A DNA stretch of 64,000 bases from a phage. The position numbers and the translations under genes were made by a program. Location of the stretch: assembly GCA_033664045.1 (NCBI GenBank), contig GCA_033664045.1_3674.1. One strand, 5' to 3'. The number at the start of each line of letters is the position of its first letter. Positions within the stretch are counted from its first letter, which is position 1. The notes beneath the pieces are model-generated. The model had not been told where the DNA came from. It was given only the letters and a program-made list of their open reading frames with translations, and ran no database searches. Shown in pieces: positions 1 through 64,000 of this stretch.

Positions 1-376
1 AAAAAAATATTTTTTCAAATGTCCGTGGCAAGATGAAGGCTATAGCCCCGCCAAGCTCTAGCAATGATGCACAATGGTTAAAGAATTTGCAAGCTAAAGA
101 TGAATTCTTGCCAAATGGTGGGTTACCTATGAAGACATCTGCCTTGGGGTGCACCTCCAAGAAGTTTGCCTGAATGCACGGTGTTGGTCCTTCAAATTCA
201 GGATCTGGTACTAAATCGTACGACAGTATCTCTGAAAATAGTTTTGAAAAAGAACCTCTTCCAGCAGAAGGCTCAACGTATGCACAATTCCCATACTTAT
301 CTTTTACTTTACCAACAAGATATTCTGCATACTCAGGGTTTGTGTAATATTTGTCGTTGGACTCTTTCTTACTCAA
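1..376 (-). CDS. N6-adenine DNA methyltransferase, gamma-class-like (partial; runs off window start)
   Basis: Manual minus-strand translation reads ...YYTNPEYAEYLVGKV...AYVEPSAGRGSF (motif I)...IGNPPFGK (motif IV NPPF) with no stop before position 1. Putative TTG start at 374-376 after GGAGG; start uncertain. Confidence 0.55.
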   Translation of the reverse strand, partial: MSKKESNDKYYTNPEYAEYLVGKVKDKYGNCAYVEPSAGRGSFSKLFSEILSYDLVPDPEFEGPTPCIQANFLEVHPKADVFIGNPPFGKNSSLACKFFNHCASLLELGGAIAFILPRTFEKIFF

Positions 377-382
377 AGTGCC

Positions 383-413
383 TCCAAAAGGAAAAGGGAG
401 GCGCAAGCCTCCC
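383..413 (-). terminator. rho-independent terminator after exonuclease gene
   Basis: GGGAGGC-gcaa-GCCTCCC stem-loop (396-413) followed on the minus strand by UUUUCCUUUU. Confidence 0.5.
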
Positions 414-421
414 TATACTTG

Positions 422-1405
422 TTAGATTATCTGAATCAGGGTGTTTTTCATCTCTTCTCGGGTACGGATGTTGTTACGATCACGAACAACAGATCCACAA
501 CCTTCGCAGCGGTATGTTTTAAATGCACTCAGCTGAGTATATGCCAAAGCTTCTTCCTCGTGAAGGTGTTCTCCACCACAGCGTGGGCAACGAACCTTTG
601 GCTCCTCGTCCTGGTAGTACAATGACATGTTTGGGTGCTGCTTAGCAAACGGGCGAGCCAGCAAATACAGTCCTTCCAGAGACAGGATATCACCAACATT
701 ATACTCCCGCATCTGCTTAAATGCCTCAAGATCACCATGGACACACTTGATCCACATTTCAAACGTGTGATCAATCAGTTTCTGTCGGGCCAGTTGGAAG
801 TATTTGCATGCATACTCCAAAGTGTTTGCATTCAAACGGAATGCCTTTTTGATCATTTTAAGGGTGTCAACATCTTTGTAGGGGCTTGTTGGAGGCAACC
901 CGTGAAATGCAAATCGTTGGTTGGCCCACCCGCAGTCAAAACCTGAATTGTGGGCTACTGCGACATCACATTTATCCAGATAATACCACAAATCCTGAAT
1001 CAATTCTAGATCATTGTGAATATCTTCATCCCACATTTTGTAATCTGGAAGAGCGCAGTCAACCACACTGGGGCTGTCTAGCCACTTACCTGCGAAAGTT
1101 AGCATATAGGGCATAACTTCAATACCACAGGTTTGAATGTTGGTCTTATAGTGCCCAAAGAACCAGCCGTTTGTTGGGGATGTCTCTGTATCATACACCC
1201 AAACTTTAGCACCTTTGTGCTCTTCAAGGAAGCGCTCCGTTGCTTCTCCTACAATCTCTGACATATTCTCTTGTGCACGTTTAAGCTGTAGTCGGATCCA
1301 GCTCTCACGTGACTCACGGCCTAAAAATTCACGAGCAATTTGTCTATTAGTGTATCCCTGTTGCTTTAGTGTTAAAATTTGCTCAAGAGTTAACTTTGTC
1401 ATCAT
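422..1405 (-). CDS. DnaQ-like (DEDD) 3'-5' exonuclease with N-terminal HTH and C-terminal Zn-ribbon
   Basis: Exo motifs VWVYDTETS, AHNSGFDCGW, YNVGDILSLEGLY; N-terminal LKQQGYTNRQIAREF HTH-like; C-terminal CPRCGG...CEGCG. Confidence 0.65.
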   Translation of the reverse strand: MMTKLTLEQILTLKQQGYTNRQIAREFLGRESRESWIRLQLKRAQENMSEIVGEATERFLEEHKGAKVWVYDTETSPTNGWFFGHYKTNIQTCGIEVMPYMLTFAGKWLDSPSVVDCALPDYKMWDEDIHNDLELIQDLWYYLDKCDVAVAHNSGFDCGWANQRFAFHGLPPTSPYKDVDTLKMIKKAFRLNANTLEYACKYFQLARQKLIDHTFEMWIKCVHGDLEAFKQMREYNVGDILSLEGLYLLARPFAKQHPNMSLYYQDEEPKVRCPRCGGEHLHEEEALAYTQLSAFKTYRCEGCGSVVRDRNNIRTREEMKNTLIQII

Positions 1406-1417
1406 CGTTAAGATTCC

Positions 1418-1639
1418 TTAGTAAAACTGAAGAATGTCTTTTAAAGCGAAGTCACGATATTCGCCCTTGTCTACATCGAAGGCACGCATCAACCACTGCT
1501 CTTCTTTATGATACTCTGTAGAGCCAAACCATAAATTAGGCTCAGTAACGCAGCGATCTGCAACAACACCTTTCCAGTTACGGTATTTCATCCTGATCAG
1601 GACTGAGTCGCAAGGATTGAATACCTTTTTCATCCCCAT
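1418..1639 (-). CDS. hypothetical protein (73 aa)
   Basis: ORF in co-directional early operon; no recognisable motif; 5' end overlaps next gene. Confidence 0.3.
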   Translation of the reverse strand: MGMKKVFNPCDSVLIRMKYRNWKGVVADRCVTEPNLWFGSTEYHKEEQWLMRAFDVDKGEYRDFALKDILQFY

Positions 1640-2183
1640 AGAAATCTCTCTCCTCAGTTTTCTTTATAAACTCCTGCATGTAGAACTCAATAGCCTCATG
1701 CTTGGTGCACTCTGGATTAATGACAAGACTGAGATCTGATTCTGCTCGTGCAATGATCGTAGCTTTAGAGCATCTCCTCAAGAACTTTGTCATATCATCT
1801 CTGTAGTTTTTGTGGAGCGGGAAGTCGCTGTAGTCTTTCTCCAGATAGTCAGCCATCCGGCGCAACGCCTCTGATAAACTGCAATCTGTATACTCGTTAC
1901 AGTATTTCATCCAGTATTTAAGCACATACCCCTCAAAGGTATTAGTGCATTGGGACAAAACACCCCTGCAACGACCAGTCAGATGATCATGATCCAAACA
2001 AGGCTTACGAAGTGGCTCGCACAAGATCGGATCAAGACCATCCTGCTCATCTGACAATTCTTTTCGAAAGTTGGCTATGTCCTTAGAATCTTTTAACCAC
2101 CCGTTATTAACGGGGGCTTTGACAGCTTTCTTTCTTATTTTACGCTTTGCGATAATCCCTCCAGATGCGCCCTGCCTATCCAA
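1578..2183 (-). CDS. recombination endonuclease VII-like (T4 gp49 family) junction resolvase
   Basis: LCEP...CLDHDHLTGRCRGVLSQCTN matches the endo VII zinc/HxDH core (T4: NHLDHDHELNGPKAGKVRGLLCNLCN). Confidence 0.7.
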   Translation of the reverse strand: MDRQGASGGIIAKRKIRKKAVKAPVNNGWLKDSKDIANFRKELSDEQDGLDPILCEPLRKPCLDHDHLTGRCRGVLSQCTNTFEGYVLKYWMKYCNEYTDCSLSEALRRMADYLEKDYSDFPLHKNYRDDMTKFLRRCSKATIIARAESDLSLVINPECTKHEAIEFYMQEFIKKTEERDFYGDEKGIQSLRLSPDQDEIP

Positions 2184-2764
2184 TAAGCATCTGCGAGATC
2201 GGCCTTACCTTGTACCAAATTGATACCATCTAGGAACCCAGGTTCAGATACTTCGCAGGCCTTAACCATCAACTTTTTATCCATTGTAACAGGTTTCTTC
2301 ACAGTATGCTCTTTACCTGTCTTTTTGTCAAGCTTTTTCTTCTCCTCAAAAGCAAGTTCTTCAGGAAGATGACTACGAGCAAACTTTTTGGCAGTTGTTG
2401 GTGTCACTGTGTGAACCTTAAACAGGCCGTCATTTTCACAATCAGCTAAAGCATCCCAAAGCATAACTTCGAGACCATAAAACAACCCAGCCAGTTCACG
2501 TGTGGCATCCCCGCGTGATCCAAAGGAAAGTCCTTCCATAACCACGGTGTCAACGCCGTGCGTGTGGATATAATATCTGACCTGTTTGCAGATCCAGTCA
2601 ATACGCTCAGCAGCTGTTGCAAAAGAAACCGTCCCTGGTTTCTTCTCTTTTGCAGATGAGCTTTGAGTTCGTAACACAACCTTATGAACAGGCTTTCCAT
2701 CGTCCCATACAACGCAAGCTGTGTGTGTCAACGACTGGTCTATGGATAATAGACGCTCTCTCAT
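2135..2764 (-). CDS. RuvC-like (RNase H fold) Holliday junction resolvase, putative
   Basis: Acidic motif order LSIDQS ... VVMEGLSFG ... ADLADAYWIGRA resembles RuvC-family catalytic residues; weaker call. Confidence 0.45.
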   Translation of the reverse strand: MRERLLSIDQSLTHTACVVWDDGKPVHKVVLRTQSSSAKEKKPGTVSFATAAERIDWICKQVRYYIHTHGVDTVVMEGLSFGSRGDATRELAGLFYGLEVMLWDALADCENDGLFKVHTVTPTTAKKFARSHLPEELAFEEKKKLDKKTGKEHTVKKPVTMDKKLMVKACEVSEPGFLDGINLVQGKADLADAYWIGRAHLEGLSQSVK

Positions 2765-3096
2765 GCTTCCTCATCCTCCGCTCCTTCATCAGGAGCATAA
2801 GCCTTATCTTTGAACAAGACGAGAGAGCAAAGCTTAACATCGGTTTCCACACTGGTGAACATGCATAACCGCTCTCCCTCAATCAGCTCACAATCCTCTT
2901 TTAAAACAGCAGACCATACACGGTCATCTGCGTAATCATCCGTGTACAGGATGTATGAAATGGTGTCATCTTCATACAACCGCCACATACCTGTGGCAAC
3001 AACGAATGTGTTTTTTGTTTTAAGTGTCCCTGTTGTATGATCATCCTCAAAAACAGCTTCCATAATTGCGTTATCTACAGCATTTTTAGTCATCAA
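2761..3096 (-). CDS. hypothetical protein (111 aa, acidic)
   Basis: ORF in operon context only. Confidence 0.35.
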   Translation of the reverse strand: MMTKNAVDNAIMEAVFEDDHTTGTLKTKNTFVVATGMWRLYEDDTISYILYTDDYADDRVWSAVLKEDCELIEGERLCMFTSVETDVKLCSLVLFKDKAYAPDEGAEDEEA

Positions 3097-4232
3097 ATTG
3101 CTCCAACATTTCTAAGAACGTTAACAAGTTTTGTTTGATCATTGAATGTTCGCTTCATATACAAACAGTCAAAAATTATACTCATCCATTGACCTACGGA
3201 AATTCTACGATCAATACCATTGAAGTCAGTATACTTAACAACACCTTTCGGGAACCACTTCTTGTACTGATCAATAATAGCCACCCACATCTCCTTTGGA
3301 GTGCTGCACTGAGACAGTAGGTAGAATGCTGAGGCATCCCCGAACTTACCCTTACCAATAAGTCCTTGATACGGCTTGATATTGTCAGCAGAGTCACCAC
3401 ACAGCATTTGGTATCCGAAGAACAGCATTCCGTAACCACCAACCTCTCCATTAGGCTTCATGAAGATGTTCCCCATACCGTTATCAATCAGCATAGGGGT
3501 TTCCCTTACAAAATCTCCCTTATCGTTTCGCATGGGATCGAACACAAGCCCCGGTAGTGTTCTTTGGTCCTTATCAATAGAGATAATAAACTTGTTGAAC
3601 TTACCTGTTTTTTGGTAGTGGTTCCAACCTTCAAATTGCTGGATAGCTAACCAGTCGTCAGCCTCGATACCGTTGATCACTTGAGCATTATACTGCTTTT
3701 GGAGATACTGTCTTGCATCTCCAAGCAGCAGTGGTCGAAGAGTATTGTTACGGTTGGCTTTGTATCTTTCCGGCATTGGAAGATCTAGTCTGAAGTTACC
3801 TGTGCCTCCCAACACCCCGATACATCGCTCTTCCGGAATACCAAGATAGTTAAGAACTGCATTAGCTTTACACTTAATTGTGTGTAAGCAGTTCTCTACA
3901 GGATCAGGGGTTTGGATATCCAAGACATCGAAATCTTCGCGTGTCCACGGAATAAACTCCTTTCCAGCCTTTTTACATGCGGCTTCACGGTTGGTATTCT
4001 CAGCTTTTAACCAACCCCCAACGGTGTTCTTCTGCCGCCCCCAGAACTCTGTTCGTGTTTTAAACACCTTCTTTCGCCCGGAGGCTTTGTGTGTTACCTC
4101 AATTGTCCTTTTTTCACAACTTGCCGCAGCTTGATATGCAACCTGGTCGAAGTCATAATAAACTATAGCGTCAGGTTCGAGAAGATCAGCAAGACAATCT
4201 ACAGATTCAATAAGTGGATATTCTCTACTCAA
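3093..4232 (-). CDS. 5'-3' exonuclease / flap endonuclease (FEN, T4 RNase H-like)
   Basis: GIEADDWLA acidic cluster, ISIDKDQ, and H3TH-like LCGDSADNIKPYQGL (compare GDxSDNIPGV of Pol I 5' exo). Confidence 0.7.
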   Translation of the reverse strand: MSREYPLIESVDCLADLLEPDAIVYYDFDQVAYQAAASCEKRTIEVTHKASGRKKVFKTRTEFWGRQKNTVGGWLKAENTNREAACKKAGKEFIPWTREDFDVLDIQTPDPVENCLHTIKCKANAVLNYLGIPEERCIGVLGGTGNFRLDLPMPERYKANRNNTLRPLLLGDARQYLQKQYNAQVINGIEADDWLAIQQFEGWNHYQKTGKFNKFIISIDKDQRTLPGLVFDPMRNDKGDFVRETPMLIDNGMGNIFMKPNGEVGGYGMLFFGYQMLCGDSADNIKPYQGLIGKGKFGDASAFYLLSQCSTPKEMWVAIIDQYKKWFPKGVVKYTDFNGIDRRISVGQWMSIIFDCLYMKRTFNDQTKLVNVLRNVGAI

Positions 4233-4533
4233 AGCCCCTCCTGTTAGTTATTCTGCAAGATGGTTGGATGCTGTAATGAAATGCATCATCACTCTCTGCA
4301 ATAAGTGACTCAACATCCCAATACTTTTCAAAAAGGAACGGATTAGACCCCCAGTGGTGGGTTATTTTCATCAAGGAGTCTGGTATCATATAACCACAGA
4401 TCTTAATTACATCACCCGGTTGAATTGTGTTTTCATGAAGGTTTTTTGCCTTCTTCAGAATCATACCTTTGTGATTCTCATTTGCATACAACTGGACGAT
4501 ATCTTTATCTTCAACAATGAAAATTTTAAGCAT
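4225..4533 (-). CDS. hypothetical protein (102 aa)
   Basis: ORF in operon context only. Confidence 0.35.
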   Translation of the reverse strand: MLKIFIVEDKDIVQLYANENHKGMILKKAKNLHENTIQPGDVIKICGYMIPDSLMKITHHWGSNPFLFEKYWDVESLIAESDDAFHYSIQPSCRITNRRGFE

Positions 4534-4592
4534 ACCTAGTTCTCCTAGTTAATAAATAGTTAACTGATAATATCAGATCAGAGACTCATTTG

Positions 4593-4886
4593 TCAAGACT
4601 TTTTAGTCTTTCTTGGAGAGCTTTTTGTTGATCTTTTTCTTTTGTGGTAAATTCCAAGTGCAGCATTTTCTTGGGCACACGTTTTAACGGTTTTTAGATC
4701 AGATCTTTCAGCTTTAGGTAGATTAAGCTCCCACCAACCCAACCAGTAAAGCTCTGATTCCGACAGCTGCTCAGATTCAGCCTTCCGATACAAGGCTTGC
4801 ATACCTCTGATGATATCGTCCAGAGGTGTATCGAATACAAAAGCTGTCTTATCGAATTTCTCTTTTACAGGTCTCTTAGCCATCAA
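4593..4886 (-). CDS. hypothetical protein (97 aa, basic C-terminus)
   Basis: ORF in operon context; lysine-rich tail. Confidence 0.35.
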   Translation of the reverse strand: MMAKRPVKEKFDKTAFVFDTPLDDIIRGMQALYRKAESEQLSESELYWLGWWELNLPKAERSDLKTVKTCAQENAALGIYHKRKRSTKSSPRKTKKS

Positions 4887-5391
4887 GGTAACCCTCTATC
4901 CACGAAAAGTCAGTCTTCCATTCTGGAACTTTACTAAGCTCACGCCACTCTGCAAAGCAGTCTCGGTAATACGCCTCTGCCATACCTTTGGTGATCTTAT
5001 TCACCTTAGCCAACTGATTAACTGCCTGAGCATACTTTCCACGGATATTTGCTAACCCAGGATGCACCGATGTGTGACAGTCTGGGCACAACGCTATCAG
5101 TCCGACAAGCCGGATCACCCCCTCCTCGAAAGTGTAAAGTTCATGACACTCCACTGGGTGTTTGCTGCCTTTACCGCCGCACACCTCACAGGTGTAGTTG
5201 GCTTCTCTATAGCACTTCTTGCGGATCTTATCCCACTCACTCTTCTTCACAGCGTTTCGTAGGTTATTATACCAAGCTGTTTCTGGGATCAGTTGCACAA
5301 TAAGCCTGCGTTCAGACTTCATTAAACGTCCGTCTTCCACGTGTTCTCCCTCATTCAAAGAAATGGGTGCGAGGGCAGGAACCTGCCTCAC
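4876..5391 (-). CDS. HNH-like zinc-binding nuclease-fold protein, putative
   Basis: CEVCGG...ECHELY...LCPDCH cysteine/histidine arrangement. Confidence 0.4.
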   Translation of the reverse strand: MRQVPALAPISLNEGEHVEDGRLMKSERRLIVQLIPETAWYNNLRNAVKKSEWDKIRKKCYREANYTCEVCGGKGSKHPVECHELYTFEEGVIRLVGLIALCPDCHTSVHPGLANIRGKYAQAVNQLAKVNKITKGMAEAYYRDCFAEWRELSKVPEWKTDFSWIEGYLDG

Positions 5392-5557
5392 CTTGTTTCA
5401 CAAGCTCGTAGAGCTCACCTTGGCTTGTCTCATAAAGGCAAATACGTTTACCATTGTCCCGATATACATCGACAAGATACGCTGTTTCACCTGCAAACAC
5501 GACACCACAGGCCAGACATGCCGCCATGAACAAAATTGCCAACAGAAAATCTTTCAT
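5351..5557 (-). CDS. small secreted/periplasmic protein (68 aa)
   Basis: N-terminal signal-peptide-like LLAILFMAACLACGVVFAGE; lies immediately downstream of endolysin. Confidence 0.4.
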   Translation of the reverse strand: MKDFLLAILFMAACLACGVVFAGETAYLVDVYRDNGKRICLYETSQGELYELVKQGEAGSCPRTHFFE

Positions 5558-5620
5558 GGTTAAACCCCCTCAAACATTTTATGAGGTGACAATACCACTT
5601 CCGTGTGGTTATGTCAATGA

Positions 5621-6091
5621 TCAATCCAGGACAACACCGCCTGCCTTTTTAAACACCTCGATCAACTTCTCAATCTTCTGTTCATGCTGACCATATCCAG
5701 CACCAGGTAACGAAGCCCAACGGGAACGGCATTTGTGGATAGCTTCGTGGATACGCCCTTCGTCAATGTCGGAGAGAGCCTTGCACTCACGGATCAGTTG
5801 CAACGCAATCTTGTCCTGACTGGCAGGGCCAAAATCTGGTAATCCTAGCTGTTTCATATAGTGTTTAGCAAACTTCTCCAAAATCTGGTAACGCCCAGCA
5901 GCGGAGGAGGTAAGTTTGGCATTTAGCTTAACGTAAACACCGGGATGCTTGCTGTAATCGCTGAACAGCTTGCCACCGACTATGACATCGTATCCCCGAT
6001 CCTTGGTAGGTTGTCTACCATTATCTGTACCTTCTGAATATGCGATCATATCCAAGAAAGCTTTTCGTTGAACGTTTTTATCAAGTTTCAT
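5621..6091 (-). CDS. endolysin, lambda R-type lytic transglycosylase
   Basis: Near-colinear similarity to lambda R as recalled: QRKAFLDMIAYSEGTDNGRQ...GYDVIVGG...AGRYQ...WASLPGAGYGQ; RBS GGAGAG 8 nt upstream. Confidence 0.9.
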   Translation of the reverse strand: MKLDKNVQRKAFLDMIAYSEGTDNGRQPTKDRGYDVIVGGKLFSDYSKHPGVYVKLNAKLTSSAAGRYQILEKFAKHYMKQLGLPDFGPASQDKIALQLIRECKALSDIDEGRIHEAIHKCRSRWASLPGAGYGQHEQKIEKLIEVFKKAGGVVLD

Positions 6092-6159
6092 TTTTCATAC
6101 TCTCCAGTTTACTCATAACTAGCCCGATCAACAACACTGCATAGTGTGGTTATGTAGGT

Positions 6160-6188
6160 GCCAATTGAAAAACCATCATTCAATTGGC
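6160..6188. promoter_or_regulatory. perfect 10-bp inverted repeat between ligase and endolysin genes
   Basis: GCCAATTGAA-n9-TTCAATTGGC; no following U-tract, so operator or RNA stem-loop is more likely than a terminator. Confidence 0.35.
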
Positions 6189-6215
6189 TACCGTTACCTA
6201 CTAAACCATCCTACA

Positions 6216-7499
6216 TCATTCCAGAACCTCCCAAGTGTCTGGGTTAACATTTCGGACGCAGATACCGACAGGGAATTGGTAGTTGTTGTCTTCTGTCCTT
6301 GCTTGGTATTTGAAGGTGACAAACTTGCCGATCATTTCCTGCATCCTGTCATAGCTACGCTCCTCGTGCGTGCCTTTCATCTTCATTTTAACAACAACAC
6401 CTTCCTTGTCAACACAGATAAGAACACCTTCATCATTCTTATCTTTCTCAACGTCAATAACTTTCACCTCTGCGTCGTTGAACTTTTTCCATTTCAATGC
6501 TTCAGATGTTCGCTGACCATACTCATACTTACCACAGAAGTTACGCATAATGGTACCTTCATATCCTTCGGACATGAATATACCAACAGATTCTTCGCAA
6601 TGATCAACTGTGTACGCAAGCTCTGCGTCAACAACCTTGATATGGTCAAGCATCAGGGTGGTAACGGTATCCTCTGCATCCATAAGATCTTTGCAGCGTC
6701 CAGACTCTGTTTCTGGATCCCACCACACCTTGTCGCTAGGAATATCAAAAATGTGATACTCCAGATCGTAGCTACAGTACCCACCGTAACGCAAATCATC
6801 ACGAACAGGCTCAACATCGACAGGAATATCTACCTTGTTGAAGTTTTTGTACGTTGATAAGCCTGCCTTAATTGCGGCATGACGGCGTTTTTTATCTGCC
6901 TCATAGTCTTTATCGATCTCGGCCTGAATCTCTTCCTGTGTGCGCCACCGTTTAGCAAGAGACACTATTTTCTGCAAAGGAAGACCATGAATGTATAGTT
7001 CCCCATCAAGTTGTTTAATCCCAGTGGTAGAATGGAAAGAACGAAGTTGCTCTAAAAGCTTTCCTTGAATAGGGTAGGACTTATTGCCACGGGAAATAAA
7101 TTTAGGCTCACCATTTTGGAAAACAACAAGCAGACGAAGGCCATCTAACTTACGCAAGATCCAGCAAGGTAATTTAAGTGCCTTGCCACGCTTCAGATAG
7201 TCATGCACCAGCATGGGTAAAAGGTCAACACCCTGCTCGCAATCTTCCATGTTTTCAACATACCCCAGACGGACTTGTTTTTCCCACTTACTGATCGCTT
7301 CCAGCTCGGCCTGTTGCTCAGCTGTAGTCTCGTTGGCACGACCTACGTTCTTAGGTGTGCATACCGTCTCTTTGTACTGCAATTTACCGTCAAGCTTGCC
7401 AAACTCTACGATAACCTTTTCGCCATCTGTAAATACTTTCCATTGCTGGTAACTTCCATCTTTATTCAGTGCGTACAGTGTTGTTTTGATCTGATGCAT
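6216..7499 (-). CDS. ATP-dependent DNA ligase
   Basis: Adenylation motif I ILRKLDGLRLL (KxDGxR) plus EGTIMR and KWKKF motifs; length suits NTase plus OB domain. Confidence 0.85.
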   Translation of the reverse strand: MHQIKTTLYALNKDGSYQQWKVFTDGEKVIVEFGKLDGKLQYKETVCTPKNVGRANETTAEQQAELEAISKWEKQVRLGYVENMEDCEQGVDLLPMLVHDYLKRGKALKLPCWILRKLDGLRLLVVFQNGEPKFISRGNKSYPIQGKLLEQLRSFHSTTGIKQLDGELYIHGLPLQKIVSLAKRWRTQEEIQAEIDKDYEADKKRRHAAIKAGLSTYKNFNKVDIPVDVEPVRDDLRYGGYCSYDLEYHIFDIPSDKVWWDPETESGRCKDLMDAEDTVTTLMLDHIKVVDAELAYTVDHCEESVGIFMSEGYEGTIMRNFCGKYEYGQRTSEALKWKKFNDAEVKVIDVEKDKNDEGVLICVDKEGVVVKMKMKGTHEERSYDRMQEMIGKFVTFKYQARTEDNNYQFPVGICVRNVNPDTWEVLE

Positions 7500-7768
7500 T
7501 ACTCGGCCTCTTCCTTAAAAATGTTAAACATCTCTTCTTTACTCATTACCAACCAGTCTCCCATAAAGTCAACTAGCCAGTCCCCCTGGTACAAGACAAG
7601 GTTACCAAACGGCTCGACAAGCTCACACATGCGACGAATATCTCTGGTCCGAACAGATGACGATGTAAACACACCTGTATCAATCCACCGTTGCAGATCA
7701 GATACTGATGAAGAGCTTCCGTCAAACTGGTGTGCTTCTACAGGTTTAGCAAGATTAAATAACGGCAT
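7499..7768 (-). CDS. hypothetical protein (89 aa)
   Basis: ORF in operon context only. Confidence 0.35.
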   Translation of the reverse strand: MPLFNLAKPVEAHQFDGSSSSVSDLQRWIDTGVFTSSSVRTRDIRRMCELVEPFGNLVLYQGDWLVDFMGDWLVMSKEEMFNIFKEEAE

Positions 7769-8084
7769 TGCAGTCCTCCTTATCTAATAGGTCTTTTATC
7801 GGGTAAACAAGCAGGTGTGGATCGTAATAATTTATAGTTTTATTCTGCCACACTATGAACTTAATTACAACTAAATTTACCACATCTTTATCTCCATGCA
7901 GTCCAACACACAGATTTGTCCATATTTTGTGGTTGAATACTTTGCTGTCGATGTAGATCTTAGTGTCAAACTTCTCCTCTATACTGCCTATGAGTTTAAC
8001 CAACTCTTTCATCTGATCCCCAAACACAGCATCGTTTTCAAGATCTCTGGAGTGCTTGTACATAACTATCTGCCTCACTTGCAT
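7755..8084 (-). CDS. hypothetical protein (109 aa)
   Basis: ORF in operon context only. Confidence 0.35.
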   Translation of the reverse strand: MQVRQIVMYKHSRDLENDAVFGDQMKELVKLIGSIEEKFDTKIYIDSKVFNHKIWTNLCVGLHGDKDVVNLVVIKFIVWQNKTINYYDPHLLVYPIKDLLDKEDCNAVI

Positions 8085-8126
8085 ACTTTCCGCAACAAGT
8101 AAAGCCGGGTAATCCCGGCTATGTTG

Positions 8127-8840
8127 TTAAATATACTCTGTTACATCCTTGAAGCTCGAAGGCTTCATGATCTTACCTTTACTGTCAAGGAATATGATAA
8201 CTTTATTACCGTTGTAGAATTCTTCCTTGGCAACAAAACCTTCATATCGACCATCAAAGCGTCGTTCAAGATCTTTAATCTCCAACTCTATGAGTTGTTC
8301 AGCAGGCATATCTGCACTGGCACCGTGTGAATACCGTAGATGGTTTACCCGTGCAAACTTGCTGTCATTCGATTTGAGAACCTTACGCATCATCCCGCAC
8401 ACATCGCCGCGAAGCTGGAACAGCAAAGCTGTTGACAACTCCGCTAAGCGGTAAGCTGACGCTCTTTGCTTGGATGTGTTTTTCGCAGCGATCAGTGTAT
8501 CATAGAACTCACCGATCTTGAACTTAAGACCTCGTGGATTATCAAACAGGTTTGACCACTTTTCGTGATTGTCATTAACAAGATAAGCTGCATAACTTGT
8601 GACAACGTGAAGATCGCAGGCCTCTTTTAGCAGGTGATCTCCACCATCACCTTTCTCCAGCTCTTCCAAAACCTCATTAAACTCTTCCTCAATGAAGCTA
8701 AGCTGTAATTCGAATGGTGTGTATGATTTTTTCACTTTAGCTGCCACACGGTTCCAGTTTTCCACCCAATTGGCAGACCAAAGGTAGTTTTCAGGCTGAG
8801 ACAGTTTTTCTAGGTTGTCGATCAGTTTAGTATTCAGCAT
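8127..8840 (-). CDS. MazG-like nucleoside triphosphate pyrophosphohydrolase, putative
   Basis: EEEFNEVLEELEKGD...LKEACDLHVV resembles the MazG ExxE...ExxD metal-binding pattern. Confidence 0.4.
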   Translation of the reverse strand: MLNTKLIDNLEKLSQPENYLWSANWVENWNRVAAKVKKSYTPFELQLSFIEEEFNEVLEELEKGDGGDHLLKEACDLHVVTSYAAYLVNDNHEKWSNLFDNPRGLKFKIGEFYDTLIAAKNTSKQRASAYRLAELSTALLFQLRGDVCGMMRKVLKSNDSKFARVNHLRYSHGASADMPAEQLIELEIKDLERRFDGRYEGFVAKEEFYNGNKVIIFLDSKGKIMKPSSFKDVTEYI

Positions 8841-8853
8841 TAAAGGTCTCCTT

Positions 8854-9615
8854 TTAAAGTTCCATAAAGTTTTCTACAGTTTCAATAAATGCTTTATCAG
8901 AGAAAGCGTCAACAGCACCGTTAAACCATACAGGGATCCCGCGATCCTCATATTGATAAAGGTCGCTACGTGAAATGCCACTTCCATCTGCACTCTGCGA
9001 ATCATACTTGTTTACAATCAGCAGTTTTGTGCCTTTACAAGTAGCAGGAAACAATTCCCAGTTAAAATTAATAACTGTGTTAGAACAACCTACCAGGATC
9101 ACCATATCATTGCTGGTAAGAGAAGTCAACAGGTCATACATGTCTGTATACTTAGGAGCAACCTCACCGAAGAACACCACATTGGGCTTAACCCAAGTAT
9201 ACTTGCCTGTATCTACCTCCGTGTATCCGATATTTTTAATTACATCATTACCTTCAGCATCTTCGTAGGTGATTTCAGGCAAATACCCGTGGACATGTAA
9301 AATATCTTCATGTTTTACACCAGCACGCTCCAGCAAATCATCTACATTGGTGGTAAGGTTGATCACACGACCAGACCAGCGGGAATACCACTCAGCGATC
9401 CGAAGATGTGCAATGTTAGGATCAACACTGCCCAGAGCTACACGACGTGCATTGTAAAAGTCATGCACCTTATAGTAGTTCTTGGCAAAGGTGTGGATGT
9501 TGCACACCTCATCGATGCTGAAATTCTCCCACATTGCAGTGCTACCAGATCGGAAAGTGGGAATACCAGATTCAGCGCTCAAACCAGCACCGGAGATAAT
9601 AATCAGTCGTCGCAT
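8854..9615 (-). CDS. sirtuin (Sir2)-like NAD-dependent deacylase/ADP-ribosyltransferase
   Basis: GAGLSAESGIPTFRS, LTTNVDDLLERAG, HVHG, VVFFGE; the usual CxxC Zn-ribbon cysteines appear absent. Confidence 0.75.
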   Translation of the reverse strand: MRRLIIISGAGLSAESGIPTFRSGSTAMWENFSIDEVCNIHTFAKNYYKVHDFYNARRVALGSVDPNIAHLRIAEWYSRWSGRVINLTTNVDDLLERAGVKHEDILHVHGYLPEITYEDAEGNDVIKNIGYTEVDTGKYTWVKPNVVFFGEVAPKYTDMYDLLTSLTSNDMVILVGCSNTVINFNWELFPATCKGTKLLIVNKYDSQSADGSGISRSDLYQYEDRGIPVWFNGAVDAFSDKAFIETVENFMEL

Positions 9616-9623
9616 AAGTGTCC

Positions 9624-9974
9624 TCAGTAGATGTTTTGTTTAATCTCTATTCCAAACTTTTTAAACGAGTCAGCTGCAAGCATGAATTTACGAGCCGCTG
9701 ATGGATTAGAAGTATGCACGAAAATCTTCACGTTGTCAACTACAGGAGGCTTACCAAATACAAATTTTTCCTCCAACATAGATAGGCAATCGTACCCTTC
9801 GAATACCTCTCCAAGGTCGTTGTCCATATGCCACTCAGAAACGCGTCTGTAGAGCTTTTTATTATCGTTAATAAAATCCATAAACTCGGAGGAATTCTTT
9901 AGCCAAATAGCGTCTTGGAGCCCATAATTTGACGGATCTCTCAAGTCATCAAGCCACACAATCAACTTCTTCAT
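9624..9974 (-). CDS. small receiver-like (Rossmannoid) domain protein, function unknown
   Basis: Conserved-position pattern LIVWLDDLRD ... HMDNDLGE ... IFVHTSNP ... K is reminiscent of a CheY-like fold. Confidence 0.3.
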   Translation of the reverse strand: MKKLIVWLDDLRDPSNYGLQDAIWLKNSSEFMDFINDNKKLYRRVSEWHMDNDLGEVFEGYDCLSMLEEKFVFGKPPVVDNVKIFVHTSNPSAARKFMLAADSFKKFGIEIKQNIY

Positions 9975-10906
9975 TGCATATAGTCCCAGTTGTGGAAATA
10001 GTAATCAAGTATCTCACGGCGTTCCTGCTCCAGGAGACAGTTCCACACGTCTTCTGTGTAATTGCTACGAATGAAGTTTACCATGCCGTAAAACTCTTCG
10101 TCAACACGTTTAAATATATCATCACCCCAAATCTTCCAAGCTTTACTCCTCATTACGGCCTTCCGTGCCAGATAGTATGGAGACTTGATCTTCAGCTGCA
10201 GATCATAAGGGTAGTAAGGCTTACGAATCATATACCCTTCACCTCTTGTTTCTGCAGCTAATTCTTTTGCATAGCTGAACGGAATTTCACGCACAGTGTG
10301 AGGACGTTTTGCACCAAGGTATTTGGCAATCCCATCTAAAGCTGCTTCTGGTAGCATTATTCCAGAATCATTATATCTGCAACCTATCAAATATGCTCCA
10401 TGATCTTCCTGAACAATATGCGGATCTGAAGGGTGACAAATTTCAAACATGAATGTCATGTTTTCATTGCCCATAACCTTCTTGATAAGATCTAAATTAC
10501 CACATTGCTCCCGGATGGTTTCCTTTGCAAGGTTACAATATGGAGAATCAAGAGATCCGGTTGTTGAGAACAATAGTTCCCCTTTATGAGATGATACCAC
10601 ACCGAGGAATCCGTTCTTTTTCTCTACCGCCGTCACAAGCTTATTGTCAGGCAGGTTGGTGGAATTTTCTCCCAAGTTAAACACTTTTGTGAAGGGCCAT
10701 GCCACAACATTTCCTTCATTACCGACAACAATGCCTCGGCACTCCAGCAAACGAGGGGACAAATGCCATAAATTGTTGTAAAATACTTTTCTGGCATATT
10801 TATAGATCTTTAACCCGAGATCTGGGTGATATCTGCTGGTTACAAGACCTTTGTCAACTAGGTCGTCTGCATTAAAATACTTCATCATACGTTCCTCATT
10901 TGTCAT
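9971..10906 (-). CDS. ATP-dependent RNA ligase-like nucleotidyltransferase (Rnl2-like)
   Basis: Motif I VEKKNGF (KxNG), motif IV EGYMIRKP (T4 Rnl2 EGYVLKP), motif V LQLKIKSP; a separate DNA ligase exists at 6216-7499. Confidence 0.6.
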   Translation of the reverse strand: MTNEERMMKYFNADDLVDKGLVTSRYHPDLGLKIYKYARKVFYNNLWHLSPRLLECRGIVVGNEGNVVAWPFTKVFNLGENSTNLPDNKLVTAVEKKNGFLGVVSSHKGELLFSTTGSLDSPYCNLAKETIREQCGNLDLIKKVMGNENMTFMFEICHPSDPHIVQEDHGAYLIGCRYNDSGIMLPEAALDGIAKYLGAKRPHTVREIPFSYAKELAAETRGEGYMIRKPYYPYDLQLKIKSPYYLARKAVMRSKAWKIWGDDIFKRVDEEFYGMVNFIRSNYTEDVWNCLLEQERREILDYYFHNWDYMQ

Positions 10907-10949
10907 TTTGTCAGCCTATCCTGCCACACAAATAACCTAGTGTCAACAC

Positions 10950-10978
10950 TTGAAATTAACAAAACAGTTAGGTATACT
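10950..10978 (+). promoter_or_regulatory. sigma70-like promoter for kinase/phosphoesterase operon
   Basis: TTGAAA-17 nt-TATACT, about 28 nt upstream of the GGAGG RBS and ATG at 11007. Confidence 0.5.
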
Positions 10979-11006
10979 ATCATTGAAATTAAAACGGAGG
11001 ATTGCT

Positions 11007-11414
11007 ATGTCTAAAATGCTATATATCGTGCGTGGTCTACCAGGGTCTGGCAAATCAACACTGGCAAATGCGCTATCTTTAGAAGGCCTGTATCCCCATT
11101 TTGAGAACGACATGTTCTGGTACGACGATGACGGCAATTACAACTGGGATGCAAGTAAAGTAACACTTGCAGCAAAATGGTGCAAAGATAACGTAGAAGA
11201 TATGATGCGTATGGGATACGACCGTATCGTGGTAAGTAATACGTTTACAAAAGAAAAATATGTGCAAGAATATATTGACATGGCAATCAGCTATGGGTAT
11301 AGTTATACCGTAATCGTGGTTGAAAACCGCCACGGTAATAAAAGCATTCATGCTTCAGACGAGGTTGTGGATCGTATGGAACGCCAACTTAAAAACTGCA
11401 TCAAACTTAAATGA
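11007..11414 (+). CDS. P-loop polynucleotide 5'-kinase-like protein
   Basis: Walker A LYIVRGLPGSGKST at N-terminus, like T4 Pnk kinase domain (GCPGSGKST); start set at ATG 11007 after GGAGG. Confidence 0.55.
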   Translation: MSKMLYIVRGLPGSGKSTLANALSLEGLYPHFENDMFWYDDDGNYNWDASKVTLAAKWCKDNVEDMMRMGYDRIVVSNTFTKEKYVQEYIDMAISYGYSYTVIVVENRHGNKSIHASDEVVDRMERQLKNCIKLK

Positions 11415-11421
11415 GGAATGT

Positions 11422-11976
11422 ATGAAATACTTTGTAACAAGCGACACACACTTTCTCCACCAGCGGGTCATGGAGTTTGAGTCATGTCAAAAACACAGAT
11501 CTCAGTATGATCACAATCTTGACAGTATGAATGCTGGAATCATCGCCGAGTGGAACTCTGTTGTGTCACCTGCAGACACTGTGTTCCACTTGGGAGATAT
11601 TGCATGCACTAATGATAAGAATATCAACAAATTGCTCCCAGATATTCTAAATATGTTGAACGGACATATTATTCTTGTTCGTGGCAACCATGACACAAGG
11701 ACGACTGTCAGAATTATGAAAGAGTTCTATCATGAGGTTGTAGATTATTACGAGCTTCGCCACAACAAGAATTTGATCTGTATGAGCCATTACCAGTTTG
11801 CAAAGTGGAACAGAAAGCCTCACGGATCAGTCCAACTGTTCGGTCATGCTCACGGAACCACACAACAGTTGTTTGGCAGGCAGTTTGATGTCGGTTGGGA
11901 TGTATGGGGGAGACTCTTACCATTAGAAGAGGCATACCGTATTGCAATGAGTTTTGATATTGACAGCAGGGAGTAA
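11422..11976 (+). CDS. calcineurin-like metallophosphoesterase (candidate end-healing phosphatase)
   Basis: Motifs SDTHF, HLGDIA, VRGNHD, FGHAHG; start set at ATG 11422 after GAGGAA. Confidence 0.6.
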   Translation: MKYFVTSDTHFLHQRVMEFESCQKHRSQYDHNLDSMNAGIIAEWNSVVSPADTVFHLGDIACTNDKNINKLLPDILNMLNGHIILVRGNHDTRTTVRIMKEFYHEVVDYYELRHNKNLICMSHYQFAKWNRKPHGSVQLFGHAHGTTQQLFGRQFDVGWDVWGRLLPLEEAYRIAMSFDIDSRE

Positions 11977-12023
11977 TCCCTGCTATTTTAAAGAAAATTG
12001 CCACACAAGGAGAATCAGGAGAT

Positions 12024-12374
12024 ATGAAAGATGGGGATAAGCTGCTATATCTTAAAGTCCCCCTTGAAATACTATCTATGTCAAAAGTTTTGAATGACAC
12101 AACTGGGGAGGTTGTTGTTCTTGACTTGTATGACAAGATCGTATACTGCTACCTGCACAACTGGTATAAGCTTGGAGGAAATTCACGCTTTACTCCAAGC
12201 ACAAGGAAAATTGCAGCAGATGTTGGGATAAAGAAAACAAAAGCAGCAGCGTGCGTTAAAACTTTAGAATGTGCAGGAGTGGTTGAAATATCCACACAAG
12301 GGAGAGGTAAAAGATGCACATTTTCCAAAGTTTTGCCACCAGAAGAAGTTATTCGAATGTCAACAACTGGTTAG
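12024..12374 (+). CDS. putative winged-helix/HTH DNA-binding protein
   Basis: STRKIAADVGIKKTKAAACVKTLECAGVVE HTH-like segment; lies directly upstream of the palindromic repeat array. Confidence 0.35.
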   Translation: MKDGDKLLYLKVPLEILSMSKVLNDTTGEVVVLDLYDKIVYCYLHNWYKLGGNSRFTPSTRKIAADVGIKKTKAAACVKTLECAGVVEISTQGRGKRCTFSKVLPPEEVIRMSTTG

Positions 12375-12446
12375 ACCAGTAAAAACTTAAATATCTGTAC
12401 TATAAGGATTCGTATGTTTTATGTTCACTATGAAACAGAGGTTAGT

Positions 12447-12536
12447 AACTGTCCGTGATACGGACACTACTGTCCGTCACGCGGACACATCTGCCCGTAA
12501 TACGGACACTAACTGTCCGTGATACGGACACATAAA
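12447..12536. repeat. four phased copies of 15-bp palindrome GTCCGT-N3-ACGGAC
   Basis: Copies at 12451-12465, 12472-12486, 12493-12507 (GCCCGT variant), 12515-12529; spacing 21-22 bp. Confidence 0.85.
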
Positions 12537-12539
12537 GAA

Positions 12540-12645
12540 TATAACTAAAATAACTAAATAATAAAAAATAAAAGATCTAGTACTTATGGTACTAAGTACA
12601 TGTACTTAACTTATGTAGAATATACTAGATCCTAAGTACCATGTT
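12540..12645. repeat. AT-rich tract with nested inverted repeats
   Basis: GTACTTA-tggtac-TAAGTAC and AGATCTAGTA...TACTAGATC around 12574-12640, preceded by an A/T-rich run. Confidence 0.7.
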
Positions 12646-12664
12646 TTAAATTTATTACTTACTA

Positions 12665-12900
12665 TGGGTAGTGTCGGCCCTTCATTGGCACTCGCCTACG
12701 AGGGGCGAGATGCCGGGCCTCCCTAGTGCACACAATAACAGAGGTGCATACATGCAGGTCTGTTAACATGTGTGGGGAGCGAAGCGGTAGCGCAGGCCAA
12801 AGGCCGAGCACTAATGTGGGCCACCGACGAAAGCTTGTCAGCGCCGTAAGGAGTCGGTTGAGAGCCTCTCGCGCGAGTTTGGATAAAGTTTATGTGTGGA
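12665..12900 (+). other. GC-rich segment, candidate structured RNA or origin-associated element
   Basis: Local GC visibly higher than flanks; nested stems GGCCC...[GGCA-CTCGCC-tacgagg-GGCGAG-a-TGCC]...GGGCC, GGCC-aaa-GGCC, CTCGCGCGAG; the overlapping ORF 12726-12941 lacks an RBS. Confidence 0.25.
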
Positions 12901-13035
12901 AACTGATAATGAGGCCCCTAAATCGCTCCACAGTTATATAAACCATACCAAGTAATGCAATCGCACCAGTTTGATAGAAAAGCTCGTTACAAAGCGATAC
13001 AGTGAGTTTTTCTATAACTTGAAGAGGAGGCAGCT

Positions 13036-13614
13036 ATGAGTTCACGCAAAGATGACCGTGAAAAGATTGCAAAACGTTATCAGAATGAAGAACAGATGGA
13101 GAAAACTTTCAAGTGGAAGCCTGGTTTCCAGCGTAATCATTCTGACGCTCGTGATCGTAAGCATCCAGACAAGTGGCTAACCCCGCCAAATGATGACATG
13201 AAGGTTGGTGATGAGAAGGAGTTGTCACCGGGGAAAGATGGCAACTACATTCGCACTAAGGAAGCTAGTCCAAAGGATGACAGCTATCTTGTAGATAAGG
13301 TTCTTGCTAGTATTGATGTAGATGTTGATACTGTACGAAACACTTTCCTTGGTTGGTATCGCACAGGGTTTTTCGACATCAAGGCTATTCGTCGTGTTTG
13401 TGATATTAAAAAGTCTGCCTACGATGATGACTCTTTACATCGAACCCTAAGACAATATTCAGAGAGATACGGTCATCCAGTTATCACTCTTGACGATATT
13501 AACGAAGTTATGTATCATGTAGAGGTTGTTGCAGGTAGGTTCGGTGATGCATATCTCGGTATTCTTTCTGCAAAGGATGAGGTAATGTTAAATAAAATTT
13601 ACTATGAACGCTGA
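13036..13614 (+). CDS. hypothetical protein (192 aa, charged N-terminus)
   Basis: ORF with RBS GAGGAGG upstream. Confidence 0.5.
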   Translation: MSSRKDDREKIAKRYQNEEQMEKTFKWKPGFQRNHSDARDRKHPDKWLTPPNDDMKVGDEKELSPGKDGNYIRTKEASPKDDSYLVDKVLASIDVDVDTVRNTFLGWYRTGFFDIKAIRRVCDIKKSAYDDDSLHRTLRQYSERYGHPVITLDDINEVMYHVEVVAGRFGDAYLGILSAKDEVMLNKIYYER

Positions 13615-13813
13615 GGAGCGCTTGATGAACAACCCGGTAGCAAAGAACTGTAATAAGTTCAACAAGTCTGCAATTCACACTGACAGGAAAAAGAGCTGGT
13701 CTCCTGACATTGACGAGGAGCTTGAGAGTTACTTTGAAGACCTGGTCACTAATGCAGATGAGGTTGCGATTAAAGAATACGCAGACAGGAAGGATAAGGC
13801 CGGAATCTGTTGA
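13604..13813 (+). CDS. hypothetical protein (69 aa)
   Basis: Overlapping ORF downstream of 13036 gene. Confidence 0.35.
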   Translation: MNAEERLMNNPVAKNCNKFNKSAIHTDRKKSWSPDIDEELESYFEDLVTNADEVAIKEYADRKDKAGIC

Positions 13814-13838
13814 CAAAAATAGTGTTACCTGATAAGAT
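13810..13838 (+). promoter_or_regulatory. sigma70-like promoter
   Basis: TTGACA-17 nt-TAAGAT. Confidence 0.5.
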
Positions 13839-13889
13839 CTGCAATATGATGTGATGCAATTTTAACTTACGAGGTCTACAGGTAATGCT

Positions 13890-14132
13890 ATGTTTAAGGT
13901 TAAGCTCGTTTTTCGTTCCATGAATGAGGATTATTTAGAAGATGAAGGTGAATTTCGTGCACTGGATGATGCAATAGATTTTGCCAACGACTTAGCTTGT
14001 ATGAATACGGGTTATGGGTTATGTTGTTGGGATGGGGGTGTTCAGATCGGTGATAGCAAGATCTTCTACTTCTACCCTGAGCCCGATAACAAACAAATTA
14101 AGTATGTTTTATTTATTTGTGCTTTACAATGA
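13890..14132 (+). CDS. hypothetical protein (80 aa)
   Basis: ORF downstream of promoter. Confidence 0.45.
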   Translation: MFKVKLVFRSMNEDYLEDEGEFRALDDAIDFANDLACMNTGYGLCCWDGGVQIGDSKIFYFYPEPDNKQIKYVLFICALQ

Positions 14133-14421
14133 GGTTGTTTTCGTGTATCATGATGAATATCCAATTTAAAGATGAATTTGATGGCTTTATCTCCGGATGC
14201 TTTGAAACAGGGTTCGGAGAAGACTGAGTTCCCCTTAGAGGGCTTGATAGTGCACCACACTTAAAATGGTAGGGGCAGCCAGCACATGACGATGTGACCC
14301 CAGCCAACCTGTAACAAGGTCGAGCCGAAGCGCGGGTAATAGGTCTCTGGTAACCCACTTGTTGGGTCTTGCTGGTTCAGGACGCTGGACAAGTCGCAGG
14401 GAATACCACCCTGCGGCGAAC

Positions 14422-14450
14422 TTGACAATCAGTATTTGCTATGATAAAAT
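14422..14450 (+). promoter_or_regulatory. consensus sigma70 promoter
   Basis: TTGACA-17 nt-TAAAAT. Confidence 0.6.
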
Positions 14451-14478
14451 CCACCTATCACGTGATAATGGAGGAAAC

Positions 14479-14817
14479 ATGGCGGATACAACTAAAAAGC
14501 GTCGCCGTAGAGGCAGACCTCTGAAAGAGGAGTCCAACGCCATTCAGCTAGAGAAGAACATCCTTGATATGAAGGAATCTTTTATAGCGATGGTTCCAGA
14601 AGCTCACAAAGTTTTAAGAGAGCTGATGTTGGACCCGAAAACCAAACAAAATATTCGTCAAAGCATTGCAGAGTATGTTCTTGATAAGGCAGACCGAATG
14701 CAGGAAGAATATGATGAGATGTTTGGTGAAGAGGAAGAGGTGGTAGTGGAAGAGGCTGAAAAACCAGCACCTTTTATGCCATTTACCACAGAAATACAGC
14801 CTGTTAGCAATAGTTAA
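14479..14817 (+). CDS. hypothetical basic/acidic protein with RGRP (AT-hook-like) motif
   Basis: Start at ATG 14479 after GGAGG; KKRRRRGRPLKEE near N-terminus, acidic C-terminal half. Confidence 0.5.
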   Translation: MADTTKKRRRRGRPLKEESNAIQLEKNILDMKESFIAMVPEAHKVLRELMLDPKTKQNIRQSIAEYVLDKADRMQEEYDEMFGEEEEVVVEEAEKPAPFMPFTTEIQPVSNS

Positions 14818-14826
14818 AATATTTTC

Positions 14827-14855
14827 TTGACAAACTTTGCTTAACAGTGTAATAT
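14827..14855 (+). promoter_or_regulatory. sigma70-like promoter preceding tRNA cluster
   Basis: TTGACA-17 nt-TAATAT about 60 nt upstream of the first tRNA. Confidence 0.55.
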
Positions 14856-14913
14856 TGTAAACATGGTCTCCCACCTTTTCTGGCGGCTAAGGTGTAAAAG
14901 AAAGCCACCCAGT

Positions 14914-14988
14914 GCCCTGTTAGCTTAGTGGATAAAGCAGCGGCCTTCTAAGCCGTTGACACTGGTTCGAGTCCAGTACGGGGTGCCA
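14914..14988 (+). tRNA. tRNA-Arg (anticodon TCT)
   Basis: Hand-folded cloverleaf: acceptor GCCCTGT/ACGGGGT with G-U pairs, anticodon loop CTTCTAA, T-loop TTCGAGT, encoded CCA. Ends approximate. Confidence 0.75.
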
Positions 14989-14992
14989 AATT

Positions 14993-15079
14993 GGGGAGTT
15001 ATCCCGTAGAGGTAGCGGTGTAGACTGTAAATCTATTGTCATTGCGACTCGGGTGGTTCGACTCCACCACTCCCCACCA
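14993..15079 (+). tRNA. tRNA-Tyr (anticodon GTA), class II with long variable arm
   Basis: Acceptor GGGGAGT/ACTCCCC, anticodon loop CTGTAAA, T-arm GGTTCGACTCC, encoded CCA; architecture parallels E. coli tRNA-Tyr. Confidence 0.8.
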
Positions 15080-15193
15080 AATTTATATTTTTAAATGTAT
15101 AAATCATACAGATAATGGCATTGATATTTATCGTCGTTTATACTAGTCACTAACTGCTCGAAAATCAGTGTCATTATCAGTATTGTTTATAAA

Positions 15194-15284
15194 AGAGGGT
15201 AGGGAGCAATGGTGCTCAAGCGGTCTTGAAAACCGTCCCGTTGAGGATGACTCGATGATGGTTCGATTCCATTACCCTCTGCCA
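15194..15284 (+). tRNA. tRNA-Ser (anticodon TGA), class II
   Basis: Acceptor AGAGGGT/ACCCTCT, anticodon stem-loop CGGTCTTGAAAACCG, long extra arm, T-arm GGTTCGATTCC, CCA. Confidence 0.75.
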
Positions 15285-15372
15285 TATTGTTGACCTTGTA
15301 ATTAAGCGAAAGCCGGAAGCAGAACCGGATTATCAAATGTTACAGTCGTCATCGCCGACTAGCAACATGGTC

Positions 15373-15481
15373 AACATACTGAGCTAGGTAAGCCCTTTGG
15401 CAAGGGCGAGGATTTTTAATCCTGAAAATAGACGAGGTAGTCGTTGAATACATAGGTGGTTCGATTCCACCGCCTAGCACC
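15373..15481 (+). tRNA. aberrant tRNA-like gene (about 107 nt), possible pseudo-tRNA
   Basis: Perfect acceptor GCTAGGT/GCCTAGC and T-arm GGTGGTTCGATTCCACC, but anticodon region AGGAT-TTTTA-ATCCT and a roughly 30-nt extra arm; CC but no encoded CCA. Confidence 0.35.
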
Positions 15482-15486
15482 TTTTT

Positions 15487-15562
15487 GCTGATGTAGCACA
15501 ATTGGTAATGCAATTGATTTGTAATCAATAGGTTGCAGGTTCAAGTCCTGCCATCAGCACCA
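15487..15562 (+). tRNA. tRNA-Thr (anticodon TGT)
   Basis: Acceptor GCTGATG/CATCAGC, anticodon stem-loop ATTGA-TTTGTAA-TCAAT, T-arm GCAGGTTCAAGTCCTGC, CCA. Confidence 0.8.
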
Positions 15563-15563
15563 A

Positions 15564-15638
15564 GGCCCTGTAGCTGGAAGGTTCAAGCAAGCGACTCATA
15601 ATCGCCAGACGGTGGTTCAATTCCACCCAGGGCCACCA
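15564..15638 (+). tRNA. tRNA-Met-type (anticodon CAT; elongator Met or Ile2 not resolved)
   Basis: Acceptor GGCCCTG/CAGGGCC fully paired, anticodon loop CTCATAA, T-arm GGTGGTTCAATTCCACC, CCA. Confidence 0.7.
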
Positions 15639-15649
15639 AATAATAAATA

Positions 15650-15726
15650 CTCCGCGTAGCTCAGCTTGGTAGAGCGCCTGATTTGGGATCAGGAGGTCGA
15701 GTGTTCGAATCACTCCGTGGAGACCA
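15650..15726 (+). tRNA. tRNA-Pro (anticodon TGG)
   Basis: Acceptor CTCCGCG/CGTGGAG, canonical D-arm GCTCAGCTTGGTAGAGC, anticodon stem-loop CCTGA-TTTGGGA-TCAGG, T-loop TTCGAAT, CCA. Confidence 0.85.
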
Positions 15727-15772
15727 CTTTCAGTTATACTTTAAACATATACAAACAAAAGGAACCTTTAAA

Positions 15773-16042
15773 ATGTATACACTTAAAATTGTAGAGCGTG
15801 TAAATCCAACCCATACCGTAGATTTTCGTGACGATTTCAATCCTCTGGCTGTAAATCTTCGAGAGTCATATCATGAACTCAGCTGCGATGCAGTGGTGGT
15901 CTTTTTTGAAGACAACTCTGAAGGGGCAGTAGCTTGTGTTGTTGATAGTGAGCAGAAGTTTTATATTTACAGAGATGTAGATGCATACTTGATGAATGAA
16001 AATGCAGTTACTGTTAGAATCATCCACCGAGTGCCTCGATAA
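15773..16042 (+). CDS. hypothetical protein (89 aa)
   Basis: Start moved to ATG 15773 because the listed ORF 15683 overlaps tRNA-Pro. Confidence 0.4.
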   Translation: MYTLKIVERVNPTHTVDFRDDFNPLAVNLRESYHELSCDAVVVFFEDNSEGAVACVVDSEQKFYIYRDVDAYLMNENAVTVRIIHRVPR

Positions 16043-16098
16043 GTATTAGTCTCCTTTTAGTTAGTTTCGATCTATTTAGGTTACTCAATTTTAACCCG

Positions 16099-16129
16099 CC
16101 CCGTTAGCTACATAGCTGCGGGGTTTTTT
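16099..16129 (+). terminator. rho-independent terminator
   Basis: CCCCG-TT-AGCTA...TAGCT-G-CGGGG hairpin followed by TTTTTT. Confidence 0.7.
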
Positions 16130-16147
16130 CGTTTCTGGAGCCTTAAA

Positions 16148-16546
16148 ATGATTTCAGTTTTAACATGGCTGAGTAGGTATAAAGGGATCATAAAAGGTTT
16201 AGTTTTTGCAGCTGCGATAGGTACAGCTTATCTTGGGGCCGTGTATTGGTTTAACTCCAAGCTTAATGATGCCTACCAGGAGGGTGTGTCAGCAACAGAG
16301 TTAAAGTGGGAACGGATCCTTGATCAGCAACAAAAGCAGGCCGACAAAATTAAAATGGGCCACGCAGAGGAGGTTAAAAACCTTGAAAAATCCCTTTCTG
16401 ACCTGCAGGATAAATTAAATATGGCTGAGAAGGCAGGTAAAGAAAAGCAGATTATTTACCTCCAATCACCTGAGGGTAAGAAGTCAACACTCCCTGATCA
16501 GCTTATAGATATTTATAATGAGAGTATTAATCAGGAGGGTCGATGA
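16148..16546 (+). CDS. i-spanin (Rz-like), putative
   Basis: N-terminal TM helix GLVFAAAIGTAYLGAVYWF followed by charged coiled-coil-like periplasmic region; 3' end overlaps next ORF in ATGA. Confidence 0.55.
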   Translation: MISVLTWLSRYKGIIKGLVFAAAIGTAYLGAVYWFNSKLNDAYQEGVSATELKWERILDQQQKQADKIKMGHAEEVKNLEKSLSDLQDKLNMAEKAGKEKQIIYLQSPEGKKSTLPDQLIDIYNESINQEGR

Positions 16547-16830
16547 GAGTTGCTGCACTGTTTATTGTGTGCTTGTTATTGTGTGGGTGTGCAACCAGCG
16601 TTGAGAGAGAATACAAGATTGACCCTCCAGATGTAGGAAGGTTGATTGTTAAACCCCCGGAAGGTGCCATGAAACCACCTGCTAAAGCTATGCCTTTGAA
16701 GAAAGGTGCGCCAGATGCAGTGAATTCTGGCATTATGAGGGATAATAATCTGTCTTGTAGCAATGATAGAGCTAAATTGATCATTTTGCAAGACTACATT
16801 AGAACACTGTTTCCAAAGGAGAGAGGTTAA
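16543..16830 (+). CDS. o-spanin (Rz1-like lipoprotein), putative
   Basis: Signal peptide with Cys-containing lipobox-like LLLCGCATS, proline-rich mature part (KPPEGAMKPPAKAMP); 4-bp overlap with i-spanin. Confidence 0.55.
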   Translation: MRVAALFIVCLLLCGCATSVEREYKIDPPDVGRLIVKPPEGAMKPPAKAMPLKKGAPDAVNSGIMRDNNLSCSNDRAKLIILQDYIRTLFPKERG

Positions 16831-17255
16831 TGTCTAAGATTTACGGACCGTGTTCTGAAAAGCAGAAGATGATCCTAGAAAACGATGCAGATATTTTGGT
16901 AATCGGCGGTGCCGCAGGGTCTGGCAAGTCGTTCCTCTTGCAGTTGATGCCACTTAAAATTATTGATGACCCCCACAGCTCTGTGGTTATGTTCCGAAGA
17001 ACAACCCCGCAGTTGGAAGGTGAGGGTGGACTATGGCCTAAAGCAGTAGCTATTTATAGTGATCTGCCTGAAAACATTAAGCCAAAGTTCAGAGAGAAGG
17101 ATCATAAGTTCATTTTTCCACGGTTTGATCCGAACACTGGTAAGTGGGATAGAAGCAAAAAGGGAGCTGTTGTAAAATACTGCCACATGGAGTATGTACA
17201 AGATAAGCTTAACCATCAGGGGCTTGAGTACACCATGGTTTGCTTCGATGAGGGT
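16830..17255 (+). CDS. terminase large subunit, exon 1 (ATPase N-terminus)
   Basis: Walker A LVIGGAAGSGKSF and Walker B MVCFDEG; frame stops at TAA 17256-17258, exactly where the intron begins. Confidence 0.8.
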
Positions 17256-17574
17256 TAATTTGTAGCTCTCGTAAAACCTCCCTAATTGCGGGGAAATCTT
17301 TATTATTGACACCACCAACCTGTTATGGTAACATAATAGAGGCTTCGAAGAGAGATCGAAGGTATGGTAACAGTGTGTTAATTTAGATAATCCGCAGCGA
17401 AGCATCCGATAGGATGAACGTTCAACGACTAGTCGAGAGACGTAGAATCAAGCGATTCGAAACGGGAGGGTAAGCGGTTGTTGTCGCTTATAAGATATAG
17501 TCTGGTCTGCATGGAGACATGCAGCTGCCTGAAAATGGCGGGGCAAGACTAGCGACCTTGCCTGAACATAAACG
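17256..17574 (+). mobile_element. group I self-splicing intron (no ORF)
   Basis: Core elements P AATTGCGGGGAAA (17284-17296), Q AATCCGCAGC (17389-17398), R GTTCAACGACTAGTC (17420-17434), S AAGATATAGTCT (17492-17503); P1 exon GAGGGU (17250-17255) pairs with GCUCUC (17265-17270) including U.G at splice site; ends with G17574. Confidence 0.75.
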
Positions 17575-17891
17575 ACACAATTCGAATGGGAGCAGATAGA
17601 CTATCTGATGTCTCGTCTGCGATCTCAGTCAAAGTATCCATCAAGAATGGTTATCAGCTGTAACCCCGATTCAGAACACATGCTTGCCAAACTGGTTAGA
17701 TGGTGGTTGGACGATGAAGGGTATCCAGATCCGGAGAAATGCGGTAAGAAAAGATATTTTATCCGACGCGACGGTGAATTTATTTGGGGAGACTCTAAGG
17801 AAGAGTTGATAGAGAAATACACCACGGTTAACGGGCTGGGTGTAGAGATCAAGCCAAGACCGTTGTCATTCTCGTTCATAGGCGCAACCAT
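17575..17891 (+). CDS. terminase large subunit, exon 2
   Basis: In-frame continuation TQFEWEQIDYLMSRL...MVISCNPD...SFSFIGATI; 3' boundary uncertain by 1-4 nt. Confidence 0.65.
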
Positions 17892-18888
17892 TAAATAATA
17901 GTGGCTTCGTGCAGAAATGCACGTCGAATAACTTCGTTAATTGCTGGAAAATCCGATTGCTAAACGGACAATCAGCAGCTATAATTACCCTTCCGAACCT
18001 GTAGTAGGGAGATGTTTGAAATGAAAAATTTAGGCTTTTTAGGCTACAATCATTATTGTGCTACATACGATGGCAGAATTTACAGTCTGTATTCTAATAA
18101 ATTCCTCCATCCTAATGTGCAGAAAAAGACTGGCTATGCTATGGTAACTTTGTGCGAGGACGGTAAAAAGTTCCAAGTGCTCGTTCACAGAGTGATTGCT
18201 ATGACTTTTGTTGATAATGATAATCCCAGCGTGAAAACTCAAGTAAATCACCTTGATGGCAATAAGTTGAATAACGCCGCATGGAACCTTGAGTGGACAA
18301 CACCTGAGGAAAACACACATCATGCTCATGAAATGGGACTTAAAAAGGACTATGTCAATAAATACAGGTCCCTAGATGATGCCACTGCTCTTGAAATATG
18401 TAGACTGTTAGAGCAAGGTGCAAGGGTAAAAGACATTTGTGAAATGTTTGGTGTCAATCAACCACTTGTAAGTGGTATAAAGAATGGCTCAGTATACCCA
18501 GATATTTCTAAAGAGTTTAACTTTAGAAAAGTGCCAACCTCTAATAGGATAAGTGAGCACAAGATAATAGGTATCTGCGAGGATCTTAGTGATAGGGTTT
18601 TGTGTGTAAATAAAATAGCTAAGAAGTGGGGCGTAAGTTTTAGTGTTGTTAAAGGAATAAAAGACCGTAAGACTTACACCTATATTTCAAACAATTACGA
18701 TTGGTAATGTAGTTCAACGACTATCCCGAGAGGGAGTAGGGCGCAAGCTTATGGCGCTCGAAAAGCGAAGCACCCTGAGATGGGTGGTGATATAGTCTAC
18801 TCTGCATGGTAACATGCAGCGGCACGTAATGGTGCGGAGGGTGGTGTTGCGACCACCTTTGAATATAAGGATTCGATAATCCTGTCTG
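17892..18888 (+). mobile_element. group I intron carrying an HNH homing endonuclease gene
   Basis: P-like AATTGCTGGAAAA (17939-17951), R GTTCAACGACTATCC (18712-18726), S GATATAGTCT (18789-18798); 3' region near-identical to intron 1 (ATATAGTCT..TCTGCATGG..ACATGCAGC); P1 CCAUU/AGUGG with U.G. Confidence 0.7.
18012..18707 (+). CDS. HNH homing endonuclease (intron-encoded)
   Basis: HNH core QVLVHRVIAMTF...VNHLDGNKLNNAAWNLEWTTPEENTHHA with C-terminal HTH-like repeats; sits between the intron Q and R elements. Confidence 0.8.
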   Translation: MFEMKNLGFLGYNHYCATYDGRIYSLYSNKFLHPNVQKKTGYAMVTLCEDGKKFQVLVHRVIAMTFVDNDNPSVKTQVNHLDGNKLNNAAWNLEWTTPEENTHHAHEMGLKKDYVNKYRSLDDATALEICRLLEQGARVKDICEMFGVNQPLVSGIKNGSVYPDISKEFNFRKVPTSNRISEHKIIGICEDLSDRVLCVNKIAKKWGVSFSVVKGIKDRKTYTYISNNYDW

Positions 18889-19675
18889 TTTGAGAGACAA
18901 CCCAGAATACCTTGCTTTCCTCGAAGGTCTACCAGAGCTGGAAAAAGCTCAGCTTCTCCATGGTAACTGGTTTGCAAAGCCTGAGGGTGCAAACTATTTT
19001 CAAAGATCTTTCCTTCGTGATGCCGATAGAGTACCCCTTGGATCAGTATCTTGCAGGGCATGGGATAAGGCAGGAACCGAGAGAACTTCCGGTAATAAAT
19101 TTCCTGACTTTACCGCCAGTGTTAAGGTAAGTAAAGATAGCGACGGATTTTATTACCTGTCAGGAGATTATTGTCCTGAAAACGTAGATGACGGGAGGTA
19201 TTCCACAGGTCTGGAAGGCAAGTTCTGTAAAAAGGCTGGTGAACGAGATGTGATCATCAGGAAACAGGCGCAGTTTGATGGTGATGATTGTATAATCGTA
19301 TTCTCTGTGGACCCCGGTCAGGCAGGTAAGAGTGAGTTCTTAACCTCATCCAGATCCTTGCTCGCAGAAGGGTTCAGGGTTGAAGAAGACCCAATGCCTT
19401 CCAACAAGTCTAAACTGACAAGGTTCTCACCTTTTGCCAATCTTGCCCAACAAGGGATGGTGAGGATTGTAAAATCCAGTTTCCATCCTGATACTCTGGA
19501 AGCATTTCTGACCGAACTTGAAAAATTCAACGGGGAAAGATCAACATTTAACAGAAAAGACGACTGGGCTGACTGTGTAGCTTCTGCAATTAATTTCCTG
19601 GAGAAAGAGGAGGTAGCACTTCCTTGTGTGATTCCATCAATCTCATCACCTTCTATGTTCAAGCGTTTTATCTAA
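18889..19675 (+). CDS. terminase large subunit, exon 3 (nuclease domain)
   Basis: (L)RDNPEYLAFLEGLPELEKAQLLHGNW then acidic nuclease motifs RAWDKAG, VDPGQAGKSEF, DDWADC; frame open only from 18869. Confidence 0.75.
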
Positions 19676-19725
19676 GTGTTGCCAATCTTAATTAGATGTG
19701 GTAGAATAGATTAATCGGAGATACT

Positions 19726-19752
19726 AGCCCTCTAACACGAGGGCTATTTTGT
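19726..19752 (+). terminator. terminator-like hairpin after terminase
   Basis: AGCCCTC-taacac-GAGGGCT followed by ATTTTGTT. Confidence 0.5.
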
Positions 19753-19777
19753 TATACTGTTTTGAGGGGTAAAGCTT

Positions 19778-21334
19778 GTGTCCAAAAAGAACCGCAGGAA
19801 ACACAACGCCACAGCCAAAACTGTGAATAAATCTGGGAACGCAGGCGCACCAACTCATAATGTTCGTATGAGTGAGATCGGTTCTGGCGCACTTTCCCAA
19901 ATTATGGCAGAATCGCAATCTATGATGGTTGAGGAATTGCGTTGGCCTCAGCTGATTGCCACAGTGGAGACTATGAAATGTGATTCCACAGTTGCTACTG
20001 CCTTAGATACAAAATATGTTTTCATCACGAAAGCATTCAATGATTTTAAGATCCTTTATAATGTTAAAAGTGAAGACTCTAAGAAAGCTGCCGAGCTTAT
20101 AGAGTATTCTTTGCGTAATTTGGCAAACCAACAAACTCTTCGGGATATTGCAAGAAGCGCAGCTACCTTTAACGAGTATGGTTTTTCACTGTTTGAGAAA
20201 GTATACCGCAGAGAAAAAGAAGGTAAATATGCCGGGATGCTCCTTATCGATAAAATTGCATTCCGACCTCAGGCCAGCCTGTCCAGATCAGAGCCGTTTG
20301 TTTTTGATAAGAATAGCAGAACACTGACAGGTATTTATCAGTCACCTAATGCATTTCTAAACACTCAGAATGCACGCTGGGCTGGACCTCTTGCTGTAAT
20401 GCCTTCAAAAGGCTTTAATGAGCCTGAAATTTTCATCCCTGCTAAAAAGCTTATGCTCATGACCCTGTCAGGAACAGAATCTAACCCTGCAGGTGTGTCA
20501 CCTATGATAGGTTGCTACAGATCTTTCCGTGAGAAAGTTCTGATTGAAAACCTTGAGGTTGTTGGCTGTTCCAAAGACCTTGGTGGCGTGCTTGAGCTGA
20601 AAATTCCTTCCAATATTTTGAACAAGGCCAGCATTGACCCGAATTCAATGGAAGGGAGAATGGTTGCAGACCTTATGCTTGACGCAGCAAACGCCCATAG
20701 TGGTGAGCAAAGTTTCTTTATACTTCCGTCTGATAGAGATAAGTCTGGTAAAGAGCTTTACTCCATGACCCTGAAGGGGGTTGACGGTATGGGTAAGCAG
20801 TATTCCACTAAAGATTTGATTGATGCCCGTAAGAAGGCGATTCTTGACCGTTTCGGTGCTGGCTTTATTAACCTCGGTAACGATAACGTTGGATCCTTCT
20901 CTCTGTCTGAGTCAAAACAGTCTATCCATGGTCATTTTGTTCAGCGTGATATAGATATTATCACTGAGGCCTTCAATAAAGATCTTATTCCACAGCTTCT
21001 GGCATTGAATGGTATCATCCTTGAAGATGATGATATGCCTAAACTGAAACCTGGTCTGATTGAAGAAGTGGACATGGAGAGCTTCTCCAAGTTTGTCCAG
21101 AGGATCGGTGCTGTAGGTTACTTGCCAAAAACTCCTGCAGTAATTAATAAGATTCTTGAAGTAGGCGGGTTTGATGAAAGATTTGACGAGGACATGGATC
21201 AGGAAGAGCTGATGAAGCTCTTGGGCCAAGACATCAGTAGGGCTGGTGATGGAATGGCTGCAGGATCTACTGGCAACGGCACTTCTAAGATATCATCAAC
21301 CAGAGATAATTCCATATCCAACATGGAAAATTAA
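19778..21334 (+). CDS. portal protein, putative
   Basis: 518-aa ORF (GTG start, RBS GAGGGG) immediately after terminase; size and position typical of portal. Confidence 0.6.
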   Translation: MSKKNRRKHNATAKTVNKSGNAGAPTHNVRMSEIGSGALSQIMAESQSMMVEELRWPQLIATVETMKCDSTVATALDTKYVFITKAFNDFKILYNVKSEDSKKAAELIEYSLRNLANQQTLRDIARSAATFNEYGFSLFEKVYRREKEGKYAGMLLIDKIAFRPQASLSRSEPFVFDKNSRTLTGIYQSPNAFLNTQNARWAGPLAVMPSKGFNEPEIFIPAKKLMLMTLSGTESNPAGVSPMIGCYRSFREKVLIENLEVVGCSKDLGGVLELKIPSNILNKASIDPNSMEGRMVADLMLDAANAHSGEQSFFILPSDRDKSGKELYSMTLKGVDGMGKQYSTKDLIDARKKAILDRFGAGFINLGNDNVGSFSLSESKQSIHGHFVQRDIDIITEAFNKDLIPQLLALNGIILEDDDMPKLKPGLIEEVDMESFSKFVQRIGAVGYLPKTPAVINKILEVGGFDERFDEDMDQEELMKLLGQDISRAGDGMAAGSTGNGTSKISSTRDNSISNMEN

Positions 21335-21354
21335 AAATTATCAACACAGGGGGG

Positions 21355-21822
21355 TTGCAAAACCTCCTTTGGCGTGATAAAATAATCCACATGGGGAATA
21401 AGATGCCACAGGAAGAAATGATTTCCTACGAAATCATCTACGAACCTGACACTAAAGATGCTCACGGTGAGTGGATGAGTAAAGACACCATCAAAAAGGC
21501 TAAAGATAACTGGGACGCAGCATACGCCGCAGGCCTAGTTTCTGAAAACCTTTTTCACTTGACCTCTACAGATGCTTTCACTATTGAAAAGACGTGGATT
21601 CAAGAAGAGTTTGATGTTGTAGTAATTGGCACTGAGCAGGTCATCAAGGCTGGCTCTTGGGTTGCTAAAGTTAAATACAATAATCCTGAATTATGGGAAG
21701 CTAAGAAGGCTGGCATTGTTGGTGGCCTAAGCATTCAGGCAACAGGTAATGTTGATGAAGAAACTGGTGAAATTACCAACGTAAACTTCGGGATCAGTGT
21801 TGTAGAAGAGGGCAATGAATAA
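21355..21822 (+). CDS. head morphogenesis protein (possible prohead protease or minor head protein)
   Basis: Position between portal and scaffold; likely true start at ATG 21403; no catalytic motif confirmed. Confidence 0.35.
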   Translation: MQNLLWRDKIIHMGNKMPQEEMISYEIIYEPDTKDAHGEWMSKDTIKKAKDNWDAAYAAGLVSENLFHLTSTDAFTIEKTWIQEEFDVVVIGTEQVIKAGSWVAKVKYNNPELWEAKKAGIVGGLSIQATGNVDEETGEITNVNFGISVVEEGNE

Positions 21823-22799
21823 TGTCTGAAAAAACGATTACTATTAAAGAGAAGGGGATTGCCCTGTGCCATAAGGCGCAAGGCTATAGCGCTAACAACA
21901 GACCTGTATCTCTTTTGATGAAGAGTGATCTTAAGCCTGAGCAGTTAACAGACGATATTGTTAAGGCACTTCGCCAAGTTACTGTGGAGCTTAGTTTTGA
22001 AGAATACCTGCGTCGTTTCTTCGATATGTGGTATGATGATGCTAAAGCACTTGCACACATGCTTGGTTTTGAGATTGAAGAGGAGGCTTGGGCTAAAGAG
22101 CATCCTGATTGGGAATGGGCGCAAGCTGACGCAGAGTCTTGTATTGCATGGCTGGAAGAGCGTTGTGATAACGTGACCATTCATAAAGCTGCAAAAGAAG
22201 GTAAGCAGCTTAGTGTGGTAGATCAGTACAGCCTGTTAAAAACACAACAGATTTTTGAACAAGTAACCGCTGATCTCTTCGATAAAGAAGGGAACCTGAT
22301 CAAGGCGGTACAGGAACCTGCTGAGGTGGATAAAACTACCGAGGTGGATGATATTGCAAAATCCGCAAATACCGAGGAGAATCCGGTGGACGTAACCAAA
22401 ACTAAAGAGTATCTGGATCTGCTGAAGCAAGTAGAAGAGCTGAAAGCAACCCAGAGTAAAGCTGAAGAAATTATCAAGGCCCAGGTTGAAGTTGAAAAAG
22501 CTAAAATGCTGACTAAGGCTCAAGCTTTAAGCTTTGTTGGTGAAGAAGATCACGCAACCCTGGTTGACTTCATGCTGGAAAAAGCTAACGAACCTATCGT
22601 AGCTATGCTGGAGAAAGCTCAAGCAAAAATTGAAGAGCTGGAAGCAGAGGTGCATAAAACTAAAGAAGAGTTTGCCACCACTGAACATGGTAATGATGGC
22701 GAACCTGTTGTGGATGATATTGCAAAATCCGCAGAAGAAATTCTTGCTGAAAACGTTGCAAAAGCACTTGCTCGTGCACGTGCAGAATCTAACAAATAA
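21822..22799 (+). CDS. scaffolding protein, putative
   Basis: Acidic, alanine/glutamate-rich, coiled-coil-like; internal duplicated VDDIAKSA segment; lies before head genes. Confidence 0.55.
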   Translation: MSEKTITIKEKGIALCHKAQGYSANNRPVSLLMKSDLKPEQLTDDIVKALRQVTVELSFEEYLRRFFDMWYDDAKALAHMLGFEIEEEAWAKEHPDWEWAQADAESCIAWLEERCDNVTIHKAAKEGKQLSVVDQYSLLKTQQIFEQVTADLFDKEGNLIKAVQEPAEVDKTTEVDDIAKSANTEENPVDVTKTKEYLDLLKQVEELKATQSKAEEIIKAQVEVEKAKMLTKAQALSFVGEEDHATLVDFMLEKANEPIVAMLEKAQAKIEELEAEVHKTKEEFATTEHGNDGEPVVDDIAKSAEEILAENVAKALARARAESNK

Positions 22800-22819
22800 G
22801 ACATTAACGGGGGAAATAA

Positions 22820-23209
22820 ATGATTACCGCTCAATATTCTGATATCGTGCTCGGCAAAGTCGATTCTAGCGATGCTGGCTACAATTTTAAAGAGATGGAA
22901 ATTACACTGACAGAGCACCATCATGCTGGTACTGTTGTAACAAAAACTGGCACTATCGCTAACGATGATGGCTCAGACGTTTATGGTGTTCTTGTAGACC
23001 GAGCTCTGGTAAAAGATGCAGGAAAAGTTCATCTTGCTGAGCCTCTGCAAACAGGTCAGAAATATAAACTGGTTGTTGCAGTTCACGGTGTTACCTTTGC
23101 AAAAGATAAGCTGCTAGGGTCTAACGGTGAAGCAGCTAAGCAGGCTGTTCTTGAAAAGCTGGAAGCTCTGGGCAACAAAGTTCACGTCCAGACTCTTGGT
23201 GAAGAGTAA
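22820..23209 (+). CDS. head decoration protein (lambda gpD-like), putative
   Basis: About 130 aa, immediately upstream of major capsid gene, as in lambda D-E. Confidence 0.5.
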   Translation: MITAQYSDIVLGKVDSSDAGYNFKEMEITLTEHHHAGTVVTKTGTIANDDGSDVYGVLVDRALVKDAGKVHLAEPLQTGQKYKLVVAVHGVTFAKDKLLGSNGEAAKQAVLEKLEALGNKVHVQTLGEE

Positions 23210-23256
23210 GTCCTAAATTGTTCGGGAAATATTTAAGTTTTACTTTGGAGAAATAA

Positions 23257-24267
23257 ATGATTACTCGTAAAGATGAATTTGGCATTGTTGATTTAGGTGC
23301 TACTCTGGACCTTGTTCCGCGTCAATTCCGCCTGATTACTGGTATGGATCTGTTCGAAACCCGTCTCGGCACCTCAACAATTGCTCAGATTGAGCGTGTT
23401 GATGAAGTTGTAACCGACATTCCGGCACGCCGTCGTGGTGGTGAGCGTAACTACGTTGGTAGTGAACGTGCTCAGGTTAAAAACCTGAACATCCCGTTCT
23501 TCCCTCTGGACAAAGGCATCACCGCAGCAGATGTTCAGAACTTCCGTCGTTACTTCACCCCTGATGCTCCGAAAACTGTTCAGGATGTAGTAACCCGCGT
23601 TGTTCGCCGTATCCGTGTTTCTCATGAAGCACTGCGTGAGAAGGCGCTGTTCCAGGCTATTCTGGGTAAATCCTATGCACCTGGCGACACAACCTGTCAG
23701 TATGACTACTACACTCTGTGGGGTGTTTCTCAGAAGTCTGTTGAGATTGACCCTGCAAAAGCAGATCAGGATCCGATGGAGGTTCTGGAAGAAGCTCGTC
23801 TGCACATCGCGCTGCAAGCTGGCGATAACGCAGCTGGCTATCGTATTGTAGCCCTGTGCTCACCAGAGTTCTTCAGTGCTATTACCCATCATCCTCTGGT
23901 AGAACTGGCATACACCTATTACGGCTCTGCTCAGGAACCTCTGCGTCGCCGTCTGGGTGCTGGCGGTCAAGACAGCGTATACCGTGTGTTTGAGCATAAA
24001 GGTATCACCTTTATCGAAGATATCTCTGGCAATATTCCTAAGAAAGAGGCTCGCATCCTGCCGATGGGTATTGATCAGATGTTCCAGCTGCACTTTGCTC
24101 CGGCAGACGATGTTAACGAAGCAAACACTCCAGCACAGGAACTGTACATGTGGTACAAACACTCTGCATACCTGCGTGAAGAGAAGATTGAATCTGAAAC
24201 TTCTATGCTGGCAGTTAACACCCGCCCAGAGCTGGTTGTTAAAGTAACTCTGAAAAACGGTGGCTAA
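23257..24267 (+). CDS. major capsid protein (lambda gpE-like family)
   Basis: 336 aa (lambda E 341 aa); codon choice looks strongly biased toward high-expression codons; strong terminator follows. Confidence 0.7.
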   Translation: MITRKDEFGIVDLGATLDLVPRQFRLITGMDLFETRLGTSTIAQIERVDEVVTDIPARRRGGERNYVGSERAQVKNLNIPFFPLDKGITAADVQNFRRYFTPDAPKTVQDVVTRVVRRIRVSHEALREKALFQAILGKSYAPGDTTCQYDYYTLWGVSQKSVEIDPAKADQDPMEVLEEARLHIALQAGDNAAGYRIVALCSPEFFSAITHHPLVELAYTYYGSAQEPLRRRLGAGGQDSVYRVFEHKGITFIEDISGNIPKKEARILPMGIDQMFQLHFAPADDVNEANTPAQELYMWYKHSAYLREEKIESETSMLAVNTRPELVVKVTLKNGG

Positions 24268-24291
24268 TCACTAAGGTGATTCATCCCATAT

Positions 24292-24320
24292 GGGGAGGGG
24301 GTTCTCCCCTCCCCTTTTTT
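24292..24320 (+). terminator. strong rho-independent terminator after capsid gene
   Basis: GGGGAGGGG-gttct-CCCCTCCCC followed by TTTTTT. Confidence 0.85.
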
Positions 24321-24348
24321 ATTTATTAGGGTTTAACAGGAGTGTCCC

Positions 24349-25176
24349 GTGAAGAGAGCCGTATATCCAGTTGAGTATGATCCTCTATTAAGAGTTTTCA
24401 ACAATCAGTTAAGTTTTTATCAATTTTTAGCACAATATAACCCAGAAATCAATGTTGGTTTATCAGCCCTGCTGCCACCAACAGAATTCGTTATCGGCAG
24501 TGTTCACTATCCGTGCAGAACGATTGTAGACTTCTTCGAGAAGATTGCAAAACATACAGGCCTGCCAATTGATACTGGTATTTCAACTATCCGTATGGGT
24601 GTTATTCTTCTGTTCTTCACAGAGAACCTTGATGAAAGCACTTTAACACTGCAAAGCGGGGATGTCAATATCACACTCACTCCGTCAGTGTTTAAAGAGG
24701 TAGATGCTGCTTTCCAAGTTTCCGTGGCAGAGGGCCATTTATGGGACCCTGTAGGGATGCCTAAAAAAGTGACCATAAACGATGAGCAATGCAACATTGT
24801 TTATGAAGAAGATACCCAAACTTTCACCATTGAGTGGCCTAAGAAACGTTCTCAGGTTGTAAATCTTGGACTGGTCTCTACGATAGCTCCACCGCCTGAA
24901 CCAGAGCCAGAGCCGCCTGTAGGTCCTACTGAACCTGGTGGTGACGGTGAAGTTACTGTAGCAGATCCTCAAGATGTGACTGTATCCTCTTCCTCATTTG
25001 TAGCCATTGAGAATAAGGATGAAATCCTTAAACAGGCTGCAGCTCTTAACAACGAAGATGACAAAAGTGGTTCAAAAGATGCACTCCAAACCTTCGCTAA
25101 AGAGTACGGTGTTACCTTAAGTAAGGCAAAAACTTTCCAAAATATGATGAAAGATTTTGAGGATGCACTGGCATAA
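24349..25176 (+). CDS. hypothetical structural protein with PEPEPEP linker
   Basis: GTG-start ORF; proline/glutamate linker APPPEPEPEPPVGPTEPGG. Confidence 0.5.
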   Translation: MKRAVYPVEYDPLLRVFNNQLSFYQFLAQYNPEINVGLSALLPPTEFVIGSVHYPCRTIVDFFEKIAKHTGLPIDTGISTIRMGVILLFFTENLDESTLTLQSGDVNITLTPSVFKEVDAAFQVSVAEGHLWDPVGMPKKVTINDEQCNIVYEEDTQTFTIEWPKKRSQVVNLGLVSTIAPPPEPEPEPPVGPTEPGGDGEVTVADPQDVTVSSSSFVAIENKDEILKQAAALNNEDDKSGSKDALQTFAKEYGVTLSKAKTFQNMMKDFEDALA

Positions 25177-25235
25177 TTTTGTTAAGGCCCCTTCCAAATC
25201 AGGAATGGGGCTTTATTTTTACGAGGTATTTTCAA

Positions 25236-25856
25236 ATGGCATGGTATGAAGATGAAGAGATTATCCCGTCACCGCCTAACCATGATGGTGTAGTCGATAC
25301 CCCAGAAGAACCACCAAAAGAAGATCCTGTGCCTCCGGAACCTGATCCAGACCAACCTCTTATTGATATTATGAGGTTATTGCTTGGCAATGTTGATGAG
25401 GAAACACTCCCTGATAAGGTAATTAAAACATTCCTTGACATGGAGAAGCTGAAACTAAATTATCCGGCAGATCCTGATAAGCTGCCCCTGCTTAAGTACA
25501 ATGTGCTTGTGCAGCTTGTGCGGTGGCTGATGATGCAGGAAGTGTCCAGTGGTAATGCAAGTATAACTTCCCGTCTGGAAAAAATAGGTGATGAGACCAT
25601 AGAGATTCGTGGTGGATCTTCCTACGCCCAATGGAAGGATTTCCTTGATTGGCTGCTGGCACACCCAGACTATGTAGATTCTGAGCTAGATGCTTACAGC
25701 AGAATGATTATCATTGGTGGTGTTCGTGTAGACGAAGGAATTCGGGTTAAATTTAATGAAAACAGCAACGGACCGTTCGATGTCCAAGGGATTACACCTA
25801 TCAGTGGTCTAAATAACCAACCTCCTCGCCACCCAAGACGCAAACGCAGTTTTTAA
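25236..25856 (+). CDS. hypothetical virion protein (head-tail joining region)
   Basis: Start set at ATG 25236 within listed ORF 25179; proline-rich N-terminus. Confidence 0.45.
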   Translation: MAWYEDEEIIPSPPNHDGVVDTPEEPPKEDPVPPEPDPDQPLIDIMRLLLGNVDEETLPDKVIKTFLDMEKLKLNYPADPDKLPLLKYNVLVQLVRWLMMQEVSSGNASITSRLEKIGDETIEIRGGSSYAQWKDFLDWLLAHPDYVDSELDAYSRMIIIGGVRVDEGIRVKFNENSNGPFDVQGITPISGLNNQPPRHPRRKRSF

Positions 25857-25862
25857 AAATTG

Positions 25863-25891
25863 TTGCTTTTGATGTATCTTTGTGGTAAAAT
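25863..25891 (+). promoter_or_regulatory. sigma70-like promoter with extended -10
   Basis: TTGCTT-17 nt-TAAAAT with TGG just upstream of -10 (TGGTAAAATAC). Confidence 0.5.
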
Positions 25892-25909
25892 ACATTAGTG
25901 AGGGATATA

Positions 25910-26368
25910 ATGCTAAAGGTTAAATGTCAAACAAGGTTCAACCTAAAGCGTTTAGATCGCTTCTACAAAGAACTTGTGAGACTTGAAAGTAAAACAATAA
26001 CCTACGGCTTTTATGACGAACCTCACCCGTCAGGCTTAAATATGGCAACATTGGCAGCCATTCACAACTTCGGTTGGAACGGGCTGCCTGTTCGCAATTT
26101 CATGGAGACAGCCTTTGCATTTCACAGCACTCAACTGCAGACCTTGACAGAAAAATTGTTGAGAGCTATGGCCAGGGGATCAAGTGCAGAGGCTATTCTT
26201 AAGCAGATGGGGGACACAGGGGCCAAAGCTATCCAGTTTGTTATTGAGGCTGGACAGTTTAGTAATCCTACTGTTAGTGAGCAGTGGGCACAAGAAAAGG
26301 GCTTCAACGAGGCTATGCGGCATTACGATGTGCTGCTTGAATCTGCAACCTTTAAAATCGGACAGTAA
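25910..26368 (+). CDS. hypothetical virion assembly protein
   Basis: ATG 25910 after GAGGG and promoter; head-tail connector neighbourhood. Confidence 0.5.
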   Translation: MLKVKCQTRFNLKRLDRFYKELVRLESKTITYGFYDEPHPSGLNMATLAAIHNFGWNGLPVRNFMETAFAFHSTQLQTLTEKLLRAMARGSSAEAILKQMGDTGAKAIQFVIEAGQFSNPTVSEQWAQEKGFNEAMRHYDVLLESATFKIGQ

Positions 26369-26384
26369 AAAATAAGGGGGTTGA

Positions 26385-26810
26385 GTGGCAGCAGGTTATA
26401 AGCTGATAGGAAAGAACAGACTAATACCTCGTAAAACATTCAAAGGTCGCCATAGAGTGTATAACAAAACAGTTGGTGGCCCTTTTGCCAACGAGGGGTT
26501 AGAACTTGAGTATGAAGAGTTTGATGTCTTAGAGTGTGTTGTGCAGCCGTTGACAGGAAGGGCAGCTAAAGATTACTCCTCTCAAATAAACCCTGAAGGT
26601 GACAGACAGTACGAGGCTTTTACAGTTTACTCCTCAACCAAGTTGTATAGTCCTGACGAAGGAACATATGCAATGGCTGACCAAATTCAGCTGCCTGACA
26701 TCCGTGGTGACTTGAAATGGTTTACCGTTTTAAAATGCGATGCATATGTTACCTCTGGTGGTGGGAGATATAGATTTTTTGTGGTAGAAGAGCCTGAAGG
26801 AGAGAACTGA
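26385..26810 (+). CDS. hypothetical head-tail connector/completion protein
   Basis: GTG start after AAGGGGG; gene order. Confidence 0.45.
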   Translation: MAAGYKLIGKNRLIPRKTFKGRHRVYNKTVGGPFANEGLELEYEEFDVLECVVQPLTGRAAKDYSSQINPEGDRQYEAFTVYSSTKLYSPDEGTYAMADQIQLPDIRGDLKWFTVLKCDAYVTSGGGRYRFFVVEEPEGEN

Positions 26811-27361
26811 TGGAAGCTTTCGAAAAAGTTTTTTCTGATCTTGAAACAACCATTGCTAAGCTCGTCAAGGTTGCCACAGGAAGAACTGTAGTTCTGGCAG
26901 AAAGCTCTACCATACCGAAGCCGGAAGGTGAGTTTGTACTTTTACAAACCTTGGCGATCAATCCCACCACTTGGGAAGATAATGAGTTTCAAGATGCGGA
27001 GGGTAATGCTTACGTAACACACAGTTACACTGTTACTTATCTGTTAACAGCTTATCGTGGCAGGGCATATGCTGCACTTAGCAGAGTATTGCAAGCAATA
27101 AACCTTCCAATGTTTTATGACAAGTATTTCCCTCTGGGATCGTGCTTTGCCTACTCTAACAATTCAACAATTTCACCTCAAAGAGTGCCGTTGAATAAGC
27201 AGACGTATGAAAATAGAGCCACTGTGATGCTGACATTTAACGTAAGGTTTGTTGAAACAGACATTGGGGCTTTTGAGGATCTTGAGGGAATTAAGGCTGA
27301 AATAACCACACACTTCCCTTCACCCAATTCTGGTAAAGCGGTTACAGACAGTGGTCAGTAA
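26810..27361 (+). CDS. hypothetical tail completion protein
   Basis: ORF with overlapping stop/start; gene order. Confidence 0.45.
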   Translation: MEAFEKVFSDLETTIAKLVKVATGRTVVLAESSTIPKPEGEFVLLQTLAINPTTWEDNEFQDAEGNAYVTHSYTVTYLLTAYRGRAYAALSRVLQAINLPMFYDKYFPLGSCFAYSNNSTISPQRVPLNKQTYENRATVMLTFNVRFVETDIGAFEDLEGIKAEITTHFPSPNSGKAVTDSGQ

Positions 27362-27433
27362 TCGTTATAATTGTGTAGTGTAATGATTACACTGCGTGTT
27401 TGATATCCGTGCACAGATATTAAGAGGAAACAA

Positions 27434-28810
27434 ATGCCATATTTAGATAAAGTGGTAGATGTTACAGTTAACCTCGGAACCCAGCCTATTGACACTGTAG
27501 GTTTCGAAACTCCCCTGTTCATCGCTATCCACAACAACTTTACTGAGCGAGCTCGCGTGTATGCAGAGCTGGATCAGATGGTGGAAGATGGTTTCGCACA
27601 AGGCTCTGCAGCGTATGAGTTTGCAGCAAAAGCTTTTGGTGGTGTATTCCCTCCACAATACGTTATGATCGGCAGACAGGCCAAAGAAAAGACAACTGTA
27701 GATTTTAAAGGTATTGCTGCCGCAGCTGATACCGATGTCGTAATGACTATTGCAAAAGGTGGCTACAATACTTCTCTGATAGTGCCTATCTCTGGTGGAA
27801 CAGGTGCAACTCAGATTGCAGAGTCGATGAAGACTAAAATTGAAGCAGATGATAGCTTGAACGATATCACTGTAGAGGCTTCTGAAGGTGTTCTCACCAT
27901 CACTGGTGACTGTACTGTTGGTTACCATACTGGTAACTATACAATCAAAAATATCGCCAATGCTGAAAAACCTTCTACAGTAGTTGATAAGATCAATGCT
28001 GAGCGTGACAATTGGTACTTCCTGTGCCATGAAGACCACACCGACATTGAAGCATGTGCTAAGTGGGCTCAGGCTAACTACAAGCTGCATGTCTACTCTA
28101 CTGCAGAAGATGTGACGGGTAAAGATAATAACATCGCCACCAAACTGATGGCTGCACAATATGACAGTGTCGGCATGTACGATCCTCGTGCAGATAAGGA
28201 CTTCCCGGAGGGTGGTATCATAGGTGCTATGGCATCCAACGATCCGTCTTACGGCGACAGCTTGCACTTAAAACAGATGCCAGGTGTGATTGCACCATCT
28301 CTGACTTTAACTCAGCGTATGGCTATTTGGGAAAACCACGTTAACTTCTATAGAATGATTAACGGTGTTGGCGCTTTCTGGGAAGGTAAGTGTGCTTCAG
28401 GTCAGTATGCAGACGCTATTCGTTTTGCACACTGGATCAAGTTCAGATCTGAAGAGTCCATGTTTGGGTACATGCATCGCCGCTCCAATATGGGTTTAAG
28501 CATGAAGATGTCTGATGATGATCTTCCGGTTATTAAGTCTGTTCTGATGAACAACCCGATCAACACTGGCATTAAGAATGGTGCGATCCTGACAGGTTTT
28601 GACGAAGACAATAATGTATTCTACGACCCGATCATCACAGTTCCTAAACGTGCAGAAATCCCAACTAATCAGTTGGCTGCTCGTGTTCTGGAAGGTGTGA
28701 AAGTAGAACTGGTGTATAATAACGCCCTGCACTTCGTTCGTATCCGGATCAACGTCCTTCTGGACAAAGTTGGTTCTAAATCCACCAATGCTGTTGCAAT
28801 GACTGAATAA
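27434..28810 (+). CDS. tail sheath protein, putative (alternative: large major tail protein)
   Basis: 458-aa abundant-looking protein followed by a 157-aa ORF, then chaperone pair and tape measure (sheath-tube-chaperone-TMP order). Confidence 0.45.
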   Translation: MPYLDKVVDVTVNLGTQPIDTVGFETPLFIAIHNNFTERARVYAELDQMVEDGFAQGSAAYEFAAKAFGGVFPPQYVMIGRQAKEKTTVDFKGIAAAADTDVVMTIAKGGYNTSLIVPISGGTGATQIAESMKTKIEADDSLNDITVEASEGVLTITGDCTVGYHTGNYTIKNIANAEKPSTVVDKINAERDNWYFLCHEDHTDIEACAKWAQANYKLHVYSTAEDVTGKDNNIATKLMAAQYDSVGMYDPRADKDFPEGGIIGAMASNDPSYGDSLHLKQMPGVIAPSLTLTQRMAIWENHVNFYRMINGVGAFWEGKCASGQYADAIRFAHWIKFRSEESMFGYMHRRSNMGLSMKMSDDDLPVIKSVLMNNPINTGIKNGAILTGFDEDNNVFYDPIITVPKRAEIPTNQLAARVLEGVKVELVYNNALHFVRIRINVLLDKVGSKSTNAVAMTE

Positions 28811-28820
28811 GGAAGCCTAG

Positions 28821-29294
28821 ATGGAAACTCAAATTTTAACTCCTTATGCGTATGACCCTAAAAAGGTCAAACTGTATCTGATGCAGCAGCGTGTCACTGG
28901 CTTCGCTGCTGACACCAAGATCGTTGTTTCAAGAAACGAAGACAACATCTACCCTCACGTTGGTGTGGATGGCGAAATGTCTGCGGCCCTGTCTCGTAAC
29001 CAATCTGGTGTTATGACTGTATCTTTGCAGAACACTTCTGTATGGAACGCTTACCTTTCTGACTGGCAGAAACAGGCATCGATTACTGGCCTGGTATTCT
29101 TCCCGGTTCTGCTGGAAGGTAGCCAGGGCCCTGGTATTTCCACAATCGGTTGGATCCAGAAACAGCCTGATCTGACTTACGGAACCGAAGTAGGTCAACT
29201 GGACTGGGATATCGGTATTCTGGATGCATGGCTCAACCGTGATAACATCACTGGTGCTCTTACTGGCCTCGCAGGTCTTGCAGGTATTATCTAA
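28821..29294 (+). CDS. tail tube protein, putative
   Basis: 157-aa ORF between putative sheath and chaperones. Confidence 0.45.
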   Translation: METQILTPYAYDPKKVKLYLMQQRVTGFAADTKIVVSRNEDNIYPHVGVDGEMSAALSRNQSGVMTVSLQNTSVWNAYLSDWQKQASITGLVFFPVLLEGSQGPGISTIGWIQKQPDLTYGTEVGQLDWDIGILDAWLNRDNITGALTGLAGLAGII

Positions 29295-29384
29295 GGGCAC
29301 ACTTTATCATAAGCCTCACCTTCGGGTGGGGCTTTTTGCTTTTATGGTTTTGGCACATACTCTTGAATTGCTTGAAAGGTTAAA

Positions 29385-29413
29385 TTGACAATGCACTATA
29401 ATCATGGTAAAAT
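29385..29413 (+). promoter_or_regulatory. consensus sigma70 promoter with extended -10
   Basis: TTGACA-17 nt-TAAAAT (TGGTAAAATAC). Confidence 0.55.
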
Positions 29414-29456
29414 ACACAAATATGGTGCACAACATGACTAATAAGGATGCTATAAA

Positions 29457-29930
29457 ATGGCTATAAACTTTAGACCTACAACAGAGATTGATTTAGCAGG
29501 GCACAACTTTGTGATCACCCATTGGGGACCGATGAAAGCAATGAAAAACATGCCTAAAATCGGTAAGATTGTGGCTGTCCCGCTAGGTGCTATCGGTGGA
29601 TCTATTATCTCAGGCGGTCAGAATATGGCAGAGGTCCTTCCTACTGCTCTGGCTTACCTGTTCCAAGAACTTGATGATAACTCTATTGAAGAGCTATTTA
29701 AAATCTTGTTCGAAGATATTACCGTAGATGGTGTGGATAAGCTTAACCCGGATGTTGTGTTTGCGGGGCATCTGCTGGAGATGATTAAGCTGGCAGGTAA
29801 GGTTCTGGAGGTTAACTACGGCTGTTTTTTCACACAAGACGGTTTAGGAAGCCTTCTGGAGATGTTACAGCAGATGGGTATGATTCAGCAGGTGAACAAC
29901 CTGGATCAGACTCCGGAAGAGCAGGAATAA
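29457..29930 (+). CDS. tail assembly chaperone (G-like, zero-frame product)
   Basis: Position immediately upstream of tape measure; contains slippery heptamer near its 3' end. Confidence 0.65.
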   Translation: MAINFRPTTEIDLAGHNFVITHWGPMKAMKNMPKIGKIVAVPLGAIGGSIISGGQNMAEVLPTALAYLFQELDDNSIEELFKILFEDITVDGVDKLNPDVVFAGHLLEMIKLAGKVLEVNYGCFFTQDGLGSLLEMLQQMGMIQQVNNLDQTPEEQE

Positions 29931-30190
29931 GCAAGGTTGTTGTGAGGGCCAGTGAGTGGGCAGCCAAGAACAGTTCACTCAACTGGTTCGACTTTCTTTG
30001 GTGCAGGGTGCTCAAGAATTTCAAAGGGGAAAATTTTGAATCGCTAAATCTTGCAGATATGGCGTATTTCCTGAAGCTCTGTGAGTATCTTGATATCGAA
30101 GAATTCCTAGATACCGTCCAAAACAGGGAAATGGAGCGGGAGCAGAAGGCTGCCGCAGCTGCTGCGAAAGCTAAGCGCAGGAGAGGATAA
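29825..30190 (+). CDS. tail assembly chaperone -1 frameshift extension (GT-like fusion with 29457-29831)
   Basis: Zero-frame C TGT TTT TTC gives heptamer U UUU UUC at 29825-29831; the -1 frame is open from there to the stop at 30190. Confidence 0.6.
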   Translation, partial: FFHTRRFRKPSGDVTADGYDSAGEQPGSDSGRAGISKVVVRASEWAAKNSSLNWFDFLWCRVLKNFKGENFESLNLADMAYFLKLCEYLDIEEFLDTVQNREMEREQKAAAAAAKAKRRRG

Positions 30191-30244
30191 TCTAAGGGCC
30201 GGATTCCTTTTCTGGGATCTGGCCCTTTTTATTATGAGGAAACC

Positions 30245-32584
30245 ATGGCTACAAACAAAATAGTTGCCACAACAGTCAACAAGATTGGCTTTGAGATAGA
30301 GAACTCCTCCTACAAAAAAGCTGTAGAGAAAATTCGCAGTATTGGGAGGGAGTTCAGGAAACTGGGCGAGGATTTTAACTCAGCCAACCCCATGAGTAGA
30401 TGGCAGGCGGTAGCTGTTAAAACCCAGCAGACAATGCAGCGGGTTGCCAGACAGCAATCTCAGGCAAATGCTAAGCTGCACAGGGAGAGTGTAGCACAGG
30501 CCAAGAAAGAGGCTGCAGTAAGGGCTGCAATAGAACGTAGGGAGAATGCGAGACGTAAACAAGCTGTAGGTAATCTTACCGCTAAAAATCCAGAAATGGC
30601 TAGGATGCGTAAGTTCTACCAGCAGCAAGCTAAAGAGGCCAAAAAGGCTGCCAAATCTGCACCAGTGTCTTACGGTGGTTATAAGGCACCTAAGGCAAGA
30701 GTTCTGGCTAATGCCAAATCTTTCAAATATATCCCCGGTAACCCTAATATGGGTGGTGTGGCTTCCGACCCTAACCTTGTGAAAGCTCAGACAGCTGCTA
30801 TGAATCGTTATCATAGACAGCTAAGAAGAGACAGTAAAGCTGGTATGGATAATAAGCTTATGTCTGATCGTGAGGCAAGGAGAACCCACCTCTACAACTC
30901 TGCGATAAGACTTTCTGCCAAGTATGGAGCCGGATTCCGTGGAAGCTTGCCAGGATACTCAGAGTTAGAGTCCAGATTTGCTCGCGGGGAGATGAAAAAG
31001 TCAACCTTTAACGCCCACCTGTCAGCTCTGCAGTCCGGATTTAAAAGCGCCACCAGCCAAACGCTTACACTGGGTGATGCCATGAGAGACTTACGTAGAT
31101 CTGTTATTAATGCAACAGCTGCGTATACGGCTTTCTCTGGATTTACTGCTGTGAACAGATCTGGTCACATGATGGAGGGGGCAAGTGCTGCTCTTACTGC
31201 TGTTACTGGAGATCCAAACAAAGCCAACAGTGAGGTTGCGTTTGTCCAGCAAGAGGCTATGCGTCTTGGTTTTGATCTCAAATCTGGTCTTCAAGGTTAC
31301 GCCCAGATGGCGGTAAACGCCAAAAACCAGATGACAAATCAAGAGGTGCACGAGCTATTCTCTGCATACTCACAGTATGCTGCTGCTTACGGTGCCGATG
31401 AGGTAAAATACCAGCGTGGTATCATGGCAATCCAGCAAATGCTTGGTAAAGGACAGGTAATGTCCGAAGAACTGAAGCAACAACTTGCTGAAGCATTGCC
31501 TGGTGCATATGAACCTTTTATCAAGGCCACCAAAGAGGCTTTTGGTCTTTCTGAACTATCCATGGATCAGTTCATGGACATGATGAAGAAAGGTGAGGTT
31601 AAGACAGCCAAGATCATGAAGTATGTGGCTAAGTACATGAACGAGGCATCTGCAGCTGGTTATGAAAGAATGCAGAAGTCTAACGTACTGGCAGAAAACA
31701 GACTGAAAACCTTCATCGAACTGTCTCGTCAGAAACTATTCACCCGTTGGGCTGATGAACTAACAGAGTTCTATTATACACTGATTCGCACTGGTGAGAC
31801 TTTGCAATTTGTGTGGGATGCCTCTGGTGATTTTGTTAGCGGTTTTGTGAGAGGTCTCAACTGGGTAGTTGGTGAACTAAACAATACCATAGTCAAGATC
31901 CGCATGTTTTTCCTTGAATGGGGGATTAAATGGGGATTCATAACAGCTAAGACGAAGGAATATTCTGAAGAGCTTAATGACACCTTTAGCTATGCTAAAT
32001 GGGCAGGGTTTGCTGCTGCCATCATGCTGGTAGTGAACGCCCTGACAAAAGGTTTTGTCATGGCATCTATGCTTGTAAAAACCTTCAAATTCCTTAGTTC
32101 TATAAGAGGTGCAGCTGGAGCAGCAGGTGCAGGTGCAGCTACCACAGAAGGATCTGGTGGTGGTGCGGCAGGAAAAGGGGGAGGTGGCCTCAAGACACCT
32201 GGTGGTAAAGTTGGCCTGCTTGGTAAGCTTGGTATTATCGGTACAATATTAAGCGCCGGGGAGTTATTTAATGACCGTTTCAACCCACTGAGTGAGAGAA
32301 ATCAGCAACTGGATACTATCAGTGATATGATTCGCAAAGATATCATATCTGGAGGTAACGGGTTTGTTGATCCTTTGGACACCTTACCGGGAGGGACTCT
32401 TCCGTTGCCAGGTGGCCCTGGTTTTGCTTCTCAATTAAGAACTATGGAAATGCTCCCTTTAGAGATTAGTGATGGTAAAATCACGATTTCAATAGATGAG
32501 GGTGAGTTTAGCAAAATACTTGATGCAAAACTTGAGTGGGAGAACAACAAGGATATTAACTTTATGTCAACAGATCTTTGGTAA
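30245..32584 (+). CDS. tail tape measure protein
   Basis: 779 aa, long alpha-helical basic N-terminus, central IMAIQQMLGKGQVMSEELKQQLAEALPGAYEPF motif, glycine-rich and hydrophobic C-terminal segments. Confidence 0.85.
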   Translation: MATNKIVATTVNKIGFEIENSSYKKAVEKIRSIGREFRKLGEDFNSANPMSRWQAVAVKTQQTMQRVARQQSQANAKLHRESVAQAKKEAAVRAAIERRENARRKQAVGNLTAKNPEMARMRKFYQQQAKEAKKAAKSAPVSYGGYKAPKARVLANAKSFKYIPGNPNMGGVASDPNLVKAQTAAMNRYHRQLRRDSKAGMDNKLMSDREARRTHLYNSAIRLSAKYGAGFRGSLPGYSELESRFARGEMKKSTFNAHLSALQSGFKSATSQTLTLGDAMRDLRRSVINATAAYTAFSGFTAVNRSGHMMEGASAALTAVTGDPNKANSEVAFVQQEAMRLGFDLKSGLQGYAQMAVNAKNQMTNQEVHELFSAYSQYAAAYGADEVKYQRGIMAIQQMLGKGQVMSEELKQQLAEALPGAYEPFIKATKEAFGLSELSMDQFMDMMKKGEVKTAKIMKYVAKYMNEASAAGYERMQKSNVLAENRLKTFIELSRQKLFTRWADELTEFYYTLIRTGETLQFVWDASGDFVSGFVRGLNWVVGELNNTIVKIRMFFLEWGIKWGFITAKTKEYSEELNDTFSYAKWAGFAAAIMLVVNALTKGFVMASMLVKTFKFLSSIRGAAGAAGAGAATTEGSGGGAAGKGGGGLKTPGGKVGLLGKLGIIGTILSAGELFNDRFNPLSERNQQLDTISDMIRKDIISGGNGFVDPLDTLPGGTLPLPGGPGFASQLRTMEMLPLEISDGKITISIDEGEFSKILDAKLEWENNKDINFMSTDLW

Positions 32585-32597
32585 TAAGCAGCACACA

Positions 32598-32620
32598 GGG
32601 GGCTCCGGCCCCCTTTATTT
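32598..32620 (+). terminator. rho-independent terminator after tape measure gene
   Basis: GGGGGC-tccg-GCCCCC followed by TTTATTTT. Confidence 0.7.
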
Positions 32621-32628
32621 TATCGGTG

Positions 32629-32657
32629 TTGTAAAAACGGCTATTTTATGATACAAT
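32629..32657 (+). promoter_or_regulatory. sigma70-like promoter
   Basis: TTGTAA-17 nt-TACAAT. Confidence 0.45.
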
Positions 32658-32690
32658 ATTTAGATGGTATCGGAGTGTCCTGGAGAGGTT

Positions 32691-33575
32691 ATGCCAAGCA
32701 ATATAGTTGATGAAAAAGACCTGTACAAGCCTCAAGAGGTTAAATCTCCAAAGGCTGAAAAGGCAGAGCAGCAAACTGAAAGCGATGTAAAGTACACTAT
32801 GTTTGTCAGTGGTCTTAACTATGGTGGTCGCAATACGGAGATGAAGGGTAAAAACTTTACTAACGATCTTGCCATCATCTTCGATCAGATTGAGAATTAC
32901 TCTTTCAAACATTCTGTTGATAAGACTGATTTTGCGGTGGAAGATAAATCTACCCTGTCAGACCACGCTGTAATTAAAGATGGTGTATTTTCTTTTACTG
33001 GTAGGGTAAATACATCACCACATATAATCTATGAGCAAAACTACATTGACAGGAATACTGACTCTAAAAACCCTGCAGCATCTATGCGACCGGGCGCTGC
33101 ACTGGAGGCTTTGACTGAGATTATCAATAAACGACAGTTGGTTTCTTTGGTTACCGAAGAGAGACTTCTTGAGAACTACATTATAACCAGCCTTTCTGCC
33201 AGCAAGTCTGTTGGTGAAGGTGCTGCAATGGTTTTTGATGTAGAACTTACAGAGTTCCGCACATTCTACTTGAACAAGGTAGTTAATGCAACTGTATACA
33301 GCAATCCTAAGAAAGTAGGCAAGACCCAACAAAAAGGTGCTGTCAACGACTGTAAGAATGGTAGTAACGTAGGTAACAAGAGGGACACAGGAGCATTCGC
33401 AGACACAGCATCCACAAATGCTGCAGAGGAGTGGCAGCCATACAAATCTATGATGTGGACAGATGAAAACGGTGTTACCCAATCGGCTGCGGATTGGTAT
33501 TATCAGGAATATGGAAGACCTTCTACCATAGTCCCATCTGAGCAGGGGAACTACAACAAAGTTAACGGGAAATAA
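32691..33575 (+). CDS. tail/baseplate protein, hypothetical
   Basis: ATG 32691 after GGAGAGG (listed ORF starts 32664); downstream of TMP. Confidence 0.45.
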   Translation: MPSNIVDEKDLYKPQEVKSPKAEKAEQQTESDVKYTMFVSGLNYGGRNTEMKGKNFTNDLAIIFDQIENYSFKHSVDKTDFAVEDKSTLSDHAVIKDGVFSFTGRVNTSPHIIYEQNYIDRNTDSKNPAASMRPGAALEALTEIINKRQLVSLVTEERLLENYIITSLSASKSVGEGAAMVFDVELTEFRTFYLNKVVNATVYSNPKKVGKTQQKGAVNDCKNGSNVGNKRDTGAFADTASTNAAEEWQPYKSMMWTDENGVTQSAADWYYQEYGRPSTIVPSEQGNYNKVNGK

Positions 33576-33587
33576 GGGGAGCGTATA

Positions 33588-33968
33588 ATGGAGCTTAAAG
33601 ATTGGTGCATAATCACCTTTGTGTGGGACATTGACGGCTTTCCTGATCAAACCATGCGTGTTGTTTTAGACAATGAAACGTATGAAATGCGTATGCAATG
33701 GAATGAGAGGGATGAGTCCTGGTGGTTATCTCTTGGTCCAGTAGGTGACAGCCCTTTAGTAACCAGAAAAGTAACAGCTTGTCAAGATATTTTAGACGGA
33801 CTGCATTACAGAGATGATTTACCGAAAGGTAGACTGATGGCGCTGTCGTTTAAAGACGATCAATATTGGGGCAGGGTTGGAAGATATAACCTTGGGGCGA
33901 GATCTGAGCTACAACTTGTATACGGCACCCCAGTTGATCTTTACAAGGAACAGCAAGGGTTAGAATAA
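33588..33968 (+). CDS. hypothetical tail/baseplate protein (126 aa)
   Basis: Tightly packed after previous gene. Confidence 0.45.
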   Translation: MELKDWCIITFVWDIDGFPDQTMRVVLDNETYEMRMQWNERDESWWLSLGPVGDSPLVTRKVTACQDILDGLHYRDDLPKGRLMALSFKDDQYWGRVGRYNLGARSELQLVYGTPVDLYKEQQGLE

Positions 33969-34972
33969 TGGCAGAGTACAGACGTAGAACATGGCGATTA
34001 TTGTTTGGTCGTCCTGTAGAACATGGCGGTAAATCAAAAACCAATATCCCAAAATCTGTTGAAAAGAAAGGGGAGAGTGATTCCGGAGTTTATGAAGTTA
34101 GCTCAGACACTGGTGCTGCCAATATAGAGTTTGACATACAAAAGGACAATACCAAAGAGCCAAACAAAGGTTATGTGACAGTTTACAACCTGTCTGACGA
34201 TACAGTTAACTATTTGGATATGCATCAGGCTGATGCCCTTGCAGTTATGTTTGAAGCTGGCTATGATAATGAGAACCAGTTGATATTCTCTGGAACTGTA
34301 GAGTTTGTTGAAGACAGGTGGGAAGGTCCGACCAGAAAAACTAAGTTCATCTTTGGGGATGGCACTGAGAACATCATTAAGTGCCAAAGCACAAGATCTT
34401 ATCAGAAAGGCACACCTCTGAACTCTGTGCTTAATGACCTACTGAAGGATATGAACTTGCCAAAAGGTAGGGTTGTTGGTTTTGGAAACCAGACTTTGCA
34501 ATACTCTATGGCTTTCTCTGGAAACACTGCAGAGAACCTCCGCAGGTTTGCAAGGCTGACCAACTCAACATTTAGCGTTCAGGATGGGGCTTTGTATTGG
34601 ACCAAGGTTGGAAAAAGGTTCAAAGACTCTGTGTTTGAAATAAGTGCAGAGTCTGGGATGCACGGATCTCCTACCCCTAAAAACCCAGAACCTGCTAAAA
34701 AACGAAAAGCTAAAGCTGCTGCCAAAGGTGGTTCGACATCTAAAAAGAAAAAGAAAAACCCGAGAGAGGATGTTGGCCTTACTGTAACCACATGCCTTAA
34801 CGGAGCTATCCTCCCAGAGTCCACCATTTATCTTAAAAGCAAGCAATATACAGGCTTCTATAAAGTGATCACGGTGCATCATAAGGGCACCATAGAAGGT
34901 GGTGATTACACTACAGAGCTTGGCCTTGGAGAAACAGTGGGTGGAGTTGTTGACAAAACTGAGGAGGTATAA
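33968..34972 (+). CDS. baseplate hub-like protein, putative
   Basis: 334 aa with lysine-rich internal linker; position before spike-like protein. Confidence 0.35.
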   Translation: MAEYRRRTWRLLFGRPVEHGGKSKTNIPKSVEKKGESDSGVYEVSSDTGAANIEFDIQKDNTKEPNKGYVTVYNLSDDTVNYLDMHQADALAVMFEAGYDNENQLIFSGTVEFVEDRWEGPTRKTKFIFGDGTENIIKCQSTRSYQKGTPLNSVLNDLLKDMNLPKGRVVGFGNQTLQYSMAFSGNTAENLRRFARLTNSTFSVQDGALYWTKVGKRFKDSVFEISAESGMHGSPTPKNPEPAKKRKAKAAAKGGSTSKKKKKNPREDVGLTVTTCLNGAILPESTIYLKSKQYTGFYKVITVHHKGTIEGGDYTTELGLGETVGGVVDKTEEV

Positions 34973-35649
34973 TGGCAATAAATAGGAAAGATGCTGCTGT
35001 AAGATCCTTCATAGAAAAAATAATGAGGGACTACCACACCAGTATCAGGGCCAGAGTTGTCAGTGTAGACTACAGTATCCCTTCTGCAGCCGTGCAGCCA
35101 ATAGCTGAAACCACGTTTGATGACGGGGATGTAGAGAGATACCCTCTTATCTATGACGTTCCAATTCAGGTGATGTCTGCAAACAGCGGAAAGGCAAGGT
35201 TAACACTCCCTATTAAGGCTGGAGATGTTGTAGGATTGCAGTTTTCAGAGAGAAATGAAAACAATAACGACGATCAACAAACTCACGGTCTGTTTCCGGG
35301 GTGGGCAATAACCTCTGTTCATTCAGACTCAAACGCTTTACAGATCGATCCTGATAACGTAGAGTTATGGAATGATAGGGTTTATTTTAAACTGACACCT
35401 TCTGGAGATTTTGAGCTTCAAACACCTGGTGGGACACTACGGTGCGACAGCAGCGGGGAGTTTTCTTTCACTAACGGGGCTGCCAATTTGCGAGCTGCTG
35501 TGGATGGAAATATCAGAATGAATGGTGCCACAATAGACCCATCTGGTAGAATTATAACTGCTGCTGGCGTGGATTTGGATTCATTCTATGCAGAATATAA
35601 AGGTCATACCCACTCTTGTCCTGATGGCGAGACAAGTGGACCGCACTAA
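34972..35649 (+). CDS. baseplate spike protein (gpV/gp5 N-terminal OB-fold-like), putative
   Basis: N-terminus ...HTSIRARVVSVDYS...ARLTLPIKAGDVVGLQF pattern typical of spike OB domain. Confidence 0.45.
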   Translation: MAINRKDAAVRSFIEKIMRDYHTSIRARVVSVDYSIPSAAVQPIAETTFDDGDVERYPLIYDVPIQVMSANSGKARLTLPIKAGDVVGLQFSERNENNNDDQQTHGLFPGWAITSVHSDSNALQIDPDNVELWNDRVYFKLTPSGDFELQTPGGTLRCDSSGEFSFTNGAANLRAAVDGNIRMNGATIDPSGRIITAAGVDLDSFYAEYKGHTHSCPDGETSGPH

Positions 35650-35661
35650 TAGAGGGCTTTC

Positions 35662-36378
35662 ATGGCTACGCTTTATAGTGATATATTGATGGACCCACAG
35701 ACAGGCGATTTGGCGATAGACAAAGGTCTTGAGTTGATAGATTCAAACCAGGTAAGTCTGCGCCAGCGCTTGTGGATGAGGTTTAATACGTGGAAGGGGA
35801 GCTGGTACTTTGACGAGCTGTTTGGCTTCCCTTATATGGACTTTCTCAGCAAGAAGGTCATGAAGACTGTTCTTGATAACAAGATCATGGAAGTAGCAAG
35901 ACAAGAGCCGGATGTGCTAAACATCATAAACTTCCAGTCTACCATGGATCGAAGATCGAGAACATACCAAGCGTTCTTTGAGGTTGTTACCAAAGAGAAC
36001 GAGATTGTAAGGCTGGCTTTCGTAGGTCTTGATCAGTTCACATACCCACAGCCTGATTCTGGGACAACCTCTCTCTGTGATGATGAGGGTTGGATTAAGT
36101 GGGCTAATAAACTGTACTATCTGATCAACTTCAGATTACCTAGAACCGGAGATGCCACATGGTGGAACCAGTATGCTGGTCCTGAGATGGAAAACCCGAT
36201 CCCTGTAGGTTCTCTGTTGACTCAGGATAAAGATCTGCTGATGACCGAGGCAGAACAAACCATTAACCGCAATACCTGGACGCTTGCTCCAGATGAGCGC
36301 GAATACTCTGGTGTTATTGCTACCTCTAATGATGAGGCTATTGCCAACCAGTCTGGTCGTGCTATTGATGTTAACTAA
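35662..36378 (+). CDS. baseplate protein, putative
   Basis: N-terminal MDPQTGDLAIDKGLELIDSNQVSLRQRLWMRF resembles small baseplate-family signatures. Confidence 0.35.
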   Translation: MATLYSDILMDPQTGDLAIDKGLELIDSNQVSLRQRLWMRFNTWKGSWYFDELFGFPYMDFLSKKVMKTVLDNKIMEVARQEPDVLNIINFQSTMDRRSRTYQAFFEVVTKENEIVRLAFVGLDQFTYPQPDSGTTSLCDDEGWIKWANKLYYLINFRLPRTGDATWWNQYAGPEMENPIPVGSLLTQDKDLLMTEAEQTINRNTWTLAPDEREYSGVIATSNDEAIANQSGRAIDVN

Positions 36379-36387
36379 GGAGAAATC

Positions 36388-37056
36388 ATGGCTGTAGCTT
36401 ATCCTACAATACCAATTCCAGATCTTGAAGATGCAGAAACAGTCCTGAGTGATGACTTCTTGGTTGTCAACCAGACTGATGGGACAAGAAAGGCTAAGAT
36501 TGACGATGTTGTCAACGATCTTAGCATTACTAAGATAGTCTATTTCACAGAGGGTGGTTATCTTAAGAGCAAGAAGGACTTTGCTTATGACCCAGAAACT
36601 AAGCGCTACTACACGTGGAACGGGGATTATCCTAAAATAATCCTCCCAGACTCCACTGTAGAGGGTGCTGGAGGTGTGTCTGCAAATGCCTGGTCTGTTT
36701 TTGGTGAGCTTGCTGCAACTTCTTCTGGTAGAATAGTTGATTACGGATCTATCGGTGGTCAGCTTGATATGGATCTTGAAGTTGCGGATACCTTTAAGGT
36801 TCGACTAACTTCAAATACCACAATCTCTTTTGAAAATCAAACAGAAGGTCTTGAAGGGGTGGCGAGAACTATAACCGTATGCATTACTCAGACCTCTGGC
36901 GGCAACAAAGTCTATTGGCCTGGTAATGTTAAATGGTCCTACGGAAGAGATCCTATCCTAACATTTACAGCTGGTGCAACAGACATTTTCAAGTTGGAAA
37001 CCTACGACAACGGGTTAACTTGGTACGGAGCACTGATTATCGCAGGAGCTATCTAA
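36388..37056 (+). CDS. tail fibre/spike anchor-domain protein
   Basis: About 100 N-terminal residues align with the N-terminus of the 39691 fibre (DD.LVV.Q.D.TR.KI.DVV ... EGG.L...DFAY ... W.G..P). Confidence 0.5.
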   Translation: MAVAYPTIPIPDLEDAETVLSDDFLVVNQTDGTRKAKIDDVVNDLSITKIVYFTEGGYLKSKKDFAYDPETKRYYTWNGDYPKIILPDSTVEGAGGVSANAWSVFGELAATSSGRIVDYGSIGGQLDMDLEVADTFKVRLTSNTTISFENQTEGLEGVARTITVCITQTSGGNKVYWPGNVKWSYGRDPILTFTAGATDIFKLETYDNGLTWYGALIIAGAI

Positions 37057-37057
37057 G

Positions 37058-39655
37058 ATGCGTATTCAACACAACATTGATAACGTATTTCAGATGATTG
37101 AGGGGCACAGGAAGTGCCTCGATAACAACACAGGTATTACCAATACCCCTACACAAAATAAGCTAGTAAACCCTGATGGTCTTATAGCTGCAGGGTGGGC
37201 AGGTAATAAGATAAATAATGATTGGGCAATGCATGAGTCCCAAGCTGTGTTGATTCTGGGATACATTGAAGCATACAGGGCATCGAAAAGCGATTTCTAT
37301 CTGGATAGGGCAAAAGATGCTTGGGAAGCTTACAATAGTCATCTTCTGGGTGCATATGCAGTAGAAAGTAAAATGCAAAGATTGTCCCACTACCCACTAT
37401 CCACAGATGGGGTTCCATCACATGGTGGGTTTAAAGATGTAGTGGTGTCTTTTACCAACGGTAGAGGAAAAATCCCAGCTGGATCTCCGACATGGGGTGA
37501 ATACCTAGACAAGGCATTCCAAGCGTATAACGGTGTGCTAGGAAGAAACACTGTAGACTCTGATGTTTACGGCGGCACAGATGCTAACCCAAATTGGACA
37601 ACATCTGGATTAAGTTGGTGGGTTGAGTGGTATATAGCATGGGATGGTAACCGCTATTGGGCCAACGGTAGCATAGCAGACAGTGGTCATACGTCGGCAG
37701 AGTTCGGCACAATCCAACTGCAGGATAAGGGTGTTACAGGCAGCCATAAGGTAACCTACTGTGTGAGATTGCCACAAGAGCAGGGTGGTTCAGTGATACC
37801 TGCTGGATCCCCTGTAATTGTAAATCCTATAAATGTGGTTGCAGACAATCAAGCCCCAGAGTTGGGCGGGGAAGAAATGTGGTGTGACGCTTGTTATCAA
37901 CTCTACACCTTAACAGGTGAGGAAAAGTATTACACAGCGTTTAAGCAGTCTTACAACAAGCTGCTTAATTTCAGCGATATAAATGCCTACGACAAACTGT
38001 TTAGAAAGACCACGTTAATTAAGGCACCGTTCACAGATGGTACTTGTCTCGTCGCAGGAACAGTTCCTGTCATGAGCAGGGACAGTGACGGGTATATCAA
38101 TTTTAGAATGAACGCACGTCAGCCTTGCGAAATAATTCAAAAAGGGACTACATACAAGATAGGCAGAGATGCTGAAATTGTTATGAATTTCGGAGGAGAA
38201 GGGGTTCTGTTCCAGCCACACTTCATCCTTAATGATGGTAACAATAACAAAAAACAGTATAGGATAGGGGTCCCTTTTGGAGGGTCAGAGGTAACAGAGA
38301 CAGTTGCCAAGGTTACTGATTTCGTAGAGGTGGTTGGTAAAGACGGTAATCCGTATCTCTTGCCAAAAGAGGAAAACATTGCCGTAAGCGGTGGCGCTAG
38401 TGTTAGTATGCAGTATGATACCGACATTTATAACCACTCCGACAACTTCACCCGTTGCAACATAGCAAGAGGCAAGGTAACTTTCAATTTTGGAAGAGAG
38501 ATTTCTTTAAACTCAGTAACTTATCGCTCAGATGATGAGATGGTAAGGGCCAAATTCCTTGACAAAGACCGTTGGTTATGGTATGCTGATCTATATGCCA
38601 CTAACGGACAATGGGTAACAGAAACTCTTACCCTAGGTGATTTTAAACTAGACCCAACACAACCTCATCACACAGAAGATGAGATTAAACCTTTCTTTGC
38701 TAATCCTAAAGGAATTACCTCTGTAGATTTCAGTCTGAGCGACAGGCAGATAGGCAATGGCTTGTTCGATCTGTATTGCGTCAACACGCTGCCGCAATTT
38801 TATGTTGCAGATAGGGATGCTTATCTGATCTGGTTTAGTGTATGGATGGCAAGTAAGACAGAATCAACAGCCAAAGTTGGTGATTGCTATGTCAGAAACT
38901 ACAAGCAAGGTGCATACAGGTACACACCGGGTGTATTCCCTGCCGGAAAGGTGATAGATAAGGAAAACTATCTCTTAGAGGAAAAGCCAAATTGGCCCTA
39001 CCCTGGCATGCAATACCCAGCAGTCTACTGCATGGGTGCAGAAAACATAGATCGCCATAGGTTGTCAAATACAATAGGCTTTCTGTATGATGCTCAAGTC
39101 TGGTATAATAATACATTTAAGACAGAGGGTCCAGTTGCCTCACGTTATGTATGGCAGAGAGGTAATGAGGGGTTGACTGGTTGGTGGGAGATGGTAGATA
39201 ACTCTAAACTCCAATCAAGAGCCTTTGTTGCTGCGTGCCGCACACTGTACGAGCTTAAGAAACATAAAGAACCTGTTGACGAAAGACTGTTCCTGTTCTG
39301 CCAGAAATGGGCATGGTTCCTCAACAGATTCCAGTCATCTCATTCAGGAAATCTGCCTACAGACTTTAACACCTCTGGGGGATATTCTTATCAAGACAGA
39401 GGGGACAGGATGTGGGTGGTAGGTGAATGGCTTGCAGGTTGCTGCTGGCTAGGTCTGTGCGGGTATTCAGAGACAATACCTCAAATAGATATTGTTGTAG
39501 AAGCCTGCGTGAAGCTACTGCAAAAGCACCACTTCATCAATGGGGATAATGTTTTAAACGGCTGCTGGGCAGTTTCTGATCCGGTGGGCTATCACTCTGG
39601 CGAAATCCTTCGCGGTCTGGGCCTTTATGCTCAATACCGTGGATTGTACCTTTAA
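37058..39655 (+). CDS. large tail-associated protein, possible polysaccharide depolymerase
   Basis: 865 aa; segment WAMHESQAVLILGYIEAYRASKSDFYLDRAKDAWEAY is reminiscent of alpha/alpha-barrel glycoside hydrolases; enzymatic call is weak. Confidence 0.3.
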   Translation: MRIQHNIDNVFQMIEGHRKCLDNNTGITNTPTQNKLVNPDGLIAAGWAGNKINNDWAMHESQAVLILGYIEAYRASKSDFYLDRAKDAWEAYNSHLLGAYAVESKMQRLSHYPLSTDGVPSHGGFKDVVVSFTNGRGKIPAGSPTWGEYLDKAFQAYNGVLGRNTVDSDVYGGTDANPNWTTSGLSWWVEWYIAWDGNRYWANGSIADSGHTSAEFGTIQLQDKGVTGSHKVTYCVRLPQEQGGSVIPAGSPVIVNPINVVADNQAPELGGEEMWCDACYQLYTLTGEEKYYTAFKQSYNKLLNFSDINAYDKLFRKTTLIKAPFTDGTCLVAGTVPVMSRDSDGYINFRMNARQPCEIIQKGTTYKIGRDAEIVMNFGGEGVLFQPHFILNDGNNNKKQYRIGVPFGGSEVTETVAKVTDFVEVVGKDGNPYLLPKEENIAVSGGASVSMQYDTDIYNHSDNFTRCNIARGKVTFNFGREISLNSVTYRSDDEMVRAKFLDKDRWLWYADLYATNGQWVTETLTLGDFKLDPTQPHHTEDEIKPFFANPKGITSVDFSLSDRQIGNGLFDLYCVNTLPQFYVADRDAYLIWFSVWMASKTESTAKVGDCYVRNYKQGAYRYTPGVFPAGKVIDKENYLLEEKPNWPYPGMQYPAVYCMGAENIDRHRLSNTIGFLYDAQVWYNNTFKTEGPVASRYVWQRGNEGLTGWWEMVDNSKLQSRAFVAACRTLYELKKHKEPVDERLFLFCQKWAWFLNRFQSSHSGNLPTDFNTSGGYSYQDRGDRMWVVGEWLAGCCWLGLCGYSETIPQIDIVVEACVKLLQKHHFINGDNVLNGCWAVSDPVGYHSGEILRGLGLYAQYRGLYL

Positions 39656-39659
39656 CATA

Positions 39660-39679
39660 GGGGGCTGTTTGCCCCCTTT
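39660..39679 (+). terminator. terminator-like hairpin
   Basis: GGGGGC-tgttt-GCCCCC followed by TTTC (short U-tract). Confidence 0.45.
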
Positions 39680-39690
39680 CAGGAGAAAGA

Positions 39691-42600
39691 ATGGCTGATA
39701 TTAAAGTTGTCAGAATTGAATCTCTTCCTGCCACTACCGCAGTGACAGAGGATGATTACCTGGTTGTTCAACAACCAGACCTGACCCGTCGTGTAAAAAT
39801 TGGCGATGTTGTCCATGTGGATGGGACTGTTTCTCATGTAATCTCCTTTAAGGAAGGTGGTAAGTTAAACGGCCCAATGGATTTTGCCTACTTCGAAGAG
39901 GAAGACCTCTACCTGCGTTGGAAAGGCGAATTTCCACACACTGTTCCTGCACTGTCTTCACCATACTCCGATGGCGGGATTACTGACGCTGCATGGATGG
40001 TATATACAGATCCGTCCTTAAGGGAGGAGCTGGAATCTACCATTGGCGCATCTATGATCATGACAGCCGAAGGGCAGTCTGTCCAGGATGTGATGGATGT
40101 TACTGTTCAGACAGCTAACGATGCTAAAGCGCTTGCACAGCGTGTAGATTTTGGTACAGTGCACACTGTAGGTGATGTTATCCACCTCGATAACTTTGTT
40201 GGCCCTGCAGTTATTGAAGAGGGAAGAACCACCAACTATCCTTCTGTAGCAGCTGGTGAAAAATTTCTGAACGGTGTGGTATCTCGTCGTGATACTACAA
40301 CTGTTGATGGTATTTTCCGTGGCGCTACCTCCGGAGCAATGTATACCATCGCAGTAACCAACGGTGTAGCGACAACAAAAAGAATAGCACTTCGTGATGA
40401 ATTTAAACGCCTGGAGGCAAACAACCCAACAAGAACAGTTATCCGTGCTGGAGATGATTTAAACACGGCAGGGTACTTGCAGCTTGATGCAACAGGTCGT
40501 TGGGGTATGTGGAACCAACAAACAGCTTCTTGGCAACCTCTTGCTATAGAGCAAGGCGGTACAGGGGCCAGAGATGCCGCTGGAGTCCGTATCAATATCG
40601 GGGCTTTCTATAAGCAACGTGCAGCCCTTGAGCCAAATTTCAATATCAATAATTTGACTGGTAATCAGGATGGTGTATACTACCAGCCGATGACTGCTTA
40701 TGCAACTGAGGCAAATGGTTACCCTGCAGGTTCTGGTGCTGGTCACTTGATTGTTTGGCAGAACAATGCTAACGGCGGTACAGGTTGTCGTCAGGAATAC
40801 TATCCATTCTCTAACGTAGATGTTTGGTATTTGAGAACCTATCAGGCCAACACAAATCAGTGGACTGCATGGCAGCCGATGGTCAGACCTCGTAACGATG
40901 ATACCTTCAGATCTCATATTGGCCTTGGTAAAAACAACTCGCCAGCCTTCGGGCACCTTTACCTAGCTCAATACTCGGGAGATGTTAAATCGGCCTCAGG
41001 TATTCTCCATGGAGATAAATATAATACTGACGGTGTCCTTGAGCATGGATATAGGATCTATTCTGAGGTAAGAAACGACAATAAGGCTTGGTTGACAATC
41101 CACCTGCACAAAGGCGCAAAAGGATCTGAAACTCATAGATATTTAGGCTTCCGTGAGGATGGGGTCTTAGATTGTCCTAAATATATGCAGGTTGGTGATC
41201 TGAACGGTCAGCTGGCAAACTGGGGACTTGGAGAATGGATCCGCAGTTCAGGAGCAGAAAGAGGTTTCTGGGGATCTAAGAAAGCCGCCAAGATGGTTGT
41301 CTGGGATGGTGGGATGGACGAATCCGGTAACGGCACTCTGGAATGGGGTGTTTATAACAACCGGAAGGCCAAGTGGGAACCTTTACCTCAAGCCGCAGGT
41401 GGTACTGGGGCTACAACTTTAGCAGATGCTCAGAATCTGTTCAAAGTCCCTATAGCAGCAGGTGTGAAAGACTTCTTAACACTGCCAAGAACCGCAGGGA
41501 TGGAAGATGGGAAATACTACCCAATCATCGTTAGAACAGATCCGTATTACGCCCCTTCGACAGGTACAGATATTACCATAGTTACCAGATCGTCATCTGG
41601 AAATGACCCTATGAACTGTGCGACCTTACAGTGTCACTATAGAACTGGTGGTTGGACAGACAGAGGAGACTCTTTCTACGGGGTAGTAAATTTCTACCAG
41701 AATGAAAAAGCACTTCTTGGGATGGTTGCTCCAACAAGGGGTAAACAAGAATATGTTGCTTTCTATGTGGAGGCTCGTGCCTTCCCTGTCAGCATATACG
41801 CAAGTAGAAATGTTATCGAAGTGTTTACCAGAGAGCAAGATTACCAGGTTGGCTCTGTAACAGACAATCAGGATGGGGTTAAGTTCGTTGCACCTCTTCA
41901 GTCAGCAGATTTGAATCTTGCTGTTCTAGGAGATAACAACACCAATACCAGACCTATTGTTGACTTCAAAGGTACTTCAGGGTTCTACACTGGCGGCGGC
42001 ACACAGTGGCACTATATAGGCACTGCTGAACGCTATGCTGTGATGAGCAAAATGAATATGCCAAAAGTCGAGCTATGGGCAGACGGTCTTGACTATTTGT
42101 GCTACGGCAGTCCTAGAAAGGCGTTATTCTCTAATGCAGGATTCCAGTGTGCATCAGATGGGACAGAGGATCTGACTAACGGTACGTTTACCTCTAAATG
42201 CGGTAATGGTGCTGGTCTCAAAGGTCAGGCAGAGTTCAGATCTACTCCGGAAGCGGGTCAAGTTATTGTTCGCGATGTTGTAGGCACAGCTCATAGATTC
42301 TACAACTTCAACAAGGATGGTACTTTCTCAGCTCCTGGCGGTTTTGTATGTCATACTGGTGCAGACTGGAACAACCAGTTTGGGCCTAACAACCCTTCTA
42401 AAATAATGGCAGGCAATGTCAACGGACCTGAAGGATCGATGGTTGTTGGTGGGTTGTCTGTGGCGTTTTCTGGAAACTATGCCTTCCAAATGGCTGGTCG
42501 CCTTGATCAGTTATATACCAGATCTATCGAGGGTGGTAACCATAGGGCATGGAACAAGGTTATACAGCACAGAGGACAGGGTCTTGGGACAAACGACCTT

Positions 42601-43491
42601 AACGACTACAAAGGAGATAGGGAGGGTTTTTATCATCAGGAGGCCAATGCTCAAGCCGCACTTGATAAAAACTACCCATGCTCCCAGGCAGGTACTCTCG
42701 TTGTCTACAGAAACTATGCCAACGTTCCAGAGAGTTGCGTACAGGAATATACAACATATCTTGGAGAAAAATTCCTGCGTTATGGAACAACGATAGGTGG
42801 TGTTTTCACATGGGGCCATTGGCAGCAGCTTGGTGGTAAGGGTATCACTCTAAAAACTCAAGGATCCAATCTTGAACCGGAGTTCACAATACACACGGGT
42901 GGTGGGACGGATGTTACCAACACTTCCAACATGCCTTCTAATACAGGCAGGTTGTACTATTGGGGCAATGGCGCAGATAGGAAGAATGTGCTGGAGTTTC
43001 AGATAAGTGATAACTCAACAGTCGCCAGTTGGGTATTCCACTGTGGCGCTAAGACAGATGAGGCTAAATCAAGATATTTTGCTGTCAACGGTACGGTAGA
43101 ATGTACTACTGTTAGCCAAAGTTCCGATAGGGACCTGAAGGATAACATAGAGGTCATACCTAACGCTCTGGAAGCAATTAGAAAAATGAAAGGCTATACC
43201 TACACCTTGAAAGAGAATGGTATGCCTTATGCAGGCGTGATTGCTCAAGAGGTTATGGAAGCATTGCCAGAGGCAGTAGGATCTTTCGTGAAAAGGAAGG
43301 AAATAGAAGGTCCTACTCAAGACGGTATTCCTCTGATGACCGAGGAAAGGTTCTATAACGTTGACTACGCAGCTGTAACAGGCTTGCTTGTCCAGGTTTG
43401 CAGGGAACAGGACGATAAAATAACCGCCCTTGAGGAGCAGGTTAAAAAATTGACAGAGGTTGTTACTGGATTGCAAGAGAAACTGAAGTAA
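39691..43491 (+). CDS. tail fibre/spike with C-terminal intramolecular chaperone (peptidase S74-like) domain
   Basis: C-terminus SDRDLKDNIEVIPNALEAIRKMKGYTYTLKENGMPYAGVIAQEVMEALPEAV matches the endosialidase-type autoproteolytic chaperone signature; N-terminal anchor shared with 36388 protein. Confidence 0.75.
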   Translation: MADIKVVRIESLPATTAVTEDDYLVVQQPDLTRRVKIGDVVHVDGTVSHVISFKEGGKLNGPMDFAYFEEEDLYLRWKGEFPHTVPALSSPYSDGGITDAAWMVYTDPSLREELESTIGASMIMTAEGQSVQDVMDVTVQTANDAKALAQRVDFGTVHTVGDVIHLDNFVGPAVIEEGRTTNYPSVAAGEKFLNGVVSRRDTTTVDGIFRGATSGAMYTIAVTNGVATTKRIALRDEFKRLEANNPTRTVIRAGDDLNTAGYLQLDATGRWGMWNQQTASWQPLAIEQGGTGARDAAGVRINIGAFYKQRAALEPNFNINNLTGNQDGVYYQPMTAYATEANGYPAGSGAGHLIVWQNNANGGTGCRQEYYPFSNVDVWYLRTYQANTNQWTAWQPMVRPRNDDTFRSHIGLGKNNSPAFGHLYLAQYSGDVKSASGILHGDKYNTDGVLEHGYRIYSEVRNDNKAWLTIHLHKGAKGSETHRYLGFREDGVLDCPKYMQVGDLNGQLANWGLGEWIRSSGAERGFWGSKKAAKMVVWDGGMDESGNGTLEWGVYNNRKAKWEPLPQAAGGTGATTLADAQNLFKVPIAAGVKDFLTLPRTAGMEDGKYYPIIVRTDPYYAPSTGTDITIVTRSSSGNDPMNCATLQCHYRTGGWTDRGDSFYGVVNFYQNEKALLGMVAPTRGKQEYVAFYVEARAFPVSIYASRNVIEVFTREQDYQVGSVTDNQDGVKFVAPLQSADLNLAVLGDNNTNTRPIVDFKGTSGFYTGGGTQWHYIGTAERYAVMSKMNMPKVELWADGLDYLCYGSPRKALFSNAGFQCASDGTEDLTNGTFTSKCGNGAGLKGQAEFRSTPEAGQVIVRDVVGTAHRFYNFNKDGTFSAPGGFVCHTGADWNNQFGPNNPSKIMAGNVNGPEGSMVVGGLSVAFSGNYAFQMAGRLDQLYTRSIEGGNHRAWNKVIQHRGQGLGTNDLNDYKGDREGFYHQEANAQAALDKNYPCSQAGTLVVYRNYANVPESCVQEYTTYLGEKFLRYGTTIGGVFTWGHWQQLGGKGITLKTQGSNLEPEFTIHTGGGTDVTNTSNMPSNTGRLYYWGNGADRKNVLEFQISDNSTVASWVFHCGAKTDEAKSRYFAVNGTVECTTVSQSSDRDLKDNIEVIPNALEAIRKMKGYTYTLKENGMPYAGVIAQEVMEALPEAVGSFVKRKEIEGPTQDGIPLMTEERFYNVDYAAVTGLLVQVCREQDDKITALEEQVKKLTEVVTGLQEKLK

Positions 43492-43496
43492 CTGTT

Positions 43497-43525
43497 TTGC
43501 CCTCGCTTCGGCGGGGGCTTTTTGT
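43497..43525 (+). terminator. rho-independent terminator
   Basis: GCCCTCGC-ttcg-GCGGGGGC followed by TTTTTGTTT. Confidence 0.7.
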
Positions 43526-43530
43526 TTGTA

Positions 43531-43559
43531 TTGCGTATTAACTCAAAATCTGGTAAAAT
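43531..43559 (+). promoter_or_regulatory. sigma70-like promoter with extended -10
   Basis: TTGCGT-17 nt-TAAAAT (TGGTAAAATAA). Confidence 0.5.
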
Positions 43560-43590
43560 AACTATCATGATTGTTTAACCAGGAGGCACA

Positions 43591-44181
43591 ATGTTTTTAT
43601 GGGAAAGGCCTAGATACCTTCCAGATATTAGATTGGAGCTGCTGGCAGATATTGTTACGTTTAAAAGTCCGTTTACAGGTAAAACGCAAAAAGTAACCTA
43701 TGCCACACCTAACTGGAAAGGCACTTTGACGGTTTCCAATATCAGCGAGTCACAGTTGCTAGAGCTTAAGAGCTTTGTTGATCAGGTGTATAGAGATGGA
43801 AACATCTTTCTTATTAAAACTTACGGTCACTCAGTTACAGCTAATGAGCCAATCGCCCTTGGGCCTACTGGTAACGACGATTTTTTGAAGACGGTTGGGT
43901 GGGAGCCAAACAGAGACATAGCCAGAGCTGGGGATAAAATATCTGTCAATGATGAATTGAAAGTGGTAACAGCTCCAGTGCGTAGCGATGGTGTTGGGTC
44001 TGCTGTTATAAGCATATCTCCAAGACTTAGAAAACCTATTGCCGCAGGGGACACTATGAAGATAATAACTCAATCCCCGAAGGGTAGGTTTCATATCAGA
44101 GATATTTATAAAATTAAGCAAAAAGTTGATGCTATGCAAAAAGGTGATAATATAGTTATCAACTTCTTTGAGGATTTCTAA
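43591..44181 (+). CDS. minor tail/distal tail protein, hypothetical
   Basis: 196-aa ORF after promoter, precedes large fibre-like protein. Confidence 0.4.
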   Translation: MFLWERPRYLPDIRLELLADIVTFKSPFTGKTQKVTYATPNWKGTLTVSNISESQLLELKSFVDQVYRDGNIFLIKTYGHSVTANEPIALGPTGNDDFLKTVGWEPNRDIARAGDKISVNDELKVVTAPVRSDGVGSAVISISPRLRKPIAAGDTMKIITQSPKGRFHIRDIYKIKQKVDAMQKGDNIVINFFEDF

Positions 44182-44182
44182 G

Positions 44183-44734
44183 ATGATCAGAGCGCCATTA
44201 GATAATTTATTTCTTGAAAAGCTGGAGCTTGATGGTGTTGAGATCTTAATTGCTGCAAAGCTGGAGCTACCGACAGGAACTGTCAGGGTGTGCTCAGGCA
44301 CTGGTGTTGTAGTAATTGAGGGGCAACATTTTATAGGGATAGGTGGATCAGCAACATTAACTGCTGTGTCTGAGAAAGATGCCACCAACTTCGGATCTGT
44401 GGTAGCGACATTGAACGGGTTTGATCCTAAGTATGTGGGTGATCTACTGAAGACGGAGTATTCTGGGTGTCGTGCCACGTTGTACATTACCGCTATGGAG
44501 AATGGTCTACCTGTTACAACCAATGGCTTGTTTGACGGCCTTATAACAGATATGGCTATTCAGACGGGTGAGAATAGTGCTTTGTCCATATCCATCTCTT
44601 CCATCTTCAACAGTTGGTTAAGAGGTTTTCCTTATCGGTACACAGAGGAAAGCCATAGCTCAAGAAACGATAATGACAGATTTTTTAAATATGTGGATCA
44701 GGTGGCGAGTCGCCCGATCATTTGGGAGGTTTAA
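44183..44734 (+). CDS. minor tail protein, hypothetical
   Basis: Start set at ATG 44183 (listed ORF 44168). Confidence 0.4.
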   Translation: MIRAPLDNLFLEKLELDGVEILIAAKLELPTGTVRVCSGTGVVVIEGQHFIGIGGSATLTAVSEKDATNFGSVVATLNGFDPKYVGDLLKTEYSGCRATLYITAMENGLPVTTNGLFDGLITDMAIQTGENSALSISISSIFNSWLRGFPYRYTEESHSSRNDNDRFFKYVDQVASRPIIWEV

Positions 44735-45159
44735 TGAGCACACACCCTCGTTTAGTGGATTGGCAAGAAAGATTGTGGAAAGTATTTGACGAAGAGGCCA
44801 CCATACCTTTTGAATGGGGATTCCACGATTGTTGCACCTTTGCAGCTAAGTGTGTTGATGCCCAATACGGAACAGATTTTCTTTCTAACTTCGAAGGAAC
44901 GTATAAAACAGAGTTGGAAAGCAAAAGATGGTGCATGCTTCGTTTCAAAACTACACACCTGCCTACTATTTTTGATCTCTTTTTGACTCGACTGGATACT
45001 CCTAAACAGGTTCAGCGTGGCGATATTGTTATTTTCGAAGGTCTGAACGGCCTCACCGCTGGTGTGTTCTGGAACAACCAGATTTGGGCGAAAGGTAATA
45101 AAGGGATCTTTACGTTCGATATGAAAGATTCTATCGTTGTTGATGTCTGGAGGTATTAA
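44734..45159 (+). CDS. NlpC/P60-like (tail assembly K-like) protein, putative
   Basis: FEWGFHDCCTFAAKCVD cysteine motif; start at ATG 44734 after GGAGG. Confidence 0.35.
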   Translation: MSTHPRLVDWQERLWKVFDEEATIPFEWGFHDCCTFAAKCVDAQYGTDFLSNFEGTYKTELESKRWCMLRFKTTHLPTIFDLFLTRLDTPKQVQRGDIVIFEGLNGLTAGVFWNNQIWAKGNKGIFTFDMKDSIVVDVWRY

Positions 45160-48100
45160 TGCCAATTGCAATGATTGATAACATCGTTGCTTCTGCAAGA
45201 TCTTCAAGTTATGACTGGAACGCATCCAAGGCAGCTCTGGCTGACAGCCTGAACACTGTTACCACCAGAACTCTGGATAAGATTTTTGAGGGCAACAAAT
45301 CTTACAGAAGTCAGCAAGATAGACAAAAGCTTCTCAGATCTTCTGCTGCACCTTGCTCTGTAGTGTATGGGAAGACACGCACATCCGGATTGCTTGCGTT
45401 TTTGGAGCAGGATAGAGACAGAACTCTCCACTGTGCTATTGTTCTTGCCAATCACCCTCTGGAAGGTATAGAAGATATACTTATCGACGGTAACCCTATT
45501 TCCTCGTATGGGGATTTGGTATCGTGGGAGCTACATAACGACAGAAAAACATCTGATCCTTTCATGGGGACACACTGCCCATCGTGGTCACCAGACATGA
45601 TAGGTAGAGGGATCAGTTGGCTACGTGCCAGTTTCAAGTTTGACCCTAACAAGTTTCCTTTTGGGTTGCCAAACGTTACACTCGTCAAGGTTGGTAAAAA
45701 ATGCTATGATCCTCGCATCAGTAAAGAGGTGTATACCAATAACGCTGCCTTGGTGATCTTAGACTATTTAAGAACGTACCTTAAATGTCCTGACGAAACC
45801 ATCAACTGGGAGTCCTTCAAGGAGGCTGCCAACATATGCGACGAGGCGGTAAAAAACGCTGACGGAACCAGTGAGCGACGTTACACCATTAACGGTGAGT
45901 TTGACATGGATGAGGTCCCCGCAAGTATTATGGCAGAAATGCTGAAAGCTTGCGGTGCAGACCTTAGTTATGTTGCTGGTAAGTATGGTTTGCTGGTTGG
46001 TGCATACTATGGTCCGGCAACAATGACATTGAGTGAGGACTGTGTCTGTGGTGAGGTTAAGATCTATCCGGAAGCCTCGTTTGACAAAAGATCCAACACA
46101 ATAACTGGCAGATTCACTAGTCCGACCAAAGGGTATTCTGAAACAGATTTTCCATCAGTGTTTGTCCCAGAGTGGATAGAGAAGGATGGAGAAAGAAAGA
46201 TAATCGATATAGACTACCGCTTTGTTACCAGTCCTTATCAAGCTCAACGTGTTTCTGCAATCTTCCTAAGACGTGCCAGAGCTGGCAGGATTATTGAAGT
46301 CACCTGCAATATGCGAGGTTTTAAATTTAAACCTGGTCGTTACGTTACAATGGACCTCCCAAGTATTGGTATAGTGGGCCAAGAAATGAGGGTTCTTGAA
46401 TGGGAGTTCACCAAAAAGGGCGGTGTCAAGGTAAAACTTCGTCAAGATGCTAAAGAGTGGAATGATGCCACAGGGCAACTTCCGGATTCTGGCGATGTAG
46501 ATATTCCGATATCTCCATCTGGTGTAGCTCAACCGCAAAACTTCAGATATTCCGTTCTCCAAGCTGGAGAAGTAACTCACGGTGTTTTGGCTTGGGACAA
46601 CGTTGGGACTTACGCTCAAAATATTGTGCAGGTAAGAAAGAACGGAGAGATTGTTTGGACAGCACAGACAGTTGAGCAGTTTGTCCGTGTTGAAGGCTTG
46701 ACCAAAGGGTCATACACAGCAACCGTGGTTGCAACATCCTATAAAGGTGGTGTATCTCCAGAAGCGTACTGTGAGTTTAACATTCAGGCACCTGAAGCTC
46801 CGGTTTCTGTAGAGGTTAAGCAAGGATACTTTGCTATCACCTTGATTCCGCATAGTAGGGATTTAGCAAGTGTTAGCACCCAGTATGACTTTTGGACATC
46901 TGGTATGACAAGGTTGCCAGACACCAGTGATGCAACCGTTACTTCAAACGCCACCCGTATGGGTGTTGGTTCAACTTGGACATCTGAAGGACTGCAGAAC
47001 GATAAGGTTTATTATTGGTATATTCGAACCACAAACGCTTTTGGTAGCTCTCAGTTTGTAGAATGCGCTGCACGCTGCTACACCTCTATAGAGGATTTGA
47101 TGCCTCAGATAGATGCCGAATTCAAAAAGACAGAAACTTATAAAGAGTTGATGAGCACTTTGGATTCCTCTATTGAAGAGGTTGAAAATCGTGTCACAGA
47201 ACTTAACAGGTACATGGAGGGTAGGGTAGATGAAGCGTTCCAGCAGCTTGGTGACAGAATAGGTGCGGTAGTTACAGAAACAACTCAGAAGTTTGAAGAT
47301 GTCAATGGTAACATTACAGCGCTGGATAGGAAACTTGTTGCTGCACAGAACAAATTCACCAACGACCTGAACACTGAAAGTGGCAGACTGGCATCTCTAA
47401 TCGAGACAACCAATAAAGCAACCACTGATCTTCTGAACAAAAAGACAGAGGCTTTAGATGAGAAATTGGTTGCCGCCAAAGGTGAGCTGGTAGAGCAGAT
47501 AGAGGGAGTTGAGAGCGGGTATTTAGCCGGAGATAAAACTCTGGATGGTAAGATCAATACTCAGAGAACAGAACTTGACGCAAGTATCTTGAGCACTAAC
47601 CAATCCACTGTAGATCTTTTGAACAGGACATCTGAAACTCTGGATCAAAAGATTAGTCAGACAAACGCGACGGTATCTAAAAACTATACCACCCTTGACG
47701 GCAAGATAACTACCGCAAAAACTGACCTCAACACCTTGATTGCCAATACCAACAAGGCCACCACTGACTTGCTGAATCAGAAAACATCTGCACTGTCAGA
47801 GCAGATAACTTCTGCACGTGGGGAGATTTCTACCAATAAGCAAGCGATTGATGCTTTGGATGGAAAACTGACCTCCACAAAAACAGCGCTGGATGCTACA
47901 ATTTCCGATACCAACAAAGCCACTGTGGACCTTATCAACGGCACAGCGTCAGCTATTCGTCAAGAACTTGCTGTTGCTAAGCAGGAGATCATGGATGATG
48001 TTGGGGATGTGTCTGAGATCAGGGCTGCAGTAGCTACAACATCTAAGGCTGTGACCGACTTAGAGGGTAAAGTAAATGCTCAATGGGGCACAAAAATACA

Positions 48101-48998
48101 GGTAGACTCCGCAGGGAATAAATATGTTGCAGGTATTCAGTTGGGGATGGAAGGGTCTGGAGGCCAAGTTCAATCCTACTTCATGGTTAGTGCAAACAAT
48201 TTTGCGGTATACAACCCTGGCAATGGAACAGCAACCCTTGCTTTCGCAATCAAGAACAACCAAGCATTCTTGAAAGACGCTTTTATAGAGAATGGCACGA
48301 TCTCCTCTGCCAAGATCGCACAAGAAATCTCGTCAAACAACTACGATGGCAACGGGTACCATAAATACGGTTGGTATATTAACAAGAACGGGCACGCCCA
48401 ATTTATGGATGTGTGGGTGAAAGGCAACATCAACGCTAGTTCTGGTAACTTCACAGGGGCAGTTAACGCCACAAGTGGTACCTTCCGTGGGGATGTTTAT
48501 GCCAATAATGGTAGCTTTAGGGGCACCATAGATGCAACCGGAGGTACCTTCCGTGGTCGTGTGGAAGCTTCTGTTATCCGCGCTAACCAGTTCGAAGGTG
48601 CAATTGTTGCACACAGAACTTACGGGGATTGTGCTCCAGTATATAACTCCCAGCAAAGGGTTTGCCGTTGGAGGTGGAGATACGTAGATAACGTTTCAGG
48701 TCAGGGTAAGAACGTAACATTCTTCTTTAAACTGAATGGTACTCTTGCCAGCTCCCAACTGAATGCATGGATAGCTGGTCATCAGATCCTTGCTGGCAAG
48801 AAGTATTTTAACGACAACAACGGTATGTGTGCGGTAGGGATAACAGGTCTGGGTGAACAAACTATAGATATTGTTATCGAGATCTACACACCATGGTCAA
48901 CGTCTTCTGTAACAGGGGTCGCAATATCCTGTCCTACTGTTGTGGTAAGCCGTTCTAACTCAAGCTTCCAGGGACCTTGGAACGAGTCTCACGACTAA
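45159..48998 (+). CDS. large central fibre/host-specificity-like protein with coiled-coil repeat array and C-terminal beta-helix-like repeats
   Basis: 1279 aa; FN3-like segment; repeated T..NKATTDLLN.KT.AL motif across about 47.3-48.0 kb; C-terminal SGNFTGAVNATSGTFRGDVYANNGSFRGTIDATGGTFRG repeats. Confidence 0.55.
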   Translation: MPIAMIDNIVASARSSSYDWNASKAALADSLNTVTTRTLDKIFEGNKSYRSQQDRQKLLRSSAAPCSVVYGKTRTSGLLAFLEQDRDRTLHCAIVLANHPLEGIEDILIDGNPISSYGDLVSWELHNDRKTSDPFMGTHCPSWSPDMIGRGISWLRASFKFDPNKFPFGLPNVTLVKVGKKCYDPRISKEVYTNNAALVILDYLRTYLKCPDETINWESFKEAANICDEAVKNADGTSERRYTINGEFDMDEVPASIMAEMLKACGADLSYVAGKYGLLVGAYYGPATMTLSEDCVCGEVKIYPEASFDKRSNTITGRFTSPTKGYSETDFPSVFVPEWIEKDGERKIIDIDYRFVTSPYQAQRVSAIFLRRARAGRIIEVTCNMRGFKFKPGRYVTMDLPSIGIVGQEMRVLEWEFTKKGGVKVKLRQDAKEWNDATGQLPDSGDVDIPISPSGVAQPQNFRYSVLQAGEVTHGVLAWDNVGTYAQNIVQVRKNGEIVWTAQTVEQFVRVEGLTKGSYTATVVATSYKGGVSPEAYCEFNIQAPEAPVSVEVKQGYFAITLIPHSRDLASVSTQYDFWTSGMTRLPDTSDATVTSNATRMGVGSTWTSEGLQNDKVYYWYIRTTNAFGSSQFVECAARCYTSIEDLMPQIDAEFKKTETYKELMSTLDSSIEEVENRVTELNRYMEGRVDEAFQQLGDRIGAVVTETTQKFEDVNGNITALDRKLVAAQNKFTNDLNTESGRLASLIETTNKATTDLLNKKTEALDEKLVAAKGELVEQIEGVESGYLAGDKTLDGKINTQRTELDASILSTNQSTVDLLNRTSETLDQKISQTNATVSKNYTTLDGKITTAKTDLNTLIANTNKATTDLLNQKTSALSEQITSARGEISTNKQAIDALDGKLTSTKTALDATISDTNKATVDLINGTASAIRQELAVAKQEIMDDVGDVSEIRAAVATTSKAVTDLEGKVNAQWGTKIQVDSAGNKYVAGIQLGMEGSGGQVQSYFMVSANNFAVYNPGNGTATLAFAIKNNQAFLKDAFIENGTISSAKIAQEISSNNYDGNGYHKYGWYINKNGHAQFMDVWVKGNINASSGNFTGAVNATSGTFRGDVYANNGSFRGTIDATGGTFRGRVEASVIRANQFEGAIVAHRTYGDCAPVYNSQQRVCRWRWRYVDNVSGQGKNVTFFFKLNGTLASSQLNAWIAGHQILAGKKYFNDNNGMCAVGITGLGEQTIDIVIEIYTPWSTSSVTGVAISCPTVVVSRSNSSFQGPWNESHD

Positions 48999-49005
48999 CC
49001 TTTAA

Positions 49006-49032
49006 AGCCCCGCTTCGGCGGGGTTTATTTTT
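49006..49032 (+). terminator. rho-independent terminator
   Basis: GCCCCGC-ttcg-GCGGGG followed by TTTATTTTT. Confidence 0.75.
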
Positions 49033-49041
49033 ATGCTCAGA

Positions 49042-49070
49042 TTGACTATTGTTACAAAATTTGGTAAAAT
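49042..49070 (+). promoter_or_regulatory. sigma70-like promoter with extended -10
   Basis: TTGACT-17 nt-TAAAAT (TGGTAAAATAC). Confidence 0.55.
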
Positions 49071-49103
49071 ACCTTGTAGAGATTTTCATACCGGAGGAGT
49101 GAC

Positions 49104-50594
49104 GTGGCTAAGTATGGATTGACAGAGGCTGGTTTCGTTATACCAACCCTAAATGACCTAATCGTTGAAACTAAGCAAAGCCTGATCCGTGCTTTTGGCG
49201 AAAACTTCAACGTACAGAGTAACTCCGTTGCAGATAAGCTGACCACTATCTTCAACGAGCGAGAGTATCAACTTATTCTTATGGCAGCATCTGTATACGC
49301 ATCACAGACGCTGTATGGGGCAGAGGGTATTTACCTGGATGAGCTTCTTGGAAGACAGGGTATTTACCGAAGAGGCCGTTCTAAATCATCAGGTACCTGC
49401 CAGTTGACAATCAACACAACTGTGCCGTACAATATGATTTATGATTCCAAAACTTATACGCTGGACAGTGGCAACTTTGTTCTTAGCAACGATGTGCAAG
49501 TAGCAGGGAATCTTATTGCTCACAGAATAAATGCTCCAGACCTAAGGATTGGTAAATACAACTTTCAAATTACCAACCAGACAGATGGGAGTATCAAAAC
49601 AAAAAGTCTGGTTTTAACAGATAAGTCTCTGGACTCTTCTGATTTGCCAAGCTTTTACGGAGAGATTAAGCAATTCATTGTCGATAATACAACCCTGTTG
49701 AACGACGATTTGATTCAGATTGATATGTTGACAGGAACGTTGTGGATAGGGTACAATTCGAATCTTGATCAAGTTGGACTTAACAGTAGGGTAGATTTCA
49801 GAGTATCTCCGATTGTAGGGGAAAGAACTATCACACTGGATGTTATCGCTAACGAGGCTGGTGAGCTGTCAAGAGAGGCAGAAACCGTGACAACAATGTC
49901 ACCTACTCCCAGTGGATTTATCAAGCTTACCAACCGAGAAAGATTCAATGAGGGCAGGGATGTTGAGAAAGACTCAGAGTATCGCTTAAGAGCTTCCAGC
50001 ACAAAACAGTTAACATCTAAGGCTACTCGTCCTGCAATCCTTAGTGCTGTAAGCGAGGTGAAAGGTGTTGAGAAAGTGAGAGTGTTCTCCAACAACACCG
50101 ATAAAACTGATGCTAAAGGTATACCTCCTTACAAGTTCCAAGTGGTTGTGTTTGGTGGTGCAACGGAGGACATTTGCCAAGCACTTTACCAAACTATAGC
50201 CTGTACGAACAGGACTTATGGTAATATTTTCTACGATGTCACTACATCTGACGGTCAAACTGAAAGAATTTATTACTCCAAGGCAAATACCTACCGCCTA
50301 GATGTAAGAATTACCTATTCCGGAGCTGCTCTTTCCACAACCGAAAAAGATGCCATTGTAGAGGCTCTTTTGCAGGTTGTTAACGGACTGGATGTTGCAG
50401 ATACGTTGTACAATATCCAATTGGTCGGTGCTGCATCTGCTGCTGTGTCGATAGGCAGATTTAATAGACTGGTAATTCAAGTTAAACCCGTAGGAGCTTC
50501 TGATGAAGCTTATACTACAAACGATATTGTTGCGAACATGACCGAGGTGTTTGACCTCGACGAAAGTAATATAACTTTCCAACAAACTATTTAA
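49104..50594 (+). CDS. baseplate J-like protein
   Basis: N-terminal MAKYGLTEAGFVIPTLNDLI...AEGIYLDELLGRQGIYRRG and C-terminal YKFQVVVFGG pattern typical of baseplate J/gp6-like proteins; GTG start after GGAGGAG. Confidence 0.55.
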   Translation: MAKYGLTEAGFVIPTLNDLIVETKQSLIRAFGENFNVQSNSVADKLTTIFNEREYQLILMAASVYASQTLYGAEGIYLDELLGRQGIYRRGRSKSSGTCQLTINTTVPYNMIYDSKTYTLDSGNFVLSNDVQVAGNLIAHRINAPDLRIGKYNFQITNQTDGSIKTKSLVLTDKSLDSSDLPSFYGEIKQFIVDNTTLLNDDLIQIDMLTGTLWIGYNSNLDQVGLNSRVDFRVSPIVGERTITLDVIANEAGELSREAETVTTMSPTPSGFIKLTNRERFNEGRDVEKDSEYRLRASSTKQLTSKATRPAILSAVSEVKGVEKVRVFSNNTDKTDAKGIPPYKFQVVVFGGATEDICQALYQTIACTNRTYGNIFYDVTTSDGQTERIYYSKANTYRLDVRITYSGAALSTTEKDAIVEALLQVVNGLDVADTLYNIQLVGAASAAVSIGRFNRLVIQVKPVGASDEAYTTNDIVANMTEVFDLDESNITFQQTI

Positions 50595-50605
50595 GGCGGC
50601 GAGAT

Positions 50606-51292
50606 ATGGCAGAGATTAAGTCGGATGTTAACCACATCCACACTCTGCCAGATTTTGTTCAGGGAGGTCTTGACTACCTGCCTGGAGATTTTCTGGCTGA
50701 GAAGGTTAATTTAGTCACATTCTTAACCGTATACCTTAAAAGGTTGGAGGATGTTGATAAGATGCTGGTAGGTTTGGCTGAAGGAAGATTGCTTAACAAT
50801 GCCAGCGGAAGATACCTTGACGAAGTTGGTAATCAACTTGGTATTCTTAGGAATGGACTTTCAGATGCTGATTTTCGTGCCACACTAATTATTCAGCAGG
50901 CCGCAGCATCAAGGGGCGGGACTCGCGAAGATGTCATCTCCACCTTGCGACAATTGTTCGGAAGAGACAATTTCGATACGTGGAAAGGAGACAACTTCAG
51001 GTTTGACATAAATATTAGAAAAACTTGCTTTGACATATTGCAGTCTATCGATCAGATCTTAGATATGCTGCCATTGCCTTGTCATTTGCGTCTTACAGAA
51101 TCGCAAGGGCAAGCTTTTGGTTTTGAAGGGGACTCTACAGCTCTTGGCTTCGGATCAGTGTGGGAAGAAAACCAATTCGGAGTTGGTGGGCTGGCTACTT
51201 TGCTATATGTTCCTGACGTAAGACCTGATTGGGACACCACAACCATTTATTGTGAAAGTATTACAGTAAACGCAACTAGACAGGAGGGTTAA
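50606..51292 (+). CDS. baseplate/tail fibre-proximal protein (gpI-like?), hypothetical
   Basis: Gene order after J-like protein. Confidence 0.35.
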   Translation: MAEIKSDVNHIHTLPDFVQGGLDYLPGDFLAEKVNLVTFLTVYLKRLEDVDKMLVGLAEGRLLNNASGRYLDEVGNQLGILRNGLSDADFRATLIIQQAAASRGGTREDVISTLRQLFGRDNFDTWKGDNFRFDINIRKTCFDILQSIDQILDMLPLPCHLRLTESQGQAFGFEGDSTALGFGSVWEENQFGVGGLATLLYVPDVRPDWDTTTIYCESITVNATRQEG

Positions 51293-53364
51293 TGGCAACA
51301 GCTGTTTTTAAACCTTACCGTGATTACTCTACAATGGCTGCACAGTTTCATTACCGAACAGTTCAGGATACTGCCGTTCCTGGTAGGGATTATAATCATG
51401 TTGAGGGCGATGTAACTATCCCAATTGGGGCAACCAGTATTGAAATCCCAGTGGAAATTGTTGACAAATTACCCAACAGGTTACCAAGAAGCTTCTTTAT
51501 GGAGTTTTCATCAAAATCTCAAGGGGTGATGATTGGGACACAAAGGGCAAAATGCACAATAGTTTCAGATGAGAATCTTGACAGGATATCTTGGGATACT
51601 GTTGAGGAGAGAATGTTTCACCCAAGATATTGGGTTACAACCACCCAGCAGACTGAAAGTACCTGTATTGTTGCAGATGACAACTGTTGTATTAACCGTT
51701 TAGTGTCAAGAACATATGGAGGTATGGCTGGGTGCATTTGGGAAACAGTTGACAAGTATGACCATTTCGGTATTGGGTTTGATGATCACTATGAGATGAG
51801 AAACACCAAGCTTTGGTTCAGAATGTCAATAACCAATGCCAGCAACTTCTCCACTCCTGAAAAGATGATTATGACTGTAGACCTTGTTGATGGCACAATC
51901 ATCTATGTTCCTTTAGCTCAATATGCTGTCAGCATCTCAGAGGATAAGAATGTTGCAGAGATTCATATTGATTTCGAGGACTGCGTCGGGATGGATCAGA
52001 ACAACAACATGATGGGTGTTGATCCTCGACAGGTGAGAAGGATTTTAATACCGCTTATGCCTAAAGATTGGGTAAGTAATAGCACAGACCCGAGAACGGA
52101 AAATGTAGAGTGCGAGTTGCGCTTAGACCTGCTTCAGCCAGACACAGGTTGGAAAATGATGCAACTTAACAATATTCAGGTTAAAGAGCACGACGTTGGG
52201 ATCTGCACCGCATATGACGATATGTGGAACGTATCTCCTTTAAGGGTGTTGAACAATATCAAGCGTCTGGGCTATACCGGAACCATAAACCATTATGTTG
52301 GTATGAGTCATTATTATGACTACACATGGTCAGGAACCCAATGGTCTATAAACAGAACAGGGGCGCTAAACGCTGCAGCTTATAAATGGCATGATGATTT
52401 TATGTACAATGCCAAACGACATAACTTCGACGTTATGCAGTCTGTAAGTTTTGAGCTTTACAGCGATGCCTGTCCGTTGGAATGGACCCAAAGAGACTGG
52501 AACGATAACTACGCTAAAACAGGGTATACACCTTGTAGCTACCTCCTGTCTCCAACCATTGAAGAGGGTATGAATTTCCTTACGGCAGTATTTAAGAATT
52601 TTGCATCAGCCGCTATGAGAAACAACCTGCCAGTGATTATGCAGATTGGTGAACCGTGGTGGTGGTTCAATACCGATACTCGTAAGCCTTGTATTTATGA
52701 TTACCCTACAAAACAGGCGTTTTATGATGAGACAGGCGAGTATGCATTAGATATTGGGACTATTGACGATCCTAAAACTGGCGGTGTTTACGACAAGTAT
52801 GTAGCATTTTGTCGTGGTAAGCTTGGCGCTCGTATTGCGGCTATTTCAAAGGCAATAAAAGCACACGCTGCATCAGCTCAGATGACAGCTTTGCTGTTTT
52901 TCCCAACCATTATGGAAACCGAGCTTACGCAAAAGCTGAACCTTGCTGACCAATATAAAAAGGAAGCAGGTGCTCTTGATTTCTTCTGCACTGAGTGCTA
53001 CGATTGGGTGATGCAGGGAGGTATTGAAAAGGCAAAAGAGTCTGTAAACATACCTATCGTTAAGTTAGGTTGGCAACCGTCTGAAATACAATACCTTGCA
53101 GGGTTCGTTCCTAGTAAAGAGCTTGCTCCGGTATATGGCTACGACCCAACCAGGAATTACCAAGAATTTTTATGGAGATGTATCTGCGGGAACATGGCAA
53201 CCATAGAGTATAGATACCCTGAGGTAAAACAGTATGTGTGGGCATACCCGCAAGTAATGTCTGACAGCATCACTGTTACCGCTAGGGATTCTACCGTGCT
53301 TCATATGGGGCAGGTTGCTCTGAAAGGGTATGTAGAAGATGTTGTCCCGCCAGACTTCTCATAA
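51292..53364 (+). CDS. virion protein with N-terminal Calx-beta-like domain
   Basis: HYRTVQDTAVPGRDYNHVEGDVTIPIGATSIEIPVEIVDKLP resembles Calx-beta; large cysteine/tryptophan-rich C-terminal domain of unknown function. Confidence 0.4.
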   Translation: MATAVFKPYRDYSTMAAQFHYRTVQDTAVPGRDYNHVEGDVTIPIGATSIEIPVEIVDKLPNRLPRSFFMEFSSKSQGVMIGTQRAKCTIVSDENLDRISWDTVEERMFHPRYWVTTTQQTESTCIVADDNCCINRLVSRTYGGMAGCIWETVDKYDHFGIGFDDHYEMRNTKLWFRMSITNASNFSTPEKMIMTVDLVDGTIIYVPLAQYAVSISEDKNVAEIHIDFEDCVGMDQNNNMMGVDPRQVRRILIPLMPKDWVSNSTDPRTENVECELRLDLLQPDTGWKMMQLNNIQVKEHDVGICTAYDDMWNVSPLRVLNNIKRLGYTGTINHYVGMSHYYDYTWSGTQWSINRTGALNAAAYKWHDDFMYNAKRHNFDVMQSVSFELYSDACPLEWTQRDWNDNYAKTGYTPCSYLLSPTIEEGMNFLTAVFKNFASAAMRNNLPVIMQIGEPWWWFNTDTRKPCIYDYPTKQAFYDETGEYALDIGTIDDPKTGGVYDKYVAFCRGKLGARIAAISKAIKAHAASAQMTALLFFPTIMETELTQKLNLADQYKKEAGALDFFCTECYDWVMQGGIEKAKESVNIPIVKLGWQPSEIQYLAGFVPSKELAPVYGYDPTRNYQEFLWRCICGNMATIEYRYPEVKQYVWAYPQVMSDSITVTARDSTVLHMGQVALKGYVEDVVPPDFS

Positions 53365-53376
53365 TCAGGAGATAAA

Positions 53377-54417
53377 ATGTCAAAACCTAGTTTTCCATTA
53401 GAGATTTGGGCAGAGGAGGATCAGGTTCTGCCTAACACCCACAGACAGAACAGGCTACGCCCGATTGATGATTTGTGGAGAAAAGGTTGGGATCTTGGTC
53501 AAAAGCCATCCTGTGAAGAACTTAACTATATTTTCAATATGCTCGGGACTTGGGCAAAATACATTGCTGACGAGCAGATCCCCGCTCAAGAAGGCCGCTA
53601 TCTGGTACGTGATAATAACTTGAGTGATCTTTTGAACATCCCTGTTGCCCGTAGAAACCTTGGAATTATTACTAAGGAAGAGGCAGACGCCAGGTATGTA
53701 AAAGTTACAGGTGATACAATGACAGGCCCATTGGGTTTGCAACGTATCAACTTTAAAGCTGCCGAGACAGATAAGGCTTGGATAGAGACAACTATTGGCC
53801 CAGATAAGACAACTCTCGACTTTGGGTTAAGTGATAATATTGGGGCGTTTGATGATGGTGGCACCTCTACAGTAGATGCGTTCCGTTGGAGATTTCAGCC
53901 AACTCAGCCGGACATTAACCCAGAGTTCACTTTGATGTATCTGAACGCAATCACGGCTAATCGTGCGTTGTTGAAAGTGGTGGGCAATGTTGAAGTTGTT
54001 GATAACATGCGATGTAATAACCTCACCATTAGCAGCACAGCAACATTCACCAACTGCAATGTAGCTAGTCAGTTGACGGCTGGGTCAGTATATGTCAATG
54101 GCGGTGCAAGTTGTGACAGTATGGTTGTAAGAAGCCAGCATTGTGTTGTCGGTAACAGAAATGTGGTGCGCTCTGTGAATGGAGTGACGGCTAACGGCAA
54201 CGGAGATGTAACGATCACCATCCCGCAGACAGGTGTACAGGATATCAGAATCGGCGCAAGACTTGTTGATGGTGTTTCTGAATCTCCAGTTCGCAACGGC
54301 TACGTTGTCACAGGTTGGCATTTTGGTGATAAAAAAGAGATGCGTGGTTCAACCTACTGGGCAGGGCCTTTACAGAAACTTGTAAATGGTCAATGGATCA
54401 CTGTTAATTATGCGTAG
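53377..54417 (+). CDS. tail fibre protein (paralog A)
   Basis: ARRNLGI and GDTMTGPLGLQRI fibre-repeat motifs; C-terminus LQKLVNGQWITVNYA shared with 55432 paralog. Confidence 0.7.
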   Translation: MSKPSFPLEIWAEEDQVLPNTHRQNRLRPIDDLWRKGWDLGQKPSCEELNYIFNMLGTWAKYIADEQIPAQEGRYLVRDNNLSDLLNIPVARRNLGIITKEEADARYVKVTGDTMTGPLGLQRINFKAAETDKAWIETTIGPDKTTLDFGLSDNIGAFDDGGTSTVDAFRWRFQPTQPDINPEFTLMYLNAITANRALLKVVGNVEVVDNMRCNNLTISSTATFTNCNVASQLTAGSVYVNGGASCDSMVVRSQHCVVGNRNVVRSVNGVTANGNGDVTITIPQTGVQDIRIGARLVDGVSESPVRNGYVVTGWHFGDKKEMRGSTYWAGPLQKLVNGQWITVNYA

Positions 54418-54431
54418 ATCGGAGGACTAGT

Positions 54432-55016
54432 ATGAAAATACTTCAAGAGTTTAAGCTTTACCAACCGGGATCTGGCGAATACCACGCCAACAAGGAAACC
54501 AAGGAGCTGACCCCTCAAGAGGTTGAGGATTACACTGCATACACCGGGTATTTTTTACGTAATGATGATGGCGATTGGTATGTGCAGTCACGAACATTAC
54601 GACAAGAAAATCCGGGTTGTATCTTCCTCCTTGTTGACGAGAAGGGTATTCTTAAGACATCTACAGAAGAACCTGATGCCTTGTGGCCTGCTCCGGGTCT
54701 TCGTGTGGTTATCGCCAAAAAAGAAGAGGTACCAGAAAACATTATGCTCCACCACGACGCTTTGCGTTTAGTTGGTGATGAATTTGTCACAGACAATGAA
54801 TTCTTTGTTCAACAGGCAGAGGGTGTCATAGAGACAGAACTTGCTTGGGCTACTGCTAGAATTGGTGCCTATCAAGACATGATTGACCTTGAATACGATC
54901 TTACTGATGACCAAAAACGCAACATCAGAGATTTGAAAATGTACAGGGTAAAACTTCTTGAAATAGATACATCTAAAGCCCCTGACATTTTCTTCCCGGA
55001 ACGACCTACCCTCTAA
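54432..55016 (+). CDS. tail fibre assembly protein (Tfa-like chaperone)
   Basis: C-terminal YRVKLLEIDTSKAPDIFFPERP matches the Tfa signature; immediately follows a fibre gene. Confidence 0.65.
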   Translation: MKILQEFKLYQPGSGEYHANKETKELTPQEVEDYTAYTGYFLRNDDGDWYVQSRTLRQENPGCIFLLVDEKGILKTSTEEPDALWPAPGLRVVIAKKEEVPENIMLHHDALRLVGDEFVTDNEFFVQQAEGVIETELAWATARIGAYQDMIDLEYDLTDDQKRNIRDLKMYRVKLLEIDTSKAPDIFFPERPTL

Positions 55017-55027
55017 GAGGAGGTGTT

Positions 55028-55342
55028 GTGGAGTTGGATTTGGCGGCATTGTACGGTATCTGCATGGGTACCGTTGTCCCGATCTGTGTATGGGCTTTCA
55101 ACCAGTGGCACACCAAATGGAAAGGCATTTCCAAGAGGTTGGATGAACTGGAGAAAGACCTCATCTTAGTGAAAAACAGTATGGTTACAAAAGATAAACT
55201 TGATTCCGTTATCGAGACCCGGTTAAGCAAGCTAGAGGCCGATATTAACGACCTTAAGCAGGATGTCAGGACAGATGTCTCCGGTATCCGAGCTGATGTA
55301 CAAAAGATTTTGCACATGCTTGTAGAGCATAGTAAAAGGTAA
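55028..55342 (+). CDS. small membrane/coiled-coil protein (candidate holin or antiholin, or fibre chaperone)
   Basis: N-terminal TM segment LAALYGICMGTVVPICVWAF followed by coiled-coil-like charged region. Confidence 0.3.
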   Translation: MELDLAALYGICMGTVVPICVWAFNQWHTKWKGISKRLDELEKDLILVKNSMVTKDKLDSVIETRLSKLEADINDLKQDVRTDVSGIRADVQKILHMLVEHSKR

Positions 55343-55431
55343 ACAAAGGTCAGAACGGAAAGGACTCCGTTCTTGCATTTTGTTCTCTAAAGTGTTAAAA
55401 TAGTCCTAAGGAATTTTCTCAGGAGAACGCG

Positions 55432-56475
55432 ATGACTAAACCAGTTATCCCTCTTGATATTTGGGCCAATCAGGATGTTGTGCTTGAAAATACGGGAGAA
55501 TTGAATAAGTCCCAACCAAAAAAAGAAGAGAGATTGAAAGGTTGGGATATGACACAAAGAGTGGCATGTGAAGTTGTTAACTTTGAACTTCACATGCTTT
55601 CTGCGTGGTTAAAGCATTTAACAGAAGATGTTGTCCCAGGATGGGATAATAGATTCTTAAGGGTCACTAATAATCTGGCAGACGTTCCAGACAAAGCTGC
55701 TGCACGTCAAGTTCTCAATGTATACTCGCCTGAAGAAATGGATGACCTTTATGTTGACAAGGCTGGAGACACAATGATCCAGACTCAAACTTTAGGTCTT
55801 CAAAGAATCGAGTTTGCATCCGCGTCAACAGACAATGCGGCGATATACACCACCATAACTCCAGACAAGACGACAATGGATTTCTGGATTATGGACAACA
55901 TCGGTGGTGCTGACGGCACAGATCTTGATGATCCTTCTCACCAAATAGACGGGTTCCGTTGGAGATTTCAACCTTCTGGTGGGCAGCCTGTGTTTTCGGC
56001 TATGAAGCTCAATGCTATAACTGCCAACCGTGCAAGACTGGCTATCCAAGGGAATCTTGAATGCAACGATGCAAAAAGTTCCTCTGCAAATGCCAATTCG
56101 GTCACGATACCAAGAGCCGCTGTTAACGGACAACAATCCTGCGGAAGCGCTCAAATAGGTGGAAGAGTAGATTGTAACGATAAAACCGCCAGAGGTCAAT
56201 ATGCAACAGTTGGTGGAAGAAACGTGGTCCGCAGGGTAAATGGTAGTAGCGCAGACAGTAGTGGTAACCTTACTATTCCTATGCCTAGTAGGGGTGTTGA
56301 AGATGTAAGGATAGCAAACCGTTTCAGAACCACCTACAGAGAATCAAGAGTATACCCTGGGCATGTAATGTGCTCCGGCAATTACGCCTATAAACACCCG
56401 TATCAGGGCGACTATTGGACTGGAGCTATTCAAAAATTTGTAAACGGTCAATGGATCACCATATCTTATGCTTAA
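55432..56475 (+). CDS. tail fibre protein (paralog B)
   Basis: GDTMIQTQTLGLQRIEF motif and conserved C-terminus IQKFVNGQWITISYA; colinear with 53377 but diverged centrally. Confidence 0.7.
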   Translation: MTKPVIPLDIWANQDVVLENTGELNKSQPKKEERLKGWDMTQRVACEVVNFELHMLSAWLKHLTEDVVPGWDNRFLRVTNNLADVPDKAAARQVLNVYSPEEMDDLYVDKAGDTMIQTQTLGLQRIEFASASTDNAAIYTTITPDKTTMDFWIMDNIGGADGTDLDDPSHQIDGFRWRFQPSGGQPVFSAMKLNAITANRARLAIQGNLECNDAKSSSANANSVTIPRAAVNGQQSCGSAQIGGRVDCNDKTARGQYATVGGRNVVRRVNGSSADSSGNLTIPMPSRGVEDVRIANRFRTTYRESRVYPGHVMCSGNYAYKHPYQGDYWTGAIQKFVNGQWITISYA

Positions 56476-56484
56476 AGAGGGTAA

Positions 56485-56751
56485 ATGAAATTAACTCAGT
56501 TTTTATGGGGACTGGTTGCAGCATCTGATGACCCTACAAAAGTGTCCCAATCTAAGCTATGGTCAAACATAGGCATGGCAGTGATGACTGGGGTTTTTAT
56601 TCATATGGGGTACAATGATACGCTTCCTGAATGGTATGCGTGGATATACGCACCTTCAGTAGCCTGCCCCCAGCTTATTAGCAAATTCATCTCGCTCCGG
56701 TGGGGTTGCCAGCACCCTGACCACGTTAAAAACGAAGAGCAAAAAGCTTAA
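56485..56751 (+). CDS. small two-TM protein, candidate holin
   Basis: Two hydrophobic segments (LTQFLWGLVAAS; NIGMAVMTGVFIHMG) and charged C-terminus KNEEQKA. Confidence 0.3.
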   Translation: MKLTQFLWGLVAASDDPTKVSQSKLWSNIGMAVMTGVFIHMGYNDTLPEWYAWIYAPSVACPQLISKFISLRWGCQHPDHVKNEEQKA

Positions 56752-56760
56752 GGAGAAATC

Positions 56761-58506
56761 ATGGCGCAAGACATGACAAGCTTCGAGCAGGCGGTAGATC
56801 AAGTAATTGTTGATTCTGAACGTTTGCACTTGATTGTCAACGGTAACGCTGTGGATGAAGTTGTCGTAGAGGATGGGACCACCATCCCTACGGTACGAAA
56901 AGCCATGCTTGACACCCTTTATTTTAAAACGCCACCAATCCCTTGGGCGTATGGTGCATCCACAACAGTTTTTAACCAGTTGTATGAGTTTAAAGGGGAT
57001 ACAGGCCCTCAGTGGTGGTACGCCCCAGCAGCATCAAAATCTAACCCGGTTAGGATGCCAGCAGATCCTTCACAATCTCCGAACTGGAGATTATATACCG
57101 ATTCTGCAGTAATGGCAAAATACTACGCAAAACTTAACAGCCCAAGATTCGAAGGTGACCCGCGAGTACCTACACCTCCAATGGACGATAAGTCCGAGTC
57201 TATAGCAAACACAGAGTTTGTTGTGGACTATGTGGATAGCATATTTAAAGCCATGGAGGGGATGAAAGTTACTGTAGGGTCTTTGGTGGTAAAAGGTCTT
57301 ACAGAACTTGCTAACACCATAGTTGGTGGCACCCTTACCTTACACGGGCCTGTTAATGGAGCGGATTCTACTGCACGCTTCAGGAACCTAATCCTTACTG
57401 CAAATACTTCTACACTGACTTTTGCGTGGAGCGATCCTAAGCATGCAGACTGGAGAAGCACAGAGCTGCAACCTCATGAAGTAGCCACCCACAGAGTTAT
57501 AGCTGACACTATAACTTCTGGGAAACCAGTGGCTAATAACAACGATGTGCATTTTGATGGTCTAGGTAATAACTTTTTTGACTACGTGTACATTCGTGGT
57601 AATGCCATGAAGGCAGCAACCGAACCGACATTGCAGGTTGATGGGACCACCAGGGTTAAGAACCTTGAGGTGACAGGTACCGTTACAGGGATAACCTACT
57701 CTGTAGATGGCACCATGATCTACCCTAGCTATATTGAAAGCACGGGAGATGCACTGATCAATGGAGATTTAGAGGTTGGCGGATCTATAGTCATTCGTGG
57801 CACAGCATCCGTCCAGAACATATCTTTAAATACTCTGCGGGTGAATGAGCGTGCCACTTTTGAAGGAGAAGGGCTTACAGCCAACAAAGGTGCAATTACC
57901 GAGCTGACAACCACTACTCTAACTGCAACAACTGCAAACTCTGAAAACTGCAACGTTACCCGAAACTTGCAGGTAAATGGAGATGTTAGTTTAAACGCAG
58001 CAGGGACGGGCACCACCTACCTTCACAACCTTGAAATATCCGGCACAGTGACTGGGTGGCTGCCAGACTTCTCTAATGTCAACTTTGTTTGTAATGGCAT
58101 TAACTCCAGCGGTAAGATAACCACCTCTCAAGAAATTGAGGCGGGTAAAACCATTACTGCCCCTACTTTCCACGCAGGAAAGGTAGATTTTGATTTAGAG
58201 GAGGTTGACGCGTCCAGTGGGACATGGACACCTAACGGGCAGGCCAGTATGTATGTTGTCCACGCTAAAGGGGATTTTACAATAGGTCAGTGGCCTGGGA
58301 CATCAGCGGAAGATAAACCTTATCCATTCACTGCAGTTATCTATGTCATTCAGGATGCTGTAGGTCACAACGTGACTTTGCACGATAAGTATGCTATCCT
58401 GTCGGCAACACCTGTTATTAACAACAAGGCTAACAGTGTTACCTTGCTGCAATTAACGTATTGTGGTGTTGGTGATATCGTAGACGTAGTAATTGCACAA
58501 CGTTAA
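56761..58506 (+). CDS. tail fibre/spike protein
   Basis: 581 aa, threonine/glycine/asparagine-rich beta-type repeats typical of fibre shafts. Confidence 0.5.
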   Translation: MAQDMTSFEQAVDQVIVDSERLHLIVNGNAVDEVVVEDGTTIPTVRKAMLDTLYFKTPPIPWAYGASTTVFNQLYEFKGDTGPQWWYAPAASKSNPVRMPADPSQSPNWRLYTDSAVMAKYYAKLNSPRFEGDPRVPTPPMDDKSESIANTEFVVDYVDSIFKAMEGMKVTVGSLVVKGLTELANTIVGGTLTLHGPVNGADSTARFRNLILTANTSTLTFAWSDPKHADWRSTELQPHEVATHRVIADTITSGKPVANNNDVHFDGLGNNFFDYVYIRGNAMKAATEPTLQVDGTTRVKNLEVTGTVTGITYSVDGTMIYPSYIESTGDALINGDLEVGGSIVIRGTASVQNISLNTLRVNERATFEGEGLTANKGAITELTTTTLTATTANSENCNVTRNLQVNGDVSLNAAGTGTTYLHNLEISGTVTGWLPDFSNVNFVCNGINSSGKITTSQEIEAGKTITAPTFHAGKVDFDLEEVDASSGTWTPNGQASMYVVHAKGDFTIGQWPGTSAEDKPYPFTAVIYVIQDAVGHNVTLHDKYAILSATPVINNKANSVTLLQLTYCGVGDIVDVVIAQR

Positions 58507-58515
58507 TATATCTAA

Positions 58516-58540
58516 CCGCTCCTGACGGGGCGGTTTTCTT
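58516..58540 (+). terminator. rho-independent terminator
   Basis: CCGCTCC-tgac-GGGGCGG followed by TTTTCTT. Confidence 0.65.
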
Positions 58541-58554
58541 ATCTGGAGAACACA

Positions 58555-61500
58555 ATGCTTCCAATCCCTTTGCTAAAACTTGGTCGTCATTTCCTCGATA
58601 AGAGGGGTGGAATTAAGGAACTTGCTGTTCTGTCATACCCAATAGACAACAGTGATGGCACAAGCACTACAGTACCCTATGTAAATAGCTTAGCTATACT
58701 TTTTGATGATGGTCAACTTAATATCACGGGCTATAACAGGTTCGGAGAGTGCCGCACTGGGGATCTTGACACGATAAACTACCCCAACGAGGCTGCCTGG
58801 AACGTTGATCATGTGTGGAGAGCAGACCGCGCGTTTGTGATCCGAACTTTTGATAACCAGTTTTTCTACATCGGCTGCACTGCAGGGCTTATCGGGTCTG
58901 ATGCTGCAGGCGGTAATGATGTTTGTGTAAGAGAGTGGACACCTCTCCCTGAACAGATTGTTAAAGGGTTGCACCTTGACACACACCCAGAGCGCCTTGT
59001 TGAGGTGATGGGTGGTATTAACAACACTATTTGGGTTATTGCAGAGGCAGAAGGCACTGGCATACTGAATCTGTATGGATCTGGTAACAACACCTACGGA
59101 TCTTTGCATGTAGATAAAAACCAGCATGCAACTCCTGTAAAGATTGGTGAAACATCGGAAAATCCTGAAACAGGTCCTTGGAAAAACCCAAGCATCAACT
59201 GCGAGGTGCATGACAACTCTGTTATTTTCGGCGGTCCTAGAGGTTTCTGGATTGCTGGATACGACTTTCTGAGAAACAACAGTAGAAACGACCTTGTTTG
59301 GCCTCCTGTGCAGATTACTCGTAACGATTTGAGAGGCATTCCTGCAGATGAGGAGTGGAAAGGGTTTATGTGTGGTCCTAACGGGGCAATAATTGCCACA
59401 CAGAGGATGCACAAACCCAATGACCAGCAGCTTGTTAACGTATTCTACGGGCAAGACGTCTGGGGAGATGACACATGGCGTTCCTTAAATATCACCTACA
59501 CTCATGAGGTGATAATGGCTCGTGGATACGGCACAAGTGGCATTTTCTTCAATAATGGCACTAAGCAGTATCGTGGATTCTCTCGCAACTTGTGTAATGA
59601 TATTGGTGCACAATCTGCAAACAATAGCCCTAGGGCTAATTTTATTCACTATCAGGCTCTGGCTACGGCTAAATACGTCGAGCAACGTCTGCCAGTTAGC
59701 TGGACAGAGAGTGTTTATTTCCAAGGCATCCACAGAGAAGGTTTCTTAGGGACCTTTACTGTTGTTAATGGCAAACTTTGGTGGTCAGGCATCCCAAGGG
59801 GGAGTTTTGCAGGCTCTAACAACCTGTTTGGCGGCAGACTTAATAGTCAGGGGTTCACAGAGGTTCCTGAGAATTGGTATAAAAATGTCCCGGTAGACAG
59901 TTGGGGTGTTGATGATATTTTCGACGTTAACGGTGTTAGCAGCGTTAGCAATATTTACATTGGTGACACGGTCAAGATGAAATTGAAGCCTCAGCCAGAG
60001 GGAGCTACGTTCATTATTGACAAGATTGAACTGGTAAATGCTGCAGGTACGGTTGTTACAGATGCAAATTACCAATTCTCCACCAACTGGAACCACGGCG
60101 GGGCCAACGAGGTTGTTGTTACCCAGTATAACAGAAATGTTAACAGACGTGGCCTGTACTCTGTAAAAATAACCTATCATGACAAGCATGGCACAGGCAG
60201 AACCCATACGACAAGAACTTTGAACTGGAACACCATAGTTCCTGCGTATCCGTCCAACGGCAAGTGGCATACTGTCGGTAGAAACAAACAGTTCCATGTC
60301 AACGATACTGTATACTTCGGGCTTAACGCAGCTCAACCTGTTGTAGAAGGCGATACATCGTATATGGTACGACTCCATAGAATGGATGCCGGGTCTGTAA
60401 CCTACGATGTGACTCAAGAGATCTACGATCAGAGACGTACTACGTATGACAATGTTGTGAAAACACAAGCCTTGTGGGAGTTCAACCCTAACGGCAGAGG
60501 CGGTAAAATGTTGCAGGTCAACGAGCAAAACGGAACATCGTTGACTGTCCATGAGCATCCAGATCCTTGGCCTGATCCTGGAAAACCTAACTCTGGTGCT
60601 CGTACACTGAAAATTGTCAGCCATGATGCAGGATATTTCGGAATACGCTGGGAAGCTACAGTAAGATATGCCGACGGGACAACAAACAACATAGGGATTA
60701 CACTTGGCGGCACTAGTGAAGATAACTCACTGAAAATTGCCTACACCCCTAGAGGCATCTCTATTGACAATATGGATGTTGTTCGCAACGGTTACGGCGA
60801 TGTGAATGTCAAAGTTACTCTTGGCGAACATCTTGGTGGGGAAAGGATCATCATGTATGCCTTTGATCATGACCCTCGCACCAACGGAACCTATGCAGAC
60901 CAGGCGTGGAGTTACCTGATAAGCGCACCTGAGCCAAATACTAAAGAATTCTACTACGGTATGAAGCGAGATGTGTGCAAGAAAACAGGGACACATGACT
61001 GGATTGCGATCTGTGTTAAAGATGAACGCACCGCTTGGAACGAGCCTGTTAACAGATGGTTCATAGGTATTCCCACCCGAAGTGATAAATACGTTGAAGA
61101 ATATATTGTGTGCATGGGCGGCACCAACCTTAATATGTGTTGGAACGAGGATGCAAACAACAAATACTCTGATTATGACTATATGCGGGACTATTCTTGC
61201 AATCAGTGGTTTAACCAACCTGGATATGCTGATCGACAGGCAAGAGTGAATCCTGCAATCTTCACAGATACTCAGGTTTTCTTGACAAAACAGGCTAACG
61301 AGGTTCAGACCTTCAAGAACAAATATGACCCTAACAAGTGGTTTTATAACTGTTATGGCGCATTTTTCTGGGGCCCAGGGGAACTACCTGGTGGTGGGTC
61401 TTGCTTCGAGGCTGCAACTTACGCCAGTGACAGATTCATGGGGCAGGTCAAGAAGTACAAGATAATTCCAGGGCCTGAAACTTTGGGTAATGCTGTTGAT

Positions 61501-64000
61501 CCTTACATCATCATGACCGTACTAAGATCGAACATGGACGGAACATCCATATCTATGCAGGTTCCGATAACAAACGGCTACAAGCGTGTTGTGATGATCA
61601 TTAAGTGCGACTTAATAGGTAAGCAAGTTCTTGCAGAAAACGGAACCTCAACACATTTATTTGAGACTGCTCTGCACTATCAGTTTGCTGATTCACCTTT
61701 TGCAGGGGATAAGAGAATATCAGATACAGACACTGCGCGGTGCAAAAAATTTATGCTTGGCGGCGGATGGTGGTGGTATGAATTTGATTTAACAGACAAA
61801 TTCACCGACACATCTAAAGTGGTGACAGGACTTCGTCTAGACCTGGGTGAGAACATGCATAAAAGTGTTTGTGATGGCACCTACGGTGATCCTACGGTAT
61901 ACTTGAAGTATGTCTCTTTTGAGCACCCTGAAGATGTTGTTTATGGTCCAAAACTGAGGCTGTTTGGCAATTGGATTGCTAAAGACAGAGAAGGGATGGG
62001 TAGGAAGGTAAGAGGCTTCTTGGTCGATGCTGGCACAGAGGATATGCTGGTGAATGCGGTGTGGCCTGAATTACCGGGAACTCAGTGGGACAATTCTGCT
62101 AAGTCTATAAACTGGTTCAATATCCACAGAGCTATGTGGGCAACTAACTGCTATCTGTGGAAAGAGTTGAATGACGGCGCTTTCGGGTTTACTGGTGGCA
62201 GAAGAATGGCAATCATTTGCTGGACAACGCTGCAGAGATGTTATGACCATGACTATGAGATTGGAGGCAGGGCATGGAAAAATATAAGGGATAGAATCAT
62301 AACTAACTTTGCAGATCCTAACGGTGGCGGGGCGTATGGTTTCGACTGCAGCAGGCTTATCCATTTGAACGGATCTTCGGCCTATAAGAAAGAAGGCTAC
62401 TCTGGGTCCATGATTGAATGGGGCTTGGTAAAAGATTCTCGTGTGTTGATGGGTCAGCAACTTGCTGCTGCAATAGGACCGAACGCAGTACAATCTGTTA
62501 AACCAGCATGGTTCGATATCCCATTATGGTCCTCTGGAACACCAGGAACTGCTGCAATCAACCCTACCACTGGGGATCTGGAAATCTCCTGGGAGGACCT
62601 GAAGCAGGTCGGTGGCTGGGATAAGACAGGGTACCAGGTGCAATGGTGGAGATCTGACGGATCGTTAGCGGCTGATGAGTTTGTTAGGGACAATTTCTAC
62701 ACTATGTCCTCTGCAAAAGCACAGCAATTATTTGGTCAGGCAACTCCGTCAACGATCACCATGTCTATGTGCTGTAAAGACAACAGGACTGGAGCTTTGG
62801 GACCAAGGGTTGCTAAGGTTTTCTCAGGTATTAAATGGAATCTTCCTGTTCAAAGTGTTGCATGGAAGCAAATAGGTGATAACAAGCTGCTGGTTACCCC
62901 TGCTTGTCAGTTCAACGCAACTCTTAACGTTGATCCTGCTGTTGCGGCAAACTCAGCTAAAGCTTCTGACTTCTCTGTGTCTAACGCTGCTATGGCAGAT
63001 GTGAGGAAGATTGACACACTGAACGCCAGAATTACCTGTAAAAACACTTATGGTACATTCCAGATCATCAACAACTTCACAGATACTGATTCTAAGGTAG
63101 TGAGGACAGCAAGCCAGACTCTGAGTTTAGGAACTCTGGCATACTCTGCCCTAATCACTGAACAGTCCTCTACCCTTCAGGGTGGGGGTGTTGGTAAGTT
63201 GATCACAACCCCTGTGTGGAAGCCAAATGAGTGGGTTGTATTCGATTTGACTGTGGACTTCTCCAGTGATAATAACTGGACATGGGTAAGGAATTGCTTG
63301 TCACAGTTGATGGGCGGTCCAAGCTCCATTAGCGATAGTCACGACTCTACTGACCCGAGCGTGTTCCAGGTGGGTAAAACTCACCCAGAGACTGGAGAAA
63401 CGTTGCCTGACAGGAAGTATGCTTTGGTTTGCATCTCCAACGGCAAGGCAGATGTCACATTCTCAGGCACACACGCTTATAACGGTACATATAACTTCTC
63501 AAGGAAGTATAGTCTCAAAGCAGGTAACATTATAGACGAGGTTGGTGTGCTGTATAATCCGGGCAACGGCATAGGGATTGTGGGCGGTAAACTGCAGATG
63601 CAGGAACCTTCTATCACCCCTTCCAACGTATCCGGGATTAGAAAGACTTGGGAAAGTAGTAATACCAACATTGCAACAGTGGATGCCACCACAGGGCTGG
63701 TAACATTTAAAGCTACTGGGAATGTCACCATAAAGTTTGTAGTTACAGATGATGCAGGCCGCAAAACGTCTTCAACATCGTTTACTGTCAGGCAGATGGC
63801 ACCTCAGTGGTTTATTTGGGAAGGAAATCCTCTTGACGGGGCTTATCCTAGACCTGCAGGAACGTCCAATATGAGGGTCTTTACCGGTCCGGTCATGAAC
63901 AATCCGACCACAACCACCAACCCTACATTTTTTGGTGCTTACATACCTGAAATTATTGGCCTACCAAGGAACCAGATACAACTGCTTTTCGGAGCAGGTG
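58555..64000 (+). CDS. giant virion-surface protein (>1800 aa, partial) with Ig-like (Big_2-type) domain
   Basis: ATG 58555 after GGAGA; hand translation found no in-frame stop to the window end; near 63.6 kb reads ISGIRKTWESSNTNIATVDATTGLVTFKATGNVTIKFVVTDDAGRKTSSTSF, an Ig-like pattern. Confidence 0.6.
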   Translation, partial: MLPIPLLKLGRHFLDKRGGIKELAVLSYPIDNSDGTSTTVPYVNSLAILFDDGQLNITGYNRFGECRTGDLDTINYPNEAAWNVDHVWRADRAFVIRTFDNQFFYIGCTAGLIGSDAAGGNDVCVREWTPLPEQIVKGLHLDTHPERLVEVMGGINNTIWVIAEAEGTGILNLYGSGNNTYGSLHVDKNQHATPVKIGETSENPETGPWKNPSINCEVHDNSVIFGGPRGFWIAGYDFLRNNSRNDLVWPPVQITRNDLRGIPADEEWKGFMCGPNGAIIATQRMHKPNDQQLVNVFYGQDVWGDDTWRSLNITYTHEVIMARGYGTSGIFFNNGTKQYRGFSRNLCNDIGAQSANNSPRANFIHYQALATAKYVEQRLPVSWTESVYFQGIHREGFLGTFTVVNGKLWWSGIPRGSFAGSNNLFGGRLNSQGFTEVPENWYKNVPVDSWGVDDIFDVNGVSSVSNIYIGDTVKMKLKPQPEGATFIIDKIELVNAAGTVVTDANYQFSTNWNHGGANEVVVTQYNRNVNRRGLYSVKITYHDKHGTGRTHTTRTLNWNTIVPAYPSNGKWHTVGRNKQFHVNDTVYFGLNAAQPVVEGDTSYMVRLHRMDAGSVTYDVTQEIYDQRRTTYDNVVKTQALWEFNPNGRGGKMLQVNEQNGTSLTVHEHPDPWPDPGKPNSGARTLKIVSHDAGYFGIRWEATVRYADGTTNNIGITLGGTSEDNSLKIAYTPRGISIDNMDVVRNGYGDVNVKVTLGEHLGGERIIMYAFDHDPRTNGTYADQAWSYLISAPEPNTKEFYYGMKRDVCKKTGTHDWIAICVKDERTAWNEPVNRWFIGIPTRSDKYVEEYIVCMGGTNLNMCWNEDANNKYSDYDYMRDYSCNQWFNQPGYADRQARVNPAIFTDTQVFLTKQANEVQTFKNKYDPNKWFYNCYGAFFWGPGELPGGGSCFEAATYASDRFMGQVKKYKIIPGPETLGNAVDPYIIMTVLRSNMDGTSISMQVPITNGYKRVVMIIKCDLIGKQVLAENGTSTHLFETALHYQFADSPFAGDKRISDTDTARCKKFMLGGGWWWYEFDLTDKFTDTSKVVTGLRLDLGENMHKSVCDGTYGDPTVYLKYVSFEHPEDVVYGPKLRLFGNWIAKDREGMGRKVRGFLVDAGTEDMLVNAVWPELPGTQWDNSAKSINWFNIHRAMWATNCYLWKELNDGAFGFTGGRRMAIICWTTLQRCYDHDYEIGGRAWKNIRDRIITNFADPNGGGAYGFDCSRLIHLNGSSAYKKEGYSGSMIEWGLVKDSRVLMGQQLAAAIGPNAVQSVKPAWFDIPLWSSGTPGTAAINPTTGDLEISWEDLKQVGGWDKTGYQVQWWRSDGSLAADEFVRDNFYTMSSAKAQQLFGQATPSTITMSMCCKDNRTGALGPRVAKVFSGIKWNLPVQSVAWKQIGDNKLLVTPACQFNATLNVDPAVAANSAKASDFSVSNAAMADVRKIDTLNARITCKNTYGTFQIINNFTDTDSKVVRTASQTLSLGTLAYSALITEQSSTLQGGGVGKLITTPVWKPNEWVVFDLTVDFSSDNNWTWVRNCLSQLMGGPSSISDSHDSTDPSVFQVGKTHPETGETLPDRKYALVCISNGKADVTFSGTHAYNGTYNFSRKYSLKAGNIIDEVGVLYNPGNGIGIVGGKLQMQEPSITPSNVSGIRKTWESSNTNIATVDATTGLVTFKATGNVTIKFVVTDDAGRKTSSTSFTVRQMAPQWFIWEGNPLDGAYPRPAGTSNMRVFTGPVMNNPTTTTNPTFFGAYIPEIIGLPRNQIQLLFGAG

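Follow-up and report, generated by a model that had tools for sequence, protein, structure and literature searches.

Inside the tRNA cluster of an rV5-like coliphage lies an irregular tRNA-like gene which belongs to a family of tRNA-shaped RNAs, conserved in structure and not described before, that occurs in the tRNA clusters of several groups of enterobacterial phages. In the window, i.e., the whole stretch of 64,000 nucleotides analysed here, the element lies on the + strand and measures 97 nt to the discriminator A15479, or 99 nt with the encoded CC. Its presence is beyond chance expectation: ARAGORN reports 15383-15481 as “tRNA-???” and gives it an anticodon of four bases, MFE folding yields a cloverleaf of –37 kcal/mol (z = –3.8 vs. 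shuffles), and the family covariance model built in this work (R1) finds the element as sole copy in the window with 100.4 bits. With 31.0 bits vs. a gathering score of 29 (E = 3e-4), the match of the Rfam tRNA model RF00005 to 15383-15479 is a marginal pass, in which the alignment has to insert 26 nt into the variable region and to open a gap at the top of the anticodon stem. A preliminary description had recognised a tRNA-like gene in the cluster, as is borne out here; the span it gave, 15373-15481 and 107 nt, is corrected to a 5′ end at 15383 and a length of 97 nt.

Annotations of this RNA differ from one source to another. The identical 97 nt are labelled tRNA-Lys(AAA), with the same boundaries, in the BASEL records (tRNAscan-SE-based), ARAGORN-based database records of copies read tRNA-???, tRNA-OTHER or tRNA-TERM, with a single record as tRNA-Pseudo, the rV5 genome paper leaves the element out of its annotation, and ARAGORN overlooks most family copies. 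The labels of the standard tools disagree, and none of them folds the element canonically. No family corresponding to the element is found in Rfam, and the full-text literature searched yielded neither a description of this RNA nor a transcriptome or RNA-seq study of the carrier phages.

Architecture of the element and of its operon

The features on which the analysis is based are the following (coordinates are those of the window):

9624..11976, mixed strands: RNA-repair module, 3.4-5.8 kb (about 4 kb) upstream of the element
9624-9974, – strand: cREC domain protein of the module
9971-10906, – strand: T4 Rnl1-family RNA ligase of the module
10950-11414, + strand: Pnk-like kinase of the module
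11320-11976, + strand: metallophosphoesterase of the module
14827..14855, + strand: predicted sigma-70-type promoter, TTGACA-17-TAATAT (consensus scan, 10/12 positions)
14914..15726, + strand: tRNA operon, in the order Arg(UCU), Tyr, Ser(UGA), the element, Thr(UGU), Met/Ile(CAU), Pro(UGG)
15383..15479, + strand: irregular tRNA-like RNA, 97 nt, from G1 to the discriminator A73
15383..15389, + strand: acceptor stem, 5′ strand GCUAGGU, pairing with 15472-15478
15390..15391, + strand: linker AA, in which A8 replaces the canonical U8
15392..15407, + strand: D arm, 6-bp stem GCCCUU/AAGGGC with the 4-nt loop UGGC
15409..15423, + strand: anticodon-like arm AGGAUUUUUAAUCCU, between G15408 and G15424 (G.G)
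15424..15454, + strand: enlarged extra region, 31 nt, with single-stranded flanks GAAAAUA(G) and (U)GAAUACAUA
15455..15471, + strand: canonical T arm, GGUGG-UUCGAUU-CCACC, 100% of base-pair cells paired
15472..15478, + strand: acceptor stem, 3′ strand GCCUAGC; over the 35 distinct sequences, 100% of the acceptor cells are paired
15480..15486, + strand: 3′ trailer CC-UUUUU, a partial CCA followed by a U run (sequence reading)
16099..16129, + strand: hairpin plus T6, likely intrinsic terminator (read off the sequence; absent from the list of the automatic scan)

Most of the structural observations made at the outset hold for the window copy. The acceptor stem, which had been called perfect, is not strictly so, as six of its seven pairs are Watson-Crick and one is U7.G66; the T arm is canonical, as had been stated. 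The anticodon-like arm admits both of the foldings originally proposed, a 4-bp stem AGGA/UCCU with the 7-nt loop UUUUUAA (UUU, U33, A37) and a 5-bp stem AGGAU/AUCCU with the 5-nt loop UUUUA; the MFE fold favours 6 bp and a 3-nt loop, and a canonical-style 7-nt loop with U33 requires the 4-bp stem plus the G.G. The extra arm, estimated at roughly 30 nt, measures 31 nt and includes a hairpin of 4-5 bp (15431-15445), which is the variable part between conserved flanks; by eye, no pairing was found between the two flanks, or between the flanks and the loops. The element has no position-26 hinge, its A8 is invariant across the family alignment, and the geometry of its D arm, a 6-bp stem with a 4-nt loop, is tRNA-Sec-like in every member. 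At the 3′ end, the sequence A-CC-UUUUU confirms that the full CCA is not encoded, while CCA is encoded in all six neighbouring tRNAs. These neighbours are canonical, as first described, either scoring 60-75 bits on RF00005 or being ordinary class II tRNAs.

The tRNA-Thr gene starts at 15487, directly 3′ of the trailer of the element; on the 5′ side, the element is preceded by a spacer of 98 nt. Outside the rV5 lineage, the element usually begins 2-4 nt past the CCA of the preceding tRNA, and the tRNA cluster is the constant location of the family members. The putative terminator ends the operon after a small ORF (15773-16042). ARAGORN finds no other tRNA-Lys in the window.

The genes of the RNA-repair module were assigned by Pfam (PF20274, PF09511, PF13671, PF00149) and PHROG (562/505/547), and the BASEL annotation has “RNA ligase”, “polynucleotide kinase” and “phosphoresterase” here. 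A functional tie of the module to the element is putative and a matter of context. The Rnl1 ligase is found in the myovirus carriers, yet it is also widespread among phages without the RNA, so that a specific link between element and ligase was rejected; in the N4-like carrier, no Rnl1 ligase was found among the matches listed.

Distribution of the family and selection on its fold

Copies of the RNA are carried by five genera of Vequintavirinae, by phi92-like Stephanstirmvirinae (Justusliebigvirus) and by one N4-like phage (Ithacavirus), and further copies occur in IMG/VR and metagenome contigs. Members score 79-114 bits with R1, which detects one copy per phage, vs. at most 29 bits for ordinary tRNAs; in the window, tRNA-Ser and tRNA-Tyr reach 24 and 20 bits, respectively, vs. 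100 for the element. The phi92-type copies go undetected by RF00005 at E ≤ 1. A host or prophage origin was considered and rejected, since blastn of 5,426 complete E. coli genomes gave zero matches to the element and no convincing bacterial locus was present among the matches listed: a scan of 185,579 species genomes with a degenerate D-arm pattern returned at least 120 loci, and among those listed none exceeds 26 bits by R1 and none is called a tRNA by ARAGORN.

The element is almost certainly a selected structured RNA. In an alignment of 35 distinct copies, 98.6% of the base-pair cells are paired and 14 of the 23 pairs change on both sides; in an alignment of 23 distinct copies, the corresponding values are 98% and 12 of 24 pairs, while slid controls of this alignment are just 30-47% paired. 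Changes on both sides affect five of the seven acceptor pairs (35 distinct sequences), three of the six pairs of the D stem and three of the five of the T stem. The elbow pair 19:56 between D loop and T loop is G:C in 16 and U:A in 7 of the 23 distinct copies, with zero mismatches; this covariation links alignment column 18 (D loop, G18) with column 91 (T loop), and the switch involves the loops as units, UGGC occurring with UUCGAUU and UGUC with UUAGAUU. As the acceptor, D, anticodon-like and T helices and the elbow pair are all kept by compensatory substitutions, the selection acts on an L-shaped fold. The acceptor/T branch is 7/5 throughout the family, the bases flanking the stem being unable to pair. 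The extra region ranges in the family from 31 to 40 nt, with 31 nt in the window and 39-40 nt elsewhere; its flanks are near-invariant between genera, whereas the hairpin between them is replaced or lengthened with compensatory changes. Besides the T arm, the most invariant stretches are these unpaired flanks and the D arm.

A comparison of the window with phage Av-05 is particularly informative, as homology is restricted to the element, which is 92% identical, and the flanking sequence has diverged beyond alignment. The eight differences include two compensatory pairs, one change from G-C to G.U, two loop changes and the discriminator, and none of the eight breaks a pair. A single recent horizontal transfer as the source of the alignment is disfavoured by the divergence of backbones and hosts.

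These data bear directly on the idea, raised in the preliminary description, that the aberrant shape reflects a decayed tRNA or a tRNA with an insertion. A decaying pseudogene, or a tRNA interrupted not long ago by inserted sequence, would agree with the annotators who write “tRNA-Pseudo” or leave the element out, with the lack of a complete CCA in this lineage and with the bare pass of the Rfam tRNA threshold. Against it, 98-99% of the pair cells are kept in 35 copies from at least three phage taxa, compensation is abundant and occurs in every helix and in the tertiary pair, the flanks of the supposed insertion are invariant, and the Av-05 element persists almost unchanged amid diverged surroundings. 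Decay is refuted by the covariation, and the pseudogene reading as a whole is extremely improbable. Of the insertion proposal the shape was right; the inserted part is ancient and conserved, and not a recent disruption.

Identity marks, candidate role and rival explanations

The anticodon-like loop varies in length, from 5 to 8 nt (6 or 8 nt throughout whole genera), and in sequence. Outside the rV5 and Av-05 lineages, U33 is almost never present, and most other genera have A33 or C33. In the Seuna and Mydo copies the loop fixes C35, C36 and A37, with U or G at position 34, which switches between the two even in close relatives; other lineages have the loop N-A-U-C-A-A-R, and all rV5-lineage copies combine the loop UUUUUAA with A73. 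In the loop-proximal part, the rV5-lineage stem-loop reads GA-UUUUUAA-UC vs. GA-CUUUUAA-UC in the host tRNA-Lys. C2-G71 and G10-C25 are invariant, and G1-C72 is present in 32 of the 35 distinct sequences. U73-CCA is encoded in most genera, and three lineages are without a full encoded CCA: in rV5-like copies CC(U) follows A73, or CA in L006 and L198, the sequence is U-ACA in Av-05, and in phi92-like copies it is U-CCC, U-UUC or U-UCA.

In E. coli, the glycine identity set comprises U73, G1-C72, C2-G71, C35 and C36, and the lysine set UUU and A73 (PMC9976931). All five glycine marks are carried by the Seuna- and Mydo-type copies; the UCA lineages have A in place of C36, and further exceptions are A1-U72 in L196, G1.U72 in L186 and L187, and the loop GUGAUA in L186. 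Of the glycine marks, the window copy keeps G1-C72 and C2-G71, with A73 and UUU in place of the others, and the lysine marks U34, U35, U36 and A73 are present, as sequence marks alone, in all rV5-lineage copies. Av-05, with UAU and U73, fits no identity set. For E. coli SerRS, C2-G71 has been published as an anti-determinant, and its invariance disfavours serine identity, which the long arm would suggest.

Canonical tRNA-Gly(UCC) and/or tRNA-Lys(UUU) co-occur with the element in relatives. Lysine accounts for 5.9% of the codons of this phage, with AAA making up 56% of the lysine codons, i.e., no excess; AAA is a codon well served in the host, and a codon-supply rationale was rejected, there being no special demand for Lys or AAA. 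Seven of the 40 long ORFs of the window end in TGA, and nothing that needs readthrough was seen within the window.

The reading that we tentatively prefer, at somewhat less than an even chance, is that of a functional, non-canonical tRNA-like RNA acting as a surrogate or decoy in a tRNA-targeting defence conflict. It comes close to the third proposal of the preliminary description, a tRNA-like decoy for host nucleases or modification enzymes, which is plausible. The RNA would be co-transcribed from the operon promoter and matured in tRNA style, with RNase P cutting the 5′ end, trimming of the 3′ end and, in the rV5 lineage, the terminal A supplied by the host CCA enzyme; maturation like that of a tRNA is probable. 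Aminoacylation, which would be glycine-type in most genera and lysine-type in the rV5 lineage, is suggested by U73-CCA together with G1-C72/C2-G71 and C35 (C36), or by A73 together with the UUU loop, and we regard it as an evenly balanced matter. Routine decoding is unlikely because of the non-standard core and loop, and this, together with the canonical tRNA-Gly and/or tRNA-Lys of the carriers, favours the role of surrogate or decoy. The candidate target enzymes would be toxSAS and GNAT acetyltransferases, as readers of the acceptor end, or PrrC and PARIS, as readers of the anticodon stem-loop of tRNA-Lys, and the Rnl1/Pnk/phosphoesterase module of the same phage may repair cleaved tRNAs.

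The scenario has precedents among known systems. PARIS, with a nuclease that recognises the anticodon stem-loop, is neutralised by the tRNA-Lys of T5, the tRNA-Tyr of T5 counters Retron-Eco7, and phage tRNAs mutated in the anticodon loop also neutralise tRNA-targeting defences. FaRel2 picks tRNAs by G1-C72, C2-G71, G4-C69 and Pu5-Py68, and TacT by U73 and G71; coliphages encoding tRNA-Lys(UUU) also encode RNA ligases vs. PrrC. The defence-related part of the scenario is itself no firmer than tentative: the argument from identity marks is post hoc and has exceptions (L186, L187, L196, Av-05), the rV5 lineage lacks the full encoded CCA that its six neighbours have, a decoy for a catalytic toxin would have to be abundant or tight-binding, and the strong conservation of the unpaired flanks in the extra region has no explanation within the scenario.

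These flanks are the starting point of a somewhat less likely explanation, in which a tRNA-shaped RNA works independently of charging and loop, via its elbow and the flanks (GAAAAUA..., ...AAUACAUA), for example as a sponge for, or cofactor of, a protein of host or phage, as a scaffold for processing the polycistronic tRNA precursor or as a small RNA with a base-pairing seed. The invariance of flanks and D arm, second only to that of the T arm, would then be expected, as would a loop free to vary in length and sequence and the unencoded CCA of three lineages, and T4 rnaC/rnaD provide a precedent in a tRNA cluster. The retention of U73-CCA in most genera, of invariant C2-G71 and near-invariant G1-C72, and of C35/A37 across deep lineages would be hard to explain if the 3′ end and the loop were not read. 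The opposite view, that the element is an unusual but genuine decoding tRNA, for Lys(UUU) here and for Gly(NCC), or a glycine-inserting opal (UCA) suppressor, in relatives, appears distinctly unlikely. It accords with the tRNAscan-SE-based annotation as tRNA-Lys(AAA), with the full lysine set offered by the 4-bp reading (7-nt loop, U33, UUU, A37, A73), with the window having no other tRNA-Lys and with the single substitution that separates UCA from UCC. In tRNA-Sec a 6-bp D stem replaces missing core layers, and the 6-bp D stem of the element might likewise stand in for those it lacks. However, A8, the missing position-26 hinge, the 4-bp stem closed by G.G and the 31-nt extra region all speak against decoding, as do the canonical tRNA-Gly(UCC) and tRNA-Lys(UUU) of relatives and the absence of AAA over-use; moreover, since loop length, position 33 (A or C) and position 34 (U or G) vary in other lineages, the conserved role of the scaffold is not standard decoding.

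By analogy, a dedicated glycyl or lysyl donor for non-ribosomal transfer by a phage enzyme can also be envisaged, and is very improbable. Mom of phage Mu is a phage enzyme using Gly-tRNA-Gly, in DNA hypermodification, and a staphylococcal non-proteinogenic tRNA-Gly serves the cell wall; a donor would be expected to combine a glycine-type acceptor with an unconstrained wobble position and a loop that does not decode. Nevertheless, the curated annotation of a near-identical genome includes no Fem-like or GNAT transferase, and the lysine-type switch of the rV5 lineage would demand a matching change of enzyme. A tblastn search with Mu Mom found no homologue in the rV5-, Seuna-, Mydo- and phi92-type phages of ~135-150 kb among the matches listed, in which the eight Escherichia records were taken together rather than one by one, so that the specific case of a glycyl donor for a Mom-like DNA-modifying enzyme was rejected.

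A broader version of the surrogate or decoy reading, which is rather unlikely as a whole, would see the family as a mobile class of aminoacylatable, non-decoding mimics, serving as decoys or nuclease-proof surrogates of whichever host tRNA is under attack by local antiphage effectors and switching identity as defences change, with the flanks trapping or blocking an effector. These mimics, shared by large virulent enterobacterial phages, would combine the Sec-like D arm, the enlarged extra region and the canonical acceptor/T minihelix, and the identity switch would lie between the glycine-type marks of most genera and the lysine-type marks of rV5-like phages.

Phage tRNAs, once considered codon-supply accessories, are now seen as counter-defence weapons (tRNA-Lys vs. 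PARIS; tRNA-Tyr vs. Retron-Eco7 and Septu). The RNA described here is a well-delimited, strongly conserved family of model and therapeutic phages (rV5/BASEL Vequintavirus, PVP-SE1-like, phi92-like), which gene finders annotate inconsistently or miss and which departs from tRNA architecture in several respects yet retains what tRNA-handling enzymes read. If charged yet non-decoding, it would represent a new type of viral tRNA mimic, with natural identity switching on a non-standard scaffold; if decoding, it would widen the range of tRNA bodies tolerated by the bacterial ribosome. With the covariance model and the alignment, the family is now searchable.

Comparison with known RNAs

With class II tRNAs (Ser, Leu, Tyr; RF00005) the element shares the 7-bp acceptor stem, the 5-bp T stem, the T loop UUCGAUU, which fits the canonical UUCRANY, G19:C56, a hairpin inserted between anticodon arm and T arm, and the location in a tRNA operon. 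Unlike them, it has A8 in place of U8, a D stem of 6 bp with a 4-nt loop (3-4 bp and 7-11 nt in class II tRNAs), a hairpin that sits between conserved single strands of 7-10 nt, and an anticodon-like stem of 4-5 bp with a loop of 5-8 nt. The element has neither the canonical tRNA core (U8; D stem of 3-4 bp; A14, R15, A21) nor a canonical variable region (4-5 nt, or a hairpin arm of 10-24 nt).

The 6-bp D stem with a tetraloop and the long extra arm recall tRNA-Sec (selC; RF01852), which is the best Rfam model for diverged copies. The tRNA-Sec loop of E. coli is CUUCAAA (UCA triplet), and the CAUCAAA loop of several lineages is one base off it. By contrast, the acceptor/T branch is 8/5 (13 bp) in tRNA-Sec and 7/5 in the element, tRNA-Sec has G73 and U33, whereas the family has U73 or A73, and A33 in the UCA lineages, and the window copy has UUU, not UCA. 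The RF01852 scores of 24-39 bits fall short of the gathering score (47) and do not surpass those of an ordinary tRNA-Ser, and membership of tRNA-Sec was rejected on branch, discriminator and sub-threshold score. Allo-tRNAs and SelC* tRNAs have been proposed as suppressors and/or regulatory RNAs (Mukai et al., 2017; PMC5389517); an acceptor/T branch of 8/4 or 9/3 is the defining feature of allo-tRNAs, and serine is the amino acid they presumably accept. They too are irregular and Sec-like: the D stem is long and capped by a tetraloop, the V arm is long, the anticodons are diverse and U73 is common, and phage tRNA clusters contain some of them; their anticodon stems are long, short in the element, and C2-G71, a SerRS anti-determinant, conflicts with the presumed acceptance of serine. 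Membership was rejected, the family being strictly 7/5.

Among phage RNAs, T4 rnaC (species 1) and rnaD (species 2), stable tRNA-like molecules whose function is unknown, are encoded, as the element is, beside a canonical tRNA in the tRNA cluster of a coliphage. They differ from it in size and architecture, and homology was rejected: with filters off, R1 reaches 8.4 bits (E about 0.9) in a part of rnaC and finds no match in rnaD. Anti-defence tRNAs of the type of T5 tRNA-Lys against PARIS are likewise phage-encoded and located in clusters, and the rV5-lineage copy has lysine-type marks, with a stem-loop that resembles, without equalling, that of the host tRNA-Lys hit by PrrC and PARIS; they are canonical decoders with few substitutions, whereas core and extra region of the element are rebuilt.

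The RNA mascRNA, viral tRNA-like structures and bacterial YrlA are non-decoding tRNA mimics. They are unrelated to the element in sequence and context, and none of them is encoded, complete with CCA, in a tRNA operon of a phage; YrlA differs in the way its tRNA-like module is closed, and its Rfam model gave no match to the element. What the element would have in common with these mimics is an elbow and an acceptor recognised by tRNA-handling enzymes, put to a use other than normal decoding.

Location and fold of the element

A BLAST search with 14800-15800 places the window in an rV5-like coliphage (Vequintavirus), with 99% identity over this region to E. coli O157 typing phage 14, MaxTheCat, slur16 and about 110 other genomes. 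Among GenBank records, some 19 of the MG0656xx series carry the label "Campylobacter phage", with C. jejuni as host; over this region they share 98-99% identity with these coliphages, and they are probably mislabelled or contaminant assemblies. ARAGORN finds seven genes within 14914-15726, and calls all six neighbours of the element as the canonical tRNAs that the preliminary description took them to be. The cluster comprises:

14827-14855, before the first tRNA: strong sigma-70-type promoter match, TTGACA-17-TAATAT (consensus scan)
14914-15726, plus strand: six ordinary tRNAs, Arg-UCU, Tyr-GUA, Ser-UGA, Thr-UGU, Met-CAU and Pro-UGG (ARAGORN)
15383-15481, plus strand: seventh gene, "tRNA-???" with a 4-base anticodon (ARAGORN)
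15773-16042, after the last tRNA: small ORF
about 16099-16129, after the last tRNA: hairpin followed by T6 (read from the sequence)

With the promoter match before it and the small ORF and hairpin-T6 after it, the element appears embedded in a predicted tRNA operon. The CAU tRNA (15564-15638) is tRNA-Met by ARAGORN and Rfam and tRNA-Ile (ATA) in the records of the BASEL phage collection, a call which implies a lysidine-modified tRNA-Ile2; ATA accounts for 22% of the Ile codons in the window. An AT-rich 114-nt spacer (15080-15193), between tRNA-Tyr and tRNA-Ser, holds a weak promoter-like site (15115-15144, 9 of 12 positions) and gave no match in Rfam.

Read directly (plus strand, 15383-15479), the element is:

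5' half: GCUAGGU / AA / GCCCUU-UGGC-AAGGGC / G / AGGA(U)-UUUUU(A)A-(A)UCCU
3' half: G-AAAAUAG-ACGA-GGUAG-UCGU-UGAAUACAUA / GGUGG-UUCGAUU-CCACC / GCCUAGC / A

CC and UUUUU come next, before tRNA-Thr starts at 15487. The preliminary description was thus essentially right, except that the 5' end lies at 15383, giving 97 nt instead of 107, and that the 7-bp acceptor stem, present but called "perfect", contains one G.U pair. On folding, this strand alone gives a cloverleaf (–37 kcal/mol, z = –3.8). Standard tools disagree on whether it is a canonical tRNA: beside the ARAGORN call, the tRNAscan-SE-based BASEL records give exactly the same 97 nt as a tRNA-Lys reading AAA, and the Rfam tRNA model scores 15383-15479 at 31.0 bits (threshold 29), a match that requires a 26-nt variable-region insertion and deletion of the first anticodon-stem position. 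In GenBank records of near-identical phages the same stretch is tRNA-???(atcc), tRNA-OTHER, tRNA-Pseudo, tRNA-TERM, tRNA-Lys or unannotated, and the published description of the rV5 genome has six tRNAs and leaves the element out. No description of it was found in the full-text literature searched, within which the family described below is previously undescribed.

A selected, L-shaped, tRNA-like RNA family

BLAST searches, first with the element as query and next with its diverged copies, found orthologues in Avunavirus (Av-05), Seunavirus (phages of Salmonella and Cronobacter, including GAP31), Mydovirus (phages of Klebsiella, Proteus and Raoultella), Henunavirus (Erwinia), the phi92-like Justusliebigvirus, which belongs to another subfamily (Stephanstirmvirinae), and a single N4-like member of the Schitoviridae, Ithacavirus UTK0002. 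Further copies, from IMG/VR and metagenome contigs, came from pattern scans. Every copy lies in a tRNA cluster and, outside the rV5 lineage, the CCA of the preceding tRNA usually ends 2-4 nt before the element starts. A search of 5,426 complete E. coli genomes yielded no relative, and none of the bacterial loci from a D-arm pattern scan (at least 120) exceeded 26 bits among the matches listed, so that the family is, as far as sampled, confined to phage tRNA clusters.

In a MAFFT alignment of 23 distinct copies, with the cloverleaf as read from the sequences, pairing is kept in 98.0% of cells, against 30-47% with slid partners, and 12 of 24 pairs have changed on both sides. The tertiary pair between D-loop and T-loop covaries perfectly, UGGC occurring with UUCGAUU and UGUC with UUAGAUU (G19:C56 in 16 copies, U19:A56 in 7), which is direct evidence for a kept tRNA elbow and hence an L shape. 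On a covariance model derived from this alignment, members reach 79-114 bits and no ordinary tRNA exceeds 29 bits; the long-arm tRNA-Ser and tRNA-Tyr of the window obtain 24 and 20 bits, respectively. The model finds a single copy in each phage. When 35 distinct copies are aligned to the model, 98.6% of cells are paired, rising to 100% in the acceptor and T stems, and changes on both sides are seen in 14 of 23 pairs; the 23-copy result is the cleaner test because the larger alignment was fitted to the model. Between rV5-like phages and Av-05, where BLAST homology is limited to the element (query positions 99-194), the eight differences include two pairs with full compensation, beside one change from G-C to G.U, two in loops and one at the discriminator, and no pair is broken. 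The family is therefore a selected, L-shaped, tRNA-like RNA with a non-canonical core. The earlier suggestion of a decayed tRNA is contradicted by these compensatory changes and unbroken pairs, which exclude a decaying pseudogene and leave that explanation with next to no probability.

The family departs from canonical tRNAs in several features that are invariant or nearly so. Among them are an A in place of U at position 8 and a D arm in which a 6-bp stem carries a tetraloop. Between the D arm and the anticodon-like stem lies one G only; that stem has 4-5 bp and, as its outer closure, a G.G juxtaposition. The T stem follows 31 nt later in the window and 39-40 nt later elsewhere. In this extra region, two conserved single strands, G(U)AAAA... 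and ...AAUACAUA, flank a variable hairpin that is swapped and lengthened from genus to genus, with compensatory changes. The anticodon-like loop varies in length and sequence among lineages.

Anticodon-like loops of the family
rV5-like phages: UUUUUAA
Av-05: UUUAUAA
Henunavirus, Ithacavirus, Justusliebigvirus and several metagenomic lineages: N-A-U-C-A-A-R (7 nt, "UCA" triplet but A33)
Seuna- and Mydo-type copies: C-C-N-N-C-C-A-G (8 nt; 6 nt with the ends paired)
One contig (L186): GUGAUA

In the other genera ARAGORN does not call the element, and Rfam returns only tRNA-Sec matches of 24-39 bits (threshold 47), no better than ordinary tRNA-Ser on the same model; the phi92-type copies are undetected by Rfam. 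The tRNA clusters of relatives hold further irregular tRNA-like pieces, which ARAGORN misses or calls "tRNA-???" with 2- or 4-base anticodons:

Av-05 (L001), about 1613-1780 and 1798-1880
Retrieved relatives: L002, about 2620-2790; L013, 731-805; L025, 5994-6079; L026, 192-261

One Av-05 piece has a normal T arm and CCA with an aberrant body (29.6 bits on the Rfam tRNA-Sec model). Irregular tRNA-like genes may thus be a wider feature of these phages.

Identity marks and putative function

The 3' end of the element probably matters. Copies of the Seuna, Mydo, Henuna and Ithaca types, and those of several metagenomic lineages, encode U73-CCA; the rV5 lineage has A73 then CC(U), Av-05 U-ACA, and phi92-type copies U-CCC/UUC/UCA. 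The 3' ends of T4 tRNAs are completed by the host CCA-adding enzyme, which could likewise complete these ends. C2-G71 and G10-C25 are invariant, and G1-C72 is present in 32 of 35 copies. Glycine identity in E. coli resides in U73, G1-C72, C2-G71, C35 and C36; U73 with G71 is exclusive to tRNA-Gly and is read by the TacT toxin, C2-G71 is an anti-determinant for SerRS, and the lysine set is UUU with A73 (PMC9976931). Seuna- and Mydo-type loops keep C35, C36 and A37, with U or G at position 34 and A, C or U at position 33, as expected if recognition by GlyRS were selected and the reading of a particular codon were not; the UCA lineages are one substitution away. In the rV5 lineage every copy seen combines discriminator A with UUUUUAA, the complete E. 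coli lysine set; with both closing pairs included, this loop (GA-UUUUUAA-UC) and that of host tRNA-Lys (GA-CUUUUAA-UC) differ at 1 of 11 positions. These readings are post hoc and suggestive only, with exceptions in A1-U72 (contig L196), G1.U72 (contigs L186 and L187), the GUGAUA loop of L186, and UAU with U73 in Av-05.

The lysine set would suit a plain decoding tRNA-Lys; relatives with the element also encode canonical tRNA-Gly(UCC) and/or tRNA-Lys(UUU), and in the window Lys makes up 5.9% of codons, of which AAA is only 56%, so that ordinary codon supply looks unlikely and this reading improbable. Less likely still is a non-ribosomal aminoacyl donor, for which a search for a Mom-like partner was negative among the matches listed. 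We tentatively prefer a surrogate or decoy for host tRNAs under attack by antiphage effectors. The element would undergo tRNA-like maturation and probably charging, of glycine type in most genera and of lysine type in rV5-like phages. AriB of PARIS recognises tRNA-Lys by its anticodon stem-loop, and a variant tRNA-Lys of T5 neutralises it; the toxSAS FaRel2 picks tRNA-Gly and tRNA-Thr via G1-C72, C2-G71, G4-C69 and Pu5-Py68, pairs present in most family members; and GNAT toxins acetylate Gly-tRNA-Gly (PMC9976931). Such conflicts are thus fought via both ends of tRNAs. The main rival, a charging-independent role in which the conserved elbow and the single-stranded flanks would do the work, we consider somewhat less likely than a surrogate or decoy. 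Although its functional readings are putative, the element offers a clean lead, well suited to experiment, in model phages.

Genomic setting and known systems

Domain matches (Pfam/PHROG-type) and curated names in a near-identical genome reveal a cluster of RNA-repair-type genes, of which those other than Sir2 form an RNA-repair module 3.4-5.8 kb upstream of the element:

8854-9615, minus strand: Sir2
9624-9974, minus strand: cyclic-phosphate-processing cREC domain protein
9971-10906, minus strand: T4 Rnl1-family RNA ligase
10950-11414, plus strand: Pnk-like P-loop kinase
11320-11976, plus strand: metallophosphoesterase

In T4, tRNA-Lys cut by the PrrC anticodon nuclease is repaired by Pnkp and Rnl1, and coliphages with tRNA-Lys(UUU) have been noted to encode such ligases; kinase and phosphatase are fused in T4 Pnkp, whereas here they appear split over two genes. 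The ligase and adjoining phosphoesterase occur also in Mydo-, Seuna-, Henuna- and phi92-type carriers, but the ligase is common in phages without the element as well, and thus marks the part of these phages, though not necessarily of the element, in a tRNA-damage arms race.

At 15480-15486 rV5-like phages have CC-UUUUU, against CCA-AA... in other genera; with the T arm/acceptor hairpin, this U run is terminator-like in a consensus scan, and could serve attenuation into tRNA-Thr or as an Hfq or RNase E site. The spacer directly 5' of the element (15300-15384) shares 83-88% identity with two stretches of other phages: lambda 44866-44952, which lies between orf-64 and S, and P7 72367-72432, some 560 nt downstream of the tRNA-Asn and tRNA-Thr of P7. 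This homology ends at the 5' end of the element, which suggests that unrelated coliphages have exchanged tRNA-cluster leaders and that, in the rV5 lineage, the element was moved by a rearrangement. Elsewhere in the window, the terminase large subunit is split (N-terminal part 16830-17258, C-terminal part 18890-19675) around an HNH + HTH endonuclease ORF (18012-18707), and is uninterrupted (515 aa) in the near-identical AlexBoehm; the arrangement resembles a mobile insertion of intron or intein type with a homing endonuclease.

Among known RNAs, the 6-bp D stem with tetraloop is the geometry of tRNA-Sec and allo-tRNAs too (PMC5389517). Membership in either class fails on the acceptor/T branch, 7/5 here against 8/5 in tRNA-Sec and 8/4 or 9/3 in allo-tRNAs (PMC5389517). 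T4 rnaC and rnaD, for which homology was rejected (8.4 bits and no match, respectively), are like the element in their location, within the T4 tRNA cluster.

Follow-up and report, generated by a model that had tools for sequence, protein, structure and literature searches.

How does a phage make its terminase large subunit (TerL) from a gene that is broken into three open reading frames? The question is raised by the window, the 64,000-nt stretch of DNA analysed here, which comes from a Vequintavirus (rV5-like) coliphage, a myovirus. The pieces of terL, and the terminator-like element behind them, lie as follows:

16830..17255, + strand: terL exon 1, 142 codons with Walker A (GGAAGSGKS) and Walker B (CFDE), ending ...GAG GGT; based on the ORF at 16830-17258 (MSKIY...GGAAGSGKS...CFDEG, then stop), which matches Terminase_6N, with the junction set by intron-1-minus alleles.
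17575..17891, + strand: terL exon 2, 317 nt, encoding TQFEWEQ...SFSFIGAT plus the AT of an Ile codon.
18871..19675, + strand: terL exon 3, A followed by FDNPVCLRDNPEYL..., encoding the end of the ATPase domain and the RNaseH-like nuclease domain, with the stop codon at 19673-19675.
19725..19756, + strand: intrinsic-terminator-like hairpin and T-run, 3' of terL.

The first-pass annotation had described an ATPase N-terminus in an ORF ending at 17258, and this ORF is present, with both Walker motifs as given. It had placed the remainder of TerL at about 17575-17891 and 18889-19675. The bounds of exon 2 stand, while exon 3 begins at 18871; alignment with intron-less alleles shows that the later start left out six and a third codons (I-FDNPVC). 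At its 5' end exon 2 has neither a start codon nor a ribosome-binding site of its own; it lines up colinearly with uninterrupted terL and corresponds to positions 111-162 of the Terminase_6N profile; exon 3 matches Terminase_6C. Predicted splicing (...GAUGAGGGU/ACACAAUUC... between exons 1 and 2, ...GCAACCAU/AUUCGAUAA... between exons 2 and 3) yields a 1,548-nt ORF for a TerL of 515 aa. In this protein a single Terminase_6N domain (72.2 bits, aa 25-294) crosses both junctions and is followed by Terminase_6C (27.9 bits, aa 394-489), which puts the ATPase (Walker A/B) and the C-terminal RNaseH-like nuclease expected of a terminase large subunit in one spliced polypeptide. Annotated TerL proteins from many genera share 34-69% identity with it over aa 1-514. 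These comparisons support the three ORFs as pieces of one TerL, and the three-exon gene that had been proposed is borne out by a spliced ORF colinear with intron-less homologues and by the one Terminase_6N domain over both junctions. In rV5 and HdK5 the position equivalent to the 3' hairpin carries an annotated Rho-independent terminator.

Could the three ORFs instead be made as separate polypeptides that form a split terminase without RNA splicing? Several GenBank records give each piece its own entry as a 'terminase-like family protein', and ATG 17608 and TTG 18890 are possible internal starts. Starting there, however, would cost 11 and 6 conserved residues, both breaks interrupt one ATPase domain, exon 2 ends in the middle of a codon (AT/A) and the intervening DNA is bona fide ribozyme. 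In addition, about half of the close relatives carry the gene uninterrupted, with 0-2 amino-acid differences. We therefore regard a split terminase as highly improbable.

Among 50 sampled relatives, twenty-four have a single-piece terL of 1,548 nt, the spliced length. Removing both introns restores an ORF colinear with intron-less homologues, and comparison with intron-minus alleles confirms the junctions at single-nucleotide resolution: exactly the 319 nt of intron 1 are missing from PDX and other alleles, and exactly the 979 nt of intron 2 from LL12. The exon 2/3 junction is ACC AT/A TTC here, and LL12 and other intron-2-minus alleles read AC(A) ATA TT(T/C). A search of five relatives for the exact strings of the predicted spliced junctions gave no matches because intron-minus alleles differ synonymously right at the sites; gapped alignment resolved them. 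Uninterrupted terL colinear with the spliced gene is also found in other genera (4MG, KNP2, UPEC06, Felix O1-like phages and others). Comparison with intron-less homologues, the check that had been suggested for the exon boundaries, thus fixed the junctions and indicates that the three ORFs are not independent proteins.

Relatives also speak to the idea that the locus is a decaying pseudogene or an assembly artefact with non-functional insertions. Viable lytic phages with exactly this architecture include rV5, SophiaRose and other isolates, and it recurs at 98% identity in the independently sequenced rV5, SophiaRose and O157 typing phage 5. Strong purifying selection acts on the exons, where as many as 94 nucleotide differences come with at most 2 amino-acid differences, and the ORF within intron 2 is intact. 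The comparative data effectively refute decay or artefact.

What are the two inserts? Their features are these:

17256..17574, + strand: intron 1, 319 nt, ORF-less group I intron, IA2/td-like, starting with an in-frame TAA and ending in a terminal G.
17250..17270, + strand: P1 of intron 1, exon GAGGGU and intron UA paired with internal guide UAGCUCUC.
17892..18870, + strand: intron 2, 979 nt, group I intron, IA2/td-like, with the HNH ORF in its P6 loop.
17888..17904, + strand: P1 of intron 2, exon CCAU and intron UA paired with UAGUGG; U.G at U17891.
18012..18707, + strand: ORF for a predicted intron-encoded HNH homing endonuclease, 231 aa, I-HmuI-like, with a C-terminal HTH.

Against the Rfam model RF00028 (gathering score 50 bits), intron 1 scores 84.3 bits (E = 5e-20). 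The window's own copy of intron 2 gives two sub-threshold fragments (34.4 and 14.8 bits) because an ORF of about 0.7 kb splits its ribozyme into a 5' part (17892-17989) and a 3' part (18703-18870). A natural ORF-less allele of intron 2 (RudolfGeigy, 1353-1579), to which the ribozyme parts in the window are 98-99% identical, scores 95.6 bits (E = 5.5e-24). The threshold is thus passed by intron 1 in the window and by intron 2 through its ORF-less allele, and the covariance search that had been named as a check on the inserts did find the group I core. The case for a ribozyme in intron 2 rests on this allele and on manually inspected helices. A permissive Rfam scan of the whole window found no further group I introns.

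On helix-by-helix inspection, all helices from P1 to P9.2 form in both introns, save the P2 that intron 1 lacks, and pairing is canonical throughout their P3-P8 core with its P3/P7 pseudoknot and its P, Q, R and S elements. In intron 1 these elements lie at 17284-17296 (P), 17389-17398 (Q), 17420-17434 (R) and 17492-17503 (S); the core elements of intron 2 are AATTGCTGGAAAA (17939-17951), AATCAGCAGC (17970-17979), GTTCAACGACTA (18712-18723) and GTGATATAGTCT (18787-18798). One set of P/Q/R/S strings had been quoted for both segments; it is found in intron 1, and the elements of intron 2 are variants rather than identical copies. The near-identical 3' block said to be common to the two introns is present (17494-17528 vs 18789-18823, 86% identical over 35 nt), with the R element matching at 12/12 positions. 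Both introns have a U.G wobble in P1 at the end of the 5' exon and an omega G at the intron end (G17574 and G18870). The P1 drawn earlier for intron 1, GAGGGU with GCUCUC, a U.G pair and a terminal G, was right as far as it went; the helix is longer than six pairs, with 8 bp between 17250-17257 and 17263-17270 and the U.G pair at U17255. P1 of intron 2 has 6 bp.

Intron 1 is without P2 and has a big P5 extension, P7.1/P7.2, P9.1 and P9.2. The P7.1 and P7.2 hairpins that mark subgroup IA2 occur in both introns, and the 3' domain is close to that of the T4 td intron, so we place both in IA2, a structural assignment rather than the output of a subgroup-specific model. The td intron is a classic self-splicer. 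With its I-TevI gene it too is an IA2 intron with P7.1/P7.2, P9.1/P9.2 and an endonuclease ORF looped out of P6, and its P7-P9.2 domain shares long invariant runs with the window introns, including GATATAGTCT..TCTGCATGG..ACATGCAGC and TGAA.ATAA..G at the 3' splice site. The 3' 80 nt of intron 1 are 83.5% identical to td. The td intron differs in host gene (thymidylate synthase vs terL), in nuclease (GIY-YIG I-TevI vs HNH) and in the sequences of its 5' half and peripheral helices, and intron 1 of the window is without P2. P3, P7.1, P7.2, P8 and P9.2 differ in sequence, with pairing kept, among intron 1, intron 2, td and a phiKZ-like intron. We used this helix-by-helix comparison for relatedness; a global MAFFT alignment of intron 1 with ORF-less intron 2 gave 58% identity, an unreliable figure because P2 and P5 differ in size and put the 5' halves out of register. 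Covariance model, helix inspection and td homology together support both inserts as group I introns, and by sequence the two appear to be td-like paralogues of each other. An intein reading was rejected because both inserts have in-frame stop codons and are RNA structures.

We read the locus as a terL interrupted by two paralogous, self-splicing, td-like IA2 introns, the second of them mobile by means of its HNH nuclease, and give this reading a probability of about 0.93. The sequences themselves show the ribozyme cores, the exact junctions, the colinearity of terL, the polymorphism in intron presence and the marks of horizontal movement; from these we infer splicing itself, as well as the activity and target of the nuclease. 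A pre-mRNA would be transcribed across 16830-19675, and each intron would fold into the P3-P7 pseudoknot core with peripheral P7.1/P7.2 and P9.1/P9.2 helices and a P1 that places its U.G pair at the 5' splice site. Each would then bind exogenous guanosine and excise itself through two transesterifications, making the joins GGU/ACA (aa 142/143, right after the Walker B DE) and AU/A (Ile248, right before FDNP). In-frame stops (TAA at +1 of intron 1 and at +5 of intron 2) would keep ribosomes out of the unspliced ribozymes. Dependence of packaging on splicing, as had been proposed, would be a logical consequence.

Splicing need not be unaided. Several group I introns of Bastillevirinae phages, some of them in terL, splice in vivo and not in vitro, so strict self-splicing may not hold here (PMC11878797). 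One or both of the terL introns, though real, could depend on proteins of host or phage as cofactors, or be spliced inefficiently, which would limit or time the supply of TerL. This alternative departs from the main explanation in cofactor dependence only. The missing P2 and unusually large P5 extension of intron 1 would fit it, but both cores are complete, far over the Rfam threshold (intron 2 through its ORF-less allele) and close to td, and we think it unlikely that such help is needed. Joining of exons 1 and 3 has been reported for the terL of SIOphi (PMC11878797). Here such skipping is improbable: GGT/ATT CGA TAA is out of frame and stops immediately, and the hybrid ribozyme would be without P3 pairing (CCUCCC/GGGAGG vs CUUCGU/GCGAAG).

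The three-exon terL and its HNH gene are already known, annotated and published for rV5. Gene, both insertion sites, intron lengths (319 and 979 nt) and HNH ORF are all the same in rV5 (ORF64ABC, GenBank DQ832317, and ORF65), and the two loci are 97.9% identical over 2,846 bp, only about 2% point substitutions apart. In its section 'Introns in terminase', the rV5 paper inferred the split from BLASTX (Kropinski et al. 2013; PMC3606486). The passages of that paper on this locus deal with neither ribozyme structure, subgroup, intron relatedness, population polymorphism nor splicing data, and the literature searched held no splicing experiment on rV5-like phages. Certrevirus CB7, a relative within Vequintavirinae, has an HNH-bearing terL intron whose splicing was demonstrated by RT-PCR (PMC7344957). 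More generally, the terL introns of Lactobacillus phage LL-H, CB7 and Bastillevirinae (SIOphi, phiAGATE) are also group I and often HNH-bearing; some of these genes have two or three introns, and splicing was shown by RT-PCR or in vitro. These lineages are distinct from that of the window phage.

An HNH endonuclease ORF had been placed between the Q and R elements of intron 2, and it does lie there, in the P6 loop. Its likelier start is ATG 18021, 9 nt downstream of GGGAG, and its stop codon falls inside the 3' strand of P6 (GGUAAU, 18703-18708). The product matches Pfam HNH_3 (PF13392, 28.0 bits, cut-off 24.8) and HTH_23, and residues 11-154 align with I-HmuI (PDB 1U3E, E = 3e-11), the HNH nicking endonuclease from the group I intron in the DNA polymerase gene of Bacillus phage SPO1. 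Thus an HNH domain above the Pfam threshold is joined by homology to a characterised intron-encoded enzyme, and the ORF is annotated in rV5 as HNH homing endonuclease ORF65; together these support a predicted HNH homing endonuclease. The alignment spans 144 residues, covering the HNH core and N-terminal beta region, and keeps the context of the H...N...N catalytic motif (VNHLDGNKLNN vs VDHKDGNKDNN). Each protein is encoded within a phage group I intron. They differ in size (231 vs 174 aa), in the C-terminal DNA-binding part, which is a different HTH here, and in target gene.

With three states each for intron 1 (absent, ORF-less or with EndoVII) and intron 2 (absent, ORF-less or with HNH), nine combinations are possible, and eight of them occur among the relatives. 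The terL spans fall into classes of 1548, 1816, 1867, 2135, 2431, 2527, 2846 and 3410 bp, which are all combinations but one of 319/883-nt and 268/979-nt inserts. In other vequintaviruses intron 1 carries an Endonuclease VII-family ORF in P8; the window has the ORF-less form. The window and YP-6 share 98.7% identity in intron 2 and 93.9% in the exons, and the exons of YP-6 are 98.1% identical to those of the intron-less SYGMH1. An intron more conserved between phages than its exons indicates recent mobility and, with presence/absence polymorphism within species-level clusters, is indirect evidence that the HNH intron homes. The I-HmuI-like nuclease would presumably nick or cut intron-less terL alleles during mixed infection, and repair would copy intron 2 into the recipient gene, together with a few nucleotides of flanking exon. 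Intron 1 is present in 5/7 carriers of intron 2 with HNH and in 17/43 non-carriers (50 rows; numbers small and uncorrected for phylogeny).

Only three of 154 variable exon sites (14 alleles) track intron status perfectly, and all lie within 3 nt of an insertion site: spliced positions 426 and 429 (-1 and +3 of site 1) and 741 (-3 of site 2), all three being positions of P1/P10 pairing. T17255 is found in 6/6 intron-1-plus and 0/8 intron-1-minus alleles; C17889 is found in 7/7 intron-2-plus alleles and is A in 7/7 intron-2-minus alleles. Selection on P1/P10 pairing, co-conversion or nuclease resistance could each account for such linkage.

A tentative hypothesis, which we consider possible though doubtful, is that nucleases of terL introns act as weapons in mixed infections, cutting the intron-less terL of other vequintaviruses, crippling the packaging of the rival and spreading the intron. 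It would cover both the HNH enzyme of intron 2 and the Endonuclease VII-type nuclease found in intron 1 of relatives. There is a parallel in the intron endonuclease of phiPA3, which acts against phiKZ (PMC11620839). If the hypothesis holds, the three linked exon nucleotides would mark sensitive and immune alleles, and co-conversion could carry along the ORF-less intron 1, which lies 317 bp away, as a hitch-hiker.

Rather than a new type of element, the locus is a textbook example of how mobile group I introns target the most highly conserved motifs in an essential phage gene. All stages of the homing cycle (empty site, intron with nuclease, ORF-less intron) are visible across the genus, so the gain and loss of introns, and possibly phage-phage competition, can conveniently be studied in Vequintavirus terL as a natural system. 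For this phage group, the terL fragments are still annotated one by one, as 'hypothetical' or 'terminase-like' proteins, in many GenBank records; with the exact junctions determined, the correct terL join can be entered in those records.

The region 16830-19675 is ~98 per cent identical to Vequintavirus (rV5-like) coliphages, and an ORF map shows three ORFs on one strand that resemble TerL. We set the exon-intron junctions by gapped alignment to one-intron relatives (PDX, without intron 1, and LL12, without intron 2).

Features of the terL region
16830-17258, +, TerL ORF: first half of Terminase_6N, with Walker A and B
17575-17898, +, TerL ORF: Terminase_6N profile positions 111-162
18890-19675, +, TerL ORF: Terminase_6C match
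16830-17255, exon 1 (426 nt)
17256-17574, intron 1 (319 nt)
17575-17891, exon 2 (317 nt)
17892-18870, intron 2 (979 nt)
18871-19675, exon 3 (805 nt)
18012-18707, +, HNH_3 + HTH ORF (231 aa)

After splicing, terL is a 1,548-nt ORF encoding 515 amino acids, with a single Terminase_6N domain (72 bits, residues 25-294 of the spliced protein) crossing both junctions. The uninterrupted TerL of 4MG, KNP2, UPEC06, Felix O1-like and many other phages is colinear with it, aligning over residues 1-514, so the three ORFs are not independent proteins. The three-exon gene proposed in the first-pass annotation is thus borne out, except that its exon 3 start (18889) lies 18 nt too late; the alignment gives 18871. 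Intron 1 is inserted directly after the DE of Walker B (CFDEG/TQFEW) and intron 2 ahead of a conserved FDNP (GATI/FDNP). Homing endonucleases typically target conserved motifs of this sort (PMC3984707). An in-frame TAA lies at the outset of each intron (17256-17258 and 17896-17898).

Both intervening segments are group I introns, as first suggested. The proposed covariance-model scan (Rfam RF00028, gathering score 50 bits) found a group I core in intron 1 at 17246-17524 (84.3 bits, E = 5e-20). Intron 2 gave only sub-threshold fragments in the window (34.4 and 14.8 bits) because its HNH ORF splits the ribozyme; the same intron in phage RudolfGeigy lacks the ORF, is 268 nt long and scores 95.6 bits, and its ribozyme parts are 98.9 per cent (5′) and 98.1 per cent (3′) identical to the window's. 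We checked each helix via direct complementarity. The P1 predicted for intron 1, with a U.G pair at the splice site, is present and comprises 8 bp (U17255.G); P3, P4, P5 (with a ~70-nt extension), P6, P7, P7.1, P7.2, P8, P9, P9.1 and P9.2 also form, and P2 is absent. Intron 2 has a 6-bp P1 (U17891.G), P2 and P3-P9.2. A short P10 that pairs the three opening nucleotides of the downstream exon can be drawn for each intron (ACA/UGU for intron 1 and, by inspection, AUU/AAU for intron 2). The introns are also related as claimed, sharing a 35-nt block (86 per cent identical) and an identical 12-nt R element; they are paralogues.

The P7.1/P7.2 hairpins and 3′-domain sequence place both introns with that of T4 td (IA2 type), which is 83.5 per cent identical to intron 1 over the latter's last 80 nt. 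A four-way alignment of td, a phiKZ-like intron and introns 1 and 2 contains long invariant runs, and P7.1, P7.2, P8 and P9.2 vary in sequence yet pair in all four. Pseudomonas phage ANB1 (Phikzvirus; L015) carries an ORF-less group I intron at 523-751 (84.2 bits), 73 per cent identical to intron 1 across ~190 nt. It is flanked by short ORFs labelled 'hypothetical proteins', and its host gene is probably mis-annotated as fragments.

The HNH ORF reported in intron 2 was confirmed. It sits in the P6 loop, its TAA stop falling within the P6 3′ strand (GGUAAU, 18703-18708), and its product matches I-HmuI (PDB 1U3E, E = 3e-11). A sigma-70-like promoter match (17957-17985, +; TTGCTA-17 nt-TATAAT, 10/12) precedes the ORF by 27 nt, and its TATAAT is in a segment confined to ORF-bearing alleles. 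This candidate promoter might drive nuclease expression independently, although promoter-like matches show no clear enrichment over the region (11 against 7.1 ± 2.4 expected). RudolfGeigy has a different short P6 hairpin (CCUGA-AUAU-UCAGG, ~1451-1471 of L003), unrelated to the window's AUUACC/GGUAAU (17980-18711 compared). The ORF-less intron 2 is therefore not a plain deletion of the HNH ORF; rather, the two forms differ by cassette replacement.

In the best-supported model, one terL pre-mRNA would undergo ordinary group I splicing, with the TAA stops releasing ribosomes before they enter the ribozymes. Intron 2 would be a homing element, active or recently so, driven by its I-HmuI-like HNH enzyme. 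We infer that packaging depends on splicing, since the ATPase domain is split. Viable isolates with the same architecture (e.g. rV5 and SophiaRose) argue that splicing works. In Certrevirus CB7, a related subfamily member, splicing of an HNH-bearing terL intron has been proven by RT-PCR (PMC7344957).

We queried with the spliced CDS, took 50 full-length vequintavirus matches at even steps through the ranked list and sorted them by span. Of the nine possible intron combinations, eight were seen.

Intron states among 50 sampled vequintavirus records
1548 bp (one record 1556): no intron, 24 records
1867 bp: intron 1 alone, 6 records
2431 bp: intron 1 with 196-aa ORF, 8 records
1816 bp: ORF-less intron 2 alone, 2 records
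2135 bp: intron 1 plus ORF-less intron 2, 3 records
2527 bp: intron 2 with HNH alone, 2 records
2846 bp: the window's own type, 3 records
3410 bp: two introns, each with an ORF, 2 records

Intron status differs even inside a single ICTV species: within Vequintavirus FFH2, PDX carries intron 2 with HNH, FFH2 none and C7 the ORF-less form. Eighteen GenBank records (MG0656xx) labelled as Campylobacter phages, e.g. MG065658 'Campylobacter phage C7' (L011, UNVERIFIED), are classified as Vequintavirus and have terL 96-99 per cent identical to the window's; the host labels are probably wrong, the sequences being contaminating coliphages.

An alignment of 14 alleles has 154 variable sites among its 1,548 exon positions, and the protein differs at no more than two residues. 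Only three exon sites follow intron status without exception, all through synonymous changes.

Exon sites linked to intron status
Spliced 426 (window 17255): T in all intron-1-plus alleles, C or A in minus; U of the U.G pair
Spliced 429 (window 17577): A in intron-plus alleles, G in minus; +3, P10
Spliced 741 (window 17889): C in all intron-2-plus alleles, A in minus; pairs with G in P1

This pattern fits co-conversion during homing, selection on guide pairing, nuclease-resistant empty sites or a mixture of these. Between the window and YP-6, intron 2 is 98.7 per cent identical and the exons only 93.9 per cent; against PDX the values are 99.9 and 97.6 per cent. YP-6 exons are 98.1 per cent identical to those of intron-less SYGMH1. 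The excess of intron over exon identity points to recent movement of intron 2 between diverged terL backgrounds.

In HdK5 and DrSchubert, the P8 hairpin of intron 1 is replaced by a 196-aa ORF of the Endonuclease_7 family (PF02945, 76 bits).

EndoVII-type intron 1
HdK5 (L004) 727-1609: intron, 883 nt; ORF at 945-1535
DrSchubert (L012) 745-1335: EndoVII-family ORF

Mapped via alignment, the ORF apparently takes its stop from the TAG in the conserved S element (3′ strand of P7). The window's intron 1 is an ORF-less derivative, or precursor, of this intron. Intron homing nucleases of the EndoVII type have been described less often than HNH or GIY-YIG enzymes.

The split terL, though correct, was already known. 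In the rV5 GenBank record, 'terminase large subunit ORF64ABC' is joined from three pieces and encloses 'HNH homing endonuclease ORF65'; Kropinski et al. (2013; PMC3606486) treat 'Introns in terminase' in a paragraph of their paper and acknowledge David Shub as having defined the intron location; LL12 and BASEL phages are annotated with joins; and Bastillevirinae terL genes interrupted by two or three group I introns are documented (PMC11878797). In the literature searched we found no explicit structures, td-family assignment or paralogy of the two introns, nor the eight-state polymorphism or the three linked exon nucleotides, which are incremental additions. A distant TerL homologue (46 per cent identity) in Shewanella sp. 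phage 1/4 (NC_025436, 46967-49514) is likewise divided in two, its parts separated by an HNH endonuclease; terL has probably gained an intron independently there.

Directly upstream of terL lies an i-spanin/o-spanin pair (16148-16546 and 16543-16830, +), the latter with a lipobox-like LLLCGC. The two spanin genes share an ATGA, and the stop codon of the o-spanin overlaps the start codon of terL (TAATG). Lysis genes adjoining terminase have been noted as typical of this subfamily. A phage tRNA cluster occupies 14914-15726 (+; Arg-TCT, Tyr-GTA, Ser-TGA, Thr-TGT, Met-CAT, Pro-TGG). An odd 99-nt tRNA-like call at 15383-15481 (ARAGORN 'tRNA-???', 4-nt anticodon) scores 31 bits on the Rfam tRNA model, barely above threshold; its variable arm seems to be very long.

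Follow-up and report, generated by a model that had tools for sequence, protein, structure and literature searches.

Phage P2, a myovirus, carries a tail chaperone pair, E and E+E', between its tube and tape measure genes, with a -1 shift at a T-rich heptamer. In phage lambda, knowledge of the frameshift that relates the tail chaperones gpG and gpGT dates back to 1993 and 2004 (Levin 1993; Xu, Hendrix & Duda 2004, 2013, 2014; summarised in PMC5009743), and in the functional model of the pair G binds the tape measure protein while T recruits the tube protein (PMC5009743). A tape measure chaperone frameshift has also been annotated in Felix O1-like phages (Moogle announcement, PMC4319497). More recently (December 2025), a TAC-N/TAC-NC -1 frameshift was argued for Pakpunavirus (Vandenendeviridae) and Andersonviridae on the basis of a conserved GTTTTT at the 3' end of the chaperone gene and of an uninterrupted -1 frame, the downstream 'hypothetical protein' being taken as the C-terminal part of the long isoform (PMC12846349). 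These families are related to Vequintavirinae (PMC12846349).

The DNA considered here is a stretch of 64,000 nucleotides from a phage, referred to as the window, with a pair of overlapping open reading frames ahead of its tape measure gene. From its sequence and that of its relatives, it is proposed that a functional programmed -1 frameshift at T TTT TTC yields the longer chaperone form, GT, of an rV5-like phage, a reading to which a probability of roughly 0.88 is assigned.

The chaperone locus

Positions 29300-30300 of the window are 99% identical to rV5-like Escherichia phages of the genus Vequintavirus (bov10K2, DrSchubert, rV5 and more than 100 others). The genes follow one another as tail sheath, tail tube, chaperone G, -1 ORF and tape measure, that is, in the canonical sheath-tube-chaperone-tape measure order, and the region contains the following features.

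27434..28810, + strand: tail sheath gene (PHROG 205 tail sheath, E 1e-118; Pfam DUF3383; tail sheath in the RefSeq annotation of FFH2)
28821..29294, + strand: tail tube gene, directly 5' of the chaperone cassette (Pfam PF11681 KPP10_Orf10/Phage_Tube_PhiTE)
29311..29334, + strand: terminator-like hairpin with T run, 3' of the tube gene (10 pairs, of which 6 are GC, in a consensus scan)
29385..29413, + strand: sigma-70-like promoter ahead of G, TTGACA-17-TAAAAT with a TG extended -10 (11/12 consensus matches)
29443..29447, + strand: ribosome-binding site AAGGA, 9 nt 5' of the ATG of G (direct sequence reading)
29457..29930, + strand: zero-frame chaperone gene 'G', 157 aa (Pfam Phage_TAC_15; PHROG 3840)
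30194..30227, + strand: intrinsic-terminator hairpin with T run, 3' of the GT stop and 5' of the tape measure gene (14 pairs; annotated as a terminator in rV5)
30245..32584, + strand: tape measure protein gene (Pfam TMP_3, E 4e-18; PHROG 5255)

The G protein matches Pfam Phage_TAC_15 over residues 15-129 (E 2.3e-23) and PHROG 3840, 'tail assembly chaperone' (E 5e-69). Along with the gene order, these matches bear out the identification of a tail assembly chaperone gene made in the sequence-only reading of this DNA.

The chaperone cassette is bracketed by the terminator after the tube gene, the promoter before G (the site at 29385..29413 is promoter P51 of the rV5 GenBank record) and the strong terminator after the GT stop. 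No promoter is found between the hairpin at 30194-30227 and the start of the tape measure gene. The hairpin is kept, with altered stem sequences, across Vequintavirinae, being found in PVP-SE1, 4MG, Av-05, K54_rec2, A7_1, PBES02 and F5M2A, and a hairpin between the cassette and the tape measure gene is absent from phAPEC8-like phages. The terminator may reduce transcription of the tape measure gene relative to that of the chaperone.

The slippery heptamer and the open -1 frame

The zero frame around the proposed slip site reads GGC TGT TTT TTC ACA, the first four codons starting at 29820, 29823, 29826 and 29829. The sequence-only reading had placed a canonical slippery heptamer at 29825-29831, approximately 100 nt ahead of the zero-frame stop. 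Both the coordinates and the register of that assignment are correct, and the measured distance to the stop of G (TAA, 29928-29930) is 97 nt. T TTT TTC stands in the X XXY YYZ register and is the sole in-register heptamer among the 157 codons of G, so that other slip sites within the gene were rejected. The features of the two-frame region are as follows.

29813..29815, + strand: TAA closing the -1 frame, 9 nt 5' of the heptamer (-1 frame translation)
29825..29831, + strand: slippery heptamer T TTT TTC; P-site codon TTT, A-site codon TTC (register reading; comparative invariance)
29831..30190, + strand: -1 continuation, or 'T' part, 119 codons and the stop TAA at 30188-30190, with C29831 read twice
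29832..29930, + strand: dual-coding overlap, read in frame 0 as the 32-aa tail specific to G and in frame -1 as the GT linker (codon identity 0.72)

Among tetramers in E. coli, only A_AA.G is more shift-prone than U_UU.C, and heptamers that are homogeneous in pyrimidines and have a UUN codon in the A site are among the more shift-prone, with an efficiency that depends strongly on stimulators (PMC4066793). In a single genome, however, an in-register heptamer is expected by chance within the 35-codon overlap in about 13% of cases (expected 0.13). A single heptamer is therefore not rare, and the weight of the evidence is carried by the comparative data.

Upstream, the -1 frame is closed by the TAA at 29813..29815, and a stop is found at the same distance in PVP-SE1, Av-05, K54_rec2 and KLEP7. 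Downstream, it had been described as open from the heptamer to 30190, just before the tape measure gene, and this proved to be correct, the frame being free of stops for 125 codons, from 29816 to the TAA at 30188-30190. In nine neighbouring genes a -1-frame stop occurs at 9.7% of codons and the longest stop-free run is 48 codons. From this stop frequency, a P value of approximately 3e-6 was calculated for 125 open codons. The +1 frame is closed, so that it offers no alternative frame for a continuation.

The conceptual GT fusion is 244 aa long, with the junction ...EVNYGCFF/HTRRFRKPSG..., and its conceptual translation gives VLEVNYGCFFHTR as the diagnostic tryptic junction peptide. Three parts follow one another in it: the chaperone domain at residues 1-125, a linker of low complexity and, C-terminally, a conserved domain of approximately 80 aa. 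The T part matches PHROG 10409 ('unknown function') with an E value of 1e-50 and has no Pfam family. It is this C-terminal, -1 frame portion of the chaperone that PHROGs 10409, 8811 and 16039 represent, each of them under the label 'unknown function'.

With 27 sequences as input, AlphaFold gives a model of G (mean pLDDT 67, pTM 0.62) that is confident over approximately residues 8-125, with the exception of residues 44-55, and whose pLDDT falls below 50 from residue 127 on, so that residues 127-157 are modelled with low confidence. Since confidence ends at about residue 125, the predicted shift at codons 124/125 would sit where, in the model, the confidently folded chaperone domain ends. GT would thereby exchange the poorly ordered 32-aa tail of G for the linker and the T domain. 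Searches by sequence among solved structures gave nothing significant for either G or T.

Conservation among relatives

The comparison was made with 15 annotated GenBank relatives (Vequintavirus, Seunavirus, Avunavirus, Certrevirus, Phapecoctavirus, Justusliebigvirus-like, Plateaulakevirus, Barbavirus and KLEP7), four metagenome contigs and 51 IMG/VR contigs. Identity of the G protein spans 99% to 28% among the GenBank relatives and reaches down to approximately 27% among homologous genes overall. For the 51 IMG/VR loci, retrieval relied on a peptide pattern with FF at its end, which introduces a bias at the amino-acid level and leaves the codon level unaffected. Phylogenetic independence does not hold for any of the counts given below.

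A -1 ORF is present in all 15 GenBank, four metagenome and 51 IMG/VR loci. It begins within the last 70-115 nt of G and ends just ahead of the tape measure gene, an arrangement kept across Vequintavirinae, Stephanstirmvirinae, Ounavirinae, Plateaulakevirus and uncultured phages. The slip site in 59 distinct G genes, which are not phylogenetically independent counts, is TTT TTC in 58 and TTT TTT in one. The codon ahead of it is TGT (27 genes), CCT (13), TCT (11) or AGT (8). Thus, the residue preceding the slip site varies among Cys, Pro and Ser, whereas the third base of its codon is T in 59 of 59 genes, which shows selection on the RNA sequence rather than on the protein.

Two lineages do without T TTT TTC and carry another canonical heptamer. 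That of Barbavirus, placed three codons further downstream, is G GGA AAG, as in lambda, and that of KLEP7 is C CCT TTT. In the Rheinheimera phage Barba16S (L012), G GGA AAG is found at 1818-1824, and a reverse-strand gene for a DNA-binding protein (2120-2758) is inserted between the chaperone cassette and the tape measure gene. The record of Escherichia phage CL1 (L025, OK040806) shows at 657-664 T7 in place of T6, with G and T fused in one ORF of 213 aa, which reflects either a homopolymer sequencing error or a real mutant making only GT.

Codon usage is also constrained. Among aligned G residues that are identical, the share encoded by the same codon rises from 0.44 upstream of the site to 0.83 over the seven codons surrounding it, and is 0.72 within the overlap. 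A raised synonymous codon identity in the overlap is what would be expected of a stretch read in two frames. When the conceptual fusions are aligned, conservation of the T part begins at approximately ISKVVxRAxxYAxKNSSLxWFDYLW. The conserved G/GT arrangement of tailed phages to which the sequence-only reading had appealed is therefore recovered among the relatives, in the slip site, in the -1 ORF and in the lack of a conserved start for the latter.

Candidate stimulatory elements

29807..29811, + strand: Shine-Dalgarno-like GGAGG, candidate 5' stimulator, 13 nt 5' of the heptamer (spacing in relatives)

Shine-Dalgarno-like stimulators of -1 frameshifting are spaced 10-14 nt 5' of the heptamer. 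An upstream element of this kind acts as a stimulator in dnaX and in approximately 56% of IS elements (PMC5009743). GGAGG is found at equal spacing in Felix O1-like, phAPEC8-like and Av-05 genes, and a Shine-Dalgarno-like core of at least 4 nt (4-5 nt) precedes the heptamer in 43 of the 59 genes, again a count of genes that are not phylogenetically independent. The Glu codon within the motif is GAG in 43 of 53 cases (81%), as compared with 33% elsewhere in these genes. The motif has a coding role as well, since it specifies the conserved residues L-E-V. On these sequence comparisons, GGAGG at 29807-29811 is a plausible candidate for a 5' stimulator.

On the 3' side, a stimulatory structure had been suggested within 29832-29900, and this suggestion did not hold. 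The folds of 29832-29931 and 29836-29885 are no better than those of shuffled sequences (z -1.3 and -0.07, respectively), an RNAalifold consensus of 11 relatives contains 0 pairs downstream of the heptamer, and an Rfam E-value scan of 29300-30300 gave no match. Nor is a hairpin or pseudoknot of the dnaX/IS type found 5-9 nt past the heptamer. A CGAAA/TTTCG hairpin noticed by eye in PVP-SE1 was rejected, as it is not conserved and begins only 2 nt past the heptamer.

Alternative readings

Almost all GenBank records imply that an ordinary gene of its own (rv5_gp050-like, 82 aa) lies downstream and is translated from a GTG, the heptamer being incidental, a reading that we consider very improbable. 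The start in question is the following.

29942..29944, + strand: GTG taken in GenBank annotations as the initiation codon of an independent 82-aa 'hypothetical protein' (weak AAGG 5 nt 5')

This GTG and the AAGG 5 nt upstream of it are present in the window, a separate hypothetical protein is annotated at the -1 ORF in FFH2, Mangalyan, JLBYU08 and others, and an ATG close to the beginning of the conserved T domain is found in PVP-SE1, 4MG and Av-05. However, starts within the -1 ORF are not conserved among the relatives. Those that have been annotated are spread over more than 130 nt, nothing is called in some records and by some gene callers, and the GTG corresponding to 29942 is lost in a relative whose G protein is 89% identical. 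Conserved T-domain residues precede the first possible start in K54_rec2, PBES02, F5M2A and L019. In the first three of these the conserved ALEYARKNSSLKWYDYLYF lies 5' of any ATG, GTG or TTG, and the first such codon falls well within the conserved T block. Furthermore, every genome has a -1 frame without stops as far back as the heptamer, and the synonymous sites of G are constrained throughout the overlap. Initiation at GTG 29942 could provide an extra route to the T part in this phage, but the comparison of start codons indicates that it is not the conserved route of its expression.

The same GT protein would also result from transcriptional slippage, that is, from RNA polymerase adding one U in the run of six T and from standard translation of the product, and this reading, too, is given only a slight chance. 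A homopolymeric T run is the type of site at which RNA polymerase slips, the slippage product (...GCFFHTRR...) is identical to that of frameshifting, and the Felixounavirus CL1 record has T7 at the slip site. As the two processes give the same protein, the junction peptide cannot tell them apart. Productive slippage in bacteria has, on the other hand, been described for runs of approximately nine A or T (PMC5009743), whereas the run is of six here. The register of the run relative to the zero frame is kept in 59 of 59 genes, as needed for tandem tRNA re-pairing and not for polymerase slippage. In Barbavirus and KLEP7, G GGA AAG and C CCT TTT are heptamers of the ribosomal type, in which the runs are still shorter. 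Because of the length of the run, its strict register and the two heteropolymeric lineages, transcriptional slippage is unlikely, and a ribosomal shift is the preferred reading.

The remaining possibility, that no recoding occurs and that the locus reflects a chance heptamer with a chance open frame, or a homopolymer sequencing error splitting one gene, could appeal to the 13% expectation for a single genome, but it is effectively refuted by the comparative data, since the two-frame T6 arrangement recurs in 59 distinct genes from independent isolates and metagenomes, 125 open codons in the -1 frame have a P of approximately 3e-6, the -1 frame protein is conserved and the invariance of the heptamer across relatives removes chance as an explanation.

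Proposed mechanism

In the proposed ribosomal frameshift, the product of most ribosomes on 29457-29930 would be the 157-aa chaperone G. A minority would slip back by one base on 29825-29831 while tRNA-Phe occupies both the P site (TTT) and the A site (TTC). Both tRNA-Phe would re-pair with TTT TTT, and these ribosomes would then read the -1 frame to 30190 to give the 244-aa GT. That the shift takes place on the ribosome is inferred from the sequence features discussed above. Its efficiency is probably a few per cent or less, and help from the upstream GGAGG is possible. No phage-encoded tRNA-Phe able to affect the shift is found within the 64-kb window. The tRNA cluster at 14914-15726 comprises Arg, Tyr, Ser, Thr, Met and Pro tRNAs. 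At 15383-15481, within the cluster, ARAGORN reports a 99-nt 'tRNA-???' with a four-base anticodon (atcc), which scores below the gathering score of the Rfam tRNA model and could be either a tRNA that has degenerated or one of unusual form, its anticodon loop being enlarged.

The binding partners of the two forms can be proposed by analogy with gpG and gpGT of lambda. G and the G part of GT would bind and coat the tape measure protein, and the T domain of the rarer GT would recruit the tube protein, thereby starting its polymerisation. By the same analogy, neither G nor GT is expected in the virion.

A more far-reaching view may be put forward tentatively, as one that we are inclined to doubt rather than to adopt. 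According to it, the site would be a structure-independent -1 signal, with GAGG/GGAGG 13 nt 5' of an invariant T TTT TTC as its sole stimulator, kept at the nucleotide level in at least four phage subfamilies or genera with chaperones of approximately 27% identity. The dual-coding stretch of approximately 100 nt would give G a conserved 32-aa tail of its own, so that G would not be just a truncated GT, and, together with the conserved terminator, the signal would set the G:GT:tape measure ratio both transcriptionally and translationally.

Annotation of the locus in related phages

A frameshift or joined CDS is annotated at this locus in none of 16 inspected Vequintavirinae and Stephanstirmvirinae records. 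All 73 matches to the 244-aa fusion in protein databases are of 149-159 aa and correspond to the G half only. A literature search found no description of a frameshift in rV5-like phages (Vequintavirinae, Stephanstirmvirinae), and the paper on the rV5 genome and proteome mentions neither a frameshift nor a chaperone.

The start given to the -1 ORF differs among GenBank records, being CTG 29822 in rV5 and GTG 29942 in others. In the rV5 record (L016, DQ832317), ORF 50 (1566-1934, equivalent to 29822-30190 of the window) starts at the CTG right before the heptamer and overlaps ORF 51 by 109 nt, so as to span the whole open -1 frame. The CTG start is an annotation artefact. A further observation concerns 23 GenBank records of the MG0656xx series (e.g. 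MG065646, MG065661, MG065676), which are deposited as 'Campylobacter phage' with C. jejuni as the host and are 98.7-100% identical at this locus to rV5-like phages of E. coli. Their host label looks doubtful.

Because the homologous site is annotated in Felix O1-like phages and, for related families, was reported in 2025, the finding is a correct new instance of a known phage mechanism, together with an annotation gap, rather than a discovery, and the understanding of phage tail assembly is unchanged by it. Its main use lies in the records themselves. Across more than 100 Vequintavirus genomes, and many of Seunavirus, Certrevirus, Avunavirus, Phapecoctavirus and Justusliebigvirus, the -1 ORF is either entered as a separate 'hypothetical protein' with arbitrary starts or left uncalled, and reading it as the C-terminal part of a frameshifted chaperone would correct such entries. 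The homologous slip sites, including those of the two lineages that replace the heptamer, form a natural set for the study of how low-efficiency bacterial frameshift signals without 3' structures function.

Comparison with known systems

The locus shares with lambda the presence of two overlapping ORFs between the tail shaft (tube) gene and the tape measure gene, and G/GT of lambda is not known to need a strong 3' structure either. It differs from lambda in several respects. The heptamer is T TTT TTC instead of G GGA AAG, G has no detectable sequence similarity to gpG, a member of another Pfam chaperone family, and the tail is contractile. Unlike in lambda, the shift occurs approximately 100 nt ahead of the G stop, so that G has its own 32-aa tail and approximately 33 codons are dual-coding, and the cassette lies between a promoter of its own and a terminator.

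In the signals of E. coli dnaX and of IS elements, a slippery heptamer is combined with an upstream Shine-Dalgarno-like element, of which GGAGG would be the candidate counterpart. Those signals, however, also include a 3' hairpin or pseudoknot and reach efficiencies of up to approximately 50%, whereas no 3' structure was found here, and a comparatively low efficiency is expected.

With respect to the families treated most recently, the T run of Pakpunavirus CAb02 is in another register (GTT TTT TCT), which does not form a canonical heptamer for tandem slippage, and Vequintavirinae were not among the groups covered by that analysis of the locus (PMC12846349).

Felix O1-like phages have a homologous chaperone, which is detected weakly by BLAST (E 2e-4 to 1e-3), and in Citrobacter phage Mordin (KT363872) the homologous site has been deposited as a joined, that is, frameshifted, CDS. 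In these phages the overlap is shorter than in the rV5-like ones, the G stop being reached after 42 nt, and the GT stop directly adjoins the start of the tape measure gene without the terminator that separates them in the rV5-like phages. The chaperones of Felixounavirus and Mooglevirus have the motif LEANFGSFF and the same heptamer. Thus, the two groups share the motif LE(V/A)N(Y/F)G(C/S)FF, T TTT TTC in the same register and GGAGG at 13 nt.
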